Assembly (NCBI GenBank): GCA_040218735.1
Contig: JAVJQW010000041.1
Location: 160,001-224,000, forward strand
Length of the DNA: 64,000 bases
DNA from: Deltaproteobacteria bacterium
GTDB taxonomy: Bacteria; Myxococcota; Kuafuiibacteriia; Kuafuiibacteriales; Kuafuiibacteriaceae
Direction: 5' to 3'
The translations under genes and the position numbers were made by a program. Shown piece by piece: positions 1 to 64,000 of the stretch. The notes under the pieces are model-generated. The model was not told the DNA's origin, did no database searches, and saw only the letters and a list, made by a program, of their open reading frames with translations. Each line of letters opens with the position of its first letter. Positions within the stretch are counted from its first letter, which is position 1.

Positions 1-1
1 G

Positions 2-550
2 GACTACTCGCTGGTTCGGATCCTCGCGCCCATGAAGGAGAAGGGGACGACGACCCTCAAGTCGAACGACGACATCTACACGTACCTCCCCAAGACGGAC
101 CGCACGATTCGTCTGACGTCCGGGATGATGATGGGGTCGTGGATGGGCAGCCACTTCACGAACGACGACCTCGTGAAGGAGTCGCGCCTGCTCGATGACT
201 ACGACGCGAAGCTCACCTTCGAGGGGGAGCGCGGCGGCGAGTCGCTCCTGGAGATAACGCTCACGCCCAAGCCGGACGCCGCGGTGGTGTGGGGCAAGAT
301 CGTGCTGACGCTGGACGCGAAGACCGAGCTGCCCAAGTCGCAGGTCTACTACGACGAGGACATGCAGGTGCAGCGGACGATGACGTTGTCCGACGTCGCC
401 AAGATGGGCGGCCGGACTATCCCGACGCGGATGCGCATGGTCCCCGCGGACAAGCCGAAGGAGATGACGGAGCTCGTCTACGAGAAGATGCGCTTCGACA
501 CGGGCCTCGGCGAGAGCTTCTTCTCCATCTCCAAGCTGCGCCGGCGATGA
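2..550 (+). CDS. Outer-membrane lipoprotein-sorting protein (LolA-like), 5' truncated by window edge
   Basis: Frame open from position 2 (DYSLVRILAPMKEKGTTTLK). Has SWMGSHFTNDDL and PKPDAAVVWGKI motifs typical of this family. Stop overlaps the next ATG (ATGA). Confidence 0.8.
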   Translation, partial: DYSLVRILAPMKEKGTTTLKSNDDIYTYLPKTDRTIRLTSGMMMGSWMGSHFTNDDLVKESRLLDDYDAKLTFEGERGGESLLEITLTPKPDAAVVWGKIVLTLDAKTELPKSQVYYDEDMQVQRTMTLSDVAKMGGRTIPTRMRMVPADKPKEMTELVYEKMRFDTGLGESFFSISKLRRR

Positions 551-1764
551 ACGCGTTCACGATCGGTGCCCGCAGCATCGGGCGGAACAAACGACGAACC
601 GCGGCCACGGTCGGTGCGATGGCATTCGCCGGGTTCTTCTGCATCTTCTACGGCGCGCTGATCGAGGGGATGGTGAAGGCGCTGGAGCGCAACGCCCTGC
701 GCATGGAGCTGGGCGCGCTCCAGATCCACCACCCCGGGTACCGCGAGGACCCGGACCTCTACAAGCGCATCGAGGACACGGACGCGATCGTCGCCGCGCT
801 CGACGCCAAGGGCTACGGCGTGTCCGCGCGGTGGTTCGGCGGGGGCCTCGTCGCGGGGAAGACCACGTCGTCGGGCGCGCAGCTGCGAGGCATCGATCCG
901 GAGCGCGAGGCGGGCGTGACGGTCGTGGGATCCCACGTCCAAGCCGGCGCGTGGATCTCGGCGGAGGCCCCCCAGGGCGTGGTGCTCGGGAAGCGGCTCG
1001 CCAAGACCCTCCGCCTCGGCGTCGGCGACGAGGTCGTCGTGTTGTCCTCCGCGGCGGATGGCTCGATGGCCAACGCGCTCTACACCGTGCGCGGGGTGCT
1101 GGGGCCGATCAACGAAGCCGTGGACCGGGGTGGTGTCTTCATGACGCAGCAGGCGTTCCTCGAGCTGTTCGTGCTGGACGGCGGGGCTCACGAGATCGCG
1201 GTCGCGCTCCCGGACGGGGCCACGCTGGAGGGGGCGAAGGCGGAGGTCGCGCAGCTCGCAGGGGGTGCAGAGACCCTCACCTGGAAGGAGCTTCAACCCA
1301 CGCTCGCGGACATGCTCGAGATGAGCGCGGCGGGGCAGTTCATCATGATGATCGTCGTCTACCTCGCGATCGCGATGGTGGTGCTTAACGCGATGTTGAT
1401 GAGTGTGTTCGAGCGCATTCGTGAGTTCGGCGTGATGAAGGCGCTGGGGGTGACACCGCGGCAAGTCGCGACGGTGGTGTTCGTCGAGGCGACGGCCCAG
1501 GCCACGGTCGCGAGTGTGATCGCGGTCCTCGTGGCGTGGCCGGTGTCGAAGTATTTTCAAACGAACGGAATCGATCTCACGGCGTTCGTGCAGGACGTCT
1601 CGGTCATGGGCGTCGCCATGGATCCGGTCTGGTACGCCTCGCCCACCGTCTCGAACCTCGTGGTGTCGGTGGTGGTGCTGGTCATCGTGACGCTGGTCTC
1701 CGCGCTGTATCCGGGCGTGAAGGCGGCCATCATTCGGCCCGTCGAGGCCATTCATCACCGGTAG
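547..1764 (+). CDS. ABC transporter permease (FtsX/LolE/MacB-like)
   Basis: RNKRRT N-terminus, TM1, large periplasmic domain, SVFERIREFGVMKALG motif, 3 C-terminal TMs. True start is ATG 547, inside track ORF 289..1764. Confidence 0.9.
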   Translation: MNAFTIGARSIGRNKRRTAATVGAMAFAGFFCIFYGALIEGMVKALERNALRMELGALQIHHPGYREDPDLYKRIEDTDAIVAALDAKGYGVSARWFGGGLVAGKTTSSGAQLRGIDPEREAGVTVVGSHVQAGAWISAEAPQGVVLGKRLAKTLRLGVGDEVVVLSSAADGSMANALYTVRGVLGPINEAVDRGGVFMTQQAFLELFVLDGGAHEIAVALPDGATLEGAKAEVAQLAGGAETLTWKELQPTLADMLEMSAAGQFIMMIVVYLAIAMVVLNAMLMSVFERIREFGVMKALGVTPRQVATVVFVEATAQATVASVIAVLVAWPVSKYFQTNGIDLTAFVQDVSVMGVAMDPVWYASPTVSNLVVSVVVLVIVTLVSALYPGVKAAIIRPVEAIHHR

Positions 1765-1776
1765 GAGGGTGCGGAC

Positions 1777-3009
1777 GTGTTGTTACGCATGGCGTGGAGG
1801 AATCTGTGGCGCAGCAAGCGCCGCACGCTGATCACGTTGGGCTCCGTCGCGTTCGGCGTGTGGCTCGCGGTCACGTTCATCGGCGTGGGTGAGAACTCGT
1901 ACTCCGGGATGCTCGAGACCGGGGCGCGCCTCGGTGCCGGCCACGTGACGATCCAACCCGCCGGGTATCAGGACACGCCGGGGCTCGACCACAGCCTCTC
2001 GGACGCGAGCACCATCCGCGAATCGCTGGCGAAGGATCCGACCGTCGAACGCGCCGTCGCGCGCATCAACGGGCAGGCCATGTTCGCCACCGCACGACGT
2101 AGCCTGGGCGGAGCGTTGTTTGCCATCGACCCGCGACACGAGGGGGCCGAGGACAACGTGCTCCTCGACGCGATCGTCGAGGGGGCCGTGTTCGAGGCGC
2201 CGACCGCCAAGCAGATCGTCATCGGCCGCGGGATGGCGAAGAAACTCGGCGTCGGGCTGAAGAAACGCGTCGTCTACACCCTCGTGGACGAAGAGGGCGA
2301 GCTGGTGAGTGACGTCGCCCGGGTCGTCGGAATCTTCGAGACGGGGGTCGTCGAGGTCGACTCCGGCGTCGCGTTGGTCCCGATCGACACCGCGCGCAAG
2401 CTCCTGAGCTACGGCCCAGAGGAGGCGACGATGGTCGCGGTGTTCCTCGCCGACCACCGCGAGGCGGCCGAGGCGCGAGACCGGTTCCTCGGGACGTACG
2501 ACGGCGAGGGCCGCGAAATCCTCACATGGCGACAGACGCAGCCGGAGCTCGCAGGGATCATCGCGATGGATCGCACGATGAACTACGTGTTCCAGATCCT
2601 CATCGGGCTCCTCATTGGCGCCGGGGTCTTCAACACCTTGCTGATGAGTGTGCTCGAGCGGCGCCGTGAGTTCGGCGTGATGATGGCCATCGGTACGCGC
2701 CCCCGGGAGCTGTTCGAGCTGGTCGTCGCGGAGTCGGTGCTCGTCGGCATCGCGGGGCTGATCGTCGGGGCCATCGCGACCGTGCCCTGGTACTGGTTCA
2801 TGCGCACGAAGGGGATCGACATCTCCCAGGTCCAGGGGATGCAGACGAGCGTCAACGGCGTCCTCGTCGATCCCGTGATGCGCCTGTTGCTCTACCCGTC
2901 GAGCATGGTCGCCATCCTGTGTGGCGTGCTCGTGCTGACCGTGCTCGCGGGCCTCTATCCGGCGTGGCAGGCGGGGCGTGTCCCGCCCGTCGAGAGCCTC
3001 AAGGTGTGA
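1777..3009 (+). CDS. ABC transporter permease (FtsX/LolC-like), second subunit
   Basis: AWRNLWRSKRRT start and SVLERRREFGVMMAIG motif; AGGAGG RBS upstream of the GTG. Confidence 0.9.
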   Translation: MLLRMAWRNLWRSKRRTLITLGSVAFGVWLAVTFIGVGENSYSGMLETGARLGAGHVTIQPAGYQDTPGLDHSLSDASTIRESLAKDPTVERAVARINGQAMFATARRSLGGALFAIDPRHEGAEDNVLLDAIVEGAVFEAPTAKQIVIGRGMAKKLGVGLKKRVVYTLVDEEGELVSDVARVVGIFETGVVEVDSGVALVPIDTARKLLSYGPEEATMVAVFLADHREAAEARDRFLGTYDGEGREILTWRQTQPELAGIIAMDRTMNYVFQILIGLLIGAGVFNTLLMSVLERRREFGVMMAIGTRPRELFELVVAESVLVGIAGLIVGAIATVPWYWFMRTKGIDISQVQGMQTSVNGVLVDPVMRLLLYPSSMVAILCGVLVLTVLAGLYPAWQAGRVPPVESLKV

Positions 3010-3014
3010 ACGTC

Positions 3015-3707
3015 ATGAACGAACCGATCGTCAAACTCGACGAAGTCACGAAGACCTACCCACAGGGCAACCAGACCATCGCCGCGGTGGCCGGGTTGTC
3101 GCTCCAGATCGAGCCCGGAGAGTTCACGGCGCTGTGCGGGCCTTCCGGTTCGGGCAAGACCACGACCCTGAACCTGATCGGCGCGCTCGACGTACCGACT
3201 TCGGGGACCATCGTCGTCGAGGGCCACGACATCTCACACATGTCGCGGGCCGAGCTCGCGACGGTCCGGCGGGACCGCATCGGGTTCGTGTTCCAGGCGT
3301 ACAACCTCATCCCGGTGCTCACCGCGTACGAAAACGCGGAGTTCGTGTTGGCGTTGAAGAAGGTCCCCGCCGACGAGCGGCGTCGTCGCGTGATCGACAT
3401 GCTCGACGCCGTCGGCCTCGCGGGCCTCGAGGACCGTCGGCCCGACGAGCTGTCGGGCGGCCAGCAGCAGCGGGTCGCGATCGCGCGCGCGATCGTCGGC
3501 AAGCCCGCGATCGTGCTCGCCGACGAACCGACCGCCAACGTCGACTCGGAGAACGCCGAGGCGCTCCTCGACATCATGCAGGACCTCAACGAGACCCACG
3601 GCGTGACGTTCCTGTTCTCCACGCACGACGAACGGGTCATGCGGCGCGCCAAGCGGATCGTTCACCTCCGGGACGGCGCGCTCGACCACGAGGAGAACCG
3701 CGCGTGA
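3015..3707 (+). CDS. ABC transporter ATP-binding protein (LolD-like)
   Basis: Walker [23 protein letters not shown] signature, LADEPT, H-loop STHD. Confidence 0.93.
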   Translation: MNEPIVKLDEVTKTYPQGNQTIAAVAGLSLQIEPGEFTALCGPSGSGKTTTLNLIGALDVPTSGTIVVEGHDISHMSRAELATVRRDRIGFVFQAYNLIPVLTAYENAEFVLALKKVPADERRRRVIDMLDAVGLAGLEDRRPDELSGGQQQRVAIARAIVGKPAIVLADEPTANVDSENAEALLDIMQDLNETHGVTFLFSTHDERVMRRAKRIVHLRDGALDHEENRA

Positions 3708-4963
3708 GACGCGCGGCGGCACTCGCGGCGATCGCGGTGCTGCTCTCGCCGCGTGCCGCGGATGCGTTCTATTCGAAATACGGCGACGACTACCAGGTCG
3801 ACGTCACCAGCATCGTCCGAGTCAACGACACCCTGGGCCGGTTCCCGACCATCGAAGGCCTACCGTTCGAGATCGACCACGGCCTGAACATCGCGGGCGC
3901 GCTCGGGCGGGTCATGGGGACCGTCGTGATCGGCGAGCACCTGTCTTTCGAGGCCCACGTGTTCGGGCTCGCGTCGGGGCAAGCGGTGTCGCCGCTCCTC
4001 GCGGGGACCACCACGGCGGACGGCTTCGGCGCGACCGACCAGGGGCGCTGGGCGGGGCTCGTCTACCGGCCGTACCTGCGCGGCGGCACCGTCACCGAGA
4101 TCGCGGCCGACCGCCTCAACGTCCGACTGAACGTCGGGCCGCTCGAGCTGACGGTCGGGCGTCAGCCCATCAACCTCAGCGCGACGTCCTTCTTCGTCCC
4201 CAACGACTTCTGGCAGGCTTTCTCGGCGCAGACCTTCTTCCGCGTCTACAAACCCGGCGTCGACGCGGTCCGCGCGGAGGTCGAGCTCGGTGCCTTCACG
4301 CGACTGTCGCTGATCGGCGCGCTGGGATTCGATCGCACGGGGGAGGGCGCCGTCGACGATCCGATCTCCGCCGAAGACAGCTCCGGCATCGCTCGTTTCT
4401 CCACGGTGCTGGGGGACTTCGAGCTCGCCGTGCTCGGCGGCGCCGCGCCGCAGCGCTGGGTCGTCGGAGGCGCGGTGCAGGGCGAGCTGTTCTCGGGGAT
4501 CGGCCTCCGCGGTGAGGGGCATTGGGCGATCCCGCACGACGACGCTCAGGACCCGCGCGCCGAGATCGCGGTCGGTCTCGAGCGGAGGTTCGAGAGCTCG
4601 CTGATGCTCAGCGTCGAGTACTTCTTCCACGGCGCGGGCGCTACGGATCCCGACGACTACCTCGCGCGGAGCGCGGACCCCGTGTTCTCGGCGGGGCCGC
4701 CGTACTTCGGACGCCACTACGTCGCTGCGGCGGCGACCTACGAGCTCACGCCGCTCACCAACGGGAGCGCGCTCCTCCTCGCCAACCTCGCGGACGGATC
4801 GTTCCTCGCCTCGGTCTATCTGGTGCGTTCCCTCGACGACGAAGCGGAGGCCTCGCTCGTCGTCTCCGTCCCGGTCGGATCCGCGCCGACGATCGCCGGC
4901 CCCACCAGCGAGCTCGGCGCCGCACCCATCACGGTCGGCCTCGAAGTCAGGCGCTACTTCTGA
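3704..4963 (+). CDS. Putative outer-membrane beta-barrel protein
   Basis: GTGA overlap with the ATPase; signal peptide (RRAAALAAIAVLLSPRAADA), GRQPIN and PGVDAVR motifs, amphipathic strands, C-terminal Phe (EVRRYF). Confidence 0.7.
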   Translation: MRRAAALAAIAVLLSPRAADAFYSKYGDDYQVDVTSIVRVNDTLGRFPTIEGLPFEIDHGLNIAGALGRVMGTVVIGEHLSFEAHVFGLASGQAVSPLLAGTTTADGFGATDQGRWAGLVYRPYLRGGTVTEIAADRLNVRLNVGPLELTVGRQPINLSATSFFVPNDFWQAFSAQTFFRVYKPGVDAVRAEVELGAFTRLSLIGALGFDRTGEGAVDDPISAEDSSGIARFSTVLGDFELAVLGGAAPQRWVVGGAVQGELFSGIGLRGEGHWAIPHDDAQDPRAEIAVGLERRFESSLMLSVEYFFHGAGATDPDDYLARSADPVFSAGPPYFGRHYVAAAATYELTPLTNGSALLLANLADGSFLASVYLVRSLDDEAEASLVVSVPVGSAPTIAGPTSELGAAPITVGLEVRRYF

Positions 4964-4988
4964 CGCGCACCGGCGGCGCGGGAGGGCC

Positions 4989-5837
4989 TCAGGCCGCCTC
5001 GCCCTGCGGGCGCACGATCTCCAACGTCTCGTAGGGCATCACGACGCCCGCCGTGCGCAGCGCCTCGAAGAGCTGCTCGCGTAGCGCGAAGCGCTCGCGC
5101 ACGTGTGACTTCTCGTCCTGCAACCAGGCCTGCAGCTCGACCTCGACGTTGTAGTCGTTGAGCGCCTTAACGACGAGGCGGGGCGCGGGCTCGGAGAGGT
5201 ACGCCTCGTTGTCCTTCACGAGGTCGAGCGCGAGCTGGCGCACCCGCCCGAGATCCTCGTTCACACCGACCGTCGCGCCGACGTCGAGCCGGAGGTTCGG
5301 GAAGTTCGTGTACGAGACGACCGTGGAGTTCACGATCGTCGTGTTCGGGATGGCGAGCATCCGACCGTCGACGGTCACGACCCGGGTGCTCCGCAGCGTG
5401 ATCTGATCGACGCGCCCGTACTGCCCGTCGATCTCCACGAGGTCGCCCAGCACGAACGGGCGATCCCAGAAGATGAACAGCCCGGCGATGATGTTGGACA
5501 ACGCGTCCTTCGCCGCGAAGCCGATCGTCAGGCCGGCGACGCCGAGGCTCGCGAGCACCGAGCCGGTGTTGATGCCGAGCTGCCCGAGCGCCATCACCCC
5601 CGCGACGATGAAGATCGCGGCGCGCGCGACGCCGGTGACGAACGAGTGCGCGGTGCTGTCGATCGCCGCGCGCTCCATGAGCGCACCCGTCGCGCGACGC
5701 ACGACTCGCCACAGGAGCCAGGCGACGAACAGGACGAGCAACGCCACCGCCAGGTCCGGCAGGCGATCCGCGACCCAGTTTGCGAGTTGTCGGGGGTCGA
5801 AGCGTTCGGCGAGGCGCGCCAGGAACTCGTTCATCAT
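4989..5837 (-). CDS. mscS: Small-conductance mechanosensitive channel (MscS family)
   Basis: 3 TMs, LGVAGLTIGFAAKDALSNIIAG, RPFVLGD, G.V..ITLRST, IPN motifs. Confidence 0.9.
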   Translation of the reverse strand: MMNEFLARLAERFDPRQLANWVADRLPDLAVALLVLFVAWLLWRVVRRATGALMERAAIDSTAHSFVTGVARAAIFIVAGVMALGQLGINTGSVLASLGVAGLTIGFAAKDALSNIIAGLFIFWDRPFVLGDLVEIDGQYGRVDQITLRSTRVVTVDGRMLAIPNTTIVNSTVVSYTNFPNLRLDVGATVGVNEDLGRVRQLALDLVKDNEAYLSEPAPRLVVKALNDYNVEVELQAWLQDEKSHVRERFALREQLFEALRTAGVVMPYETLEIVRPQGEAA

Positions 5838-5881
5838 GGAACGAGAGGTAGCTCGTTCCCGGCGCGCGTTGAAGGGACCGC

Positions 5882-7192
5882 TCAGGCGAAGGCGGAGAGC
5901 ACCGGCTTGCCGACGCCGACGGCCTCGTTGAGCTTCGACTCCGGAACGCCGAGCGCGAGGCCGAGGGTCTTGGCCATCGATCCGAGCGTCTCGTCGTACG
6001 GGATGTCGCCGCCGGAGGCGCCGCTCGCCGAGTCGATGGACGTCGCGCGGTAGTCGTTGCCGTTGCGCTCGATGCCGCCGATGACGCCGCCCTTGAGGAC
6101 GTCGCCGATCATCACCGTCACGTGGTGCCCGCGGTTGTGGTCGCGCCCGTTCGTCCCCTTCTTGCGGAGGGTCCGACCGAACACGTTCAGCGTGCCGACG
6201 ATGACTTCGTGCCGCAGGACACCCTCGGACCGCAGCCCGTCGAGGTCCGCGACGAGCTGACCGATGCGCGCCACACCCGACACCGTCTGCGCGGTCTCGG
6301 CCACGAGGTCAGTGTCGTTGTGGTTGTCCCCGCCGAAGCGCCCCTTGATGGTGATCGCGGGCGTGATGTTCATCGCCGCGAGGATCGAGGCGGCCAGCGC
6401 CTGGTTGTCCTCGTCGTTGTTGTCGATGGCGTCGAGCCGCGTGAGCAGCACGTCGCTCACGCCGCGGACCTCGTCGCGCGAGCGAGCCCACGCGTCGAGC
6501 AGCGCGATGTCGCGCTTCGTCCCGTGGTCCTTGTACAGCCGGTAGAGGCGATCGATCTCCCGGTCGCGCAGCGGGGCGAGCGAGGCGAGGGGCCCCGTCG
6601 CACCACCGAGCGCCGCCTTGATCGAAGTCGGGCCGACGTTCGCCAGTACCTGGCCCGACGCCGACAACAGCTCGGAGCCGTTGCGCGCGCCGAGGCTGAG
6701 CGGGAGGTTCTGCACCGCGCCCTGCCGCGGCCCGAGCTCACGCGCGAGGATCGACACGAGCATCTCGTTGTCGTCCGTCGCGCCCATCATGCGCATGACC
6801 TTGTTCTGGTCCTGGTGCACGGGCGTGTACGTCGCGTGGTGGAAGAACACGGTGCGGTCGAGGACGTTCTGCGGGAGGTCCGCCCACGGCTTCGCCGCGG
6901 TGTAGTTCCGCCCCGAGAGACGCAGCTGCGTCGGCGCCATGAGCGGGTCCGCCGGGTGCGCCGCCTCGGACGCCGCGCCGCCGTACGTGCCGGGCACGTT
7001 GGCGTTGATCGGGTCGCCCGCGTTGGACGTCATCAGGATCAACATCCGCCCGGGGCCCTCGGCCAACTCGGAGGGCGACGCGCGCCCGGGGCGCGGGTTC
7101 AGGAGGATGCTCGCCGGGACACCGGTTGCGAGCGCGCGCAGCGCGATGCCCCCGGCGGCCGACTTCAACAGGTTACGTCGATTGAGCTTCAT
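5882..7192 (-). CDS. Tat-exported DUF1501/DUF1552-like protein
   Basis: Twin-arginine signal MKLNRRNLLKSAAGG; GGDNHND, FGRT and GRDHN motifs; lies downstream of a DUF1585-type partner. Confidence 0.7.
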   Translation of the reverse strand: MKLNRRNLLKSAAGGIALRALATGVPASILLNPRPGRASPSELAEGPGRMLILMTSNAGDPINANVPGTYGGAASEAAHPADPLMAPTQLRLSGRNYTAAKPWADLPQNVLDRTVFFHHATYTPVHQDQNKVMRMMGATDDNEMLVSILARELGPRQGAVQNLPLSLGARNGSELLSASGQVLANVGPTSIKAALGGATGPLASLAPLRDREIDRLYRLYKDHGTKRDIALLDAWARSRDEVRGVSDVLLTRLDAIDNNDEDNQALAASILAAMNITPAITIKGRFGGDNHNDTDLVAETAQTVSGVARIGQLVADLDGLRSEGVLRHEVIVGTLNVFGRTLRKKGTNGRDHNRGHHVTVMIGDVLKGGVIGGIERNGNDYRATSIDSASGASGGDIPYDETLGSMAKTLGLALGVPESKLNEAVGVGKPVLSAFA

Positions 7193-7206
7193 GACCGTTG
7201 TTCCTC

Positions 7207-9342
7207 TCAAAAGCCCACGCCGGCGACGCCCGGCGACATGCAGGCCACGACCAGCGCGCTCCGTCGCGCGTTGTACGGGGTCGCGCCGGCGTCGATGCCG
7301 TCCGCGACGTGCTCGGTGAGGATCTGAATCGCGGGGTCGTGGCGCGGGTCGCCCTCGGGCAGACCCATCACGTCCGTGACCATCTTCGCGACGGCGTCCT
7401 CGTTGTTCAGGCCATCGAACGCAGCGGCGTACGCCCGCTCGCCGATCTCCTTGCAGACCACCTCACGCGTCGCGCGGGTGAACAGGCCCGTCTCCGAGAT
7501 CGTGATGGGCTCCGGCTCTCCGCGGCTGACCGTGTCCGCCGGGATGGAGCCGACCGCGTTGAGCATCCGGGACTGCAGGCCGCTGCGCTCGCGGGGCAGG
7601 GTGTCGATGCCGCAGACGTCCGCGACGCCGAGGCGGTTCGACAGCTGCGCGCAGAACTGCTCGCGGCGGCTGATCGACGGACCGCGCTGCACCTTCTCGT
7701 CGACGCACTTCGCGTTCGTCACGAGCGGCGAGGCGAGCAGCTCACGAATCAGGACCTTGAAGTCGAACTCGGAGCCCTCGAACGCGGCGATGACCCGCTC
7801 GAGCTCCGCGGAGTTCTGACACGGCGCTGCGTTGGCGTAGTAGCAGAGCTTCTGCGTCCACCCGCGCGCGAAGTCGGGGTGGTTCGCGAGGATCGTCGCG
7901 AGGTCCTGCACGCCGGTGCCGGTCTGCTGCACGCCGCGGAAGACAAACGTCGCCGGGAGGTCGATGCGCTCCTGGTCGTGCTGCTGGCCGTACGCATTGG
8001 TGTACGAGTTGCGGAAGAACTCGCGCATCGGGTCGAGCGTCTGGTGGCAGCCGTAACACGGCGAGCCGGGCGCGGAGTGCTCGGCGTCGAGGTTCGGCGG
8101 CGAGAAGTCCGTGACGGTCTGCCCGTCGAAGCTCTCGCCGAGCGCGGTGATGAGCGTCTGGTTGAGCGTGACGCGGGACGAGTTGTCCTCGTTGGTCGGC
8201 CACGTCGCGAAGAAGCCGAGCGTCGTGAAGAACCCGACGCGGTCGCCGTGGAGCGCGAGCTCCTCGGCGTTGCGCAGCTGCGGGAGGCGGTAGAAACGAA
8301 TCGGCGTCTCGCCGTTCCCGGCCTTGCGGATGCGAATCGGCCGCCAGTCGTTGAAGTCCGCGCGGGTGAGGAGCGGGTTGCGACGCGCCGGGCGGGCGCG
8401 GCAGTTGTTGCCGGCGCCGACGTTCCGGACGTTGTCCATCCGGCCGAGGATCGCCTGGAACAGCCAGAACGCCTTGTTCGGGATCGCGTTCTGCTGGAAC
8501 CCCATCTCGTTCACGTTGTTGGCGAGGCAAAGCTCGTCGAAGTTCGGCACCCAGATGCGCAGGAAGTTGGGGCTGTTCGGGTTGAGGATCTGGTTCGCCG
8601 GCGGCTCGTCCGCCTTGTTGCGGAGCGCGGTGAAGTCCGTGACCTCGTTCATCGCGCGCGTGAAGACGGTGTCGTCGTCGCGCACGTGGCGGTGGTCGAG
8701 GTACGCGTAGAAGAACATCAACGCGGTCGTCATCTCGAACGTGTCGGTGGTGACCACGTCCTTGAAGGGGCGACCGGACTTCGCGATCGACAGCGCGGTG
8801 CGCGCGAAGCTCTCCTCGATGTTCTTGATCATGAGGTTCTCGCCGAGCTCGCGGTTGTCGTCGAAGCGACCCCACGCGATGTTCCGCGACTTGAGCATCG
8901 GCATCAGGCCCTCGCCGGTGACCTGGTCCTGCTGGAACGCCATCATGAAGAAGCGCCGCAGCACGGTCTCGGCTTCGGGGGTGTCGAACCACGCCTCGAC
9001 GAGCTCACCGATCGCCTCCGGGTCCTCCTTCAACGTCCGCAGCTCGGCGGACGTGAGCGGCAGGCCCGTGAGGAGTGTCTTCACCTTCGCGCCGTACACG
9101 TGCGGCCCCGAGAGCTGGTCGACCGCGCAGTTCTCGGCTTCACCGACCGGCGTCGTCCCGACGGGGAACGTCGGGATCGGCTCGACCGGATCCGGGTCGG
9201 GCATGGGGTCCGGATCGGGTTTGGGATCCGGCTTCGGATCGACGATCGGATTGGGCTCGATGTTGCCGTTGACCGTCGGCTGCGCGTTGCAGCCGACGAG
9301 CGCCGTCATCACCCCGAGGGTCATCCACAGCTCGAGTTTCAT
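7207..9342 (-). CDS. Heme-c lipoprotein, DUF1585/DUF1588/DUF1592 (PSD/PSCyt)-like
   Basis: Lipobox LVGC, PD linker, VKTLLTGLP, NQTLITALG, CYGCH heme motif followed by LDP, C-terminal QKLC..AN. ATGA-coupled to the upstream gene. Confidence 0.72.
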   Translation of the reverse strand: MKLELWMTLGVMTALVGCNAQPTVNGNIEPNPIVDPKPDPKPDPDPMPDPDPVEPIPTFPVGTTPVGEAENCAVDQLSGPHVYGAKVKTLLTGLPLTSAELRTLKEDPEAIGELVEAWFDTPEAETVLRRFFMMAFQQDQVTGEGLMPMLKSRNIAWGRFDDNRELGENLMIKNIEESFARTALSIAKSGRPFKDVVTTDTFEMTTALMFFYAYLDHRHVRDDDTVFTRAMNEVTDFTALRNKADEPPANQILNPNSPNFLRIWVPNFDELCLANNVNEMGFQQNAIPNKAFWLFQAILGRMDNVRNVGAGNNCRARPARRNPLLTRADFNDWRPIRIRKAGNGETPIRFYRLPQLRNAEELALHGDRVGFFTTLGFFATWPTNEDNSSRVTLNQTLITALGESFDGQTVTDFSPPNLDAEHSAPGSPCYGCHQTLDPMREFFRNSYTNAYGQQHDQERIDLPATFVFRGVQQTGTGVQDLATILANHPDFARGWTQKLCYYANAAPCQNSAELERVIAAFEGSEFDFKVLIRELLASPLVTNAKCVDEKVQRGPSISRREQFCAQLSNRLGVADVCGIDTLPRERSGLQSRMLNAVGSIPADTVSRGEPEPITISETGLFTRATREVVCKEIGERAYAAAFDGLNNEDAVAKMVTDVMGLPEGDPRHDPAIQILTEHVADGIDAGATPYNARRSALVVACMSPGVAGVGF

Positions 9343-10865
9343 GGTCTCACTCCTCCACCGAGCCACTCTTCGATGATCGTGACTTGGTCCTCGCCCCAGC
9401 TGGGGCTGCGCGATTGCCTGGGCGGCATGTCACCGAACTCGATGACACGCGCGCGAATCTTGTCGGCGCGTTCGACCCACGCCTCGTAGGAATCGATCGT
9501 CGGCGCCGCCGGGTTGGCGCCGTCCGCGTGGCAGCTCGCGCAGTGCTCTTGGTAGATCGGGCGGACGTCTTCTTCGAACGTCCGGATCACCGCGGGCTCG
9601 CGCTTGAGCGCCAAGGTTCGTTGGGTGTCGCCGGCGGCGAGCGTCAGCTCGTGCCAGCCGAGGGACAGCGCGCCCGAGAACTCGAACCAGCCGTCCGTCA
9701 CGCGCGTCGCCGGCACGTCGGTGTCGCCGTCGGTGAGCGTGACCATCGTGGCGCCGTCGCTCGCTTGCACGCGGAGGGCGAAGGTCTCGTCGACGCTTCG
9801 GGTGCCGCTGCGGAGCCCCGCGATGCGCAGCATCGTGGCGGGGGCGTAGTGACAGACCTCGGCTTCGGTCGCGGTCCACAGGCCGCCGGAAGCGTGCGGG
9901 TGGAGGGCGCCCGTCGCGCCGGCGACCGCGAGGAACGTCTCGCCGTCGAAGCGGAGCACCTGACCGTCGACGACCACCCACGCGTAGGCGCCGGCCGTCG
10001 CGAGCGCCGTCGCGTCGCCGGCTTCGAAGCGGTACTCCGTCCAGGGTTCGGGGCCCACGAAGAGGTTGCCGTCGGCGAGGACCAGGACGCGGTCGCCGAG
10101 GAGCGCCGGGTCGTGGCCGGACTCGATCGCGGCGGGTCGGGTGAACGCGGCCGGCTGCAAGCGCCACAGCTCGAGGTCCTTGGTCTCGAACCACACGCCG
10201 TCGTCGATGCCCGCGCACTCGTTGTCGCGGGGGAGGAGGGCGGCGTCGGTCGCGAGCGCGTCCTCGAAGCCGGTCCACTCGATCCAGCTGTCGCCGTCGC
10301 GCTGGAACACGGCGCCGTTCGAGGTGATGAACGCCGAGGCGGTGGGGTCGCCGCAGAAGGAGGCGTCCGGGGCGAGCGCCATCGGCGCCGACACGACGGT
10401 GCGGTCACCTTCGACGACCGAGAACAGCTGGCCGTCCGCGAGCATCGACGCGGTCGTGGCGGACCAGGCGCGGACGACGCTGATGTCGGTCGCGGCGAGG
10501 CGGTAGGTGGAGACCTCGCCGATCGCCCAACCGTCGACGACGCGCACCGTGGCGGCTTCGGTCGTGCTGGTGGTGGCGAGCCAGAGGTGGCCCTCGGGGC
10601 TCACGTCGAGGATCTGTTCGGCGGCGCCGCGCGCAGCGCAGGTCGCCGTGGTCGTCAGGGCGCCGGGCGCCGAGACGGTGATCCAAGGGTCCGGCATGGG
10701 GTCGGGGTCGGGATCCGGATCGGGATCAGGGTCCGGATCGGGATCCGGGTCCATCACGTCGGGCGGCGGGGCGATGACGCCGGGGCAGCCGTAGGCGCCC
10801 GCGAGGACCAAGGTCAGGATGGTGATTTGCCCCCATCCGGGGCGGCGTTTCGTGACGATGCGCAC
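9339..10865 (-). CDS. Lipoprotein with propeller-like region and C-terminal cytochrome c domain
   Basis: Lipobox AYGC and (PD)n linker; C-terminal FEEDVRPIYQEHCASCH...MPP...W, a planctomycete-cytochrome-like CxxCH with axial Met. Confidence 0.75.
   Translation of the reverse strand: MRIVTKRRPGWGQITILTLVLAGAYGCPGVIAPPPDVMDPDPDPDPDPDPDPDPDPMPDPWITVSAPGALTTTATCAARGAAEQILDVSPEGHLWLATTSTTEAATVRVVDGWAIGEVSTYRLAATDISVVRAWSATTASMLADGQLFSVVEGDRTVVSAPMALAPDASFCGDPTASAFITSNGAVFQRDGDSWIEWTGFEDALATDAALLPRDNECAGIDDGVWFETKDLELWRLQPAAFTRPAAIESGHDPALLGDRVLVLADGNLFVGPEPWTEYRFEAGDATALATAGAYAWVVVDGQVLRFDGETFLAVAGATGALHPHASGGLWTATEAEVCHYAPATMLRIAGLRSGTRSVDETFALRVQASDGATMVTLTDGDTDVPATRVTDGWFEFSGALSLGWHELTLAAGDTQRTLALKREPAVIRTFEEDVRPIYQEHCASCHADGANPAAPTIDSYEAWVERADKIRARVIEFGDMPPRQSRSPSWGEDQVTIIEEWLGGGVRP
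10688..10755 (-). repeat. Pro-Asp hexamer tandem repeat (linker)
   Basis: ggatcc/ggatcg/gggtcc hexamers encoding DPDPDPDPDPDPDPDPDPMPDP; a similar tract lies at ~9190-9250. Confidence 0.85.
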
Positions 10866-10876
10866 CTACTGAAACC

Positions 10877-10905
10877 AGTGGTCGGGCGTCGCCAAAACGG
10901 CCCAC
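10877..10905 (-). promoter_or_regulatory. Candidate ECF sigma promoter GTGGGCCGTTT-N13-CCACT
   Basis: Same boxes and same 13-nt spacer as the copy upstream of the ECF gene (16745-16773); 11 nt upstream of the GTG start at 10865. Confidence 0.7.
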
Positions 10906-10956
10906 TCCACGTGCGGTTTTTTGGGGCTTTTTGTCCCGCCGACCCGCGGAGGCCGA

Positions 10957-13900
10957 TCAGGGCGTGAATTCGTGGTGTCCGATGTCCACGCGGCCGCCCT
11001 GGGGGCGCGCCGTGGCGAACCGATCGACCTCGGGCGCGCCGTCGGAGCGCCCGGCGTCACGCGCCGGGGAGCGGGCCGACAGGCGGGAGATCGAGCGTCG
11101 ATGTTCGAGGCCGTGCGCCTGGAACAGCGGCGGGAGGATGAGGTTTTCCCGCCCCTGGACCTCCGCCTCGTACGACACGAAGTCGGTCGACGTGTACCGC
11201 GGTCCGTCCTCGACGCGGACGTACGAGCCCCCCTCGCCGCGCTCGGCGGACTCGACGAACAGGAGGTTGTTCTCCAGCCGGCCCACCGCCATCACGGCGC
11301 CGCCGGAGCGCTCGAAGATTGCGGTCGGGTCGGCGGTCAGCGCGCCGTCCTCGCGGATGAGGACGATGTTGTTGAACAGCGCCGCGGCCCCCTGCGTCAC
11401 CCGGTCGAAGACGATGCCGCGTTTGTCGACGGAGCGGTCTTCGGCGTCGAGCGCCTCGACCTCGATGACGTTGTTCCACAGCTCGAGCGAGGAGACGCCC
11501 GTGGCGTAGAGCCCCACGAGGTCCACGCCGCGCGTGGCCGCGATGTAGTTGTTCGCGAGGTACGCGTCGTTGCCGCTCAGCACGATCAGGCGCGCACCGA
11601 CGGCGTCGATGTTCGGCACCGTGTTGAAGTTGCCGCGTCGCCCCGTGTTCACGCCGTTGCGCTCCAGCCGGAGCCCGCGCGACGCGAGCGGCGGCTCGAC
11701 GTAGGGGGCGAGGCCGTCGCGGATCGCCGAAACCCACGGGCGCACCGCGGGCGGGCACTCGAGCGGTACGGAGAGCACGCCGGTGCGGACTTCGCTCTGT
11801 TCGATCGTCACGTTCGTCGTGTCGACGGTCCAGATCCCCGGGACCGCCGGTGGAAGCACGCGGTCCTCGCCGTCCCACACGCCGCTCGACGCGCCGCCGA
11901 AGACGCCCGTGTCGCGCGTCGAGTTGCGGCCGTTGCGCGCGAGCGTCGCGGTGGACGTGCCGACGAGCAGGATCCCCGCGGCGACGTCTGCCCCCTCGCG
12001 CGTCGCGGGCTCCGCGTTGCAGTCGACGCCGGTCCACGCGTACGCGGAGCGGCCCGCGACGATCTGGCGGTTGTCGAGGATCGCGAGGCGTCGCGAGCCG
12101 CCGACGATGACGGTGCCGTCGCGGAGCACTTCACCGTCCGCGATACCGGCGGAGAATCGGTGACCCGACGGCTGCCACGTCGCGCCCACGATGTTGTTGT
12201 TCGAGATCTCCAAGTCGTCCGTCGCTCGGGTGCGAATCGCGACCGTGGTGTTCGCGGGATTGCCGTTGCGCGTGTACGCGGCGATGCGGGTGAGCCCGCG
12301 GATACGTCCGGTGGGGCGTCGACCGGCGCGCGCTTCGACGTAGATGCCGTACGCGCGTGCGTTCGCGCCGTAGGCTTCGACGTCGATCGTGTCGCCGAGG
12401 AGATCGATGTCGACGTTCCCGCGTGCGTGGATGCCGCGGCAAGTTCCGTTGCAGGAGAGGAGCTCGATCGAGCTGTCGTCGTTCCAGACGAGCTGCGCCG
12501 GGGCAGCCGTCTCCGCGGTCACGACGATCCCCGTCGCGCCGTTCTGGTTCCCCTCGGAGCGGACGTCGGTCCCGACGAGCCGAACGTTGGAGGCGATCGT
12601 CTCCGCGTCGATCGCCATACCTACGCTCCCGACCCCCGTCGGGAGCACGAGCTCGGCACCTTCGAAGCGCGGCGACGCATCGACGACGCGCACCAGCGTT
12701 CGTTCGCCGGTGCCGGTGAAGATGATGTTACGCAGCGTCGACGTGTACCCCGCGGCGAAGCGCAGCTCGCCGGTGTTGTTGAAGTGCAGGCGCGCGCGAG
12801 TGGTGTTCGGGTGGCCGCCGCCGCCGAACGCGGCGTTGGCGCCGACACCGACCGGCAAGGTCAACGGCGTGCCGCGGTTGAAGCGCCCGCCGGCGGCGAC
12901 GCACACGTCGCCGCCGGTGTTCTGCGCGCGGGTGATCGCGGGCCCCACGTTCGGGAGCGCATCGGCGACGGCGGGGCCCGTGCCGTCGCCGGTGCCGCCG
13001 ACGCGGACCCACGAGCAGTCCCGGACGATCACCCGCAAGGCCCGCGAGGTCTCCACGCCGTCGAAGCCGTCGCGCGCGAACAACGTGAGGTTGTAGGTCC
13101 CGGCGGGGAGGGCAGCGTCGAAGCGCATCTCCTCACCCTCGCAAGGTGCGTTGCAGGTGAGCCGGTCCGCGTCGGGGCCGCCCCAACGGATCGTGACCGG
13201 GTTGTCCGGGTCCGTCGGGACCACCGGACGCAGCCAGGTGCGGATGCCGGTGCTCGCGTGCACGATGATGCGGCCGCCGTCGAGCACGCCGCCCGCGAGC
13301 TCGGAGACCCTCGGGCGGGTGTTGCGCATCCGGACACGAATCGTGTCGGCGTGAACGCCGGCGATGCGCAGCTCGATGGTGTACTCGCAGTCGAGCTTGG
13401 CGGGGTCGTCGACGATCGCGACCGTGCGTTCGGTGGTGTCGATCGTGTCGCGCGGCTCGGTGAGGACGACGTCCGTCGGGCTGCAGGTGTCGTCGGGGAC
13501 GGCGCCGATGACGGCCCACTTGCGACCGAGCTCGAGCGTCGGCGGTGTCAACACGGCTTGCACGACGCGCGTGGTGCCGTGCTCGATGACGATGACGCCA
13601 TCGCCGTCCTGGAAGGATGCGGTGATGTGCGTGCACCCGTTGAAGTCGAGGTAGTCCGCGAAGCCGTTGCAGTCGTTGTCGATGCCGTCGTCGCAGATCT
13701 CCGTGCGTCCCGGGTGCTGCGTGATGTCGTTGTCGTTGCAGTCGTTGGGACCGAGCGGGCAGATCAGCGGCTCGAGGTCGTAGTCGACGGTGGAGTCGCA
13801 GTACCCGTCGCGATCGTCGTCGCAGCCGTTGTCGACGACGCCGTCGCAGTCGTCGTCGAGATCGTTACAGCGTTCGACGCGGGGCGCGAGCGGGATGCAG

Positions 13901-14097
13901 GTGTTCGCGACGTCGCCGACACACGCGGGGACCGAGCGCCGACAGATGCCCTCGCCGCACTCCAGATCGGGCTGCGTGGCGTCGCACACCACCGGGGGCG
14001 GTGGCGGAGGCGGCGGAGGATCACGTTCTTCGAGGAGCGCGCCGACGTCCTTGCCGGAGCACCCCGCGAGCAGGATGAGGATCAGCGCGCGCCTCAT
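10957..14097 (-). CDS. Large surface lipoprotein: Cys/Asp-rich metal-binding (MopE-like) motifs, beta-helix, choice-of-anchor-Q-like C-terminus
   Basis: MRRALILILLAGC lipobox; ERCNDLDDDCDGVVD and EICDDGIDNDCNG repeats; C-terminal SPARDAG...RPQG..VDIGHHEF. Confidence 0.75.
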   Translation of the reverse strand: MRRALILILLAGCSGKDVGALLEERDPPPPPPPPPVVCDATQPDLECGEGICRRSVPACVGDVANTCIPLAPRVERCNDLDDDCDGVVDNGCDDDRDGYCDSTVDYDLEPLICPLGPNDCNDNDITQHPGRTEICDDGIDNDCNGFADYLDFNGCTHITASFQDGDGVIVIEHGTTRVVQAVLTPPTLELGRKWAVIGAVPDDTCSPTDVVLTEPRDTIDTTERTVAIVDDPAKLDCEYTIELRIAGVHADTIRVRMRNTRPRVSELAGGVLDGGRIIVHASTGIRTWLRPVVPTDPDNPVTIRWGGPDADRLTCNAPCEGEEMRFDAALPAGTYNLTLFARDGFDGVETSRALRVIVRDCSWVRVGGTGDGTGPAVADALPNVGPAITRAQNTGGDVCVAAGGRFNRGTPLTLPVGVGANAAFGGGGHPNTTRARLHFNNTGELRFAAGYTSTLRNIIFTGTGERTLVRVVDASPRFEGAELVLPTGVGSVGMAIDAETIASNVRLVGTDVRSEGNQNGATGIVVTAETAAPAQLVWNDDSSIELLSCNGTCRGIHARGNVDIDLLGDTIDVEAYGANARAYGIYVEARAGRRPTGRIRGLTRIAAYTRNGNPANTTVAIRTRATDDLEISNNNIVGATWQPSGHRFSAGIADGEVLRDGTVIVGGSRRLAILDNRQIVAGRSAYAWTGVDCNAEPATREGADVAAGILLVGTSTATLARNGRNSTRDTGVFGGASSGVWDGEDRVLPPAVPGIWTVDTTNVTIEQSEVRTGVLSVPLECPPAVRPWVSAIRDGLAPYVEPPLASRGLRLERNGVNTGRRGNFNTVPNIDAVGARLIVLSGNDAYLANNYIAATRGVDLVGLYATGVSSLELWNNVIEVEALDAEDRSVDKRGIVFDRVTQGAAALFNNIVLIREDGALTADPTAIFERSGGAVMAVGRLENNLLFVESAERGEGGSYVRVEDGPRYTSTDFVSYEAEVQGRENLILPPLFQAHGLEHRRSISRLSARSPARDAGRSDGAPEVDRFATARPQGGRVDIGHHEFTP

Positions 14098-15029
14098 GCG
14101 CCCCCCCAGCGAGCGTCCAACGCGAGCGCGCCGCCGAGCCACGCGCCGTACAGACCCGCGCGTTCGTCGCCGGCGTCGCCGAAGACACCCGACGCGGTGT
14201 ACCCGCCCTCGACTTCGAGCGCGACGCCCACGTCACCACCATAGCGGATCCGCCCGCCGATCCGCGGACCGAACCACGGCCCGCTTCCGGTGCGAGTGTC
14301 CACGTTGTCCGACTCGGTGCGCCCGGAGAGCCACGCCCATCCGCCGCGGAAGCCGATCGAGACCAGCCCGTCGAGGCGCGGCAGCAGCGCGCGGCGTCGC
14401 CCGACGACGAAGGCCGCCGAGACGAAACGCGTGCGCACGTCGCCGAGCGCGACCGTTCCGTCGGACTGCGAGAAGCCGCCGTCGACCGCGACGGTCCAGC
14501 CGTCGAAGTCCACCGCGACACGCCCTCGCGCGCCGAACGCAACCGGGGTTGCGCCGGGCATCACCCGCACCGTTGGCGCCGCGGCGATCGACAGGTCGAG
14601 GGGGCGCGCCACCGTCGCCGAGACCGGCGTCGAAACGACGCTCGGCGCCGGCGCTTCCGTGACGAACGCGCGGCGCCGCTCCACGATCGGCACGTCGTTC
14701 ACGAGCTCGACGATGTTCAGCGCGACGAGCCGCGCGCCGCCGCTCGCGCGGACGTCGTCGAGCGCGATGCGTCGCTCCGCGATGTCCTGCACGACGCGAT
14801 CGCCGAGCGCGCGATCGCTGGCGACGAAGATCCTGAGCAGCTCGGAGGTGCAAGCCGTCCTGACGACGAGCTCCGCGTCACCCTCGGTGAGGCGCGCGAC
14901 GCCGATTTCGATACCGACGAGGTCGTGGACGAGGTCGGGCGAGGGAACGCACTCCGCCAGGTCCAGGCGCACGGGACCGTCCGTCGCGCCGACGGCCAGC
15001 CACACCAGGAGCGCCTGGGTCGCGATCAT
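14094..15029 (-). CDS. Exported protein with probable C-terminal small beta-barrel (ECF/FecR-associated)
   Basis: Signal-like N-terminus; alternating hydrophobic/Gly-rich strands ending ALDARW; ATGA-coupled on both sides. Confidence 0.55.
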   Translation of the reverse strand: MIATQALLVWLAVGATDGPVRLDLAECVPSPDLVHDLVGIEIGVARLTEGDAELVVRTACTSELLRIFVASDRALGDRVVQDIAERRIALDDVRASGGARLVALNIVELVNDVPIVERRRAFVTEAPAPSVVSTPVSATVARPLDLSIAAAPTVRVMPGATPVAFGARGRVAVDFDGWTVAVDGGFSQSDGTVALGDVRTRFVSAAFVVGRRRALLPRLDGLVSIGFRGGWAWLSGRTESDNVDTRTGSGPWFGPRIGGRIRYGGDVGVALEVEGGYTASGVFGDAGDERAGLYGAWLGGALALDARWGGA

Positions 15030-16174
15030 CGCGCTCGCCCGGCCAGCCTCCTCATGCTCTTCACTTTACGGCCCTCCGGGTAGCGCGTCAGATACGTCGA
15101 CGCGCGGTCCTTCGCCTTGTCCCGCTCCCCCGCGAGCGCCCAGCACTCCGCTTCGTGGGCGAGGGCGTCCTCGGCGAGGGACCCGGTGGGGCCGAGCACG
15201 CGCGCCTTCGCAAAGGCCTCCGCCGCGCGGCGCGGCTCCTTGAGCTCGTTCTGCCAGAGGCGTCCGAGCGTGAAGGCCGCGACGAGCGCGCGCGGGTGGT
15301 TCGGGTGCCGGTCGACGACGATCTTCAGGTACCGCGCGGCGTCCCGCGGGTGCCCGGAGAGGCGCGCGACGTCGGCCGCGAGCATCAGGTCCTTGGTACC
15401 GCGCGGCGCGCGGGTGGTGCGGTCGAGGGCGTCGAACGCGTCGTCGAACTTTCCGTCCTCCGCGAGGGCGGTCCACCGCTCCTTCTTCTGCGTTTGTTTC
15501 TTCTTGCGCGCGCGCTTCCGACGTTTCTTCCGCTTCTTGGGTTCGGGCTCGGGCTCGACTTCGTCTTCGGCGGCTTCGTCGACGACGACGCGTCCCGCGA
15601 CGAAGGCCAGCTTCATGTCGCGGCCGAGCTCGTACCGGTTGTCGCCGGCGAACACGGCGACCCGGCCTTCGTGCACGGAGACGTCGACCTCGTCCTCGGG
15701 CCGCACGGCGACGGTGAACGAGGTGCCGATGACCTCCACGTACAGGTCCTGCGCGCGCACCCGGAACAGGCGCGTGTCGCTCGGGACGACCTCGAAGCGC
15801 GCTTCGCCGGCCGCGAGGCTCAGCTCGAGCAGATCTTCCTGCGACGCCTCCACGCGGACCTCGGTGCGCGGCTGCATCAGCGTCGCGTGGGAACCGTCCG
15901 CGAAGTAGACGACGCGCTGCTGCGGCGCGACCGGCTTCGGGTCCGTCGCGGCGATCGGCCTGGCGGGGACGACGATCGGGTCCGCGCCGGGGAGGCTCAT
16001 GACGACCGCGGCGACGAGCGCGACCGCCGCGACGCCGCCGGCGCCCATCTGACGACGGCGTCGACGAATGCGCCGCTGCTCGAACCGGTGAAGCGCGCGT
16101 GCGGTGTCGCGCTCCGAGGCGTCGACGACCAGAAGGTCGCGCGCGCCCGCGAGATCGCGCTCGAGGTCACGCAT
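15026..16174 (-). CDS. FecR-domain anti-sigma factor with C-terminal TPR
   Basis: Single TM after RRRRR; FADGS..., L.AGEARFEV, VEVIGTSF.V, VSVHEGRVAV FecR motifs; TPR helices ending YL.RYPEG. Confidence 0.85.
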   Translation of the reverse strand: MRDLERDLAGARDLLVVDASERDTARALHRFEQRRIRRRRRQMGAGGVAAVALVAAVVMSLPGADPIVVPARPIAATDPKPVAPQQRVVYFADGSHATLMQPRTEVRVEASQEDLLELSLAAGEARFEVVPSDTRLFRVRAQDLYVEVIGTSFTVAVRPEDEVDVSVHEGRVAVFAGDNRYELGRDMKLAFVAGRVVVDEAAEDEVEPEPEPKKRKKRRKRARKKKQTQKKERWTALAEDGKFDDAFDALDRTTRAPRGTKDLMLAADVARLSGHPRDAARYLKIVVDRHPNHPRALVAAFTLGRLWQNELKEPRRAAEAFAKARVLGPTGSLAEDALAHEAECWALAGERDKAKDRASTYLTRYPEGRKVKSMRRLAGRAR

Positions 16175-16730
16175 CGACGGCCGCCTGGATCCGGGCCTGC
16201 GCCGCGGCGAGGAGTCGCTTCACGGTGCTGAGCCCCATGTCGGTGAGTTTCGCGATGTCCTCCAGCTTCTCACCTTCGATGAAACGGAGGACCCAGACCA
16301 CCCGTGCTTTCGCGGGGAGGTCGTCGAGGGTCCGGTAGACCTGCAGAAGGAGCGTCGCGTGCTCCTGGCGAGGGTTGTGGAAGAAGGCGTCGAGGTCGAT
16401 CGGCTGGTCGAGGCCGAAGGTCGCCGCGAGCCGGAGGCGGCGCAGGCGCTTGATGGCGACCCGGACCGCGATGGACCGGACCCACCCCTTGGCGGCGCGA
16501 CGGTCCCGGAGCTTGCCGAAGCCGCGGTGCACTTCGAGGAAGACGTCTTGGACGAAGTCGTCGACCTCGCTCTTTCGACCGAGCATCCTGAGGCCGATCG
16601 TCGCCACGAGCCGGTGGTAGCGGCTGAAGCACTCCTCGAATGTCGCTGGCCCTTCATCCGGTGGCTCGACCGCCTGACCCTTCACCAGCCGCAGACCGAC
16701 GTCTTGGGAGCTGGGCTTGGTCGGAGGCAT
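16167..16730 (-). CDS. ECF-family RNA polymerase sigma factor
   Basis: Region 2 (DDFVQDVF, W...IA) and region 4 (LDDLP, EGEKLEDIA..TDM..STVKRLL); overlaps the FecR gene. Confidence 0.92.
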   Translation of the reverse strand: MPPTKPSSQDVGLRLVKGQAVEPPDEGPATFEECFSRYHRLVATIGLRMLGRKSEVDDFVQDVFLEVHRGFGKLRDRRAAKGWVRSIAVRVAIKRLRRLRLAATFGLDQPIDLDAFFHNPRQEHATLLLQVYRTLDDLPAKARVVWVLRFIEGEKLEDIAKLTDMGLSTVKRLLAAAQARIQAAVDA

Positions 16731-16744
16731 CCCTCAACCAGCAT

Positions 16745-16773
16745 AGTGGGCCCGGCGTCCAGAAACGGCCCAC
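16745..16773 (-). promoter_or_regulatory. Candidate autoregulatory ECF promoter GTGGGCCGTTT-N13-CCACT
   Basis: 14 nt upstream of the sigma ATG; duplicated with identical spacing at 10877-10905. Confidence 0.7.
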
Positions 16774-16880
16774 GGAACCATCAAATTTTCGAGACGTGGT
16801 CCCCAGCCGTGATCCAACCCGGGACTTTGGGCGTGGGCCAGCGCACGAAAGAGAGAAATCACGCCCTCGCGACGTCTCTG

Positions 16881-16908
16881 TACAGGGATGAAATGAAGAT
16901 GCCGATAG
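16881..16908 (+). promoter_or_regulatory. Possible sigma28/FliA-type promoter (TACAG..GCCGATAG)
   Basis: GCCGATAG at 16901-16908 matches the GCCGATAA -10 consensus at 7/8; TACAG at 16881 resembles TAAAG. Confidence 0.35.
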
Positions 16909-16931
16909 AACGGTCGATGAATGGGCACGTG

Positions 16932-17666
16932 ATGTATCGGATCCCCGCCGAGCCCCCGCAGGCCCACGCTTTTGGCGGACGGTTGAAATCCCTGTCGCTC
17001 GCGGCTATCTACCGAACCTTGACCGGCGACCTCCCCATCCCGCGGCAGCCCTCGGTCAAGCCGCCCAACCTGTATGGGGACCACTACGGGGCCTGGGCCC
17101 AGGCGGCCCGACAGGCTCGCGCCGGCACTCAGCACCCGATCGACGAGCTCCTCGCCGAGCACCATCTGATGCGTCGGATGTTCGAGGCGATGCGCACCGA
17201 GGCCGTCGAGATCGCCCGGCGGCGCCCGATGAACCTCGACTTTTGGGCCAACGCCGTCGATGTCATCGGCAACTTTGCGCTCCTGATCCACTGGCGCAAG
17301 AAGGCCAACCACCTCTTCCCGCTCATCCGCGACCGCGGCTTCGCCGACCACCTCGCGAAGCTCGAAAAAGAGCAGGACCAGGACATCGCCAACACGCTCG
17401 AGCTCTGCGACGCCGTCCAAGACGGTGACCGCGAGAGCGTGGTGCGCCTCGTTTCGCTCTACACCGGCGCGAAGCAGCGCCACATGGAGCGCGAGGAGCA
17501 GACCGTGTTGCTCCCGTCCAAGGACGTGCTCACGCCCGAGGACGTCGCGACCCTCCGCGCCAAGTTCGACGAGGTCGACGAAGGCGCCATGCCCGGCGCC
17601 GGCCGCGCGCACTACTACGGCGTGGCCATCGACGTGATGAACCACGTCGGCATCGACCCGGACTGA
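16932..17666 (+). CDS. Hemerythrin-fold (HHE) protein with degenerate metal site; start uncertain (16893/16917/16932)
   Basis: HPIDELLAEH, H....HLFP, RHMEREEQTVLLP pattern. Confidence 0.7.
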   Translation: MYRIPAEPPQAHAFGGRLKSLSLAAIYRTLTGDLPIPRQPSVKPPNLYGDHYGAWAQAARQARAGTQHPIDELLAEHHLMRRMFEAMRTEAVEIARRRPMNLDFWANAVDVIGNFALLIHWRKKANHLFPLIRDRGFADHLAKLEKEQDQDIANTLELCDAVQDGDRESVVRLVSLYTGAKQRHMEREEQTVLLPSKDVLTPEDVATLRAKFDEVDEGAMPGAGRAHYYGVAIDVMNHVGIDPD

Positions 17667-17675
17667 CGCTCTGAC

Positions 17676-27188: not shown

Positions 27189-29735
27189 ATGAGCTGGTCC
27201 GAATCCCGATCCGCGGAGGCGGCGGAGCGCTTCGACCGCTTCTTCGTCGAGCTCGACACGGCGTTCATGGAGCGCGACGAGACACTCCTGCAGTTCGGGC
27301 TCGCGTTGTTGTCGCGTGAGCACGTGCTGATGACGGGACCTCCCGGCACCGGCAAGAGCCAGCTCGCCGACGCCGTCCTCAACCGTGTCCTCGACGAGCG
27401 CACGGGGAAGCCGAGTGTGTTCGCGCGGCAGTTCTCCGAGAGCACGGTGCAGACCGACCTGATCGGCCCCATCGACTTCAAGACGCTGATGGATACCGGT
27501 CGCACCGAGCACTTCACGGACGAAGGCATGCTCGGCGCCGTGCACGCCTTCCTCGACGAGGTCTTCGACGGACGCGACATGTTGTTGCGCTCGACGCTGA
27601 ACCTCCTCCACGAACGCGAGCTCAAGCAGGGCGCGCGGACGACCTCGGGACACATCGAGGTCGCCTTCATGACCAGCAATCGCTACATCTCGGAGATCCT
27701 CGAGTCGTCGCGGCAGACGCTGCTCGCGTTCCTGGACCGGGTGGCGTTCATCAGCTTTCTGCCCCGCGGGTTTGCTCGGCCGGAGAACCTCTCGAAGGTG
27801 GTGCGCCGCTACGCCGGCGGCGTCGGCAAGCCGACCCTCGTGCGACCGCTCTTGGTGCAGGATCTCGACGCACTCCAGGCGGAGGTCGAGGACGTCTACA
27901 TGTCGCCCGAGATGTGCGACGCGCTCGTGAAGCTGGTCGAGTCGCTCGACACCGCGCTCGCCGCTGCGGTCCGCGCGGACCCCGACTTCACGCCCACGCG
28001 TTACTTCTCGACGCGAACCGTAGTTCGCGCGGCGAACGTGCTGCGTGCGCACGCCATCCTCGACAAGGCGCGGCGGGATCCGAGCCGGCCTCGCGAGGTG
28101 TTGTTCGAAGATCTCGGCTCGCTCGCGGTGCACTTCCTGTTGGCCGGGCTCCCACCGGACATGGTCAAGATGCGGCTCTCACACGAGGGCGACGAGCGCG
28201 AGCGACGGCAGCTCGAGATCATGCGCACCGAGCGCGAGATCTTCGACAACTGCCTCCGCGGACTGTCGGCGGTCCGCCGGTCGCCGCGGCCCAAGATCGA
28301 CGTCGCGAACCTCGAAGCGGCGGCTCACCGGGGACGCGAGAGGCACGATCCGAAGGCGCTGATCGACGCGACGTACGAGCTCGTATCCGCCGCACGTTCC
28401 AAGGCGGACGGCGCGGCGCGCGCCGAGCAGCTGCTGTTGGAGACGATCTCCGCGCTCGGCGACGAAGTGCTCCGTCGCGGGCTGACGCCGCACCTCGGGC
28501 GCGGTGAGGACCTCATGGCGGTCGGACGGTCGCTGCGCGACCTGGCGTCCGACATCGAGCAGAACGCGCCGGCGACCGCTCCGCTCGCGCGTTGGCTGCG
28601 GGGTCGCGCGGTGACTTTGCTCGAGTCGCAGCTCGCCGCCGTGGCGGGGCGCTCACCTCGGGCGCTCGCGTTGCTCTCGGAGCCGACGACGACGGCGGAG
28701 CAGCTCGAACAAGCGGCGGCCACCGAGCTGGCCTCGATCGAGGAGATCGTCTTGCTCATCGACGCGCTGTCGGTCGCCGGGGCGCAACTCGACGACGCCG
28801 AGGACCGTCCGCAGGCACGCGAGCCGGGGCTGGTGCGACTCGAGGACGAGCAGGTTCGGCTCTGGGACGCCTACTTCTTCCGAACTGCAGCGGACGTCCT
28901 CGCGGTCGTCGAGGAGCAAAACCTCCACGACGCGTTGCAGCGCCTCGGGCCGTCGATCGAGCGAATCGACGAAGCGTCGGCGCGTATCACGAAGCTCGGC
29001 AGAACGAGTGATCTCGCGCAGCGGGTCGTCGCGCCGCGTCTTTCGCCGCTGGTTCGAGCCGCCTTCGGTCGCCTCGGGGCTTCGTCGAGTCTGAGGCTGA
29101 TCGACGAGGTCGCCCACCTGATCGGGGAGCTGGACGAGCACCGATTGCATGGCGTGATCGGCGCCGTCGACCTCGTGACGTGGTCGGCCGAGCTCGCGCT
29201 CGAGCGCGATGCGGCGCGCGCGCGTGACACCCACGAGATCCGCGTGCGTGAAGACTTCTTGCGCGCGTGTGGAGGCGAAGAGGCCTTGTCGCTGACGGAG
29301 ACCCTCGTCGAGATCGCGGTCTACGCGACCCCGCCGACCGACTACCGGAGCGTCGCGCCGAACGACTGCATGGCCGGCATCCTCGCGACGCTCCACGCGC
29401 TCCCGGAGGCGTTGATCGCGCGCATCGGCGAGCACGACCGGCGGCGCGTCGACCACGCGCTGTCGCACCTCGAGGGGTGGTGGGCGCAGCTGGCGTTGGA
29501 GCCTGAGCTGTCGCGGATCGAGTACACCGGGTTCCTGCGGGTGATGCGTCAGGAGTGTGTACCGCTGAGGTTGTTCCTCGAGCTCGACAACCTCGTCCGG
29601 ATCTTCCCATCCGAACGTAGCTCCAGCGAGCCTCACTTCGCGCGGCTCGCGCATCTGGAAGAGGACGTGGCCAATCGGATCGGCGCGTACGTAGACGACA
29701 AGTCGAACGAGGCCTGGCGGAAGATCCTCGGGTGA
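27189..29735 (+). CDS. MoxR/RavA-type AAA+ ATPase with long helical C-terminal extension
   Basis: EHVLMTGPPGTGKS Walker A, DLIGP, AFLDEVF Walker B, TSN sensor, LDR arginine finger. Confidence 0.85.
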   Translation: MSWSESRSAEAAERFDRFFVELDTAFMERDETLLQFGLALLSREHVLMTGPPGTGKSQLADAVLNRVLDERTGKPSVFARQFSESTVQTDLIGPIDFKTLMDTGRTEHFTDEGMLGAVHAFLDEVFDGRDMLLRSTLNLLHERELKQGARTTSGHIEVAFMTSNRYISEILESSRQTLLAFLDRVAFISFLPRGFARPENLSKVVRRYAGGVGKPTLVRPLLVQDLDALQAEVEDVYMSPEMCDALVKLVESLDTALAAAVRADPDFTPTRYFSTRTVVRAANVLRAHAILDKARRDPSRPREVLFEDLGSLAVHFLLAGLPPDMVKMRLSHEGDERERRQLEIMRTEREIFDNCLRGLSAVRRSPRPKIDVANLEAAAHRGRERHDPKALIDATYELVSAARSKADGAARAEQLLLETISALGDEVLRRGLTPHLGRGEDLMAVGRSLRDLASDIEQNAPATAPLARWLRGRAVTLLESQLAAVAGRSPRALALLSEPTTTAEQLEQAAATELASIEEIVLLIDALSVAGAQLDDAEDRPQAREPGLVRLEDEQVRLWDAYFFRTAADVLAVVEEQNLHDALQRLGPSIERIDEASARITKLGRTSDLAQRVVAPRLSPLVRAAFGRLGASSSLRLIDEVAHLIGELDEHRLHGVIGAVDLVTWSAELALERDAARARDTHEIRVREDFLRACGGEEALSLTETLVEIAVYATPPTDYRSVAPNDCMAGILATLHALPEALIARIGEHDRRRVDHALSHLEGWWAQLALEPELSRIEYTGFLRVMRQECVPLRLFLELDNLVRIFPSERSSSEPHFARLAHLEEDVANRIGAYVDDKSNEAWRKILG

Positions 29736-32131
29736 GCGCGAGGTCTAGAGCGCGGCTCGACGAGCTGAGCCTGCGGATCGAGCGTCTGGTGCTCGAACCC
29801 GAGGCGATTCGCGCGCGATGGACCCGCATGATTCGACCGCTCTTGTCGGCGGTCGGATGGACCCCGCGGACATGCGTCGACGCATCGATTGCTTTGCTCG
29901 AACGACTCCGTGAGCTCACGCCCGGCGTGGCGCCGACCGACGCCGACGCGTCGCTCCTCGCGCGCGCGATCGCCGAGCTGGAGGACAACGTCGAGCAGGT
30001 CGAACGCCTCACCGTCGTCCGACGGCAACCGCTGCTCCGCCACGCGACGTGGCTGCGTCGCCTGCACGACTTCGTCGAGGGCGCCGCGCGGGCGATCGAC
30101 AACCCCAGGGATCCGCTCGCTCCGCGCCTCGCGGTCGGCCGACACGAGCTCGCCGTGCTGCCCCCGCTCGCGGCCCTGGAGAGGAAGAAGAGCTCCGACG
30201 ACGCCGAGGTCCCGCCGGCCCGCGCACAGGAGCTGCAGCTCGCGGCGATCGATCATCTCCTCGTCGAGGCCGACGACGTGCTGCACACACTCGGGCGGCG
30301 TCGCCGGCTCCTCGAGGCTGCACGACAGGTGCTCCTCGAAACGGCAGCGGCGATCGACATCGAGGCTGCCCCGACGGCGGCGCGCTTGAATCACATTCAG
30401 CGTGAGGTCACGCGCATCGACCGGCTCGAGGCCGCTGGCCTACGCGCGGGCGTCGGGCTCCTCTACCAGGCCGAGCGTGCGCTCGCGCGGGACAATCATG
30501 AGCTGCTCTACACGGCGCTCGTCGCGCTCGAGGAGCGCGCCATCGCGGGTGGGGAACATGCGCTCGCGACCGCCGCCTCCGAGGCGCTCGATACGTTGGG
30601 CGACGCGGAGACGTTCTCGGAGGCGTCCCGTCAGGCGTCGTTGACCCGATCGGCGGTCCAGATGCTCTCCGAGGAGGCGGTGGAGGCGACCCGACGGGGC
30701 TACGAAACGGCGCAGCGGGAGCATGGTCCGCCCGGTCTGGCCGACGGAGGCTTCTACGAGCTCGTGCGGAAGTACTACGTCGCGGGGGCCGAGCGGCACA
30801 CGTTGGCGTGTGCGCTCGCGGTCGACGGCGCGTTCGAGGTCGGCGGCGTGATGTCCCCGGTTCGTGTGAAGGAGCTACGAACCCGTTATCGGGCCGTGCG
30901 TCAGCCGACGCAGCGCCTCGAGCTCGTTCCGGCACAAGGCGTCGAAGATCTCGCCGACGCCGTGATCAGCGATCCGCGCAGCGTGATCCTCGAGCTCGCC
31001 GCAGGGCGCCTTCTCACGCGGCGCTACCTGACCGCGGAGCAGTACGAAGACGAACGGATCGAGATGCGCGGCGAGGTTCGCGTGTACGTGCTCGACGGGT
31101 CGGGTTCGATGGTCGGACCGCGCGCACGTATGCGCGACGCGATCCTGATCGCGGAGCTGTCGACGCTCGCGCGCCGGCTGTCGGACCGGAGCAACAACGC
31201 CCGCGTCGTGCTCTTCTATTGTTACTTCGACACGGAGGTCTCGGAGCTCGTTCGGATCGACACGTCCCAGCGAGCCATCGCCCACATCGAGTCGGTCGCC
31301 GCGACGTTGAGGACCGGTGGCACCAACATCGAGAAGGCGCTGCTCGAGAGCTTTGCCGCGGTGCGGCGCGCGAAGAGCCACGATCCTGATCTCGCGCGCG
31401 GCCAGATCGTGCTGATCACCGACGGTGAGTCGGACATCGACGAGGCGAAGATCCTCCGAGCGCGTGCGTCCGTCGGTGAGCTCGACCTGGGGGTCAGCGT
31501 CATCGCCTTGGGCCAGGAGAACCGCGTGCTGCGAGCGCTCGTCGCCGGGCAGCGCGCGCGCGGCGAGCGGGCGTTCTACCACTTCGTCGAGGACGAGACG
31601 TTGGGCCGGCTCGAAGCCGGGCGCCTCGACTTCGGGCGTGCGTTGCACCTGCCGAAGTCTCGGTGGCTCGGCGCCGGTGATCAGGTCGACGACGCGGCGC
31701 TCGCGGATACGCTGCGCGCCGCGCTCGACGAGATAGCCGACATCGAGCGCGCGTACCGGCGGGAGCGAACGGCGGACGACGGTCCACGCTGCGCCGATGC
31801 GCGAGCGCTGAAGCGGCGCTTCAACCGCTGGTTCCCGGCCCCGTCCGACGCGGCGCCGCAGTGGCCGGAGGCCGAGACACTCGAGCGAGACGATCTGGAG
31901 GCCGCCGTGGTGTTGCTCACGACCATCACCGAGGTCGTCGAGCTCGTGGAGGGGACGACCGCGGAGCGCCAGGAGGACGCCGTGGCGCTCCTCGAACGGA
32001 TGCTCCCGGACGCTGCGCTCAGCCCGGCGCGCTACCAGGCTGCACTCGACGATTATCCGGGCGTGGTCGCGTCGCCCCTCAGCGCGCTGCACGGCGCGGT
32101 GCGCCTCGGCATTCGCGGACGTCTTGGATGA
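29732..32131 (+). CDS. vWA (MIDAS) domain protein, ViaA-like partner of the MoxR ATPase
   Basis: LDGSGSM, GGTNI, LITDG MIDAS motifs; GTGA overlap with the ATPase. Confidence 0.85.
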   Translation: MSARSRARLDELSLRIERLVLEPEAIRARWTRMIRPLLSAVGWTPRTCVDASIALLERLRELTPGVAPTDADASLLARAIAELEDNVEQVERLTVVRRQPLLRHATWLRRLHDFVEGAARAIDNPRDPLAPRLAVGRHELAVLPPLAALERKKSSDDAEVPPARAQELQLAAIDHLLVEADDVLHTLGRRRRLLEAARQVLLETAAAIDIEAAPTAARLNHIQREVTRIDRLEAAGLRAGVGLLYQAERALARDNHELLYTALVALEERAIAGGEHALATAASEALDTLGDAETFSEASRQASLTRSAVQMLSEEAVEATRRGYETAQREHGPPGLADGGFYELVRKYYVAGAERHTLACALAVDGAFEVGGVMSPVRVKELRTRYRAVRQPTQRLELVPAQGVEDLADAVISDPRSVILELAAGRLLTRRYLTAEQYEDERIEMRGEVRVYVLDGSGSMVGPRARMRDAILIAELSTLARRLSDRSNNARVVLFYCYFDTEVSELVRIDTSQRAIAHIESVAATLRTGGTNIEKALLESFAAVRRAKSHDPDLARGQIVLITDGESDIDEAKILRARASVGELDLGVSVIALGQENRVLRALVAGQRARGERAFYHFVEDETLGRLEAGRLDFGRALHLPKSRWLGAGDQVDDAALADTLRAALDEIADIERAYRRERTADDGPRCADARALKRRFNRWFPAPSDAAPQWPEAETLERDDLEAAVVLLTTITEVVELVEGTTAERQEDAVALLERMLPDAALSPARYQAALDDYPGVVASPLSALHGAVRLGIRGRLG

Positions 32132-32225
32132 GGAGTCTCCCCCGTGGTCACGACCGAGCTCACGGCGCCGCCAGCGACCAATTTCTCACGGCGCCGAGCG
32201 GCGCGTGGTATCTGAAGGATTGGCG

Positions 32226-33425
32226 ATGGCGGCGGCCTCCAAGCGACGGTCCTTCACCTGGCCGACGGTCCTCGTGACCGTGGTCGGCGCGGGGGTTTCG
32301 TTGTTCGTGATGACGCGCCCCGAGCCGCCGATCGACGTGGAGGTGGTCCGCGTCCAGCGGGGCGCCGTGCAGGAGCTCGTGCCCGCCGCGGCCGCGGGGG
32401 TCGTACAGGCGGAGCGGCGCGTCACGGTGCGAGCCGAGCTCGCCGGTACGGTGGCGGCAGTCGAGAAGCGCGCCGGTGAACGGGTGGAGGCCGGCGCGGT
32501 GATCGTGCGCTTCTCCTCCGACGAGCTCGACGCGCGCGTCGCGCAGGCACGCGCGAATACCGACGCGGCGCAGGTGCTCGTCGAGGTCGCGGTCGATCGT
32601 CAGGCGGTGACCGACCGGACGCTCGCTCGGAGCAAGAAACTCAAAGAACGTGGCGCGATCTCCGCGACGGATCTCGAACGTGTCGAAGCCGAGGCGCGCG
32701 CGGCGAAGCTCGGTGTCGACAAGGCGAAGAGCGCGGTCGCGCAGGCGCGTGCGGCGGAGCGACTCGCGAGGGTCCTCCTGAAGCGGGCGACGGTGACCGC
32801 GCCCTACGGCGGTGTGTTGCAGGAGGTGACCGCGGAGCTCGGCGTTCAGGTCGCGCCGGGGGCGCCGCTGTTCGATCTCATCGACGACACTCGCGTGATC
32901 GTCGAGGTGCCGGTCGACGAGGCCGACATCCCGAAGGTCACCGTCGGGCAGACCGTGTTGATCCGCGTGAGCGGTCGCCGTGACGACCCGATCCGCGGCA
33001 AGGTCGACTTCATCCCACCCGCGATGGGGCGCTCGGCTTCGCCGTCGCTGGAGGCGACGCTCTCCGCACGCGACCGCGCGCTCTATGTGCACGTCGTGCC
33101 CGAGGATCCTTCCGGGCTGCGCGTGGGCGGCGCCGTCGACGCCGAGTTCCTCGTGCGCCGCCGCGACGACGTGCTGTGGATCCCCACGCAGGTCGTGATG
33201 GGGCGCGGGATGACACGCGCTGTCTACCGCGTCGAGGGCGAGCGCGCCCGCCGCGTCACCTTCGAGCCCGGCCTCACGAGCTGGGAGCGCACCGAGATCC
33301 TGAAGGGGCTCGAGGCCGGCGACGTCATCGTCAGCAGCCTCGACGACAAACGCCTCGAAGATCGCGCACGTGTCGCGTTCGACGCGCCGTCGAAGGACGC
33401 CCACGCGGAGTCGACGGCGCCGTGA
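32226..33425 (+). CDS. Efflux periplasmic adaptor (MacA/HlyD-like membrane fusion protein)
   Basis: N-terminal TM, lipoyl-like AELAGTV...GERV, coiled coil, APYGGV, EILKGLEAGD. Confidence 0.85.
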   Translation: MAAASKRRSFTWPTVLVTVVGAGVSLFVMTRPEPPIDVEVVRVQRGAVQELVPAAAAGVVQAERRVTVRAELAGTVAAVEKRAGERVEAGAVIVRFSSDELDARVAQARANTDAAQVLVEVAVDRQAVTDRTLARSKKLKERGAISATDLERVEAEARAAKLGVDKAKSAVAQARAAERLARVLLKRATVTAPYGGVLQEVTAELGVQVAPGAPLFDLIDDTRVIVEVPVDEADIPKVTVGQTVLIRVSGRRDDPIRGKVDFIPPAMGRSASPSLEATLSARDRALYVHVVPEDPSGLRVGGAVDAEFLVRRRDDVLWIPTQVVMGRGMTRAVYRVEGERARRVTFEPGLTSWERTEILKGLEAGDVIVSSLDDKRLEDRARVAFDAPSKDAHAESTAP

Positions 33426-34120
33426 GCACGCCGGTGATCGCGCTGATGGGCGCGGCGCGGGTCTACGAGATGGGGGCCGAGCGCATCGAGGCCCTCCGGG
33501 GCGTCGACCTCGAAGTCGCCGCCGGGGAGTTCCTCGCGATCGTGGGGCCGTCGGGGAGCGGGAAGTCCACGCTGATGAACGTCATCGGCTGCCTCGACCG
33601 CGCGACGTCGGGGACGTACGCGATCGACGGCATCGACGTCCGCGACCTCGACGACGACGCGCTGGCGGACCTGCGCAACAAGAAGATCGGGTTCGTGTTC
33701 CAAAGCTTCAACCTACTCCCGCGGCAGACCGCGCTCGACAACGTGTCGCTCCCGCTTCGGTACGCGGGCGTGTCGCGCAAGGAGCGCCACCGCGCGGCGG
33801 AGCTCGCGCTGTCACGTGTGGATCTCGCCGACCGCCTCGACCACCGGCCCGACCAACTCTCCGGAGGGCAGAAGCAGCGGGTCGCGATCGCGCGCGCGCT
33901 GGTGACGAACCCGTCGTTGGTCCTCGCCGACGAACCCACCGGCGCGCTCGATCAGAAGACCGGCAACGAGATCATCGGTCTGTTCGAGCGTCTGAACGCC
34001 GACGGGGTGACGGTGCTGATCGTGACGCACGACCGGGACGTTGCGAAGAAGACCCGTCGCACGATCACGATCGTGGACGGGCGCATCGACTCCGACGAAC
34101 CCAACGTGGGGGCCGCGTGA
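33422..34120 (+). CDS. ABC transporter ATP-binding protein (MacB-type)
   Basis: [39 protein letters not shown]. Confidence 0.93.
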
Positions 34121-35325
34121 GTCTGTTCGAGCACCTCTCGATCGCGTTCGATTCCATTCGAGCGAATCCGGTGCGAACGTTCCTCACCACGCTCGGGGTC
34201 TTGATCGGCGTCTTCTCGGTGATCCTGCTCGTCGGCCTCGGCGACGCCGTGCGCGCGTACGTGCTCGAGACGTTCGCGGGGGTGGGGTCGAACCTCCTGC
34301 AGATCAACGCGGGCCGCCAGGAGACGCGCGGGTTCCGACCGTCGTCGGGCACCACGAAGAACAAACTCACGATGCGCGACGTCGAGGTGCTCGAACGCCG
34401 CGGCTTCATGCTCGATGGGGTGTCGCCGATCGTGCTCGGCAGCGGCGAGCTCCGCGTGAGCGAGCTGCGGCGCAACGTCATCGTCATCGGCGTGGGGCCG
34501 GACTACGTCGACCTCCGCAACCTGGAGATCGGGCGTGGGCGGTTCATCGACGAGGACGACGTCGACCACTATCGTCGCAGCGTCGTCGTCGGCCAGACGA
34601 TCGTGCAGGAGCTCTTCGGCGACAAGACGAGCCCGCTCGGCCAGACGATCTACATCGCGTCGACGCCGTTCAGGATCGTCGGCATCACGAAGCGGAAGGG
34701 GAAGACGTTCGGCTTCGACATGGACGACCTCGCGTTCGTGCCCGCGACCGCCGCGCAGGATCTCTTCGACCTCGAGACGGTCACGCACATCCTCGCGCGC
34801 GCGAAGGATCGCAACACCGTGGACCCCGCGATCGCGGAGGTGAAGGACGTCCTCGCTGACGCGCGGGGCGGGGAGACCGACTTCACCGTCTTCAGTCAGG
34901 ACGACATGATGGACATGGTGAACAACATCATGGGCACGCTGACGTTCTTCCTCGGCGCCATCGCGTCCATCTCCCTGCTCGTCGGCGGCATCGGCATCAT
35001 GAACATCATGCTCGTGTCGGTGAAGGAGCGGACCCGAGAGATCGGCGTGCGCCGCGCCGTCGGCGCGCGCTGGGCGGACATCCTGCTGCAGTTCCTCGTG
35101 GAGGCCGTGGTCGTGTCGCTGATCGGAGGCCTGCTCGGCCTCCTCCTCGGCTTCGTCACCATCCGCATCGTCGCGCACTTCCAACCCGACCTCCCGGTCG
35201 CGCTGTCGCTGTCGAACGTCGCGATGGCGATCGGCTTCTCACTCGCGGTGGGTGTGCTGTCCGGCGTGTTCCCGGCCCTGCGCGCCGCGGACCTCGATCC
35301 GGTCGACGCGCTCCGCTACGAATAA
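34117..35325 (+). CDS. ABC transporter permease (MacB-type)
   Basis: RTFLTTLGVLIG, SLLVGGIGIMNIMLVSVKERTREIG, LDPVDALRYE. Confidence 0.93.
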   Translation: MSLFEHLSIAFDSIRANPVRTFLTTLGVLIGVFSVILLVGLGDAVRAYVLETFAGVGSNLLQINAGRQETRGFRPSSGTTKNKLTMRDVEVLERRGFMLDGVSPIVLGSGELRVSELRRNVIVIGVGPDYVDLRNLEIGRGRFIDEDDVDHYRRSVVVGQTIVQELFGDKTSPLGQTIYIASTPFRIVGITKRKGKTFGFDMDDLAFVPATAAQDLFDLETVTHILARAKDRNTVDPAIAEVKDVLADARGGETDFTVFSQDDMMDMVNNIMGTLTFFLGAIASISLLVGGIGIMNIMLVSVKERTREIGVRRAVGARWADILLQFLVEAVVVSLIGGLLGLLLGFVTIRIVAHFQPDLPVALSLSNVAMAIGFSLAVGVLSGVFPALRAADLDPVDALRYE

Positions 35326-35327
35326 GC

Positions 35328-36065
35328 TCAGGGCACTGTCACCGCGATCGTCGTGCCCGCGCGGCCTGCGACGCGCGCGCGGAGGAGGAGCAGGTCGTCC
35401 GAGAAGCCGACGATCTCGGCGTTGAAGGAGCCGTCGTCGAGCGCCTGGTGCAGCGTGAAGTCGGCGTCGCGTTCGATCATCTGGTGGCGGAAGACCTCGA
35501 TCCCCGCGGATCCGGGGGCCGTTCCGGCGGATCCTTCGATCCGCACGACGCCGAGCTCGGGCACGCTCACGGTCACGCCGGCCGCGTCGAGCGGCTCGGG
35601 GCGGTTCGGCGTGCGCGCGACGGCCAGGAACGAGGCTTCCCAGTGGCGCGAGCCGCTCGAGGTCTGCACGAAGCCGACGATCTCGTTCGCCAAGCCGTCC
35701 GTCGGTTTGGCGTCGAAGGCGTTGCCGCCGATGCCGTCGACGACGTCGATCCGATCCGTCCACACCGCGCCGCTCGTCGGCATGAAGGTGATGCGCCCGT
35801 CGACCGACTCGAACGAACCCATCAGATCGATCGACGGCGTCGTGCCCTCGGTGCGTCGCAGCGTCGCGCGCGCCTGACCACCCGAGTCGACGACCTGCTC
35901 GAGCGTGAGCGTGAACGGGTCCTGCGCGGTGACACTGAGACGATCGGTGAACGTGCGACGCACGCCCGACAGATCGTAGGTCTCGGCGAGGGTCAGCGCG
36001 CGGAGGGTCGGCGGCTCACTGCCGCACCCGGCGAGCACCAACGCGAGCGCTGCGAGCCGCTTCAT
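35328..36065 (-). CDS. Hypothetical lipoprotein
   Basis: MKRLAALALVLAGC lipobox; start overlaps the upstream stop (TGATG). Confidence 0.65.
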   Translation of the reverse strand: MKRLAALALVLAGCGSEPPTLRALTLAETYDLSGVRRTFTDRLSVTAQDPFTLTLEQVVDSGGQARATLRRTEGTTPSIDLMGSFESVDGRITFMPTSGAVWTDRIDVVDGIGGNAFDAKPTDGLANEIVGFVQTSSGSRHWEASFLAVARTPNRPEPLDAAGVTVSVPELGVVRIEGSAGTAPGSAGIEVFRHQMIERDADFTLHQALDDGSFNAEIVGFSDDLLLLRARVAGRAGTTIAVTVP

Positions 36066-36892
36066 CACTCCGCGCAATACATGAACGGCGGGTTCGCGAC
36101 ACTCCCTGCGCACTGCGCCGGGGCGGTGCAGTCGGGGTTCGTCTCGCAGTACTGCCGGCAGAAGGCCGTGCCCTCGCTGGTGCGTACACACGCGAGACCG
36201 CGGTCGCAGCGTGGGTTTCCGGTGGTGCAGAGGTCGCCCGCCTGCCCGGTGCCGCGCTCGTGGCAACGGAACTCCCAGGTGCCGTCGCGACGCACCCACG
36301 GCTGGCACGCCTGGGTGTTGTCGCAGCCGACCTGCGTGTACGGGTTGCACAGCGGCGGGAGCTCGGAGCACGCGCCCCAGTTCGAACCGGAGATACGCGT
36401 GTTGCAGTCGAAGTCGGCGCCGAGCGACTCACACCCGACGGCGGTCGCGACGTCGCACACCTGCGCGCACGTCGACACGGTCGACGTGGAAGACTGAAGA
36501 ACACACGCGAGGCCCGGCTCGCACTCGCGGCCCATGCATTCCTCGCCGAAGCCGGCCTCGTTCGGTCCGCGGGAGACGCACCGGGTGCCGGCCGCGGTGT
36601 TCGGGCCTTCGACGACACACTTGGTGCCGGCGCCGGTGCAGTCCTGCTGAACGGGATCGCACTGGTCCTGGGGCGTTCCAGCGTCGCGGCCGACCGATCC
36701 GTCGCGCGCGTTCACGCCGCCGTCCAACGCGGCCCCGCCGTCCGCGAAGGCGGACCCTGCGTCGCGGTTCACGTTGACCGCGGCGTCGCGGCTGATGAGC
36801 CCCGGGGGTTCGGAATCGTCGCAGCCGACGCCGACCAGGGCGGCGCCCAGGACGAGCGGTGCGAGCAGCCGGGTTGCCGCCATCGACGCCAT
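36065..36892 (-). CDS. Cys-rich lipoprotein with DAG/DGG linker
   Basis: Lipobox ALVGVGC; repeated CDPV.Q.C / C..GLACV / C...C modules typical of myxobacterial Cys-rich repeats. Confidence 0.75.
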   Translation of the reverse strand: MASMAATRLLAPLVLGAALVGVGCDDSEPPGLISRDAAVNVNRDAGSAFADGGAALDGGVNARDGSVGRDAGTPQDQCDPVQQDCTGAGTKCVVEGPNTAAGTRCVSRGPNEAGFGEECMGRECEPGLACVLQSSTSTVSTCAQVCDVATAVGCESLGADFDCNTRISGSNWGACSELPPLCNPYTQVGCDNTQACQPWVRRDGTWEFRCHERGTGQAGDLCTTGNPRCDRGLACVRTSEGTAFCRQYCETNPDCTAPAQCAGSVANPPFMYCAE

Positions 36893-37002
36893 ATTCACTC
36901 TATACCGGCGAGAACGCCATCGGGCGAGTCTGTCGTCGCGTACCCGGCGTCACTGAACCGTCGCGCATCGCCGGCTCGACGATCGGATCGGATGATGTTT
37001 GA

Positions 37003-37836
37003 ATGCGGTCCGTCGTGAACACCAGCCTCGACGCCCTCAACGACCTCGTGGACGGATACGGGGAGGACCTCCCGCTCGATCGGGCCCTGCTCGCGATTGC
37101 GATGGAGGAATACCCGAAGATCAACGCGCGCCACTACCTCGGTGCGCTCGACGACCTCGCGGACCGCGCCCTCGAACGCGCGGAGCGCACCGGACGTCAC
37201 CAGTCGGCGCTGGCGCAGACGCTCTTCGCGGAGGCCAAGTTCCGCGGCAACGGCGAGAACTACTACGACCCCAAGAACAGCCTCCTGAACGTGGTGATCG
37301 ACCGCCGCGTCGGCATCCCGATCACGCTGTCGATCGTCTACATCGAGGTCGCGCGTCGCACCGGGAGCCGGGCGATGGGCATCGGCTTCCCTGGGCACTT
37401 CCTGGTGCAGCACGAGGTCGACGGGCACAAGCTGCTGATCGACCCGTTCGACTGCGGCAGCGTCCTCGACGTCACCGACTGCGAGCGCATCCTGAACGGG
37501 CTGTCGACCGCGCCGAAGGAGCTCGAGCCGTGGATGCTCGCGCCGTCGTCCCCGCGCGCGATCGTCGCGCGGGTGCTGACGAACCTGAAACACGCCTACC
37601 TCCTCGAGAAGGACTTCATCGGCGCCGTGAAGGCGATCGATCGCCTCCTCGTGGTGGATCCGGATCGCGAAACCGAACGCCGGGATCGCGGTCTGCTCTA
37701 CGCCGAGCTCGGGATGGCGAAGTCCGCGATCGTCGACCTCGAGCAGTACCTCGAGACCGCGCTCCCGGGGCCGGAGGAGGAGGCCATCTCGGCGCTCATC
37801 CCCACCCTGCGGGCCGCGTCGCGCCGGCTGAACTGA
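37003..37836 (+). CDS. SirB1-family protein (transglutaminase-like core + TPR)
   Basis: F.GN.ENYYDPKNSLLN.VIDRR.GIPITLS, GFPGHFL, IDPF, RDRGLLY. Confidence 0.88.
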   Translation: MRSVVNTSLDALNDLVDGYGEDLPLDRALLAIAMEEYPKINARHYLGALDDLADRALERAERTGRHQSALAQTLFAEAKFRGNGENYYDPKNSLLNVVIDRRVGIPITLSIVYIEVARRTGSRAMGIGFPGHFLVQHEVDGHKLLIDPFDCGSVLDVTDCERILNGLSTAPKELEPWMLAPSSPRAIVARVLTNLKHAYLLEKDFIGAVKAIDRLLVVDPDRETERRDRGLLYAELGMAKSAIVDLEQYLETALPGPEEEAISALIPTLRAASRRLN

Positions 37837-37837
37837 C

Positions 37838-38170
37838 GTGCCCGACCTCCGCGTCGAGGGCCTCGCCCCGGGCGAGGTGCGGGTCGTGCCGTACCCCGCC
37901 GGGACCCCGCCGCGCCGGAGCATCATCGTGGTCGACACGCCCTTCGGCGTGCGGGCCTACTGGAACGTCTGCAAACACCTCCCCATCCCGCTCGACGCGG
38001 GCGCCGGCCAGATCCCGCGTGACGAGGCGGGCCGGCTGGTCTGCGCGACCCACGGTGCGGCGTTCGTCGAGGGCACCGGCGCGTGCACGGAGGGGCCCTG
38101 CGAAGGGGAGCACCTCGACGCGCTCGAGATCGAGCCCGACGGGGACGCCTGGACCGTCCGGATCCCCTGA
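37838..38170 (+). CDS. Rieske [2Fe-2S] ferredoxin
   Basis: NVCKH and VCATHGAAF motifs; G.C..GPC.G. Confidence 0.85.
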   Translation: MPDLRVEGLAPGEVRVVPYPAGTPPRRSIIVVDTPFGVRAYWNVCKHLPIPLDAGAGQIPRDEAGRLVCATHGAAFVEGTGACTEGPCEGEHLDALEIEPDGDAWTVRIP

Positions 38171-38198
38171 CCGGATCCCCTGACGGTTCCCCGGGGCG

Positions 38199-38726
38199 TT
38201 AGTTGGAGAAGTCCGGCTCGTCCTCGCCGCCGCCGTCTTCGTCGTCGTCGCCTTCCTCCGAGAAGTTCGAGCTCTGGTGGAGGATCATCCGCCACTGGCC
38301 GTCGAAGTGCTCGAAGATGTTGGTGGTGACGACCGAGGCGGCGAAGGCGTCGCCTTCCTCGGTGACGATGCGGACGTGGGCGACGAGGTTCACCCAGGCT
38401 GAGCGGCCCGCGACCTCCACGTGCACGTCCTCGAGCTCGAACTCGATGGCGTCGATCGTGCGGAAGATCTCCGACCAGCTCTGGCGGATCTCCTGCCAGC
38501 CCACCACGAGCTCCCAGCCCGGGTGGACGCACCGCGCGTGGGGGGAGGGCGACCACACCCCGGCCATGCGATCCACGTCGAGGTGGGTGAACGCCTCGTA
38601 GAAGGCGAGGTTCGCCTCTTCGACTCGGGCCAGCTCGCGCGTCAGCGACGTGAGCCCGCCCGTGTCGGTCGGATCCTCGGACACCCCCGAGACGAAGGCC
38701 ACCGCGGAGTCGTGTTGCTTGCTCAT
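38199..38726 (-). CDS. NTF2/SnoaL-like protein
   Basis: ANLAFYEAF, CVHPGW, GW.EIRQSW, TNIFE, W..ILHQSS. Confidence 0.85.
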   Translation of the reverse strand: MSKQHDSAVAFVSGVSEDPTDTGGLTSLTRELARVEEANLAFYEAFTHLDVDRMAGVWSPSPHARCVHPGWELVVGWQEIRQSWSEIFRTIDAIEFELEDVHVEVAGRSAWVNLVAHVRIVTEEGDAFAASVVTTNIFEHFDGQWRMILHQSSNFSEEGDDDEDGGGEDEPDFSN

Positions 38727-38756
38727 GGCTGCTTCTGAAGTTACCACGGAACCCGC

Positions 38757-39260
38757 TTGGAACATTCCAGCTCGCGTCGAATCCGCCCGGAGGCGATCCG
38801 CTTCTGGGTAGCCCCGCTGGCCCTCGTGTTCTGCGCCACAGGGTGCAAGGACGCCAACGATCCCGACACCGTAGCCAGCGGCTTCGTCGACGCCTACTAC
38901 ATCGAGTTCGACCACGCCCGGGCCAAGACCTTCACCTACGGAGGCGCACTGCGTCGCATCGAGGAGGAGGCCAAGCTCGTCGACTTCGCGCGGAAGAAGA
39001 CCGCCATCCAGGAGGCCAAGGCCCGGGTCTACTACGGCGACCCGGAGCGTCGCGCGATCGGCGACGACAAGGTGCACTACCGCTACGTGCTCGACGTCCG
39101 CCGGGGCCCCGAGCGCTTCGAGACCCCGACCGTGATCCTCGTCGCCAAACGCGACGGTGAATGGCGCGTCATTCAGTTCCACGAGGGGGGCGCCCCGCGT
39201 CCAGGAGTTGGCGACCGGCGCGGCGATGTAGCAACATCGACGCGTACGGGCGCGCCATGA
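38757..39260 (+). CDS. Hypothetical lipoprotein (NTF2-like fold possible)
   Basis: Lipobox CATGC; PDTVA..FVDAYY...; KRDGEWRV; stop overlaps the next ATG. Confidence 0.55.
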   Translation: MEHSSSRRIRPEAIRFWVAPLALVFCATGCKDANDPDTVASGFVDAYYIEFDHARAKTFTYGGALRRIEEEAKLVDFARKKTAIQEAKARVYYGDPERRAIGDDKVHYRYVLDVRRGPERFETPTVILVAKRDGEWRVIQFHEGGAPRPGVGDRRGDVATSTRTGAP

Positions 39261-39700
39261 AGGTCATCCTCGAGCTCGAGAAGGGACCCCACGCCGGACA
39301 GCGCTACGAGCTGTCGACCAAGGCGTATCGTGCGATCGGGCGCAGCGGCGACGGCTCCGCGACCGTCCAGTTCACCAAGGGCGGCGACCAAGTCCTCGAC
39401 GCCGAAGACCTCGCCCTCATCGAAGAACACCTCGCGCGCCGCCCGTCGGCCGCGCGCGAAGGCGCCGCGGATCTGAGGTCCGACAACTTCACGCGCGGCC
39501 GGGACATCCTGCTGCCCGACGCGAAGATATCGAGGACCCACGCGATGTGTTTCCTCGACGAACACGGCCCCTCGATCGTCGATCTCTGCTCCACCAACGG
39601 CACGATGGTGAACGGCGAGCAGGTGGACGACGCGGACCTCGTCGACGGCGACATCGTCAACGTCGGCAAGACGCGTTTCGTCGTACGCGTCCTCCCTTGA
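39257..39700 (+). CDS. FHA domain protein with internal insertion
   Basis: IGR, ISRTHA, DLCSTNGT.VNG, L.DGD.V.VG FHA motifs. Confidence 0.82.
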   Translation: MKVILELEKGPHAGQRYELSTKAYRAIGRSGDGSATVQFTKGGDQVLDAEDLALIEEHLARRPSAAREGAADLRSDNFTRGRDILLPDAKISRTHAMCFLDEHGPSIVDLCSTNGTMVNGEQVDDADLVDGDIVNVGKTRFVVRVLP

Positions 39701-39735
39701 CCGGCGCTGGACCTCGCACCGAAAACGTCAGCACC

Positions 39736-40485
39736 GTGTCGGACGCCAAGCCGCGCCTCGCCATCCTGCGCACCGGGAGCGCCCCCGACACCGTGCAGGC
39801 CGCGCACGGTGACTACGTCGACATGTTTCGGGAGCGCTGCGCGAACGACCAGATCGAGATCGAGATCTACGACGCGGTCGCCGAGCAGCTCCCCGATCGC
39901 TGCGACCTCGCGCTGATCACCGGCTCGCCCGCGTCGGTCACCGAGGTCGAGCCGTGGGTCGACAGACTCGCCGCGTGGTCCAACGACGCGATGTCCAAGA
40001 ACGTCCCGCTGCTCGGCGTGTGTTACGGCCACCAGCTGATCGCCTACGCGCAGGGCGGCGCGGTCGAAGTGAACCCGCGCGGCTACGAGATCGGCAGCGT
40101 CCCCATCGCGCTCACCGACGCCGGTCGCGCCGACCCGCTCCTCGGCGGCCTCGGCGACGACCTGTGGTTTCAGGCGGTGCACGGCGACGCGGTGACCAAG
40201 ATGCCCGACGACGCCGTGCTCCTCGCTTCGAACGAGGTCGCGCCGGTGCAGGCGTTCTCGATGGGCGACCGCACGTGGTGCGTGCAGTTCCACCCGGAGT
40301 TCTCCGCGGGGTGCGTCGCGATGTACGTCGACGCACGCGAAGCGGTGATTCGTCGCCGCGCCGAAGCGCTGGGTAAGGACCCGGACGAGGCGGTGCGCGC
40401 CGCCGCCGCGAGTGTGCGCGACACACCCGCCGGTCCGGCGCTGCTGTCGCGCTGGGTCGACCTCGCGCTGGAGCGCATCGGATGA
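39736..40485 (+). CDS. Class I glutamine amidotransferase-like protein
   Basis: ITGSPASV, LGVCYGHQ (catalytic Cys), QFHPE (His/Glu). Confidence 0.88.
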   Translation: MSDAKPRLAILRTGSAPDTVQAAHGDYVDMFRERCANDQIEIEIYDAVAEQLPDRCDLALITGSPASVTEVEPWVDRLAAWSNDAMSKNVPLLGVCYGHQLIAYAQGGAVEVNPRGYEIGSVPIALTDAGRADPLLGGLGDDLWFQAVHGDAVTKMPDDAVLLASNEVAPVQAFSMGDRTWCVQFHPEFSAGCVAMYVDAREAVIRRRAEALGKDPDEAVRAAAASVRDTPAGPALLSRWVDLALERIG

Positions 40486-42404
40486 GGTACGCCGTCGTTT
40501 GTCTGTTGGCGACCGCAGCGTGCGGCTCGCCGTGCCTCGACGCCGCCTCGTCGGCCGGCTCCGCGCTGCGCGTGGAGGATCCGCGCGACGCGGAGACGTT
40601 CGTCGCGCACCCGTGGCCGTCCGACGCGCTGAAGTTCTCGCGCGGGCTGCGGCTGACACACTTCGAGAACCCGACGGACTCGTCGACGCTCGACGACTAC
40701 CTGAAGGTCATCTCCGCGGAGACCGACGCGTTTGCGACGTCCGGCGCCCTGTACCTCGGCTTTACCGGCCCGATCGATCCCGCCTCGCTCCCTGCCGACC
40801 CGCTCGCCGCGATGTCGAAGGATGCTTCGGTGTTCCTCGTCGACATCGACCCCGACTCGCCGGAGCGCGGGCGTCGCTTTCCGCTGCGGATGGAGTACCA
40901 GGAGACGGCGTCGACGTACCGCGCGCCGTTCAGCCTCGCGATGTTGCCGCCGTACGGCGTGCAGCTCCTCGGCGACACCACGTACGCCATCGTCGTCACG
41001 AACCGCGTGACGGATCCGGCGGGTGTCGCGATCGAGCCGGCACCCAACGCACACAACGCGATGTACGGCGGCTGCGAGGACGACACCCCCGACACGATCT
41101 TCACCGCCTTCGCTCCGCTGCGTGCGTACCTCGACGAGGTCGAGGACTTCGTCCGCGATGACGTGGTCGGCGCGTCCGTCTTCACGACGCAGGCCGCGGT
41201 CCGGGAGCTCCGCGAGCTCGCCGCCGTCGCGCGCACGCTGCCGGCGCCGGTGCCCGCGGAGTGGGAGGCGAAGGGCTGGAACGGCAGCCGCTTCCGCTAC
41301 GACGCGGTGATCGAGCTCCCCGGGTTCCAGGAGGGCGAGGTCCCGTACGTGTCACTCGGCGACGGCGGCAACCTCGCGCGCGACGCCGACGGCAACTACA
41401 CCGTGACGCACACCGAGCGCACGCGCGTCGGCTTCGCGATCCCGCGCGGCCCGATGCCCGCGAGCGGGTGGCCGGTGGTGCTGTACTCCCACGGCACGGG
41501 CGGCAGCTACGAGAGCGCCTTCTCGGGCGTGGTCGCGGACCTGCTCGCGCGGCGCGGGATCGCGACGGTCGGCTACGACCAGACGCTGCACGGCCCGCGC
41601 GCACCGCCGCGCACGAGCCCGGAGATCACGTTCTTCAACCTCTTCAACCCGATCGCGGCGCGCGACAACATTCGCCAAGGGTCGGCGGACTGCGTGGTGC
41701 TCACCACGATGCTGGAGTCGATGAACATCCCGGCGGGGGTGTTGGAGGAGGGCTCGGAGGCGCGGTTCGACACGTCGAAGATCGCATTCCTCGGTCACTC
41801 GCAGGGCGGGTTGGTCGGCGCCGGCTTCGCCGCGATCGACGAGCGCCCGCGCGCGTTCGTCTACTCGGGGCTCGGTGCGATCCTGTCGATCACGCTCCAG
41901 GAGCGGAAGGACATCGTCGACTTCGAGGCGCTGCTGGTGACGCTGCTCCGGCTCCCGGAGGGCGCGGAGCTGGGGGACACGCACCCCGTGCTGAACCTGA
42001 TCCAGACGTTCATCGACCGCTCCGATCCCATCGCCTACGCCGACAGCTTCCTGCGCGACCCGCCCGCCGGGGCGAACCGCGACTTCCTCCAGGTGGAGGG
42101 TTTCTTGGACTTCGCGTCGCCCGCCCGCGGGCAGGAGGCGTTCGCCGCGGCGGCGCGTTTCCCGGTCGTCGCCCCGGTGCACCGGGTGCCGGCGGCGTCC
42201 GAGCTGCTGGGGCTCGAACCGATGGATGCGCCGGCGAGCAGCAATGTCGAGACGACGGCGGGCCGGATCACCGCAGGATTGATCCAATACCCCGAGGAGA
42301 CGCACTTCCCGATCTTCGACAACCCGGATGCGCGCCGTCGGTACCTCGAGTTCGTACGCACCGCGATGGAGCAAGGGCGCGCGGAGATCGTCGCCCCGCA
42401 GTAG
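40482..42404 (+). CDS. Lipoprotein alpha/beta hydrolase (lipase-like)
   Basis: Lipobox TAAC; PWPSD, VLYSHGTGG, GHSQGG nucleophile elbow. Confidence 0.8.
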   Translation: MRYAVVCLLATAACGSPCLDAASSAGSALRVEDPRDAETFVAHPWPSDALKFSRGLRLTHFENPTDSSTLDDYLKVISAETDAFATSGALYLGFTGPIDPASLPADPLAAMSKDASVFLVDIDPDSPERGRRFPLRMEYQETASTYRAPFSLAMLPPYGVQLLGDTTYAIVVTNRVTDPAGVAIEPAPNAHNAMYGGCEDDTPDTIFTAFAPLRAYLDEVEDFVRDDVVGASVFTTQAAVRELRELAAVARTLPAPVPAEWEAKGWNGSRFRYDAVIELPGFQEGEVPYVSLGDGGNLARDADGNYTVTHTERTRVGFAIPRGPMPASGWPVVLYSHGTGGSYESAFSGVVADLLARRGIATVGYDQTLHGPRAPPRTSPEITFFNLFNPIAARDNIRQGSADCVVLTTMLESMNIPAGVLEEGSEARFDTSKIAFLGHSQGGLVGAGFAAIDERPRAFVYSGLGAILSITLQERKDIVDFEALLVTLLRLPEGAELGDTHPVLNLIQTFIDRSDPIAYADSFLRDPPAGANRDFLQVEGFLDFASPARGQEAFAAAARFPVVAPVHRVPAASELLGLEPMDAPASSNVETTAGRITAGLIQYPEETHFPIFDNPDARRRYLEFVRTAMEQGRAEIVAPQ

Positions 42405-42462
42405 ACGGTCGGTGGGATCGAGGGTTGCCGACGCGCCGAGGTTTTGGTGACCTCGTGTCCGC

Positions 42463-42969
42463 GTGGGTCCGATCGCCTCCAGCGCCCGAATCGTGCACGT
42501 GCTCGTGACGAGCCTGTGGTTGGGCGCGAGTGTCTTCTTCATGATCCTCGCGCCGACGCTGTTCGACATCGTCAGCTCGCGCCACGAGGCGACCGAGGTC
42601 ATCACCGCCGCGCTCGCCAAGATCGACCTGTTCGGCATCTTCGCCGGACCGCTGTTGCTCGTGACACTCGTCGCGGGTTGGCTCCCGCTCCAGACGCCCC
42701 TGCGTCTCCGCGCGCTCATCACGCTGGGGATGACGGTCGCCGTCGGCGTCAGCGGTCAGTGGATCACGCCGCGCCTCGTGCAGATCCAGGCCGCGATGGG
42801 CCGCCCGCTGCAGGACATGGATCCGACCAGCGTCGCGATGATCGAGTACGACCAGCTCCACACGGTGTCGAGCGGCCTCATGGTCTTCCACGTCGCCGCG
42901 GCGCTGCTGTTGTTGGTGCTGTCGGTGCGGGCGTCGCGCCCGAAGCGGAGCTTCGGCATCGAGCTCTGA
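42463..42969 (+). CDS. DUF4149/TMEM205-like membrane protein
   Basis: LWLGA..F..ILAPTLF, 4 TMs, YDQLH.VS. Confidence 0.7.
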   Translation: MGPIASSARIVHVLVTSLWLGASVFFMILAPTLFDIVSSRHEATEVITAALAKIDLFGIFAGPLLLVTLVAGWLPLQTPLRLRALITLGMTVAVGVSGQWITPRLVQIQAAMGRPLQDMDPTSVAMIEYDQLHTVSSGLMVFHVAAALLLLVLSVRASRPKRSFGIEL

Positions 42970-42972
42970 ACG

Positions 42973-44112
42973 CTAGTTCGTGTTCCACACGCGCTGCACA
43001 CGCTCGTAGACCGCGCGCCACGTGAACGCCGAAAGGTCGCAGTCGGGACGCGGTCGCTCGAGCGCGCGTTCGATGGCCAGCTCGAGTCGAGCGGTGAACG
43101 CCGGGAGGTCTTCGGCGTGGGGACGATCGACCTCGAGGCGCGGGAGCGGGACGGCTTCGATCGCCTTCGGGAGCTGCGCCGCGATCGCTTCGACGCCGGG
43201 GAGCTGCGACGCGACCACGGCACATCCGCACGCGAGCGCTTCGACGATCACCAGCGGCAGACCTTCGTAGAACGAGGGGAGCACGAACACCGCGGACCGT
43301 CGCAGCAGCTCGACGAGCCGCTCGTTCGAGACGCGACCGTGCCAGCTCACGTTGTCGAGGGCCGCCATGCGTTCGGCGAGGGCGTCGGTCTCGTCGCCCG
43401 CACCGCCGCCCGCCACTTCGAGCGACCAGTCCCTCCGGCGCGCGAGGACGTCGATCAGCGCGCCGAGGCCCTTCGCTTCGGAGATCTTGCCGACGAACAT
43501 CAGGCCGCTTCGTTCGGTGCTCGAGCCCGGCGTGAACGTCGCCTCGTCGTAACCCGCGCCGACCACGTGGACGCGCTCCGGTTCCACGCCGAGCCGGTCG
43601 ATCATCTGTACGCGATGCTGGTCGGACAGCACCACGAACGCGGCGGCCTTCTGCAGCGAGGCGCGCACGCGTTCGCCGATCTCCGCGCGGCACAGGTCCA
43701 TCTGGCGCAGCCCGGTCGCGTGTCCGTGGACCACGACCGGGACGTCGGCGAGCTCACACAACAGCGCGCTCACGATCCACGCGTGATGGGTGTGCACGAC
43801 GTCCGGGCGCGTTTCGTCGAGGACCCGCTTCAGGTGCGAACGCCAGCGCGCTTCGTAGGCGTCGATCGCGGCGGCGTCCATCGCGGAGAATCGAGCGCTC
43901 GGGTACGGCATGACGTCGCTCATGCCGACGACGGTCTCGAAGACGAGCGGGTGCAGCGTCGCGCCCACGTCCGGTGAAGGATCGTCGGCGGGCACGCCCA
44001 CGACGACGTGCTGCCGGTGATCCGCCGCTCCGTGTTTCACGAGCGCGGCGAGCGTGACCCCGGAGCCGGTGAGGTGCGGGCGCTGCGCGAGGACGTGGAG
44101 GATCGTCGCCAA
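42973..44112 (-). CDS. Glycosyltransferase family 4 (GT-B)
   Basis: PDVVHTHH, FVGKISEAKG, FVLPSFYEGLPLVIVEALACG. Confidence 0.9.
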   Translation of the reverse strand: MATILHVLAQRPHLTGSGVTLAALVKHGAADHRQHVVVGVPADDPSPDVGATLHPLVFETVVGMSDVMPYPSARFSAMDAAAIDAYEARWRSHLKRVLDETRPDVVHTHHAWIVSALLCELADVPVVVHGHATGLRQMDLCRAEIGERVRASLQKAAAFVVLSDQHRVQMIDRLGVEPERVHVVGAGYDEATFTPGSSTERSGLMFVGKISEAKGLGALIDVLARRRDWSLEVAGGGAGDETDALAERMAALDNVSWHGRVSNERLVELLRRSAVFVLPSFYEGLPLVIVEALACGCAVVASQLPGVEAIAAQLPKAIEAVPLPRLEVDRPHAEDLPAFTARLELAIERALERPRPDCDLSAFTWRAVYERVQRVWNTN

Positions 44113-44121
44113 CCCCGGCGC

Positions 44122-44892
44122 CTACTTCTTCTTCTTCTTCTTGGGCGGCGGCGGCGCTTCGTCCTCGTCGCAGCGCTTCTCTTGTCTGAAGCCCTTGAGG
44201 CTCCACTTCGTCCCGCGTTTGAAACACGCCCGCAGGTCCCACTTGTCGTCGTTGCTGGTGTGGAAGACGACGTCGTCGATCTGCGCGAAGTCACCGTCCT
44301 GCTCCACGCGACCCGTGCACGCGAAGTCATCGATGCTCGTGCCGCGTTTGCCGGTCCAGCCGTCGGTCAGCAGGTGGTACTCGGCGAGCGCGCACGCCGT
44401 CTCGGCGTCGAGCTGCTCCTTCGCATCCCCCGCGTCGATGACGACCTGCAGGGCGTCCTTGCGTTGGCTGACCTCGTGGATGCCCACGCCGCCGATGATC
44501 CAGAAGAACACACCGAACGCGATGCCGACGCCGCCGACCACCGAGCCCGCGGTGACGGAGGTCGGGACCACGACGTCGAACTCGCGCGCGAGCCGGCGAG
44601 CCTTGAGCCCCATCAAGATCGCGACGATCGAGAACACCGGGAAGATGCAGGTGAACAGCCCGAGCACACCCCAGATCACCGCCCACAGGCCGGACGATCG
44701 GACCGACTTGCGCGCGTTGTCGAGGCGCTTCGCGTCCTGCGCACGGTCGAATGCGTCCTCCTCGGCCTCCCGTTGACGCTCCGCCTCCGCGTCCGCGCGG
44801 CGCTGCTCGTGCGCGGCGGGCGTCGGCTGGTTGCAGTAGGCGCAGACCAGCGCGTCGTCGACGATGCTCGCTCCGCAGGAAGGACACTTCAC
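44122..44892 (-). CDS. Zinc-ribbon + DUF4190-like membrane protein
   Basis: KCPSCG...CAYC; two TMs; basic tail PPPPKKKKKK. Confidence 0.65.
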   Translation of the reverse strand: MKCPSCGASIVDDALVCAYCNQPTPAAHEQRRADAEAERQREAEEDAFDRAQDAKRLDNARKSVRSSGLWAVIWGVLGLFTCIFPVFSIVAILMGLKARRLAREFDVVVPTSVTAGSVVGGVGIAFGVFFWIIGGVGIHEVSQRKDALQVVIDAGDAKEQLDAETACALAEYHLLTDGWTGKRGTSIDDFACTGRVEQDGDFAQIDDVVFHTSNDDKWDLRACFKRGTKWSLKGFRQEKRCDEDEAPPPPKKKKKK

Positions 44893-44896
44893 GGCA

Positions 44897-45775
44897 TCAA
44901 CCTCGGTCGACCGGGACCGGCCCCTCGTCCGTCCAGCGGTAGAAACCTTCGCCGGTCTTCTTGCCGAGTTTGTTGGCACGCACGAGCTGCCGCAAGAGCG
45001 GCGGCGGCGTGAACTGCGGGCCGAGCTCCTTCGTGAGGTGCTCCGCGATCGCGAGGCGCACGTCGAGGCCGACGAGGTCCGTCAGCTTCAGCGGCCCCAT
45101 CGGGTGTTTGTAGCCGAGCTCCATCGCGCCATCGATGTCCGCCGCCGAACCCACGCCCATCTCCAACATCCGAATCGCTTCCATCCCCAGGATGATCCCG
45201 AGCCGCGACGTCGCGAAGCCGGCAACGTCGCGCACGACGATCTCCTGCTTCCCGATCCGCTTCGCCAGCGCGCGCGCACGCGCGACGACGTCCTTCGACG
45301 TCTGCTCCGCCCGAACGATCTCCAACAAAGGCATGATCGGCGGCGGGTTGAAGAAGTGCAGGCCGATGACCCGCGATGGATCGGCGACGGTCGCAGCGAT
45401 CTCCGTGAGCGAGAGCGACGAGGTGTTCGACCCGAGGATCGCGTCGTTCGCGATGCCGTCGACCGCCCCGAAGATCTGCTTCTTCAGCGCCATCGACTCC
45501 GGCGCCGCCTCGACCACGAGCCCGACCTCTTCGGCGCCCTCGTAACCCGTCACCGGCGTAATGCGTCCGAGCGCCGCCGCCTTGGCCTCCTCGGTGACCT
45601 TGCCCTTCGCGACGCCCTTGCCGAGTGACTTCTCGATGCGCGCGACGCCCGCCTTCACGGCGTCCTCGTTCACGTCGAACAGGCGCACCGCGATCTCCGC
45701 CTTGGCGAGGACCTCCGCGATCCCGGCTCCCATCGTTCCCGCGCCGATGACCAGCGCCGATCGAATCTCGCTCAC
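44897..45775 (-). CDS. 3-hydroxyacyl-CoA (3-hydroxybutyryl-CoA) dehydrogenase
   Basis: VIGAGTMG Rossmann motif, SNTSS, GLHFFNP, HPMGPL..DLVGLD, LGKKTGEGFY. Confidence 0.93.
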   Translation of the reverse strand: MSEIRSALVIGAGTMGAGIAEVLAKAEIAVRLFDVNEDAVKAGVARIEKSLGKGVAKGKVTEEAKAAALGRITPVTGYEGAEEVGLVVEAAPESMALKKQIFGAVDGIANDAILGSNTSSLSLTEIAATVADPSRVIGLHFFNPPPIMPLLEIVRAEQTSKDVVARARALAKRIGKQEIVVRDVAGFATSRLGIILGMEAIRMLEMGVGSAADIDGAMELGYKHPMGPLKLTDLVGLDVRLAIAEHLTKELGPQFTPPPLLRQLVRANKLGKKTGEGFYRWTDEGPVPVDRG

Positions 45776-46548
45776 TTCTTCTTCCCCTTCCGATCCAAGA
45801 ACGCCTGCATTCGGTCGTGTTTGTCGCTCGACTCGAAACACACCGCCTGCCCGAGGACGTCCACCGCCTCGAACGCCGGGTTCGAACGCCCCGCCGCGTT
45901 GAGCGCCATCTTGCTGATGCGCACCGCGAGCGTCCCTTGTTTGGCGATCGACAGCGCGAGCTCACGCGCCGCGCCGAGCACGTCGTCGTCCGGCACCACG
46001 CGGTTCACGAGGCCGATGCGCTCGGCTTCTTCCGCGCCGATGATGCGGCCCGTGAAGATCAGCTCCTTCGCGCGCCCGAGGCCCACCAGCTTCGGGAGCC
46101 GCTGCACGGCGCCGGCGCCGGGGAGGATGCCGAGGCCGACCTCGGGCTGACCGAGCTTCGCACCTTCGCCCGCGACGCGGAGGTCGCATGCCATCGCGAG
46201 CTCACACCCGCCGCCGAGCGCGTAGCCGCGGATGGCGGCGATGGTCGGGATGGGCTGGTCCTCCCAGCGGCGGAACAAGCCTGCGTTGATCTTGCGGAGC
46301 GCGTCGGAGCGGTCGCGCTCCTTGAGCTGCGCGATGTCGGCGCCAGCGGCGAAGGCCTTGCCGCCTTCACCCGCGAGGACGATGGCTTTGACGTCGTCGT
46401 CGAGCGCGAGCTCGTCGATGATCGCGCCCAGCTCGCGGATCATCGTCAGGTCGATCGCGTTGCGGACTTCCGGACGGTTCAGCGTGACGTGCGCGAGGAC
46501 CCCGTGCTCGGTCTCCTCCCGCTCGAAACGAACGGTCTCGTAGGACAT
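45772..46548 (-). CDS. Enoyl-CoA hydratase/isomerase (crotonase)
   Basis: LNRPEVRNA, AFAAGADI, GYALGGGCELAMACD, QPEVGLGILPG. Confidence 0.93.
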   Translation of the reverse strand: MSYETVRFEREETEHGVLAHVTLNRPEVRNAIDLTMIRELGAIIDELALDDDVKAIVLAGEGGKAFAAGADIAQLKERDRSDALRKINAGLFRRWEDQPIPTIAAIRGYALGGGCELAMACDLRVAGEGAKLGQPEVGLGILPGAGAVQRLPKLVGLGRAKELIFTGRIIGAEEAERIGLVNRVVPDDDVLGAARELALSIAKQGTLAVRISKMALNAAGRSNPAFEAVDVLGQAVCFESSDKHDRMQAFLDRKGKKK

Positions 46549-46586
46549 GCGGACCTCTCTAGGAGATCCGCGGCATCAGGTCCACG

Positions 46587-47981
46587 TCAGATCCCGCAGG
46601 CGCCGCGGGGGTTGTCAGAGGAGTCCTCGACGTCCGACACGTAGTACACCTCGACGTTCTCGCCGGGGCCGGGGACCTTGTCGCCGTTGAGCGTCACGAG
46701 GTCGGCGGAGGCGGTGAAGTCCGTGCCCGGGACGAGGTCCACGCCGTCGCCGAAGCGGCCGCCGGTGAGCCGCACGCGGATGCCCTCGGGGTACTCGGCG
46801 GGCGGGGAGATCGCGAAGTCCGTGTTGAAGACCAGGTCGCGCGCGATCCGCTGGAGCGTCTCGGCGAAGGAGTCCTGGCAGATCGAGTCGATCAGGCACG
46901 CGGCGCGCTCGTTCTCGGGCGCGCGGCAACCGTAGACCCCGAATGCGCTGTTGGCCTGGTTCAGCTCGGCCTCGAACATCGTAGCGAACCGGACGTAGCG
47001 GTTCGCGGAGAGCGCCGCGCAGCAGTCGCCGGCCCGGAAGAACGAACACGACAGGCACGCGATCGGGTTCGAGTTCCACTGGTCGAACGGCTCGCTCAGG
47101 CACTCGCCGCCTTCGCAGTGTTCCCATTGCTCGCAGACCGCCATCGCGTTGCCCGAGTTGCAGGACACCCGGCTGTGGTTCTGCGGGCCCATCTCGCGGC
47201 ACAGTGAGCCGCACTCGGCGCCGAACTCGATCGAGCAGTTCGAGGCCTGGCCGTCCGCCGCGCCCACGATGACCGCGACGCGCGTCTTCTCGACGCTCTT
47301 GTAGCGCTTCAGATCCTCGAGGTACTGCGCGACGTTGTCGTCGCTGCCGTCGTCCTCGTCGGAGACGAGCACGACGACGAGGTTGGCGTCGTCGCGGAGG
47401 AAGTTCTCGTTGCACTCGCCGTTGCCGGTCTTGTCGAGCGCGCGGATCATCGCTTCGAGGCCTTCTTCGTCGCCGGAGCCGCAGGACCCGACCTGGACGT
47501 TGTCCTGGAACGTGGAGATCTGCGTGGCGGCGTCCAACACCGTGGAGTCGATGATGCGGGTGTTGGCGTTCGGGCCGCGGAAGCAGCTCGTGGGGATGTC
47601 GGTCGCGACGCAGCCCTGAAGGTTGGGGGAGGTCAGCGCGGGCACGCCGGTGCCCGGCTCGGTCTCGAAGTTGTCTTCGCGTTTGCCGTCGGCTTCGTTG
47701 CCGGCGCTGGTGTCCGTGGTGACGACCGCGATCCGGTAGTTGTTCTGGGGCCCGGCGATCGTGTTGATGAACGCGCTGAAGTTTGCGGCGAGGTTCGCCT
47801 GCTCGTCGGCCATGGAGCCGGAGTTGTCGACGACGAACAGGATGTCCGCCGGCAGCGGCTCGGCCGCGGCGCGGACGATCTCCTGCTCCTTGATGGTCTC
47901 CGGGCACTTCTGCTCGAAGCGGTAGTCCTGACAGCCGCAGAGGACGACGAGCGTCGACGCGATCGAGATTCGGCGGGACAT
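46587..47981 (-). CDS. Cys-rich vWA lipoprotein (CglB-like)
   Basis: Lipobox VLCGC; [35 protein letters not shown]; many Cys residues. Confidence 0.75.
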
Positions 47982-48032
47982 CGCGCGATTCTTGCTTGCC
48001 GCGGGTGGCGAGATCAATTCTCTATCGGGCCC

Positions 48033-49346
48033 ATGCTCGACTTCCGGAAGCTGGCCGACGACCTCGACACCTACCGCGCCGCCCTCGGGCGCCGTCCGAC
48101 CTTCGATACGTCGCTGTTGGACCGCGTGAAGGACCTCTGGGCCGACCGGGCGTCGGCCATTCAGAAGACGCAGACGCTCCAGGCCGAAAAGAACCGCCAG
48201 AATGCAGAAATGAAGCGGATCTTCAAGGAGGGGACCGACGACGAGAAGAAGGCCGCCCGGGAGAACCAGCGGGCGCTGTCGGACGAGATCAAGGGGCTGG
48301 AGGCCCGCGTGAACGAGGTCGAGGAGGAACTGTCGCAGCTGATGCTCGACATCCCGAACGTCCCCCACACGTCGGTCCCGAACGGGGAGGGCGAGGCCGA
48401 CAACCAGGTCGTCCGCCACTGGGGCGAAAAACCCACGTTCGACTTCGCGGCGCGCGACCACGTCTCGATCGGGCAGGACTGCCTCGGGCTCTTCGACTTC
48501 GACCGCGCCGGCAAGCTGACCGGGTCGCGCTTCTCGGTCCAGTACGACGGCCTCGCCCGGCTCGAGCGCGCGGTCGCGATGTTCATGCTCGACACCCACA
48601 CCGCGGAGCACGGCTACCGTGAGGTGGCGGTGCCGTACCTCGTGAACTCGGCGGCGCTGACCGGCACCGGGCAGCTCCCGAAGTTCGCCGACGACCAGTT
48701 CAAGGTCCCGTACAACGACAACGTCGACTACTGGCTGATCCCCACCGCGGAGGTGCCGGTCACGAACCTGTACGCGGACTCGATCCTCATGCCGGACGAC
48801 GGACCGCTGCCGCACACCTACTGCTGCCACACGCCGTGTTTCCGCAAGGAGGCCGGCGCCGCCGGGCGCGACACCCGCGGCATCCTTCGGCAGCACCAGT
48901 TCCACAAGGTGGAGCTCGTGCGCTTCGTGGATCCCGAGACGTCGTACGACGAGCTCGAAAAGCTCGTGGGTCACGCCGAGGCGATCCTGCAGAAACTCGA
49001 GCTGCACTACCGCGTGTCGCTGTTGTGCACCGGCGACATGAGCGCCAACGCGGCGAAGTGCTACGATCTGGAAGTGTGGCTCCCGGGCCAGGACGAGTAC
49101 CGCGAGATCTCGAGCTGCTCGAACTTCGAGGACTTCCAGGCGCGGCGCGCGAAGATTCGTTACAAGACCGAGGCGAAGGGCAAGGCGCGCCTGCTTCATA
49201 CACTGAATGGATCGGGCCTCGCGACGGGCCGCACGGTTGTCGCGATCCTCGAGCAGTACCAGGACGCGGACGGCGGCGTGCGCATCCCGAAGGTGTTGCT
49301 GCCGTACATGGGCGGCGTCGAACGCCTGGAGCCCAAGGCGTCGTGA
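48033..49346 (+). CDS. serS: Serine--tRNA ligase
   Basis: MLD start, [48 protein letters not shown]. Confidence 0.97.
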
Positions 49347-49900
49347 GGCGCTGGGCCGGATCCCTGCTCGTCCTCGCTGTGTGCTCGGCTTGCTCGGGCA
49401 CGAGCGGGGACGACGATCCGGCCGACGCCGGCCCCGAGCCCGACGGCTCGACGCGCGACGGCGGCGTGCTCGAAGGGGACTTCGGCGTCGAGGTCGGCAC
49501 TGGCCTCGTCGCGTTCGAGACCGTCGACGGCGACGACGTCCTCGACCTGATCCAGGGCCCCCAGAGCGCCGGACGTTACGGCGGCTACCACATCTGGATG
49601 GCGGTGCGGCTCGTCGACATCGAGCCGATCGACGTCGACATCATTACGCTGTCGATCGAGACGAGCACGACGGTCGAGGCCATGGTCATGCGCCGCCCCG
49701 CGGGCCTCCCGTTCGAACCTTGCGACGACGGTCAGTGCGCCGCCGGCTTCGCGCCGCGGCTCGACGACTGCTGCCGGGTCTCCGAGCAGCCCGTGACGCT
49801 GAAGGCGTTTGTGATCGCGAAGAACCGCCGCATGGTCTCGGCGTCCGTCGAAGCGAAAGCGGGCGCGTGCCTCGACGCGGAAGCGCCGGTCTGCGACTGA
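49343..49900 (+). CDS. Hypothetical lipoprotein
   Basis: GTGA overlap with serS; lipobox VCSAC; GPQ..GGYHIW motif. Confidence 0.65.
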
Positions 49901-49909
49901 CGCCGCGAC

Positions 49910-52201
49910 TCAGTTGCAGTCGGTCTCTTGCACCAGGCCGACCGGCGATCCGTAACCGTTGTCCTCGAGCGTCGGCGTCGAGCCGCAGTCCACGTACAGG
50001 TCCGCCATCGCGTTGCTGCCGAAGCTCGTGGAGCGGATCGAGACGCGCGCGCCGGTGCCCTCGAGGGTGACGCCGCCGCGGTGCCCGGGGCTCTGGCCAC
50101 CGGCGAACGCGATGCGGGTGTGCTCGAGGCGGCTCGTGCGGGACATCGCGCCGAAGCGCAGGCCGGCCCAGCTGCCGGGGACCGGGTCGTCGATCGCGCT
50201 CGTGAAGACCACGCGCTCCGAGGTGCCGCCGCTCGCGACGAGCGCGCCGCCGTAGGTCGTGCCGATCGCGAGGGAGGCGTCCGGCTCGAACCGAAGCTCG
50301 AGGCCCGCGCCGAGGGTGACCTCCGGCTCCGTGGCGCCATCGACGACGACCGTCCCGCGCACCGTCCACGGGAGCTCGCCCTTCGCCCACAGCGCCGAGC
50401 GCAGGACCTCGCCCCCCAAGATGACGTTCGCGGAGACGTCCGAGAAACGGGTGTCGCTGCCGACGCTCGCGACCGCGCTCGGGGCGAGCAGGAAGCCGAC
50501 CTGCGAAGAGACGATCGTGTTGCCCGAGAACATCGCGAACTCGAACCCCTCCGCGGTCGCGGCGATCGCCGACTGCCGGCAGTCTACGAACGTGCTGTCC
50601 TCGATCGCGATCCCGTCCCGCGCGACGCCGAGGATGCTCACGCAGCCGCTGACGTTCGGGCCGGGGGCGCCGCCGTCCCGCACTTCGACGTGGGCGAGGT
50701 GAGAGCCGGTCGCGGCGCGCGTGCCGAACACCAGGCCGCGCCAGGCCGCGCCGTCTGCGCCCGCCAGGACCACCGGAGCGCTGCCGGTGCCCTGCGCGAC
50801 GAGCGCGCCGGGGTTCGTCGTGCCGATCTCGATCCAGCGGTCCGCCGCCATCTCGAGCACGAGCCCCTCGCCGAGCGTGAGGACCGGGGCGTCCTCGCCG
50901 CGCACGCGAACGTCGTTGGTCACGCGCCAGGGGATGCTCTGCGCAACCCAGGTTGCATCGCTGCGCACCGTGCCACCGAACGTCACGTTGCGGGGCACGT
51001 CGACGAACGTCGTCACGGGGATCGAGCCGAGGACGTCGGCGCGCACCGAGAGCCCGACGGGGGCGCGTGTGATCGTCACGCCCGACATCACGTCGAACGC
51101 GAGGTCCGCGCTCTCCGACGCGCCGATCGCGGCGAGCGCGCAGTCGTCGAACGTCACGTCGCTCAGACGCACGGCGGCCTGCGCGCGAACGTCCAGCGAG
51201 AGGCAGCCGAGCACCATCGTCCCGGCGGCGCCTGCGCGGCCGATCCGCGTGTGCGCGAGCGAAGCCTCCGAGGCGTGAGGGCCCAACACGACGCCGTGCC
51301 ACCGCTCCGTCTCTGAGCCCGACGTCAGCTCGACCGCCGCCTCGGCGCCCCCCGTCGTCCGTAGCGCGCCGGGTTCTTCGAGGCCGACCGCGAGCCAGCG
51401 GTCCGCCGGGAAGCGGAGCTTCACGCCCGCGTCGAGGGTGAGGACGGGGGCGTTCGGACCACCGACGACGAGGTCACCCTCGACATCCCACGGGACGCCG
51501 GTCGCGCGCAGCGTGGTGTCGGCGAGGATCGGCGCGCTCAGGAGGATGTTCCGCGTCGCTCCGCCGAGCTCGAGCGCCGGGAGGTTCCGGGCCGCGTCCG
51601 GCGTCGCGCTGACGCCGACGACCGTGTCGACGAACGTCACGTTCGAGAGCCCCACGCGCCCGCGGTCGAGCACCAGCCCCGGCCCGACGCACCGGACGAG
51701 CTCGACGTTCGACAGCTCGAGGACGTCGGCCGCGAGCTGCTGCACGGAGACACACCCGCGACGTGGGTCGTTCGCGACACCCGCGCCCTCGACCGTCACG
51801 TGTTGAACCCGGCTCGAAGGCATCGTCCCGCCCGCGAAGACGATGCCGCCCCAGGAGCGCCCGTTCCCCGTCGGGTCCGGCGCGCTGACGAAGCGGATCG
51901 GCGCGTCCTGGGTGCCGGCCGCGACGAGGCTCCCGGGGCTCCCTTCGCCGACGATCAGCGAGGCGCCCGGGTCGAAGACCAACGTCGTCCCGGGCGCGAT
52001 CGTGAGCGTGTGGCCGTCGTCGACGATGACGTCGGCCGTGACGCGCAGGCTGCGGCAGTCCGCGGACTGGAGGGTGCGATCTGCGCCGAGCCGCCCCGTG
52101 TCGGCGACACACGGCGAGGGCGTCGCGAAGGTCGCGCTGTCACCGCAGGCTGCGTTGCAGGCCCCGAGGGCCGCGCCGAACAAGAGCAGGTACCGATTCA
52201 T
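49910..52201 (-). CDS. Lipoprotein with repeated right-handed beta-helix modules
   Basis: Lipobox LGAC; recurring LTL.PG..L.F / L.A.GT...P / W.G..F / GC.S units. Confidence 0.75.
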   Translation of the reverse strand: MNRYLLLFGAALGACNAACGDSATFATPSPCVADTGRLGADRTLQSADCRSLRVTADVIVDDGHTLTIAPGTTLVFDPGASLIVGEGSPGSLVAAGTQDAPIRFVSAPDPTGNGRSWGGIVFAGGTMPSSRVQHVTVEGAGVANDPRRGCVSVQQLAADVLELSNVELVRCVGPGLVLDRGRVGLSNVTFVDTVVGVSATPDAARNLPALELGGATRNILLSAPILADTTLRATGVPWDVEGDLVVGGPNAPVLTLDAGVKLRFPADRWLAVGLEEPGALRTTGGAEAAVELTSGSETERWHGVVLGPHASEASLAHTRIGRAGAAGTMVLGCLSLDVRAQAAVRLSDVTFDDCALAAIGASESADLAFDVMSGVTITRAPVGLSVRADVLGSIPVTTFVDVPRNVTFGGTVRSDATWVAQSIPWRVTNDVRVRGEDAPVLTLGEGLVLEMAADRWIEIGTTNPGALVAQGTGSAPVVLAGADGAAWRGLVFGTRAATGSHLAHVEVRDGGAPGPNVSGCVSILGVARDGIAIEDSTFVDCRQSAIAATAEGFEFAMFSGNTIVSSQVGFLLAPSAVASVGSDTRFSDVSANVILGGEVLRSALWAKGELPWTVRGTVVVDGATEPEVTLGAGLELRFEPDASLAIGTTYGGALVASGGTSERVVFTSAIDDPVPGSWAGLRFGAMSRTSRLEHTRIAFAGGQSPGHRGGVTLEGTGARVSIRSTSFGSNAMADLYVDCGSTPTLEDNGYGSPVGLVQETDCN

Positions 52202-52281
52202 CACGGCGGGGTGCGCGTCTGCGCTCGCCCCTCAGCATACTCGCGTCCAGGTGCGGGCGGCAGCTTTTCGCGCGAAGGCGG

Positions 52282-52989
52282 TCAGGGGACGTCGCGCCAG
52301 AGCCGGATTCCGCCGAGCAGTCCCGCGACGTTGGGGACGATACACACGTTGTCCGGGAGGTTGCCCTTCAGCTTCTTGGCGTTTCCGCCGCCGACGTGGA
52401 TCAGGCGGGGATTCCAGATGGGCTGGATCTGCGCCAGCACCCGGCGGACGCGTTTGTTCCAGGCCTTGTCGCCGATGGCCTTGAGCGCCGCCTTGCCGAT
52501 GTACTCCTCGTACGTGCGCTTCTTCGTGAGCGGGTGGTGTCCCAGCTCGAGGTTCGGGACGAGGTGGCCATCCACGAACAGCGCCGACCCCATCCCGGTG
52601 CCGAGGGTCAGCACCATCTCGACACCCTCACCCTCGATCACCCCGAGGCCTTGGACGTCGGCGTCGTTCGCGATGCGCACCATCCGCTCCGTCGCGACCT
52701 CCAGCTCGCGGCCGAGCGGGAACTGGGCCCACTCGCCGTCGAGGTTCGGCGCCGTATGTACGACGTTGTCGACGACGACCCCCGGAAAGCCTACGGACAC
52801 GCGCTCGAACGCGGGCTGGGGTTTGATGACCGCCATGATCGCGGCGACGACCGCCTCGGGTGTCGCCGGCCGCGGCGTACGCACGCGGACGCGCTCGGAG
52901 ATGGGCTCGCCGGCCTCGTCGAGGACCATCGACTTGATACCGGTCCCCCCCACATCGATCGTGAGGGTGGCGCGGGCGACATCGGACAT
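52282..52989 (-). CDS. ppgK: ROK-family polyphosphate glucokinase-like kinase
   Basis: IDVGGTGIK, TPRPATP, GFPGVV, NDADVQG, TLGTGMGSALF, LVPNLELGH, GGGN; GAGGAG RBS. Confidence 0.8.
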   Translation of the reverse strand: MSDVARATLTIDVGGTGIKSMVLDEAGEPISERVRVRTPRPATPEAVVAAIMAVIKPQPAFERVSVGFPGVVVDNVVHTAPNLDGEWAQFPLGRELEVATERMVRIANDADVQGLGVIEGEGVEMVLTLGTGMGSALFVDGHLVPNLELGHHPLTKKRTYEEYIGKAALKAIGDKAWNKRVRRVLAQIQPIWNPRLIHVGGGNAKKLKGNLPDNVCIVPNVAGLLGGIRLWRDVP

Positions 52990-53057
52990 CACGTCCCGAT
53001 ACTCCTCTTTTTGCTCGAAGCAAAGCGTGCAGGAATCTGTGATATCCCTGCCTTGCC

Positions 53058-54968
53058 GTGTCGGATGCACATGAACACGCGGCCCTGGTCCGCCTGATCC
53101 TCGACCACGCGCCCGTGACGATCTGGGCGATCGATCTCGAGGGCAACGTCGTGCTCTCCGAGGGGCGCGCGAACGTCGCCGCCGGTCGGCCGTACCTCGG
53201 CACGAGCCTCAAGGGGATGCTGGGCGAGGACAACCCGCTGTGGCGCAACCACCTCCGCGCGATGGAGGGCGAAATCGTGCGCGCCAACGGCGCCCACGAG
53301 GGTGTGCAGTACGACTCGACGTACCTCCCCATCCGCGACGCCGAAGGGCGCATCACCGGCGTACTCGGCCTCGGCGCCGACATCTCGGAGCGCGCCGCCG
53401 CCCACGACGAGCTGCGCCGAACCGAGGCCATCACCGCCAAGCTGATCGACACCATCCCGGCCGGCGTCGTCCTCGTCAGCACCGACGGCAACATCCTCGA
53501 GGCCAACCAGAAGGCCTGCGAGGTCCTGGGCCTCACCCGCGACGAGCTCAACCAGCGCGTCGTCCAGGACTTCGAGACCAAGACGATCTACGAGGACGGC
53601 GAGGAGTGCCCCGTCGAGGACTATCCGGTCGTGCGATGTTTGCAGACCGGGCAGCCCCAACCGGCGCTCCTCCTCGGCGTGCACCGACCGGATCGTGCCG
53701 TGCGGTGGGCGGTGTTCTCCGCCGTCCCCGCGCACCACCCGGACACCGGCGTGCTGCTCGGGGCGATCGTCAGCTTCCTCGACGTCACGGAGTCTCGCGC
53801 CGCCGACGAGGAGCGACGAAAGCTCGAGGAGCGCCTCGCCCACACGCAGAAGATGGAAGCGATCGGACGTCTCGCGGGCGGGATCGCGCACGACTTCAAC
53901 AACCTCCTCGTCGCGATCCTCGGGCACGCCGAAGTCGTCAGACTCGACGCGGAGCCGGGGTCGGGCCTCGAGCGCAGCGCCAACACGATCACCCACGCCG
54001 CGCAGCGCGCAGCGCAGCTCACGGAGCAGCTGCTCGGCTTCGCGCGGAAGGGCAAGAAGGAACACGTGCCGGTCGACCTCGACCACACCGTGCATCGCGT
54101 CCTTCAGCTCCTGTCGCGCACGATCGACAAACGGATCGTCACGCAGCACACGCCGCACCCCGGCGGCGCGTGGATCGCGGGGGACTCCGGGCAGATCGAG
54201 CAGGTCCTCGTGAACCTCGCGCTCAACGCGTGCGACGCGATGCCGAGCGGCGGCGAGCTCACGTTCTCGATCGTCGCGAAGGACGTCGACGGTGAGCCTC
54301 GCCTGCACCTCGTGGTTCGCGACACCGGAACGGGCATCCCACCCGAGGTGGCGGATCAGATCTTCGAGCCGTTCTTCACGACCAAGGACGTCGGGAAGGG
54401 CACCGGAATGGGGCTCGCGGTCGCCTACGGAATCGCGCGCAGCCACGGCGGTTGGCTCCGGCTCCTGGAGACGGGCTCCACCGGGACCGCGTTCGTGCTC
54501 GACCTCCCGCGGGTGTCGCTGAGCGCGATGTCGGAGGAGGTGACGCCGCGGCCGGAGTCGTTGCAGCGCGCGCGGATCCTCCTCGTCGACGACGAGCCGC
54601 TCCCGCGCGAGACCACGCAGATGAGCTTGGAGTCCCTGGGGCACGAGGTCGTCGCGGCGAGCGACGCCGCGCAGGCGGTGCTCGAGCTGTCGCGGAGCCC
54701 GAAGGGGTTCGACGTGGTGTTACTCGACTTCGTCATGCCCCGCGTTCGGGGCGACGATTGTTTCAAGGCGCTGCGCGCGATCGATCCGAACGTGCGGGTG
54801 ATCGTGATGTCGGGGCTCGCGGACAACGCGATCGTATCGTTCGTCCGCGACGAGGGTGTGGCGGGATTTCTGCCGAAGCCGTTCACGCGCGCGCAGCTCG
54901 CGCGCGCCGTGGACGACGTGGTGCTCGCGCGGGCTACGGGACGCGCTGGTCCGGGATCCGAATCGTAA
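53058..54968 (+). CDS. PAS-PAS hybrid histidine kinase/response regulator
   Basis: GRLAGGIAHDFNN H-box, NACDA, DTGTGI, FEPFFTTK, GTGMGL; receiver LVDDE...D..MP...KPF. Confidence 0.93.
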   Translation: MSDAHEHAALVRLILDHAPVTIWAIDLEGNVVLSEGRANVAAGRPYLGTSLKGMLGEDNPLWRNHLRAMEGEIVRANGAHEGVQYDSTYLPIRDAEGRITGVLGLGADISERAAAHDELRRTEAITAKLIDTIPAGVVLVSTDGNILEANQKACEVLGLTRDELNQRVVQDFETKTIYEDGEECPVEDYPVVRCLQTGQPQPALLLGVHRPDRAVRWAVFSAVPAHHPDTGVLLGAIVSFLDVTESRAADEERRKLEERLAHTQKMEAIGRLAGGIAHDFNNLLVAILGHAEVVRLDAEPGSGLERSANTITHAAQRAAQLTEQLLGFARKGKKEHVPVDLDHTVHRVLQLLSRTIDKRIVTQHTPHPGGAWIAGDSGQIEQVLVNLALNACDAMPSGGELTFSIVAKDVDGEPRLHLVVRDTGTGIPPEVADQIFEPFFTTKDVGKGTGMGLAVAYGIARSHGGWLRLLETGSTGTAFVLDLPRVSLSAMSEEVTPRPESLQRARILLVDDEPLPRETTQMSLESLGHEVVAASDAAQAVLELSRSPKGFDVVLLDFVMPRVRGDDCFKALRAIDPNVRVIVMSGLADNAIVSFVRDEGVAGFLPKPFTRAQLARAVDDVVLARATGRAGPGSES

Positions 54969-55464
54969 TCGGGTTGCGCGGCGTGAAGTCCTCGCGCGGC
55001 TGGAGCGTCGACCCGTCCGGGAGCGTCGCGCCGCCGCCGTTGACGCCGGGGAGCGTCGGTCCGCGGACGGGGACGTCGACCTCACCGGGCTCGCCGGGAG
55101 GCGCCTGACCGTCGGGGAGCGTACCCGGCGCGGTCGGGAGCGGCGCTTCGATCGGCGCGACCGGGTTGTTGATCTGCGTCTCGGCGATGTTGCGCGCGAT
55201 GTACGAGCCGCCGACGGCGGCGGCGATCATCGTACCGACGACGGCGGCGCCGATGAGGAGCTTCCGGAAGAAGCCCGTCTTGCGGGTCGCCTGCGTGCGG
55301 GCAGGTGCGTCGGCCTTCGTCGTGGCGTCCTGCGCGTCCGCGGTCTGCACCGCGCCGGTCGCGGGGGCGTCGGCGACGGGCTGCTGCGCGCCGACGTTGG
55401 CGTCGCGTCCGGGGACGAAGGGCTGGTGGTCGATGGAACCAGAATCGCGGGGGGTCACGGGCAT
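54934..55464 (-). CDS. Hypothetical single-pass membrane protein (disordered N-terminus, Pro-rich C-terminus)
   Basis: 11 nt downstream of the DcrB-like gene; TM FFRKLLIGAAVVGTMIAAAVGG; 35-bp convergent overlap with the kinase. Confidence 0.55.
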   Translation of the reverse strand: MPVTPRDSGSIDHQPFVPGRDANVGAQQPVADAPATGAVQTADAQDATTKADAPARTQATRKTGFFRKLLIGAAVVGTMIAAAVGGSYIARNIAETQINNPVAPIEAPLPTAPGTLPDGQAPPGEPGEVDVPVRGPTLPGVNGGGATLPDGSTLQPREDFTPRNPITIRIPDQRVP

Positions 55465-55475
55465 GACTGAAAACC

Positions 55476-55922
55476 TCAGGCGTCCACCGACTCGCGGCGG
55501 ACACTTCGAGCGATCGACTCGAAGAGCGAACGGTGCGCGTCGATCCGGTCGACCGCACAGGTGAACGAGAGCAGGGCGACGTCCCCGACGGGGGTCGCGA
55601 AGAAGTACTGGAGCTGGTGGAGCGCGACCGCGTCGCGCGTCTCGAAGCGCTGCTCCGAACGGAACGCGGGGGCGCCGTCGATCTCGGCCGGGCCCTCGTC
55701 GACGATCGCGTGGGCCTTCACCGTCTTGGCGTGTGAGGCGACCAACCGGCGGGCCAGGGTCTCGAGCGGCGTCTTGCCGGCCGCGGACTCCCGCGTCAGC
55801 GAGACGGAGGGCGCACCTTCGTCGGCGGTCTGCTCCGCGCGGTCGGTGAGCGTGACGACGGAGAGATCGGACCACTTCGGGGGCGCCGCGAAGGCGATCT
55901 CTCCGTAGTGAAAGCTCCGCAT
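55476..55922 (-). CDS. DcrB/DUF1795 (Mog1p/PsbP-fold) protein
   Basis: F..P..WSD.SV.., SVSLTRE, IDG.PA, HQLQY, LLSFT, F..I..S pattern. Confidence 0.72.
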   Translation of the reverse strand: MRSFHYGEIAFAAPPKWSDLSVVTLTDRAEQTADEGAPSVSLTRESAAGKTPLETLARRLVASHAKTVKAHAIVDEGPAEIDGAPAFRSEQRFETRDAVALHQLQYFFATPVGDVALLSFTCAVDRIDAHRSLFESIARSVRRESVDA

Positions 55923-55943
55923 CTCTCAGGCCCCTCCCATCGC

Positions 55944-55971
55944 TTATCGGAGAGTGGGCGCATGAAGTTGT
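55944..55971 (-). promoter_or_regulatory. Possible sigma28-type promoter (ACAACTTC-N12-TCCGATAA)
   Basis: TCCGATAA 21 nt upstream of the ATG at 55922; weak -35 match. Confidence 0.35.
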
Positions 55972-56037
55972 GTGACCTACATGGATCTTCAGGACGGACC
56001 GCCGGTCCGGACCCGAGCTTGGGCCCAGATCGCGGGT

Positions 56038-58221
56038 TTACTTGGCCGAGAAGACCCCGAGATCCACCACGGCGCCCTCGGGGTTCACGTAGTCGACCCC
56101 GAACTTGCCGTCCCCGAGGTCCGCGATGACCAGATCGGAGCGCCCGGCCTCGGCGGTGAAGCCGCGGTCCCCCGAGCGCCCGCCGAACGCCGAGCTCGGG
56201 CCCGCGTTGTCGCCGTCGGTGTGGCCGACCGCGTGGAGGTGGGCCGTCACGACCGACGCGAGCGGGTTCACCTGCGCCGGGAAGCGGAAGCTGTTGTTGC
56301 TCTCGGCGGCGTCCGGCTTCAGCGGGACGAACCGCGGCGCGCCCCCTTCTACGACGAACATGCCGCCCAGCTCCGTGGTGTCGTCGGCCTGGTCCGCCTC
56401 GATCTGCGCGCCGATCGTCTTGCGGACGGCGCCGTCCTCGAGCGCGTTGAGCAGCCAGTCGATCCGCACCAGGTCACTCGTCGAGAGTTTGTCGACGTGG
56501 TCCTCGAAGCGCTCCGAGTACTCCGCCGCGCGGTCCGAGCGATGCGCGTGCGGCGTCGCCGTGAGGCGCTCCGTGAGCGAGGTGATCAACGCGTCGCGCG
56601 GCTGGGGCGTGGCGACCGACCACACGTAGACGTCGTCGAGGCGCGCGTCGGGGTCGTGCTTCTGGGCGCGCTGAATCGCCTGCTTCGAAGGGACATCGTC
56701 CTGGTCGGGGTGCTCGATGAACCGCTGCGCCAACGACGCGAGCTCACCGCGCGTGAGCGAGCGACCCAGGCGCTCCGCCACCGCATCGAGCCGCGCGAAG
56801 ATGGCGTCGTCGAGGGCGTCGACGGTCGCGAGGTTTGCGATGTTGTTGAAGTCCACGGCCGCTTCTCCGCCGTCGATGCGGGCGAGGACCTTCTCGAGCC
56901 GCGCTGCGTCCGCACCGCCTGCGACGCGGATCGCCACGACCGGGAGCGCCTCGACCGTCAGCCGCCGCCCCTCACCGACCCACGCACGCGCGCCTTCGAG
57001 CAGCGCCGCGAAGTCGACGTCGACGTGCCGCGCGCCCATCTTGGAGGGCGGGTCGATCCACATCCGAACCTCGTCGCGGTCGGCGCGGAGCGTCAGCAGC
57101 GACGTGAAGTCCGTGAGCGCCGCGGGACCGCCGGGGTACGGCGACATCCTCAGGCCGTCCGTCCACTCCAGGCCGACCGCCTCGAGCTGCGCGGCGCGTT
57201 CGATCATTCGATCCACACCCGCGTCGTCCCACCGCCCGAGCGCCACCACGTCGATCGGCGTGGGGGTGTACGCGAGCGCGGCGTCAGCGCGCGCCGCGCG
57301 GGCCGCGCCGTCGGCGTCGTAGTGCGGCGCGAGCGCGACCGCGACGACGTCCTGCAGCATGTCCCGAGGCCACGCTTCGAAGCTGGCGAGCCGCGCGTCG
57401 ACGTTCTCGGGGTGCAGCGATCCGAGTGTCCTCAGCCACGCCTTCTCGTGCGGCGACAGCGAAGCGGGTGAACGGCCCGACGCCACCCCGTACCCTTCGA
57501 CCACGGCCGCGAGCCCGATCCGGTAGGCGGCGTTGGTGTCGCTCGGTTTCAGGAACCCCTCCAGCGCCTCGGCCGCCTCGTCCCCGTAGGGCGTGAGCCT
57601 CGCGTCGAGCTCGGCGACGCGCGCGGTGGCGGCGTCCAGCTTGGCGAGGACCTCGGCGTGCTGGCCGGGGTACGCGGCGATCAGCGCCTCGACGTCGGCG
57701 ACGGCGCCCTCCAGTCGCTGCTTCTCGTTCGCGTCGTCCTCGAGGACGAGGTCCTTGTCCCACGACTCCAGGCCCGTCGTGTCCGCGGGCGTCCAGGCCG
57801 CGAGGGCCGCCTGCGCCTTTTCGAGCTCCTCGTCGAGGATCGGGCGGTTGCGTTCGTGCGAGGAGACGTTGATGCGCGCCACGGCCAGCGCGCTGACGGC
57901 CTCGCCGTACGCCTGCATCACGGACTGGTTCGCGTGGTACCGCTCGAGCGCCGGACCGCTCTCGTCCGCGGCGACCCACTCGATGGGGGCGCCCTTCGTC
58001 GTCGCGCCGGCGGCTCCGGCGCGTGCCGCGGCCGCCGGGAGGGCGACGCCCTGGGCGAGCATCAGCAGGGTCAGCCCGGTGGCGACCTTCCGCCGGACGC
58101 TCATCGACAGATCCGCCAGGCGGGGGCCAAAGGGCACGAACAGGCCCTTCGAGCGCACCTTGGTCGGTTGCTCCGTCGTGTCGACGCCCTGAATCGAGCG
58201 CCCCTGAACCCGGCTGATCAC
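56038..58221 (-). CDS. Large exported/membrane protein with coiled coil and C-terminal JAB/MPN-like domain (alternative start 58104)
   Basis: Hydrophobic segment VATGLTLLMLAQGVALPAAAARA; C-terminal ELGG...AHLH...AGPS...GD. Confidence 0.6.
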   Translation of the reverse strand: MISRVQGRSIQGVDTTEQPTKVRSKGLFVPFGPRLADLSMSVRRKVATGLTLLMLAQGVALPAAAARAGAAGATTKGAPIEWVAADESGPALERYHANQSVMQAYGEAVSALAVARINVSSHERNRPILDEELEKAQAALAAWTPADTTGLESWDKDLVLEDDANEKQRLEGAVADVEALIAAYPGQHAEVLAKLDAATARVAELDARLTPYGDEAAEALEGFLKPSDTNAAYRIGLAAVVEGYGVASGRSPASLSPHEKAWLRTLGSLHPENVDARLASFEAWPRDMLQDVVAVALAPHYDADGAARAARADAALAYTPTPIDVVALGRWDDAGVDRMIERAAQLEAVGLEWTDGLRMSPYPGGPAALTDFTSLLTLRADRDEVRMWIDPPSKMGARHVDVDFAALLEGARAWVGEGRRLTVEALPVVAIRVAGGADAARLEKVLARIDGGEAAVDFNNIANLATVDALDDAIFARLDAVAERLGRSLTRGELASLAQRFIEHPDQDDVPSKQAIQRAQKHDPDARLDDVYVWSVATPQPRDALITSLTERLTATPHAHRSDRAAEYSERFEDHVDKLSTSDLVRIDWLLNALEDGAVRKTIGAQIEADQADDTTELGGMFVVEGGAPRFVPLKPDAAESNNSFRFPAQVNPLASVVTAHLHAVGHTDGDNAGPSSAFGGRSGDRGFTAEAGRSDLVIADLGDGKFGVDYVNPEGAVVDLGVFSAK

Positions 58222-58261
58222 GTGGCCGAAGGAGTTATCGCACTCGGGGGCGGATTCGTCC

Positions 58262-64000: not shown

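Follow-up and report, generated by a model that had tools for sequence, protein, structure and literature searches.

A putative ECF sigma factor promoter before both a FecR-TPR sensor module and a haem-motif envelope operon in a myxobacterial genome

Cell-surface signalling of the FecI/FecR/FecA type joins an ECF sigma factor, a single-pass FecR anti-sigma factor and a co-encoded outer-membrane partner, with autoregulation and control of a neighbouring target operon. Among the genes for PSCyt ("planctomycete-specific" cytochrome c) and PSD proteins, the usual pairings are PSCyt3/PSD with DUF1552, and DUF1800 or PSCyt2 with DUF1501. Nothing is known of the function of PSCyt/PSD-DUF1552/DUF1501 genes according to He et al. 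(2017, PMC5615132). The closest described group to the sigma factor analyzed here, judged by its published description, is ECF267 of the ECF classification 2.0: a myxobacterial group from Sorangium and Chondromyces, whose group description gives one to three protein kinases nearby and reports no conserved promoter motif (Casas-Pastor et al. 2021, PMC7826278).

The window, which is the whole stretch of 64,000 nucleotides analyzed, encodes a unit of seven genes (table 1) whose content agrees with the preliminary description. The sigma factor matches Pfam Sigma70_r2 (2.6e-13) and Sigma70_r4_2 (1.2e-7) and NCBIfam TIGR02937 (69.2 bits against a cut-off of 42.9), and its orthologs are 61-86% identical. 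FecR-TPR has a short N-terminus in the cytoplasm and crosses the membrane with one helix; its FecR domain (Pfam 5.1e-12) is periplasmic and is followed by a Lys/Arg-rich linker and, at the C-terminus, a TPR domain with weak matches. The 311-aa protein, which had been called barrel-like, had no Pfam or NCBIfam match in profile searches; its AlphaFold2 model (mean pLDDT 77.7) predicts an alpha/beta domain at the N-terminus (residues 20-121) followed by a beta-barrel of eight strands at the C-terminus (145-308), and Foldseek returned the OmpA transmembrane domain, Ail, OmpX and OmpW (E 1e-7 to 2e-4; TM by target 0.6-0.74). We propose, with weak support from a complex test, that this predicted barrel is the outer-membrane partner of FecR-TPR. 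The surface signalling suggested earlier holds in a loose sense only: the FecR domain and the predicted barrel partner speak for it, whereas Pfam and NCBIfam searches with all seven proteins gave no match to a TonB-dependent receptor/transducer or STN domain family. The large lipoprotein probably comprises the 1046 aa given previously, from an ATG at 14097 overlapping the preceding stop codon; it has a lipobox and carries a Cys-rich MopE-type metal-binding motif (Pfam Cu-binding_MopE 4.6e-10) and a C-terminal choice-of-anchor Q domain (NCBIfam choice_anch_Q 2.8e-7). It occurs in the close clade only, with orthologs 46-52% identical, and a sequence search for solved relatives found none, either for this lipoprotein or for the 442-aa DUF1501-like protein.

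Table 1. Putative promoters and genes of the unit, in window coordinates
Feature	Position	Strand	Parts or basis
P_sig, putative autoregulated ECF promoter	16745..16773	-	GTGGGCCGTTTCTGGACGCCGGGCCCACT read 16773 to 16745; -35-like GTGGGCCGTTT 16773-16763, 13-nt spacer 16762-16750, -10-like CCACT 16749-16745
P_cyt, putative second promoter of the ECF sigma factor	10877..10905	-	GTGGGCCGTTTTGGCGACGCCCGACCACT read 10905 to 10877; GTGGGCCGTTT 10905-10895, spacer 10894-10882, CCACT 10881-10877
ECF sigma factor, 187 aa, regions sigma-2 and sigma-4 only	16167..16730	-	Pfam, NCBIfam
FecR-TPR, single-pass anti-sigma candidate, 382 aa	15026..16174	-	Pfam, alignment
Exported protein, 311 aa, predicted OmpA/OmpX-like 8-stranded outer-membrane barrel	14094..15029	-	AlphaFold2, Foldseek
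Large lipoprotein, 1061-aa ORF	10957..14142	-	Lipobox, Pfam, NCBIfam
Cytochrome-c-like lipoprotein, 508 aa	9339..10865	-	Pfam, alignment, model
Lipoprotein, 719 aa, PSCyt3/PSD2-like region with CYGCHQTLDP	7207..9366	-	Pfam, BLASTP
Tat-signal protein, 442 aa, DUF1501-like	5882..7210	-	Pfam, N-terminal RRNLLK motif

The 508-aa lipoprotein, encoded downstream of P_cyt, has a Pro/Asp linker; residues ~61-335 form a beta-propeller and 336-422 an Ig-like sandwich, and the C-terminal domain is helical and cytochrome-c-like, bearing C-X2/4-CH and a conserved MPP (C442, C445, H446, M480, P481 and P482 are invariant in the alignment). Its match to Pfam Cytochrome_CBB3 (1.1e-4) lies under the cut-off, its model reaches pLDDT 79 and pTM 0.74, and Foldseek returned generic propeller matches only. 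The 719-aa protein, described before as a CxxCH DUF1585-like lipoprotein, has the CYGCH motif and matches Pfam PSD2 (PSD2/DUF1585; 29.1 bits, cut-off 25.8), with a weak DUF1800 match. BLASTP aligned it, including the C-x-GCH-x-LDP motif, with the PSCyt3-PSD2 part of an Archangium PSD protein (E 7e-6), and gave no significant similarity to the canonical DUF1800 protein of the source genome (E 0.035). The assignment of the Tat-signal protein to DUF1501 agrees with the earlier one, at 27.0 bits for a cut-off of 27, and orthologs in the relatives G011 and G006 score 31.9 and 26.9. Any chemistry of the output proteins is an inference.

As previously noted, P_sig and P_cyt agree in 16 of 16 box bases and in the length of the spacer. 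P_sig ends 14 nt before the ATG at 16730 of the sigma ORF, and P_cyt ends 11 nt before the GTG at 10865 of the cytochrome-c lipoprotein ORF, within a 91-nt intergenic gap. The implied transcription start sites would plausibly give both mRNAs a very short leader, unusually short at the sigma gene since the box ends so close to its ATG; across the sites, 13-16 nt separate the -10-like box from the sigma start codon. A scan of the window with up to three mismatches found these two sites only, against a mean of 0.38 matches in shuffled windows (at least two matches in 5 of 100 shuffles). Throughout the genome of 11,606,468 bases (68.8% GC), TGGGCCGTTT-N13-CCACT with up to one mismatch likewise occurs only at P_sig and P_cyt, and the reversed control pattern gave 0 matches; the chance expectations computed from base composition are ~0.01 for the 16-base pattern and ~0.9 for its 13-base core, GGGCCGTTT-N13-CCAC.

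Both boxes are present in the same register, with divergent spacers and flanks, in all six genomes or contigs with an ortholog of the sigma gene: the source genome (G000), G001, G004, G006, G011 and, as sixth instance, the metagenome contig L138. These span five or more genera; it should be noted that they are kin, and mostly metagenome-assembled genomes, so that counts across them overstate independence. In the alignment of ten sites, invariant columns lie only within the two boxes (12 invariant, two more at least 90%) and the spacing is fixed; the sigma-gene box of G006 has one change, TGGACC. A/T-rich tracts lie directly upstream of the -35 box in nine of the ten sites, against a 69% GC genome. 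With no mismatch allowed, the matches of the 13-base core in G000, G001 and G011 are the sigma site and the cytochrome site and no others; the core matches the cytochrome site in G006 (the sigma site being one change off), and both sites plus one extra in G004, the extra one preceding a small lipoprotein and a homolog of the source genome's DUF1800/DUF1501 pair. One-mismatch core matches are overall near control level, and in G000 mostly within ORFs. The seven-gene unit is syntenic across the relatives; frame breaks in two sensor genes of G006 represent assembly error or decay. All seven retrieved loci that encode a cytochrome homolog but not this sigma ortholog lack the box. The comparison therefore supports the preliminary proposal of an ECF promoter consensus with an envelope output, and on this sequence evidence we give a probability of roughly 0.8 to the reading that the two boxes are cognate promoters of the 187-aa sigma factor, driving its own sensor genes and the haem-motif envelope operon.

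Before related sigma genes we found the family pattern TGAGCC(G/A)TTT-N13-C(A)C(T), of which the TGGGCC boxes are, by sequence comparison, a clade variant. TGAGCC occurs in 53 of 75 upstream regions, with 7.6 expected. The 59 unique sites were picked on a TGA[GA]C[CT] box, so that only positions outside that choice are informative; at these positions the box is followed by (G/A)TTT, and +24 to +27 read C.(A)C(T), in the register of P_sig and P_cyt. Across the family the -10 is weakly defined (47/59 sites have C at +26, and 30/59 have T at +27); the -10 of many ECF promoters is of CGT type, unlike CCAC(T). The bipartite pattern has 31 matches in 1.15 Mb against one for the reversed control, and 23 of the 31 lie on the sigma gene's strand within ~200 nt upstream of its estimated start. 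A related sigma gene lies directly upstream of a FecR-TPR gene in 78 of 80 retrieved Myxococcota-type loci, and the 311-aa barrel family flanks the pair in 74, and the module is one of a family of units with three genes (sigma factor, FecR-TPR, predicted 8-stranded outer-membrane barrel with N-terminal domain) in such loci. These are labelled Myxococcus, Corallococcus, Archangium, Hyalangium, Vitiosangium, Sandaracinus, Kofleriaceae and Polyangiaceae, and include Sorangium-labelled MAG loci with sigma factors 40-43% identical to the one in the window. In other members of the family, second sites likewise stand before genes for exported proteins: DUF1552, an M60-like lipoprotein, an FG-GAP lipoprotein, and PSD/PSCyt and DUF1552 pairs, as in an Archangium locus with a PSD3-5-4/PSCyt3/PSD2 lipoprotein and DUF1552. 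This box before PSD/PSCyt and DUF1552 pairs, and the predicted barrel as a third component, are new here.

The -35 change from TGAGCC to TGGGCC goes with a change in the sigma-4.2 recognition helix, although this covariation represents only one event, in one clade. TGAGCC members have the helix sequence C-S-L-A-T-A-K-R-R-I (Ser 35/35, Arg 33/35), and the five TGGGCC/TGGACC members have M-G-L-S-T/S-V-K-R-H/L/Q-L. It is unlikely that the boxes are real regulatory sites read by the sigma factor of a paralogous module or by another DNA-binding regulator that recognizes the conserved halves. Cross-recognition could occur, since G000 holds two paralogous sigma/FecR-TPR/barrel modules, at C54 and C67, but these have TGAGCC-type boxes before their own genes, and the clade's helix differs at positions fixed in TGAGCC members. 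GGCCCA in the -10 region of the G000 sigma site is the inverted repeat of TGGGCC and could suggest a dimeric binder, but the remaining nine sites conserve only CCA(C) and do not keep this symmetry, and the box tracks this sigma ortholog (6/6 with, 0/7 without).

With the two boxes as cognate promoters, the membrane anti-sigma candidate FecR-TPR would hold the sigma factor and then release it, with signal input via the barrel protein, and the freed sigma factor would guide RNA polymerase to TGGGCCGTTT (-35) and CCAC(T) (-10) 13 nt on, at two places. P_sig would provide positive autoregulation, yielding sigma factor, FecR-TPR, barrel protein and the large Cys-rich lipoprotein, and P_cyt the output, namely the beta-propeller/cytochrome-c-like lipoprotein, the PSCyt3/PSD2-type CxxCH lipoprotein and the Tat-exported DUF1501-like protein. 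The kind of circuit is ordinary, yet it yields a promoter rule, a third component and an output, and the promoter pattern and the three-gene sensor module recur across the Myxococcota.

As to the earlier division into two operons, no terminator-like site was seen between the 1061-aa gene and the cytochrome-lipoprotein gene, so P_cyt probably supplements read-through from P_sig, and because the second box of G006, in addition, begins 3 nt past the upstream stop codon, P_cyt may be internal to one seven-gene unit. The same two observations would also fit P_sig as the sole promoter, the second box being, for example, an RNA or processing element inside a single seven-gene transcript. This is quite improbable: the conserved part consists of the two boxes of P_sig at equal spacing around a free spacer, which fits a protein-DNA contact pattern and not an RNA fold; A/T tracts are also found ahead of the second box; and some second boxes of the family are divergently oriented, where read-through is impossible. 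Chance resemblance, or recent local duplication of a functionless short sequence, is hardly credible, for although each genome should contain about one match to the 13-base core by chance and GACGCC, noted previously in both spacers, could hint at recent copying, each site stands immediately ahead of a start codon, on the coding strand, and is kept at its orthologous position in all six genomes or contigs with differing spacers, and GACGCC is not retained in other genomes, which places it outside the element.

Compared with ECF267 as its source describes it, the family is likewise myxobacterial and without a FecA-like or other TonB-dependent receptor; unlike ECF267, it has a bipartite motif and an outer-membrane barrel gene that are both conserved, its outputs recur, and it is taxonomically much wider. 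The likeness to FecI/FecR/FecA lies in the ECF sigma factor, the single-pass anti-sigma candidate with periplasmic FecR domain, the adjoining outer-membrane partner gene, and putative autoregulation with a neighbouring target operon. The differences are the lack of a TonB-dependent transducer or STN match, the predicted small 8-stranded barrel with N-terminal domain as partner, the C-terminal TPR domain of the anti-sigma candidate and an output that is not a transporter; the sigma factor scores 46 bits against the FecI model (cut-off 260). As in PSCyt/PSD systems, a CxxCH protein of PSCyt3/PSD2 type adjoins a Tat-signal DUF1501-like protein, here preceded by the gene for the cytochrome-c-like CxxCH...MPP protein. 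Unlike in those systems, the matches are weak and partial (PSD2 29 bits, DUF1501 at cut-off), all three output proteins are lipoproteins or Tat substrates in a myxobacterial host, and the pairing of PSCyt3/PSD2-type with DUF1501-like departs from the usual ones; our literature search found no paper linking PSCyt/PSD genes to an ECF sigma factor. In the 311-aa protein, residues 145-308 are predicted to fold like the OmpA/OmpX/Ail/OmpW barrels. In place of OmpA's C-terminal peptidoglycan-binding domain, the protein has an additional alpha/beta domain at its N-terminus; unlike these barrels it has no sequence-family match, and its gene is fixed beside a sigma/anti-sigma pair.

The sigma factor gene and the gene of the 508-aa cytochrome-c-like lipoprotein are preceded by the same pair of boxes (P_sig and P_cyt, respectively; see table), and comparative sequence evidence leads us to regard these, with a probability of about 0.8, as promoters of the adjacent ECF sigma factor, serving both its autoregulation and the neighboring operon. 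The identical pair had been reported in the preliminary description; both sites were located, and a genome-wide scan of the kind proposed there returned only these two in the 11.6-Mb source genome (68.8% GC) at one mismatch, the reversed control giving none. Within the window, no further match was found even at three mismatches. The described gene content was likewise confirmed by ORF and Pfam/NCBIfam analysis, comprising genes for sigma, a FecR-TPR protein, a 311-aa protein, a large (1061-aa) lipoprotein, the 508-aa and 719-aa lipoproteins and a 442-aa DUF1501-like protein.

P_cyt sits within the 91-nt gap between the genes of the large and the 508-aa lipoproteins. A simple-consensus scan, in which a missing match is weak evidence, found no terminator-like site between the two gene sets, so P_cyt probably adds to read-through. 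Across the relatives, the -10-like box lies 13–16 nt from the start codon of sigma and 10–28 nt from that of the cytochrome gene, which implies very short leaders. At sigma sites (the window, loci L004, L021 and L023, and the metagenome contig L138), CCACT is directly followed by ATGCTG, which in the source genome and the related genome G004 does not share the reading frame of the sigma ORF; the cytochrome sites have GGT in its place, and several distant family members have CTATG there. The conserved ATGCTG might mark a discriminator or the site of the transcription start.

Location of the putative promoter boxes, genes and related sites (C numbers, contigs; L numbers, fetched loci; G000, source genome; G004 and G006, related genomes)
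Feature	Location	Strand	Description
P_sig	window 16773-16745	-	GTGGGCCGTTT-N13-CCACT; 14 nt between its end and the ATG (16730) of the 187-aa ECF sigma ORF
P_cyt	window 10905-10877	-	All 16 box bases and the 13-nt spacer length identical to P_sig; 11 nt, then the GTG (10865) of the 508-aa ORF
ATGCTG region	window 16731-16744		Directly after CCACT of P_sig
Hemerythrin/HHE-like gene	window 16890-17666	+	Divergent from the sigma promoter region; assigned by eye
Large lipoprotein (~1050 aa)			MopE-type Cys-rich motif, choice-of-anchor Q end
508-aa lipoprotein			C-terminal CxxCH
719-aa lipoprotein			CYGCH, PSD2/DUF1585 match
442-aa protein			Tat-signal, DUF1501-like
Pro-Asp linkers	window 10700-10760; 9200-9260	-	PDPDPDPDP..., right after the lipobox
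MscS-type channel gene	window 4989-5837	-	44 nt after the DUF1501-like gene, same strand
First paralogous module	G000, C54:43651-46945 (L010, C54:44846-48310)		Sigma box GTGTGAGCCGTTTT...CGTCG
Second paralogous module	G000, C67:5387-8700		Sigma box GGGTGAGCCGATT...CCTCTATGCTGG
Look-alike site	G000, C61:191719 (L136, G000:C61:188500-193000)	-	GGGCCGTTTCTTGACTGGATCCCGCACT
Box-like site	C28:29662		
Extra box copy in G004	L026 (G004:C67:12806-15036), locus 1501-1526		Perfect match, in a gap, ~150 nt before a small lipoprotein gene
Split orthologs in G006	L022, C15, 4486-5440; 5646-8637		311-aa and 1061-aa proteins, each aligning as two pieces in different frames

The class of the source genome is represented by 20 genomes, and searches at family, order and class level give the same 20. 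Five of these encode a sigma ortholog (61–86% identical); the seven-gene synteny is kept in G004, G006 and G011, is split over two short contigs in G001, and occurs a sixth time on the metagenome contig. The preliminary description had made its reading depend on conservation of the motif upstream of sigma orthologs, and both boxes were found at orthologous places in all six instances (five genomes and the metagenome contig). When the ten sites of the five genomes are aligned, only the two boxes are invariant, at identical spacing, and spacers and flanks vary; A/T-rich tracts, as read off this alignment, precede the -35-like box in nine of the ten. The second box of G006 begins 3 nt past the stop codon of the upstream gene, so the element is retained even where the gap is minimal. 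All fetched DNA was also scanned for seven loci with cytochrome homologs and no sigma ortholog (G002, two loci of G016, G039, L139, L140 and L142), and none carries the box, against six of six loci with sigma. This co-occurrence, together with the conservation of the boxes, supports the proposed shared-promoter regulon. In G006, whose sigma box has changed to TGGACC, the split reading frames of two orthologs (table) stem from indels in the assembly or else from decaying sensor genes.

Perfect matches to a 13-base core fall exactly on the sigma and cytochrome sites in the source genome, G001 and G011; the cytochrome site matches in G006, the sigma site there being the TGGACC variant, and G004 has its own two sites plus one more. 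One-mismatch matches occur at about the frequency of the reversed control in G004, G006 and G011, and mostly within ORFs in the source genome, where one-mismatch and spacing-variant matches beyond the two sites number 40, the majority inside long high-GC3 ORFs. The most promoter-like of these, a look-alike on contig C61, precedes a coiled-coil and TPR lipoprotein resembling CpoB/YbgF; its wrong spacing and the presence of a sigma-70-type promoter (TTGACT-N16-TAGAAT) rule it out as a target. The box-like site on C28 was rejected, as no downstream ORF was found by the criteria used. The additional copy in G004 precedes a small lipoprotein gene and, after it, the homolog of a canonical DUF1800 gene (1.3e-65) that in the source genome (L135) has a DUF1501 gene (4.6e-15) behind it; the G004 contig stops within the DUF1800-like gene, and the source-genome copy of this locus is without a box. 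The extra site pairs the box independently, for a second time, with genes of this kind.

The sigma factor is of the ECF (group IV) type with regions r2 and r4 only (Pfam r2 50 bits, r4_2 31.7 bits; TIGR02937 69.2 against a cut-off of 42.9), and no equivalog-level model reaches its cut-off. Directly downstream and overlapping its stop codon is the gene of a single-pass FecR-domain protein, the candidate anti-sigma factor, and the putative bipartite -35/-10 motif upstream of the sigma operon is as expected for autoregulation. Read by eye, the G001 sigma gene is preceded by 350 nt similar to those of the window, and G006 has a moaC-like gene upstream, so the divergent hemerythrin/HHE-like gene of the window probably lies outside the unit.

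The promoter pattern extends well beyond this clade. Scanning the FecR-TPR alignment over one genome per species gave 153 relatives, and the best 80 of the 153 were kept; nearly all carry Myxococcota-type labels, and the set covers isolates of Myxococcus, Corallococcus, Archangium, Hyalangium and Vitiosangium as well as metagenome-assembled genomes labeled Polyangiaceae, Sorangium, Sandaracinus and Kofleriaceae. A related ECF sigma gene (product 27–65% identical) lies directly upstream of FecR-TPR in 78 of these best 80 loci; the family sigmas of two Sorangium-labeled loci (L089 and L122) are 40–43% identical to that of the window. TGAGCC occurs upstream of related sigma genes in 53 of 75 regions, against 7.6 expected. 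We selected 59 unique sites on the box TGA[GA]C[CT], counting as informative only positions free of that selection: the box is followed by (G/A)TTT, and positions +24 to +27 read C (38/59), A (21/59), C (47/59) and T (30/59), in the same register as GGGCCGTTT-N13-CCACT of the window. The bipartite pattern TGAGCC[GA]TT-N13-16-C[ACT]C matches 31 times in 1.15 Mb of distant loci, compared with once for the reversed control. Most of these matches (23) are on the strand of sigma, up to about 200 nt upstream of its estimated start; the other eight are upstream and divergent (four), 2.6–7.4 kb downstream (three) or 1.7 kb upstream (one). Given the shared register and the bipartite pattern before related sigma genes, the window boxes are a clade variant with A changed to G at the third base.

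This change is accompanied by one in the predicted -35 recognition helix of sigma region 4.2, where TGAGCC members have C-S-L-A-T-A-K-R-R-I and the five TGGGCC/TGGACC members have M-G-L-S-T/S-V-K-R-H/L/Q-L. As one event in one clade, the covariation is consistent with direct recognition but does not amount to a statistical test. The source genome encodes two paralogous modules of sigma, FecR-type and barrel proteins, and as TGAGCC-type boxes precede both paralogous sigma genes, the variant box may insulate the window module from them. Just upstream of the C67 box there is also a GAGCCGTTTT box on the opposite strand.

The third gene of the module encodes the 311-aa protein, which has no family match in Pfam or NCBIfam. 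Its predicted model (13 sequences, mean pLDDT 77.7) comprises an N-terminal alpha/beta domain (residues 20–121) and eight long strands (145–308; pLDDT mostly 80–95), and Foldseek matched it to the OmpA transmembrane domain, Ail, OmpX and OmpW (probability 1.0, target TM 0.6–0.74). The exported barrel-like protein of the preliminary description is accordingly predicted to be an OmpA/OmpX-like eight-stranded outer-membrane barrel. In a protein atlas, it fell into unnamed Myxococcota clusters only, with an outer-membrane-barrel lead of 0.87, below the counting level. A profile built from the orthologs and 18 first-round matches was run on all 4,974 stop-to-stop ORFs (120 aa or longer) of the best 80 loci: it matches the gene right after FecR-TPR in 66 of them, the gene right before sigma in eight more and a gene 4 kb away in one, with no match in five, three of which end less than 1.5 kb from FecR-TPR. 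Over 26,450 source-genome ORFs of 200 aa or more, it matches three genes only, each adjoining a sigma gene of the family, which indicates that the profile is specific.

Even-stranded outer-membrane barrels usually have their N-terminus in the periplasm; with this topology, the N-terminal domain of the 311-aa protein would face the compartment in which the FecR and TPR domains are located. Complex prediction of the periplasmic segment of FecR-TPR (63–382) with the 311-aa protein (17–311) scored 0.58 against 0.04 for the best control, a result graded "weak support"; at least 32% of contacts are common to the runs, with partner pLDDT of at least 73. Of 157 solved complexes, 116 pass the mark applied, as do 2 of 215 mismatched pairs, and passing scores of 0.60 or less comprise 18 of the 157 solved complexes and both mismatches, so we treat the predicted contact as a lead only.

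Among the output proteins, the model of the 508-aa lipoprotein (pLDDT 79, pTM 0.74) runs from a linker through a beta-propeller and an Ig-like domain to a small helical C-terminal domain. Across seven sequences, C-X2/4-CH and MPP do not vary; the c-type cytochrome Pfam match is below its cut-off (22.8 bits against 27), the helical C-terminal domain being taken from the model, and Foldseek returned generic beta-propellers only, uninformative on function. The 719-aa lipoprotein matches PSD2 (29.1 bits, cut-off 25.8), with just the C-terminal part of the usual PSD architecture detectable, and aligns to the PSCyt3-PSD2 part of an Archangium five-domain PSD protein, including C-x-GCH-x-LDP (E 7e-6); BLASTP to the DUF1800 protein of the source genome (E 0.035) rules it out as a canonical DUF1800 protein. 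Matches to DUF1501 cover a partial stretch and score 27.0 bits in the window protein (cut-off 27), 31.9 in its G011 ortholog and 26.9 in that of G006. Sequence searches found no relatives of solved structure for the DUF1501-like protein or the 1061-aa lipoprotein. Both output lipoproteins carry long Pro-Asp linkers, presumably flexible tethers. A simple scan found no terminator-like site between the DUF1501-like and MscS-type genes; only the same-genus genome G001 has an MscS homolog after the operon.

Comparable genes recur near other family members. The second site of the Archangium locus precedes a PSD3-PSD5-PSD4-PSCyt3-PSD2 lipoprotein and DUF1552, and boxes stand before a PSD/DUF1552 pair in loci L080, L081, L082 and L087; other second sites precede DUF1552, an M60-like lipoprotein, lipoproteins including an IgGFc-binding type, and an FG-GAP lipoprotein. 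Within 10 kb, 14 of 76 distant loci have DUF1552 homologs and 16 of 76 have PSD homologs. DUF1552 was found at 16 places in the 1.15 Mb of distant loci against 8 in the 11.6-Mb source genome, a rough comparison given that the genomes differ and are related. Planctomycetota, Verrucomicrobiota and Myxococcota are very rich in PSCyt/PSD-type CxxCH proteins and their DUF1501/DUF1552 partners. Nothing is known of the function of the PSCyt/PSD genes according to the part of PMC5615132 available to us.

We envisage that the short cytoplasmic N-terminus of FecR-TPR would hold sigma at the membrane, that an envelope signal, entering via the barrel protein and in this clade possibly the large Cys-rich lipoprotein as well, would set sigma free, and that sigma would then read P_sig and P_cyt. 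More broadly, and at slightly less than even odds, we propose a widespread and undescribed three-component module of the Myxococcota (sigma, FecR-TPR and a small barrel with an N-terminal domain) as a TonB-independent counterpart of cell-surface signaling, with the promoter code TGAGCC(G/A)TTT-N13-C(A)C(T), a separation of the paralogs in one genome through single-base -35 changes matched by helix changes, and exported heme-motif proteins of the PSCyt/PSD and DUF1552/DUF1501 kinds as a recurrent output. If true, the module would be the first regulatory handle on the conditions under which these proteins act. An autoregulated ECF promoter with a neighboring target operon is textbook, and the circuit logic is therefore not new; the interest comes from a rule for the promoter, from a third component and from the tie to a large, unexplained class of exported proteins. 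Our literature searches, which took in part of the PMC7826278 supplement, yielded no paper tying an ECF sigma factor to DUF1552, DUF1501 or PSD genes and no described barrel partner for FecR-TPR. The gains would be a direct regulatory tie to the PSCyt/PSD-type CxxCH proteins and their DUF1501/DUF1552 partners, and a signal route to a FecR-type anti-sigma factor without a TonB-dependent transducer, as the conserved gene for the modeled small barrel suggests. As a natural case of promoter orthogonality, the TGGGCC and TGAGCC boxes and the helix change that goes with them could serve synthetic circuits.

By description rather than by group HMM, the nearest group in the portion of the ECF classification 2.0 available to us is ECF267 (Casas-Pastor et al. 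2021; PMC7826278), in which, as in the window module, an anti-sigma factor of FecR-like type fused to TPR is encoded at +1 without a TonB-dependent receptor. That portion describes ECF267 as lacking a conserved promoter motif and a known output, and the consensus for the myxobacterial sigma/FecR-TPR family is a gain in this respect; it also places one to three Ser/Thr protein kinases in the genetic neighborhood (PMC7826278). Pfam found no kinase domain among the seven proteins of the module. The module differs from FecI/FecR/FecA in that none of the seven proteins matches a TonB-dependent receptor or STN domain, the third gene encoding the predicted eight-stranded barrel instead, and in that the sigma factor scores 46.1 bits against a cut-off of 260 on the FecI model NF041727. 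On the output side, the CxxCH-bearing, PSD2-type 719-aa protein encoded beside a Tat-signal DUF1501-like protein may correspond to the known pairing of PSCyt/PSD with DUF1552/DUF1501 proteins.
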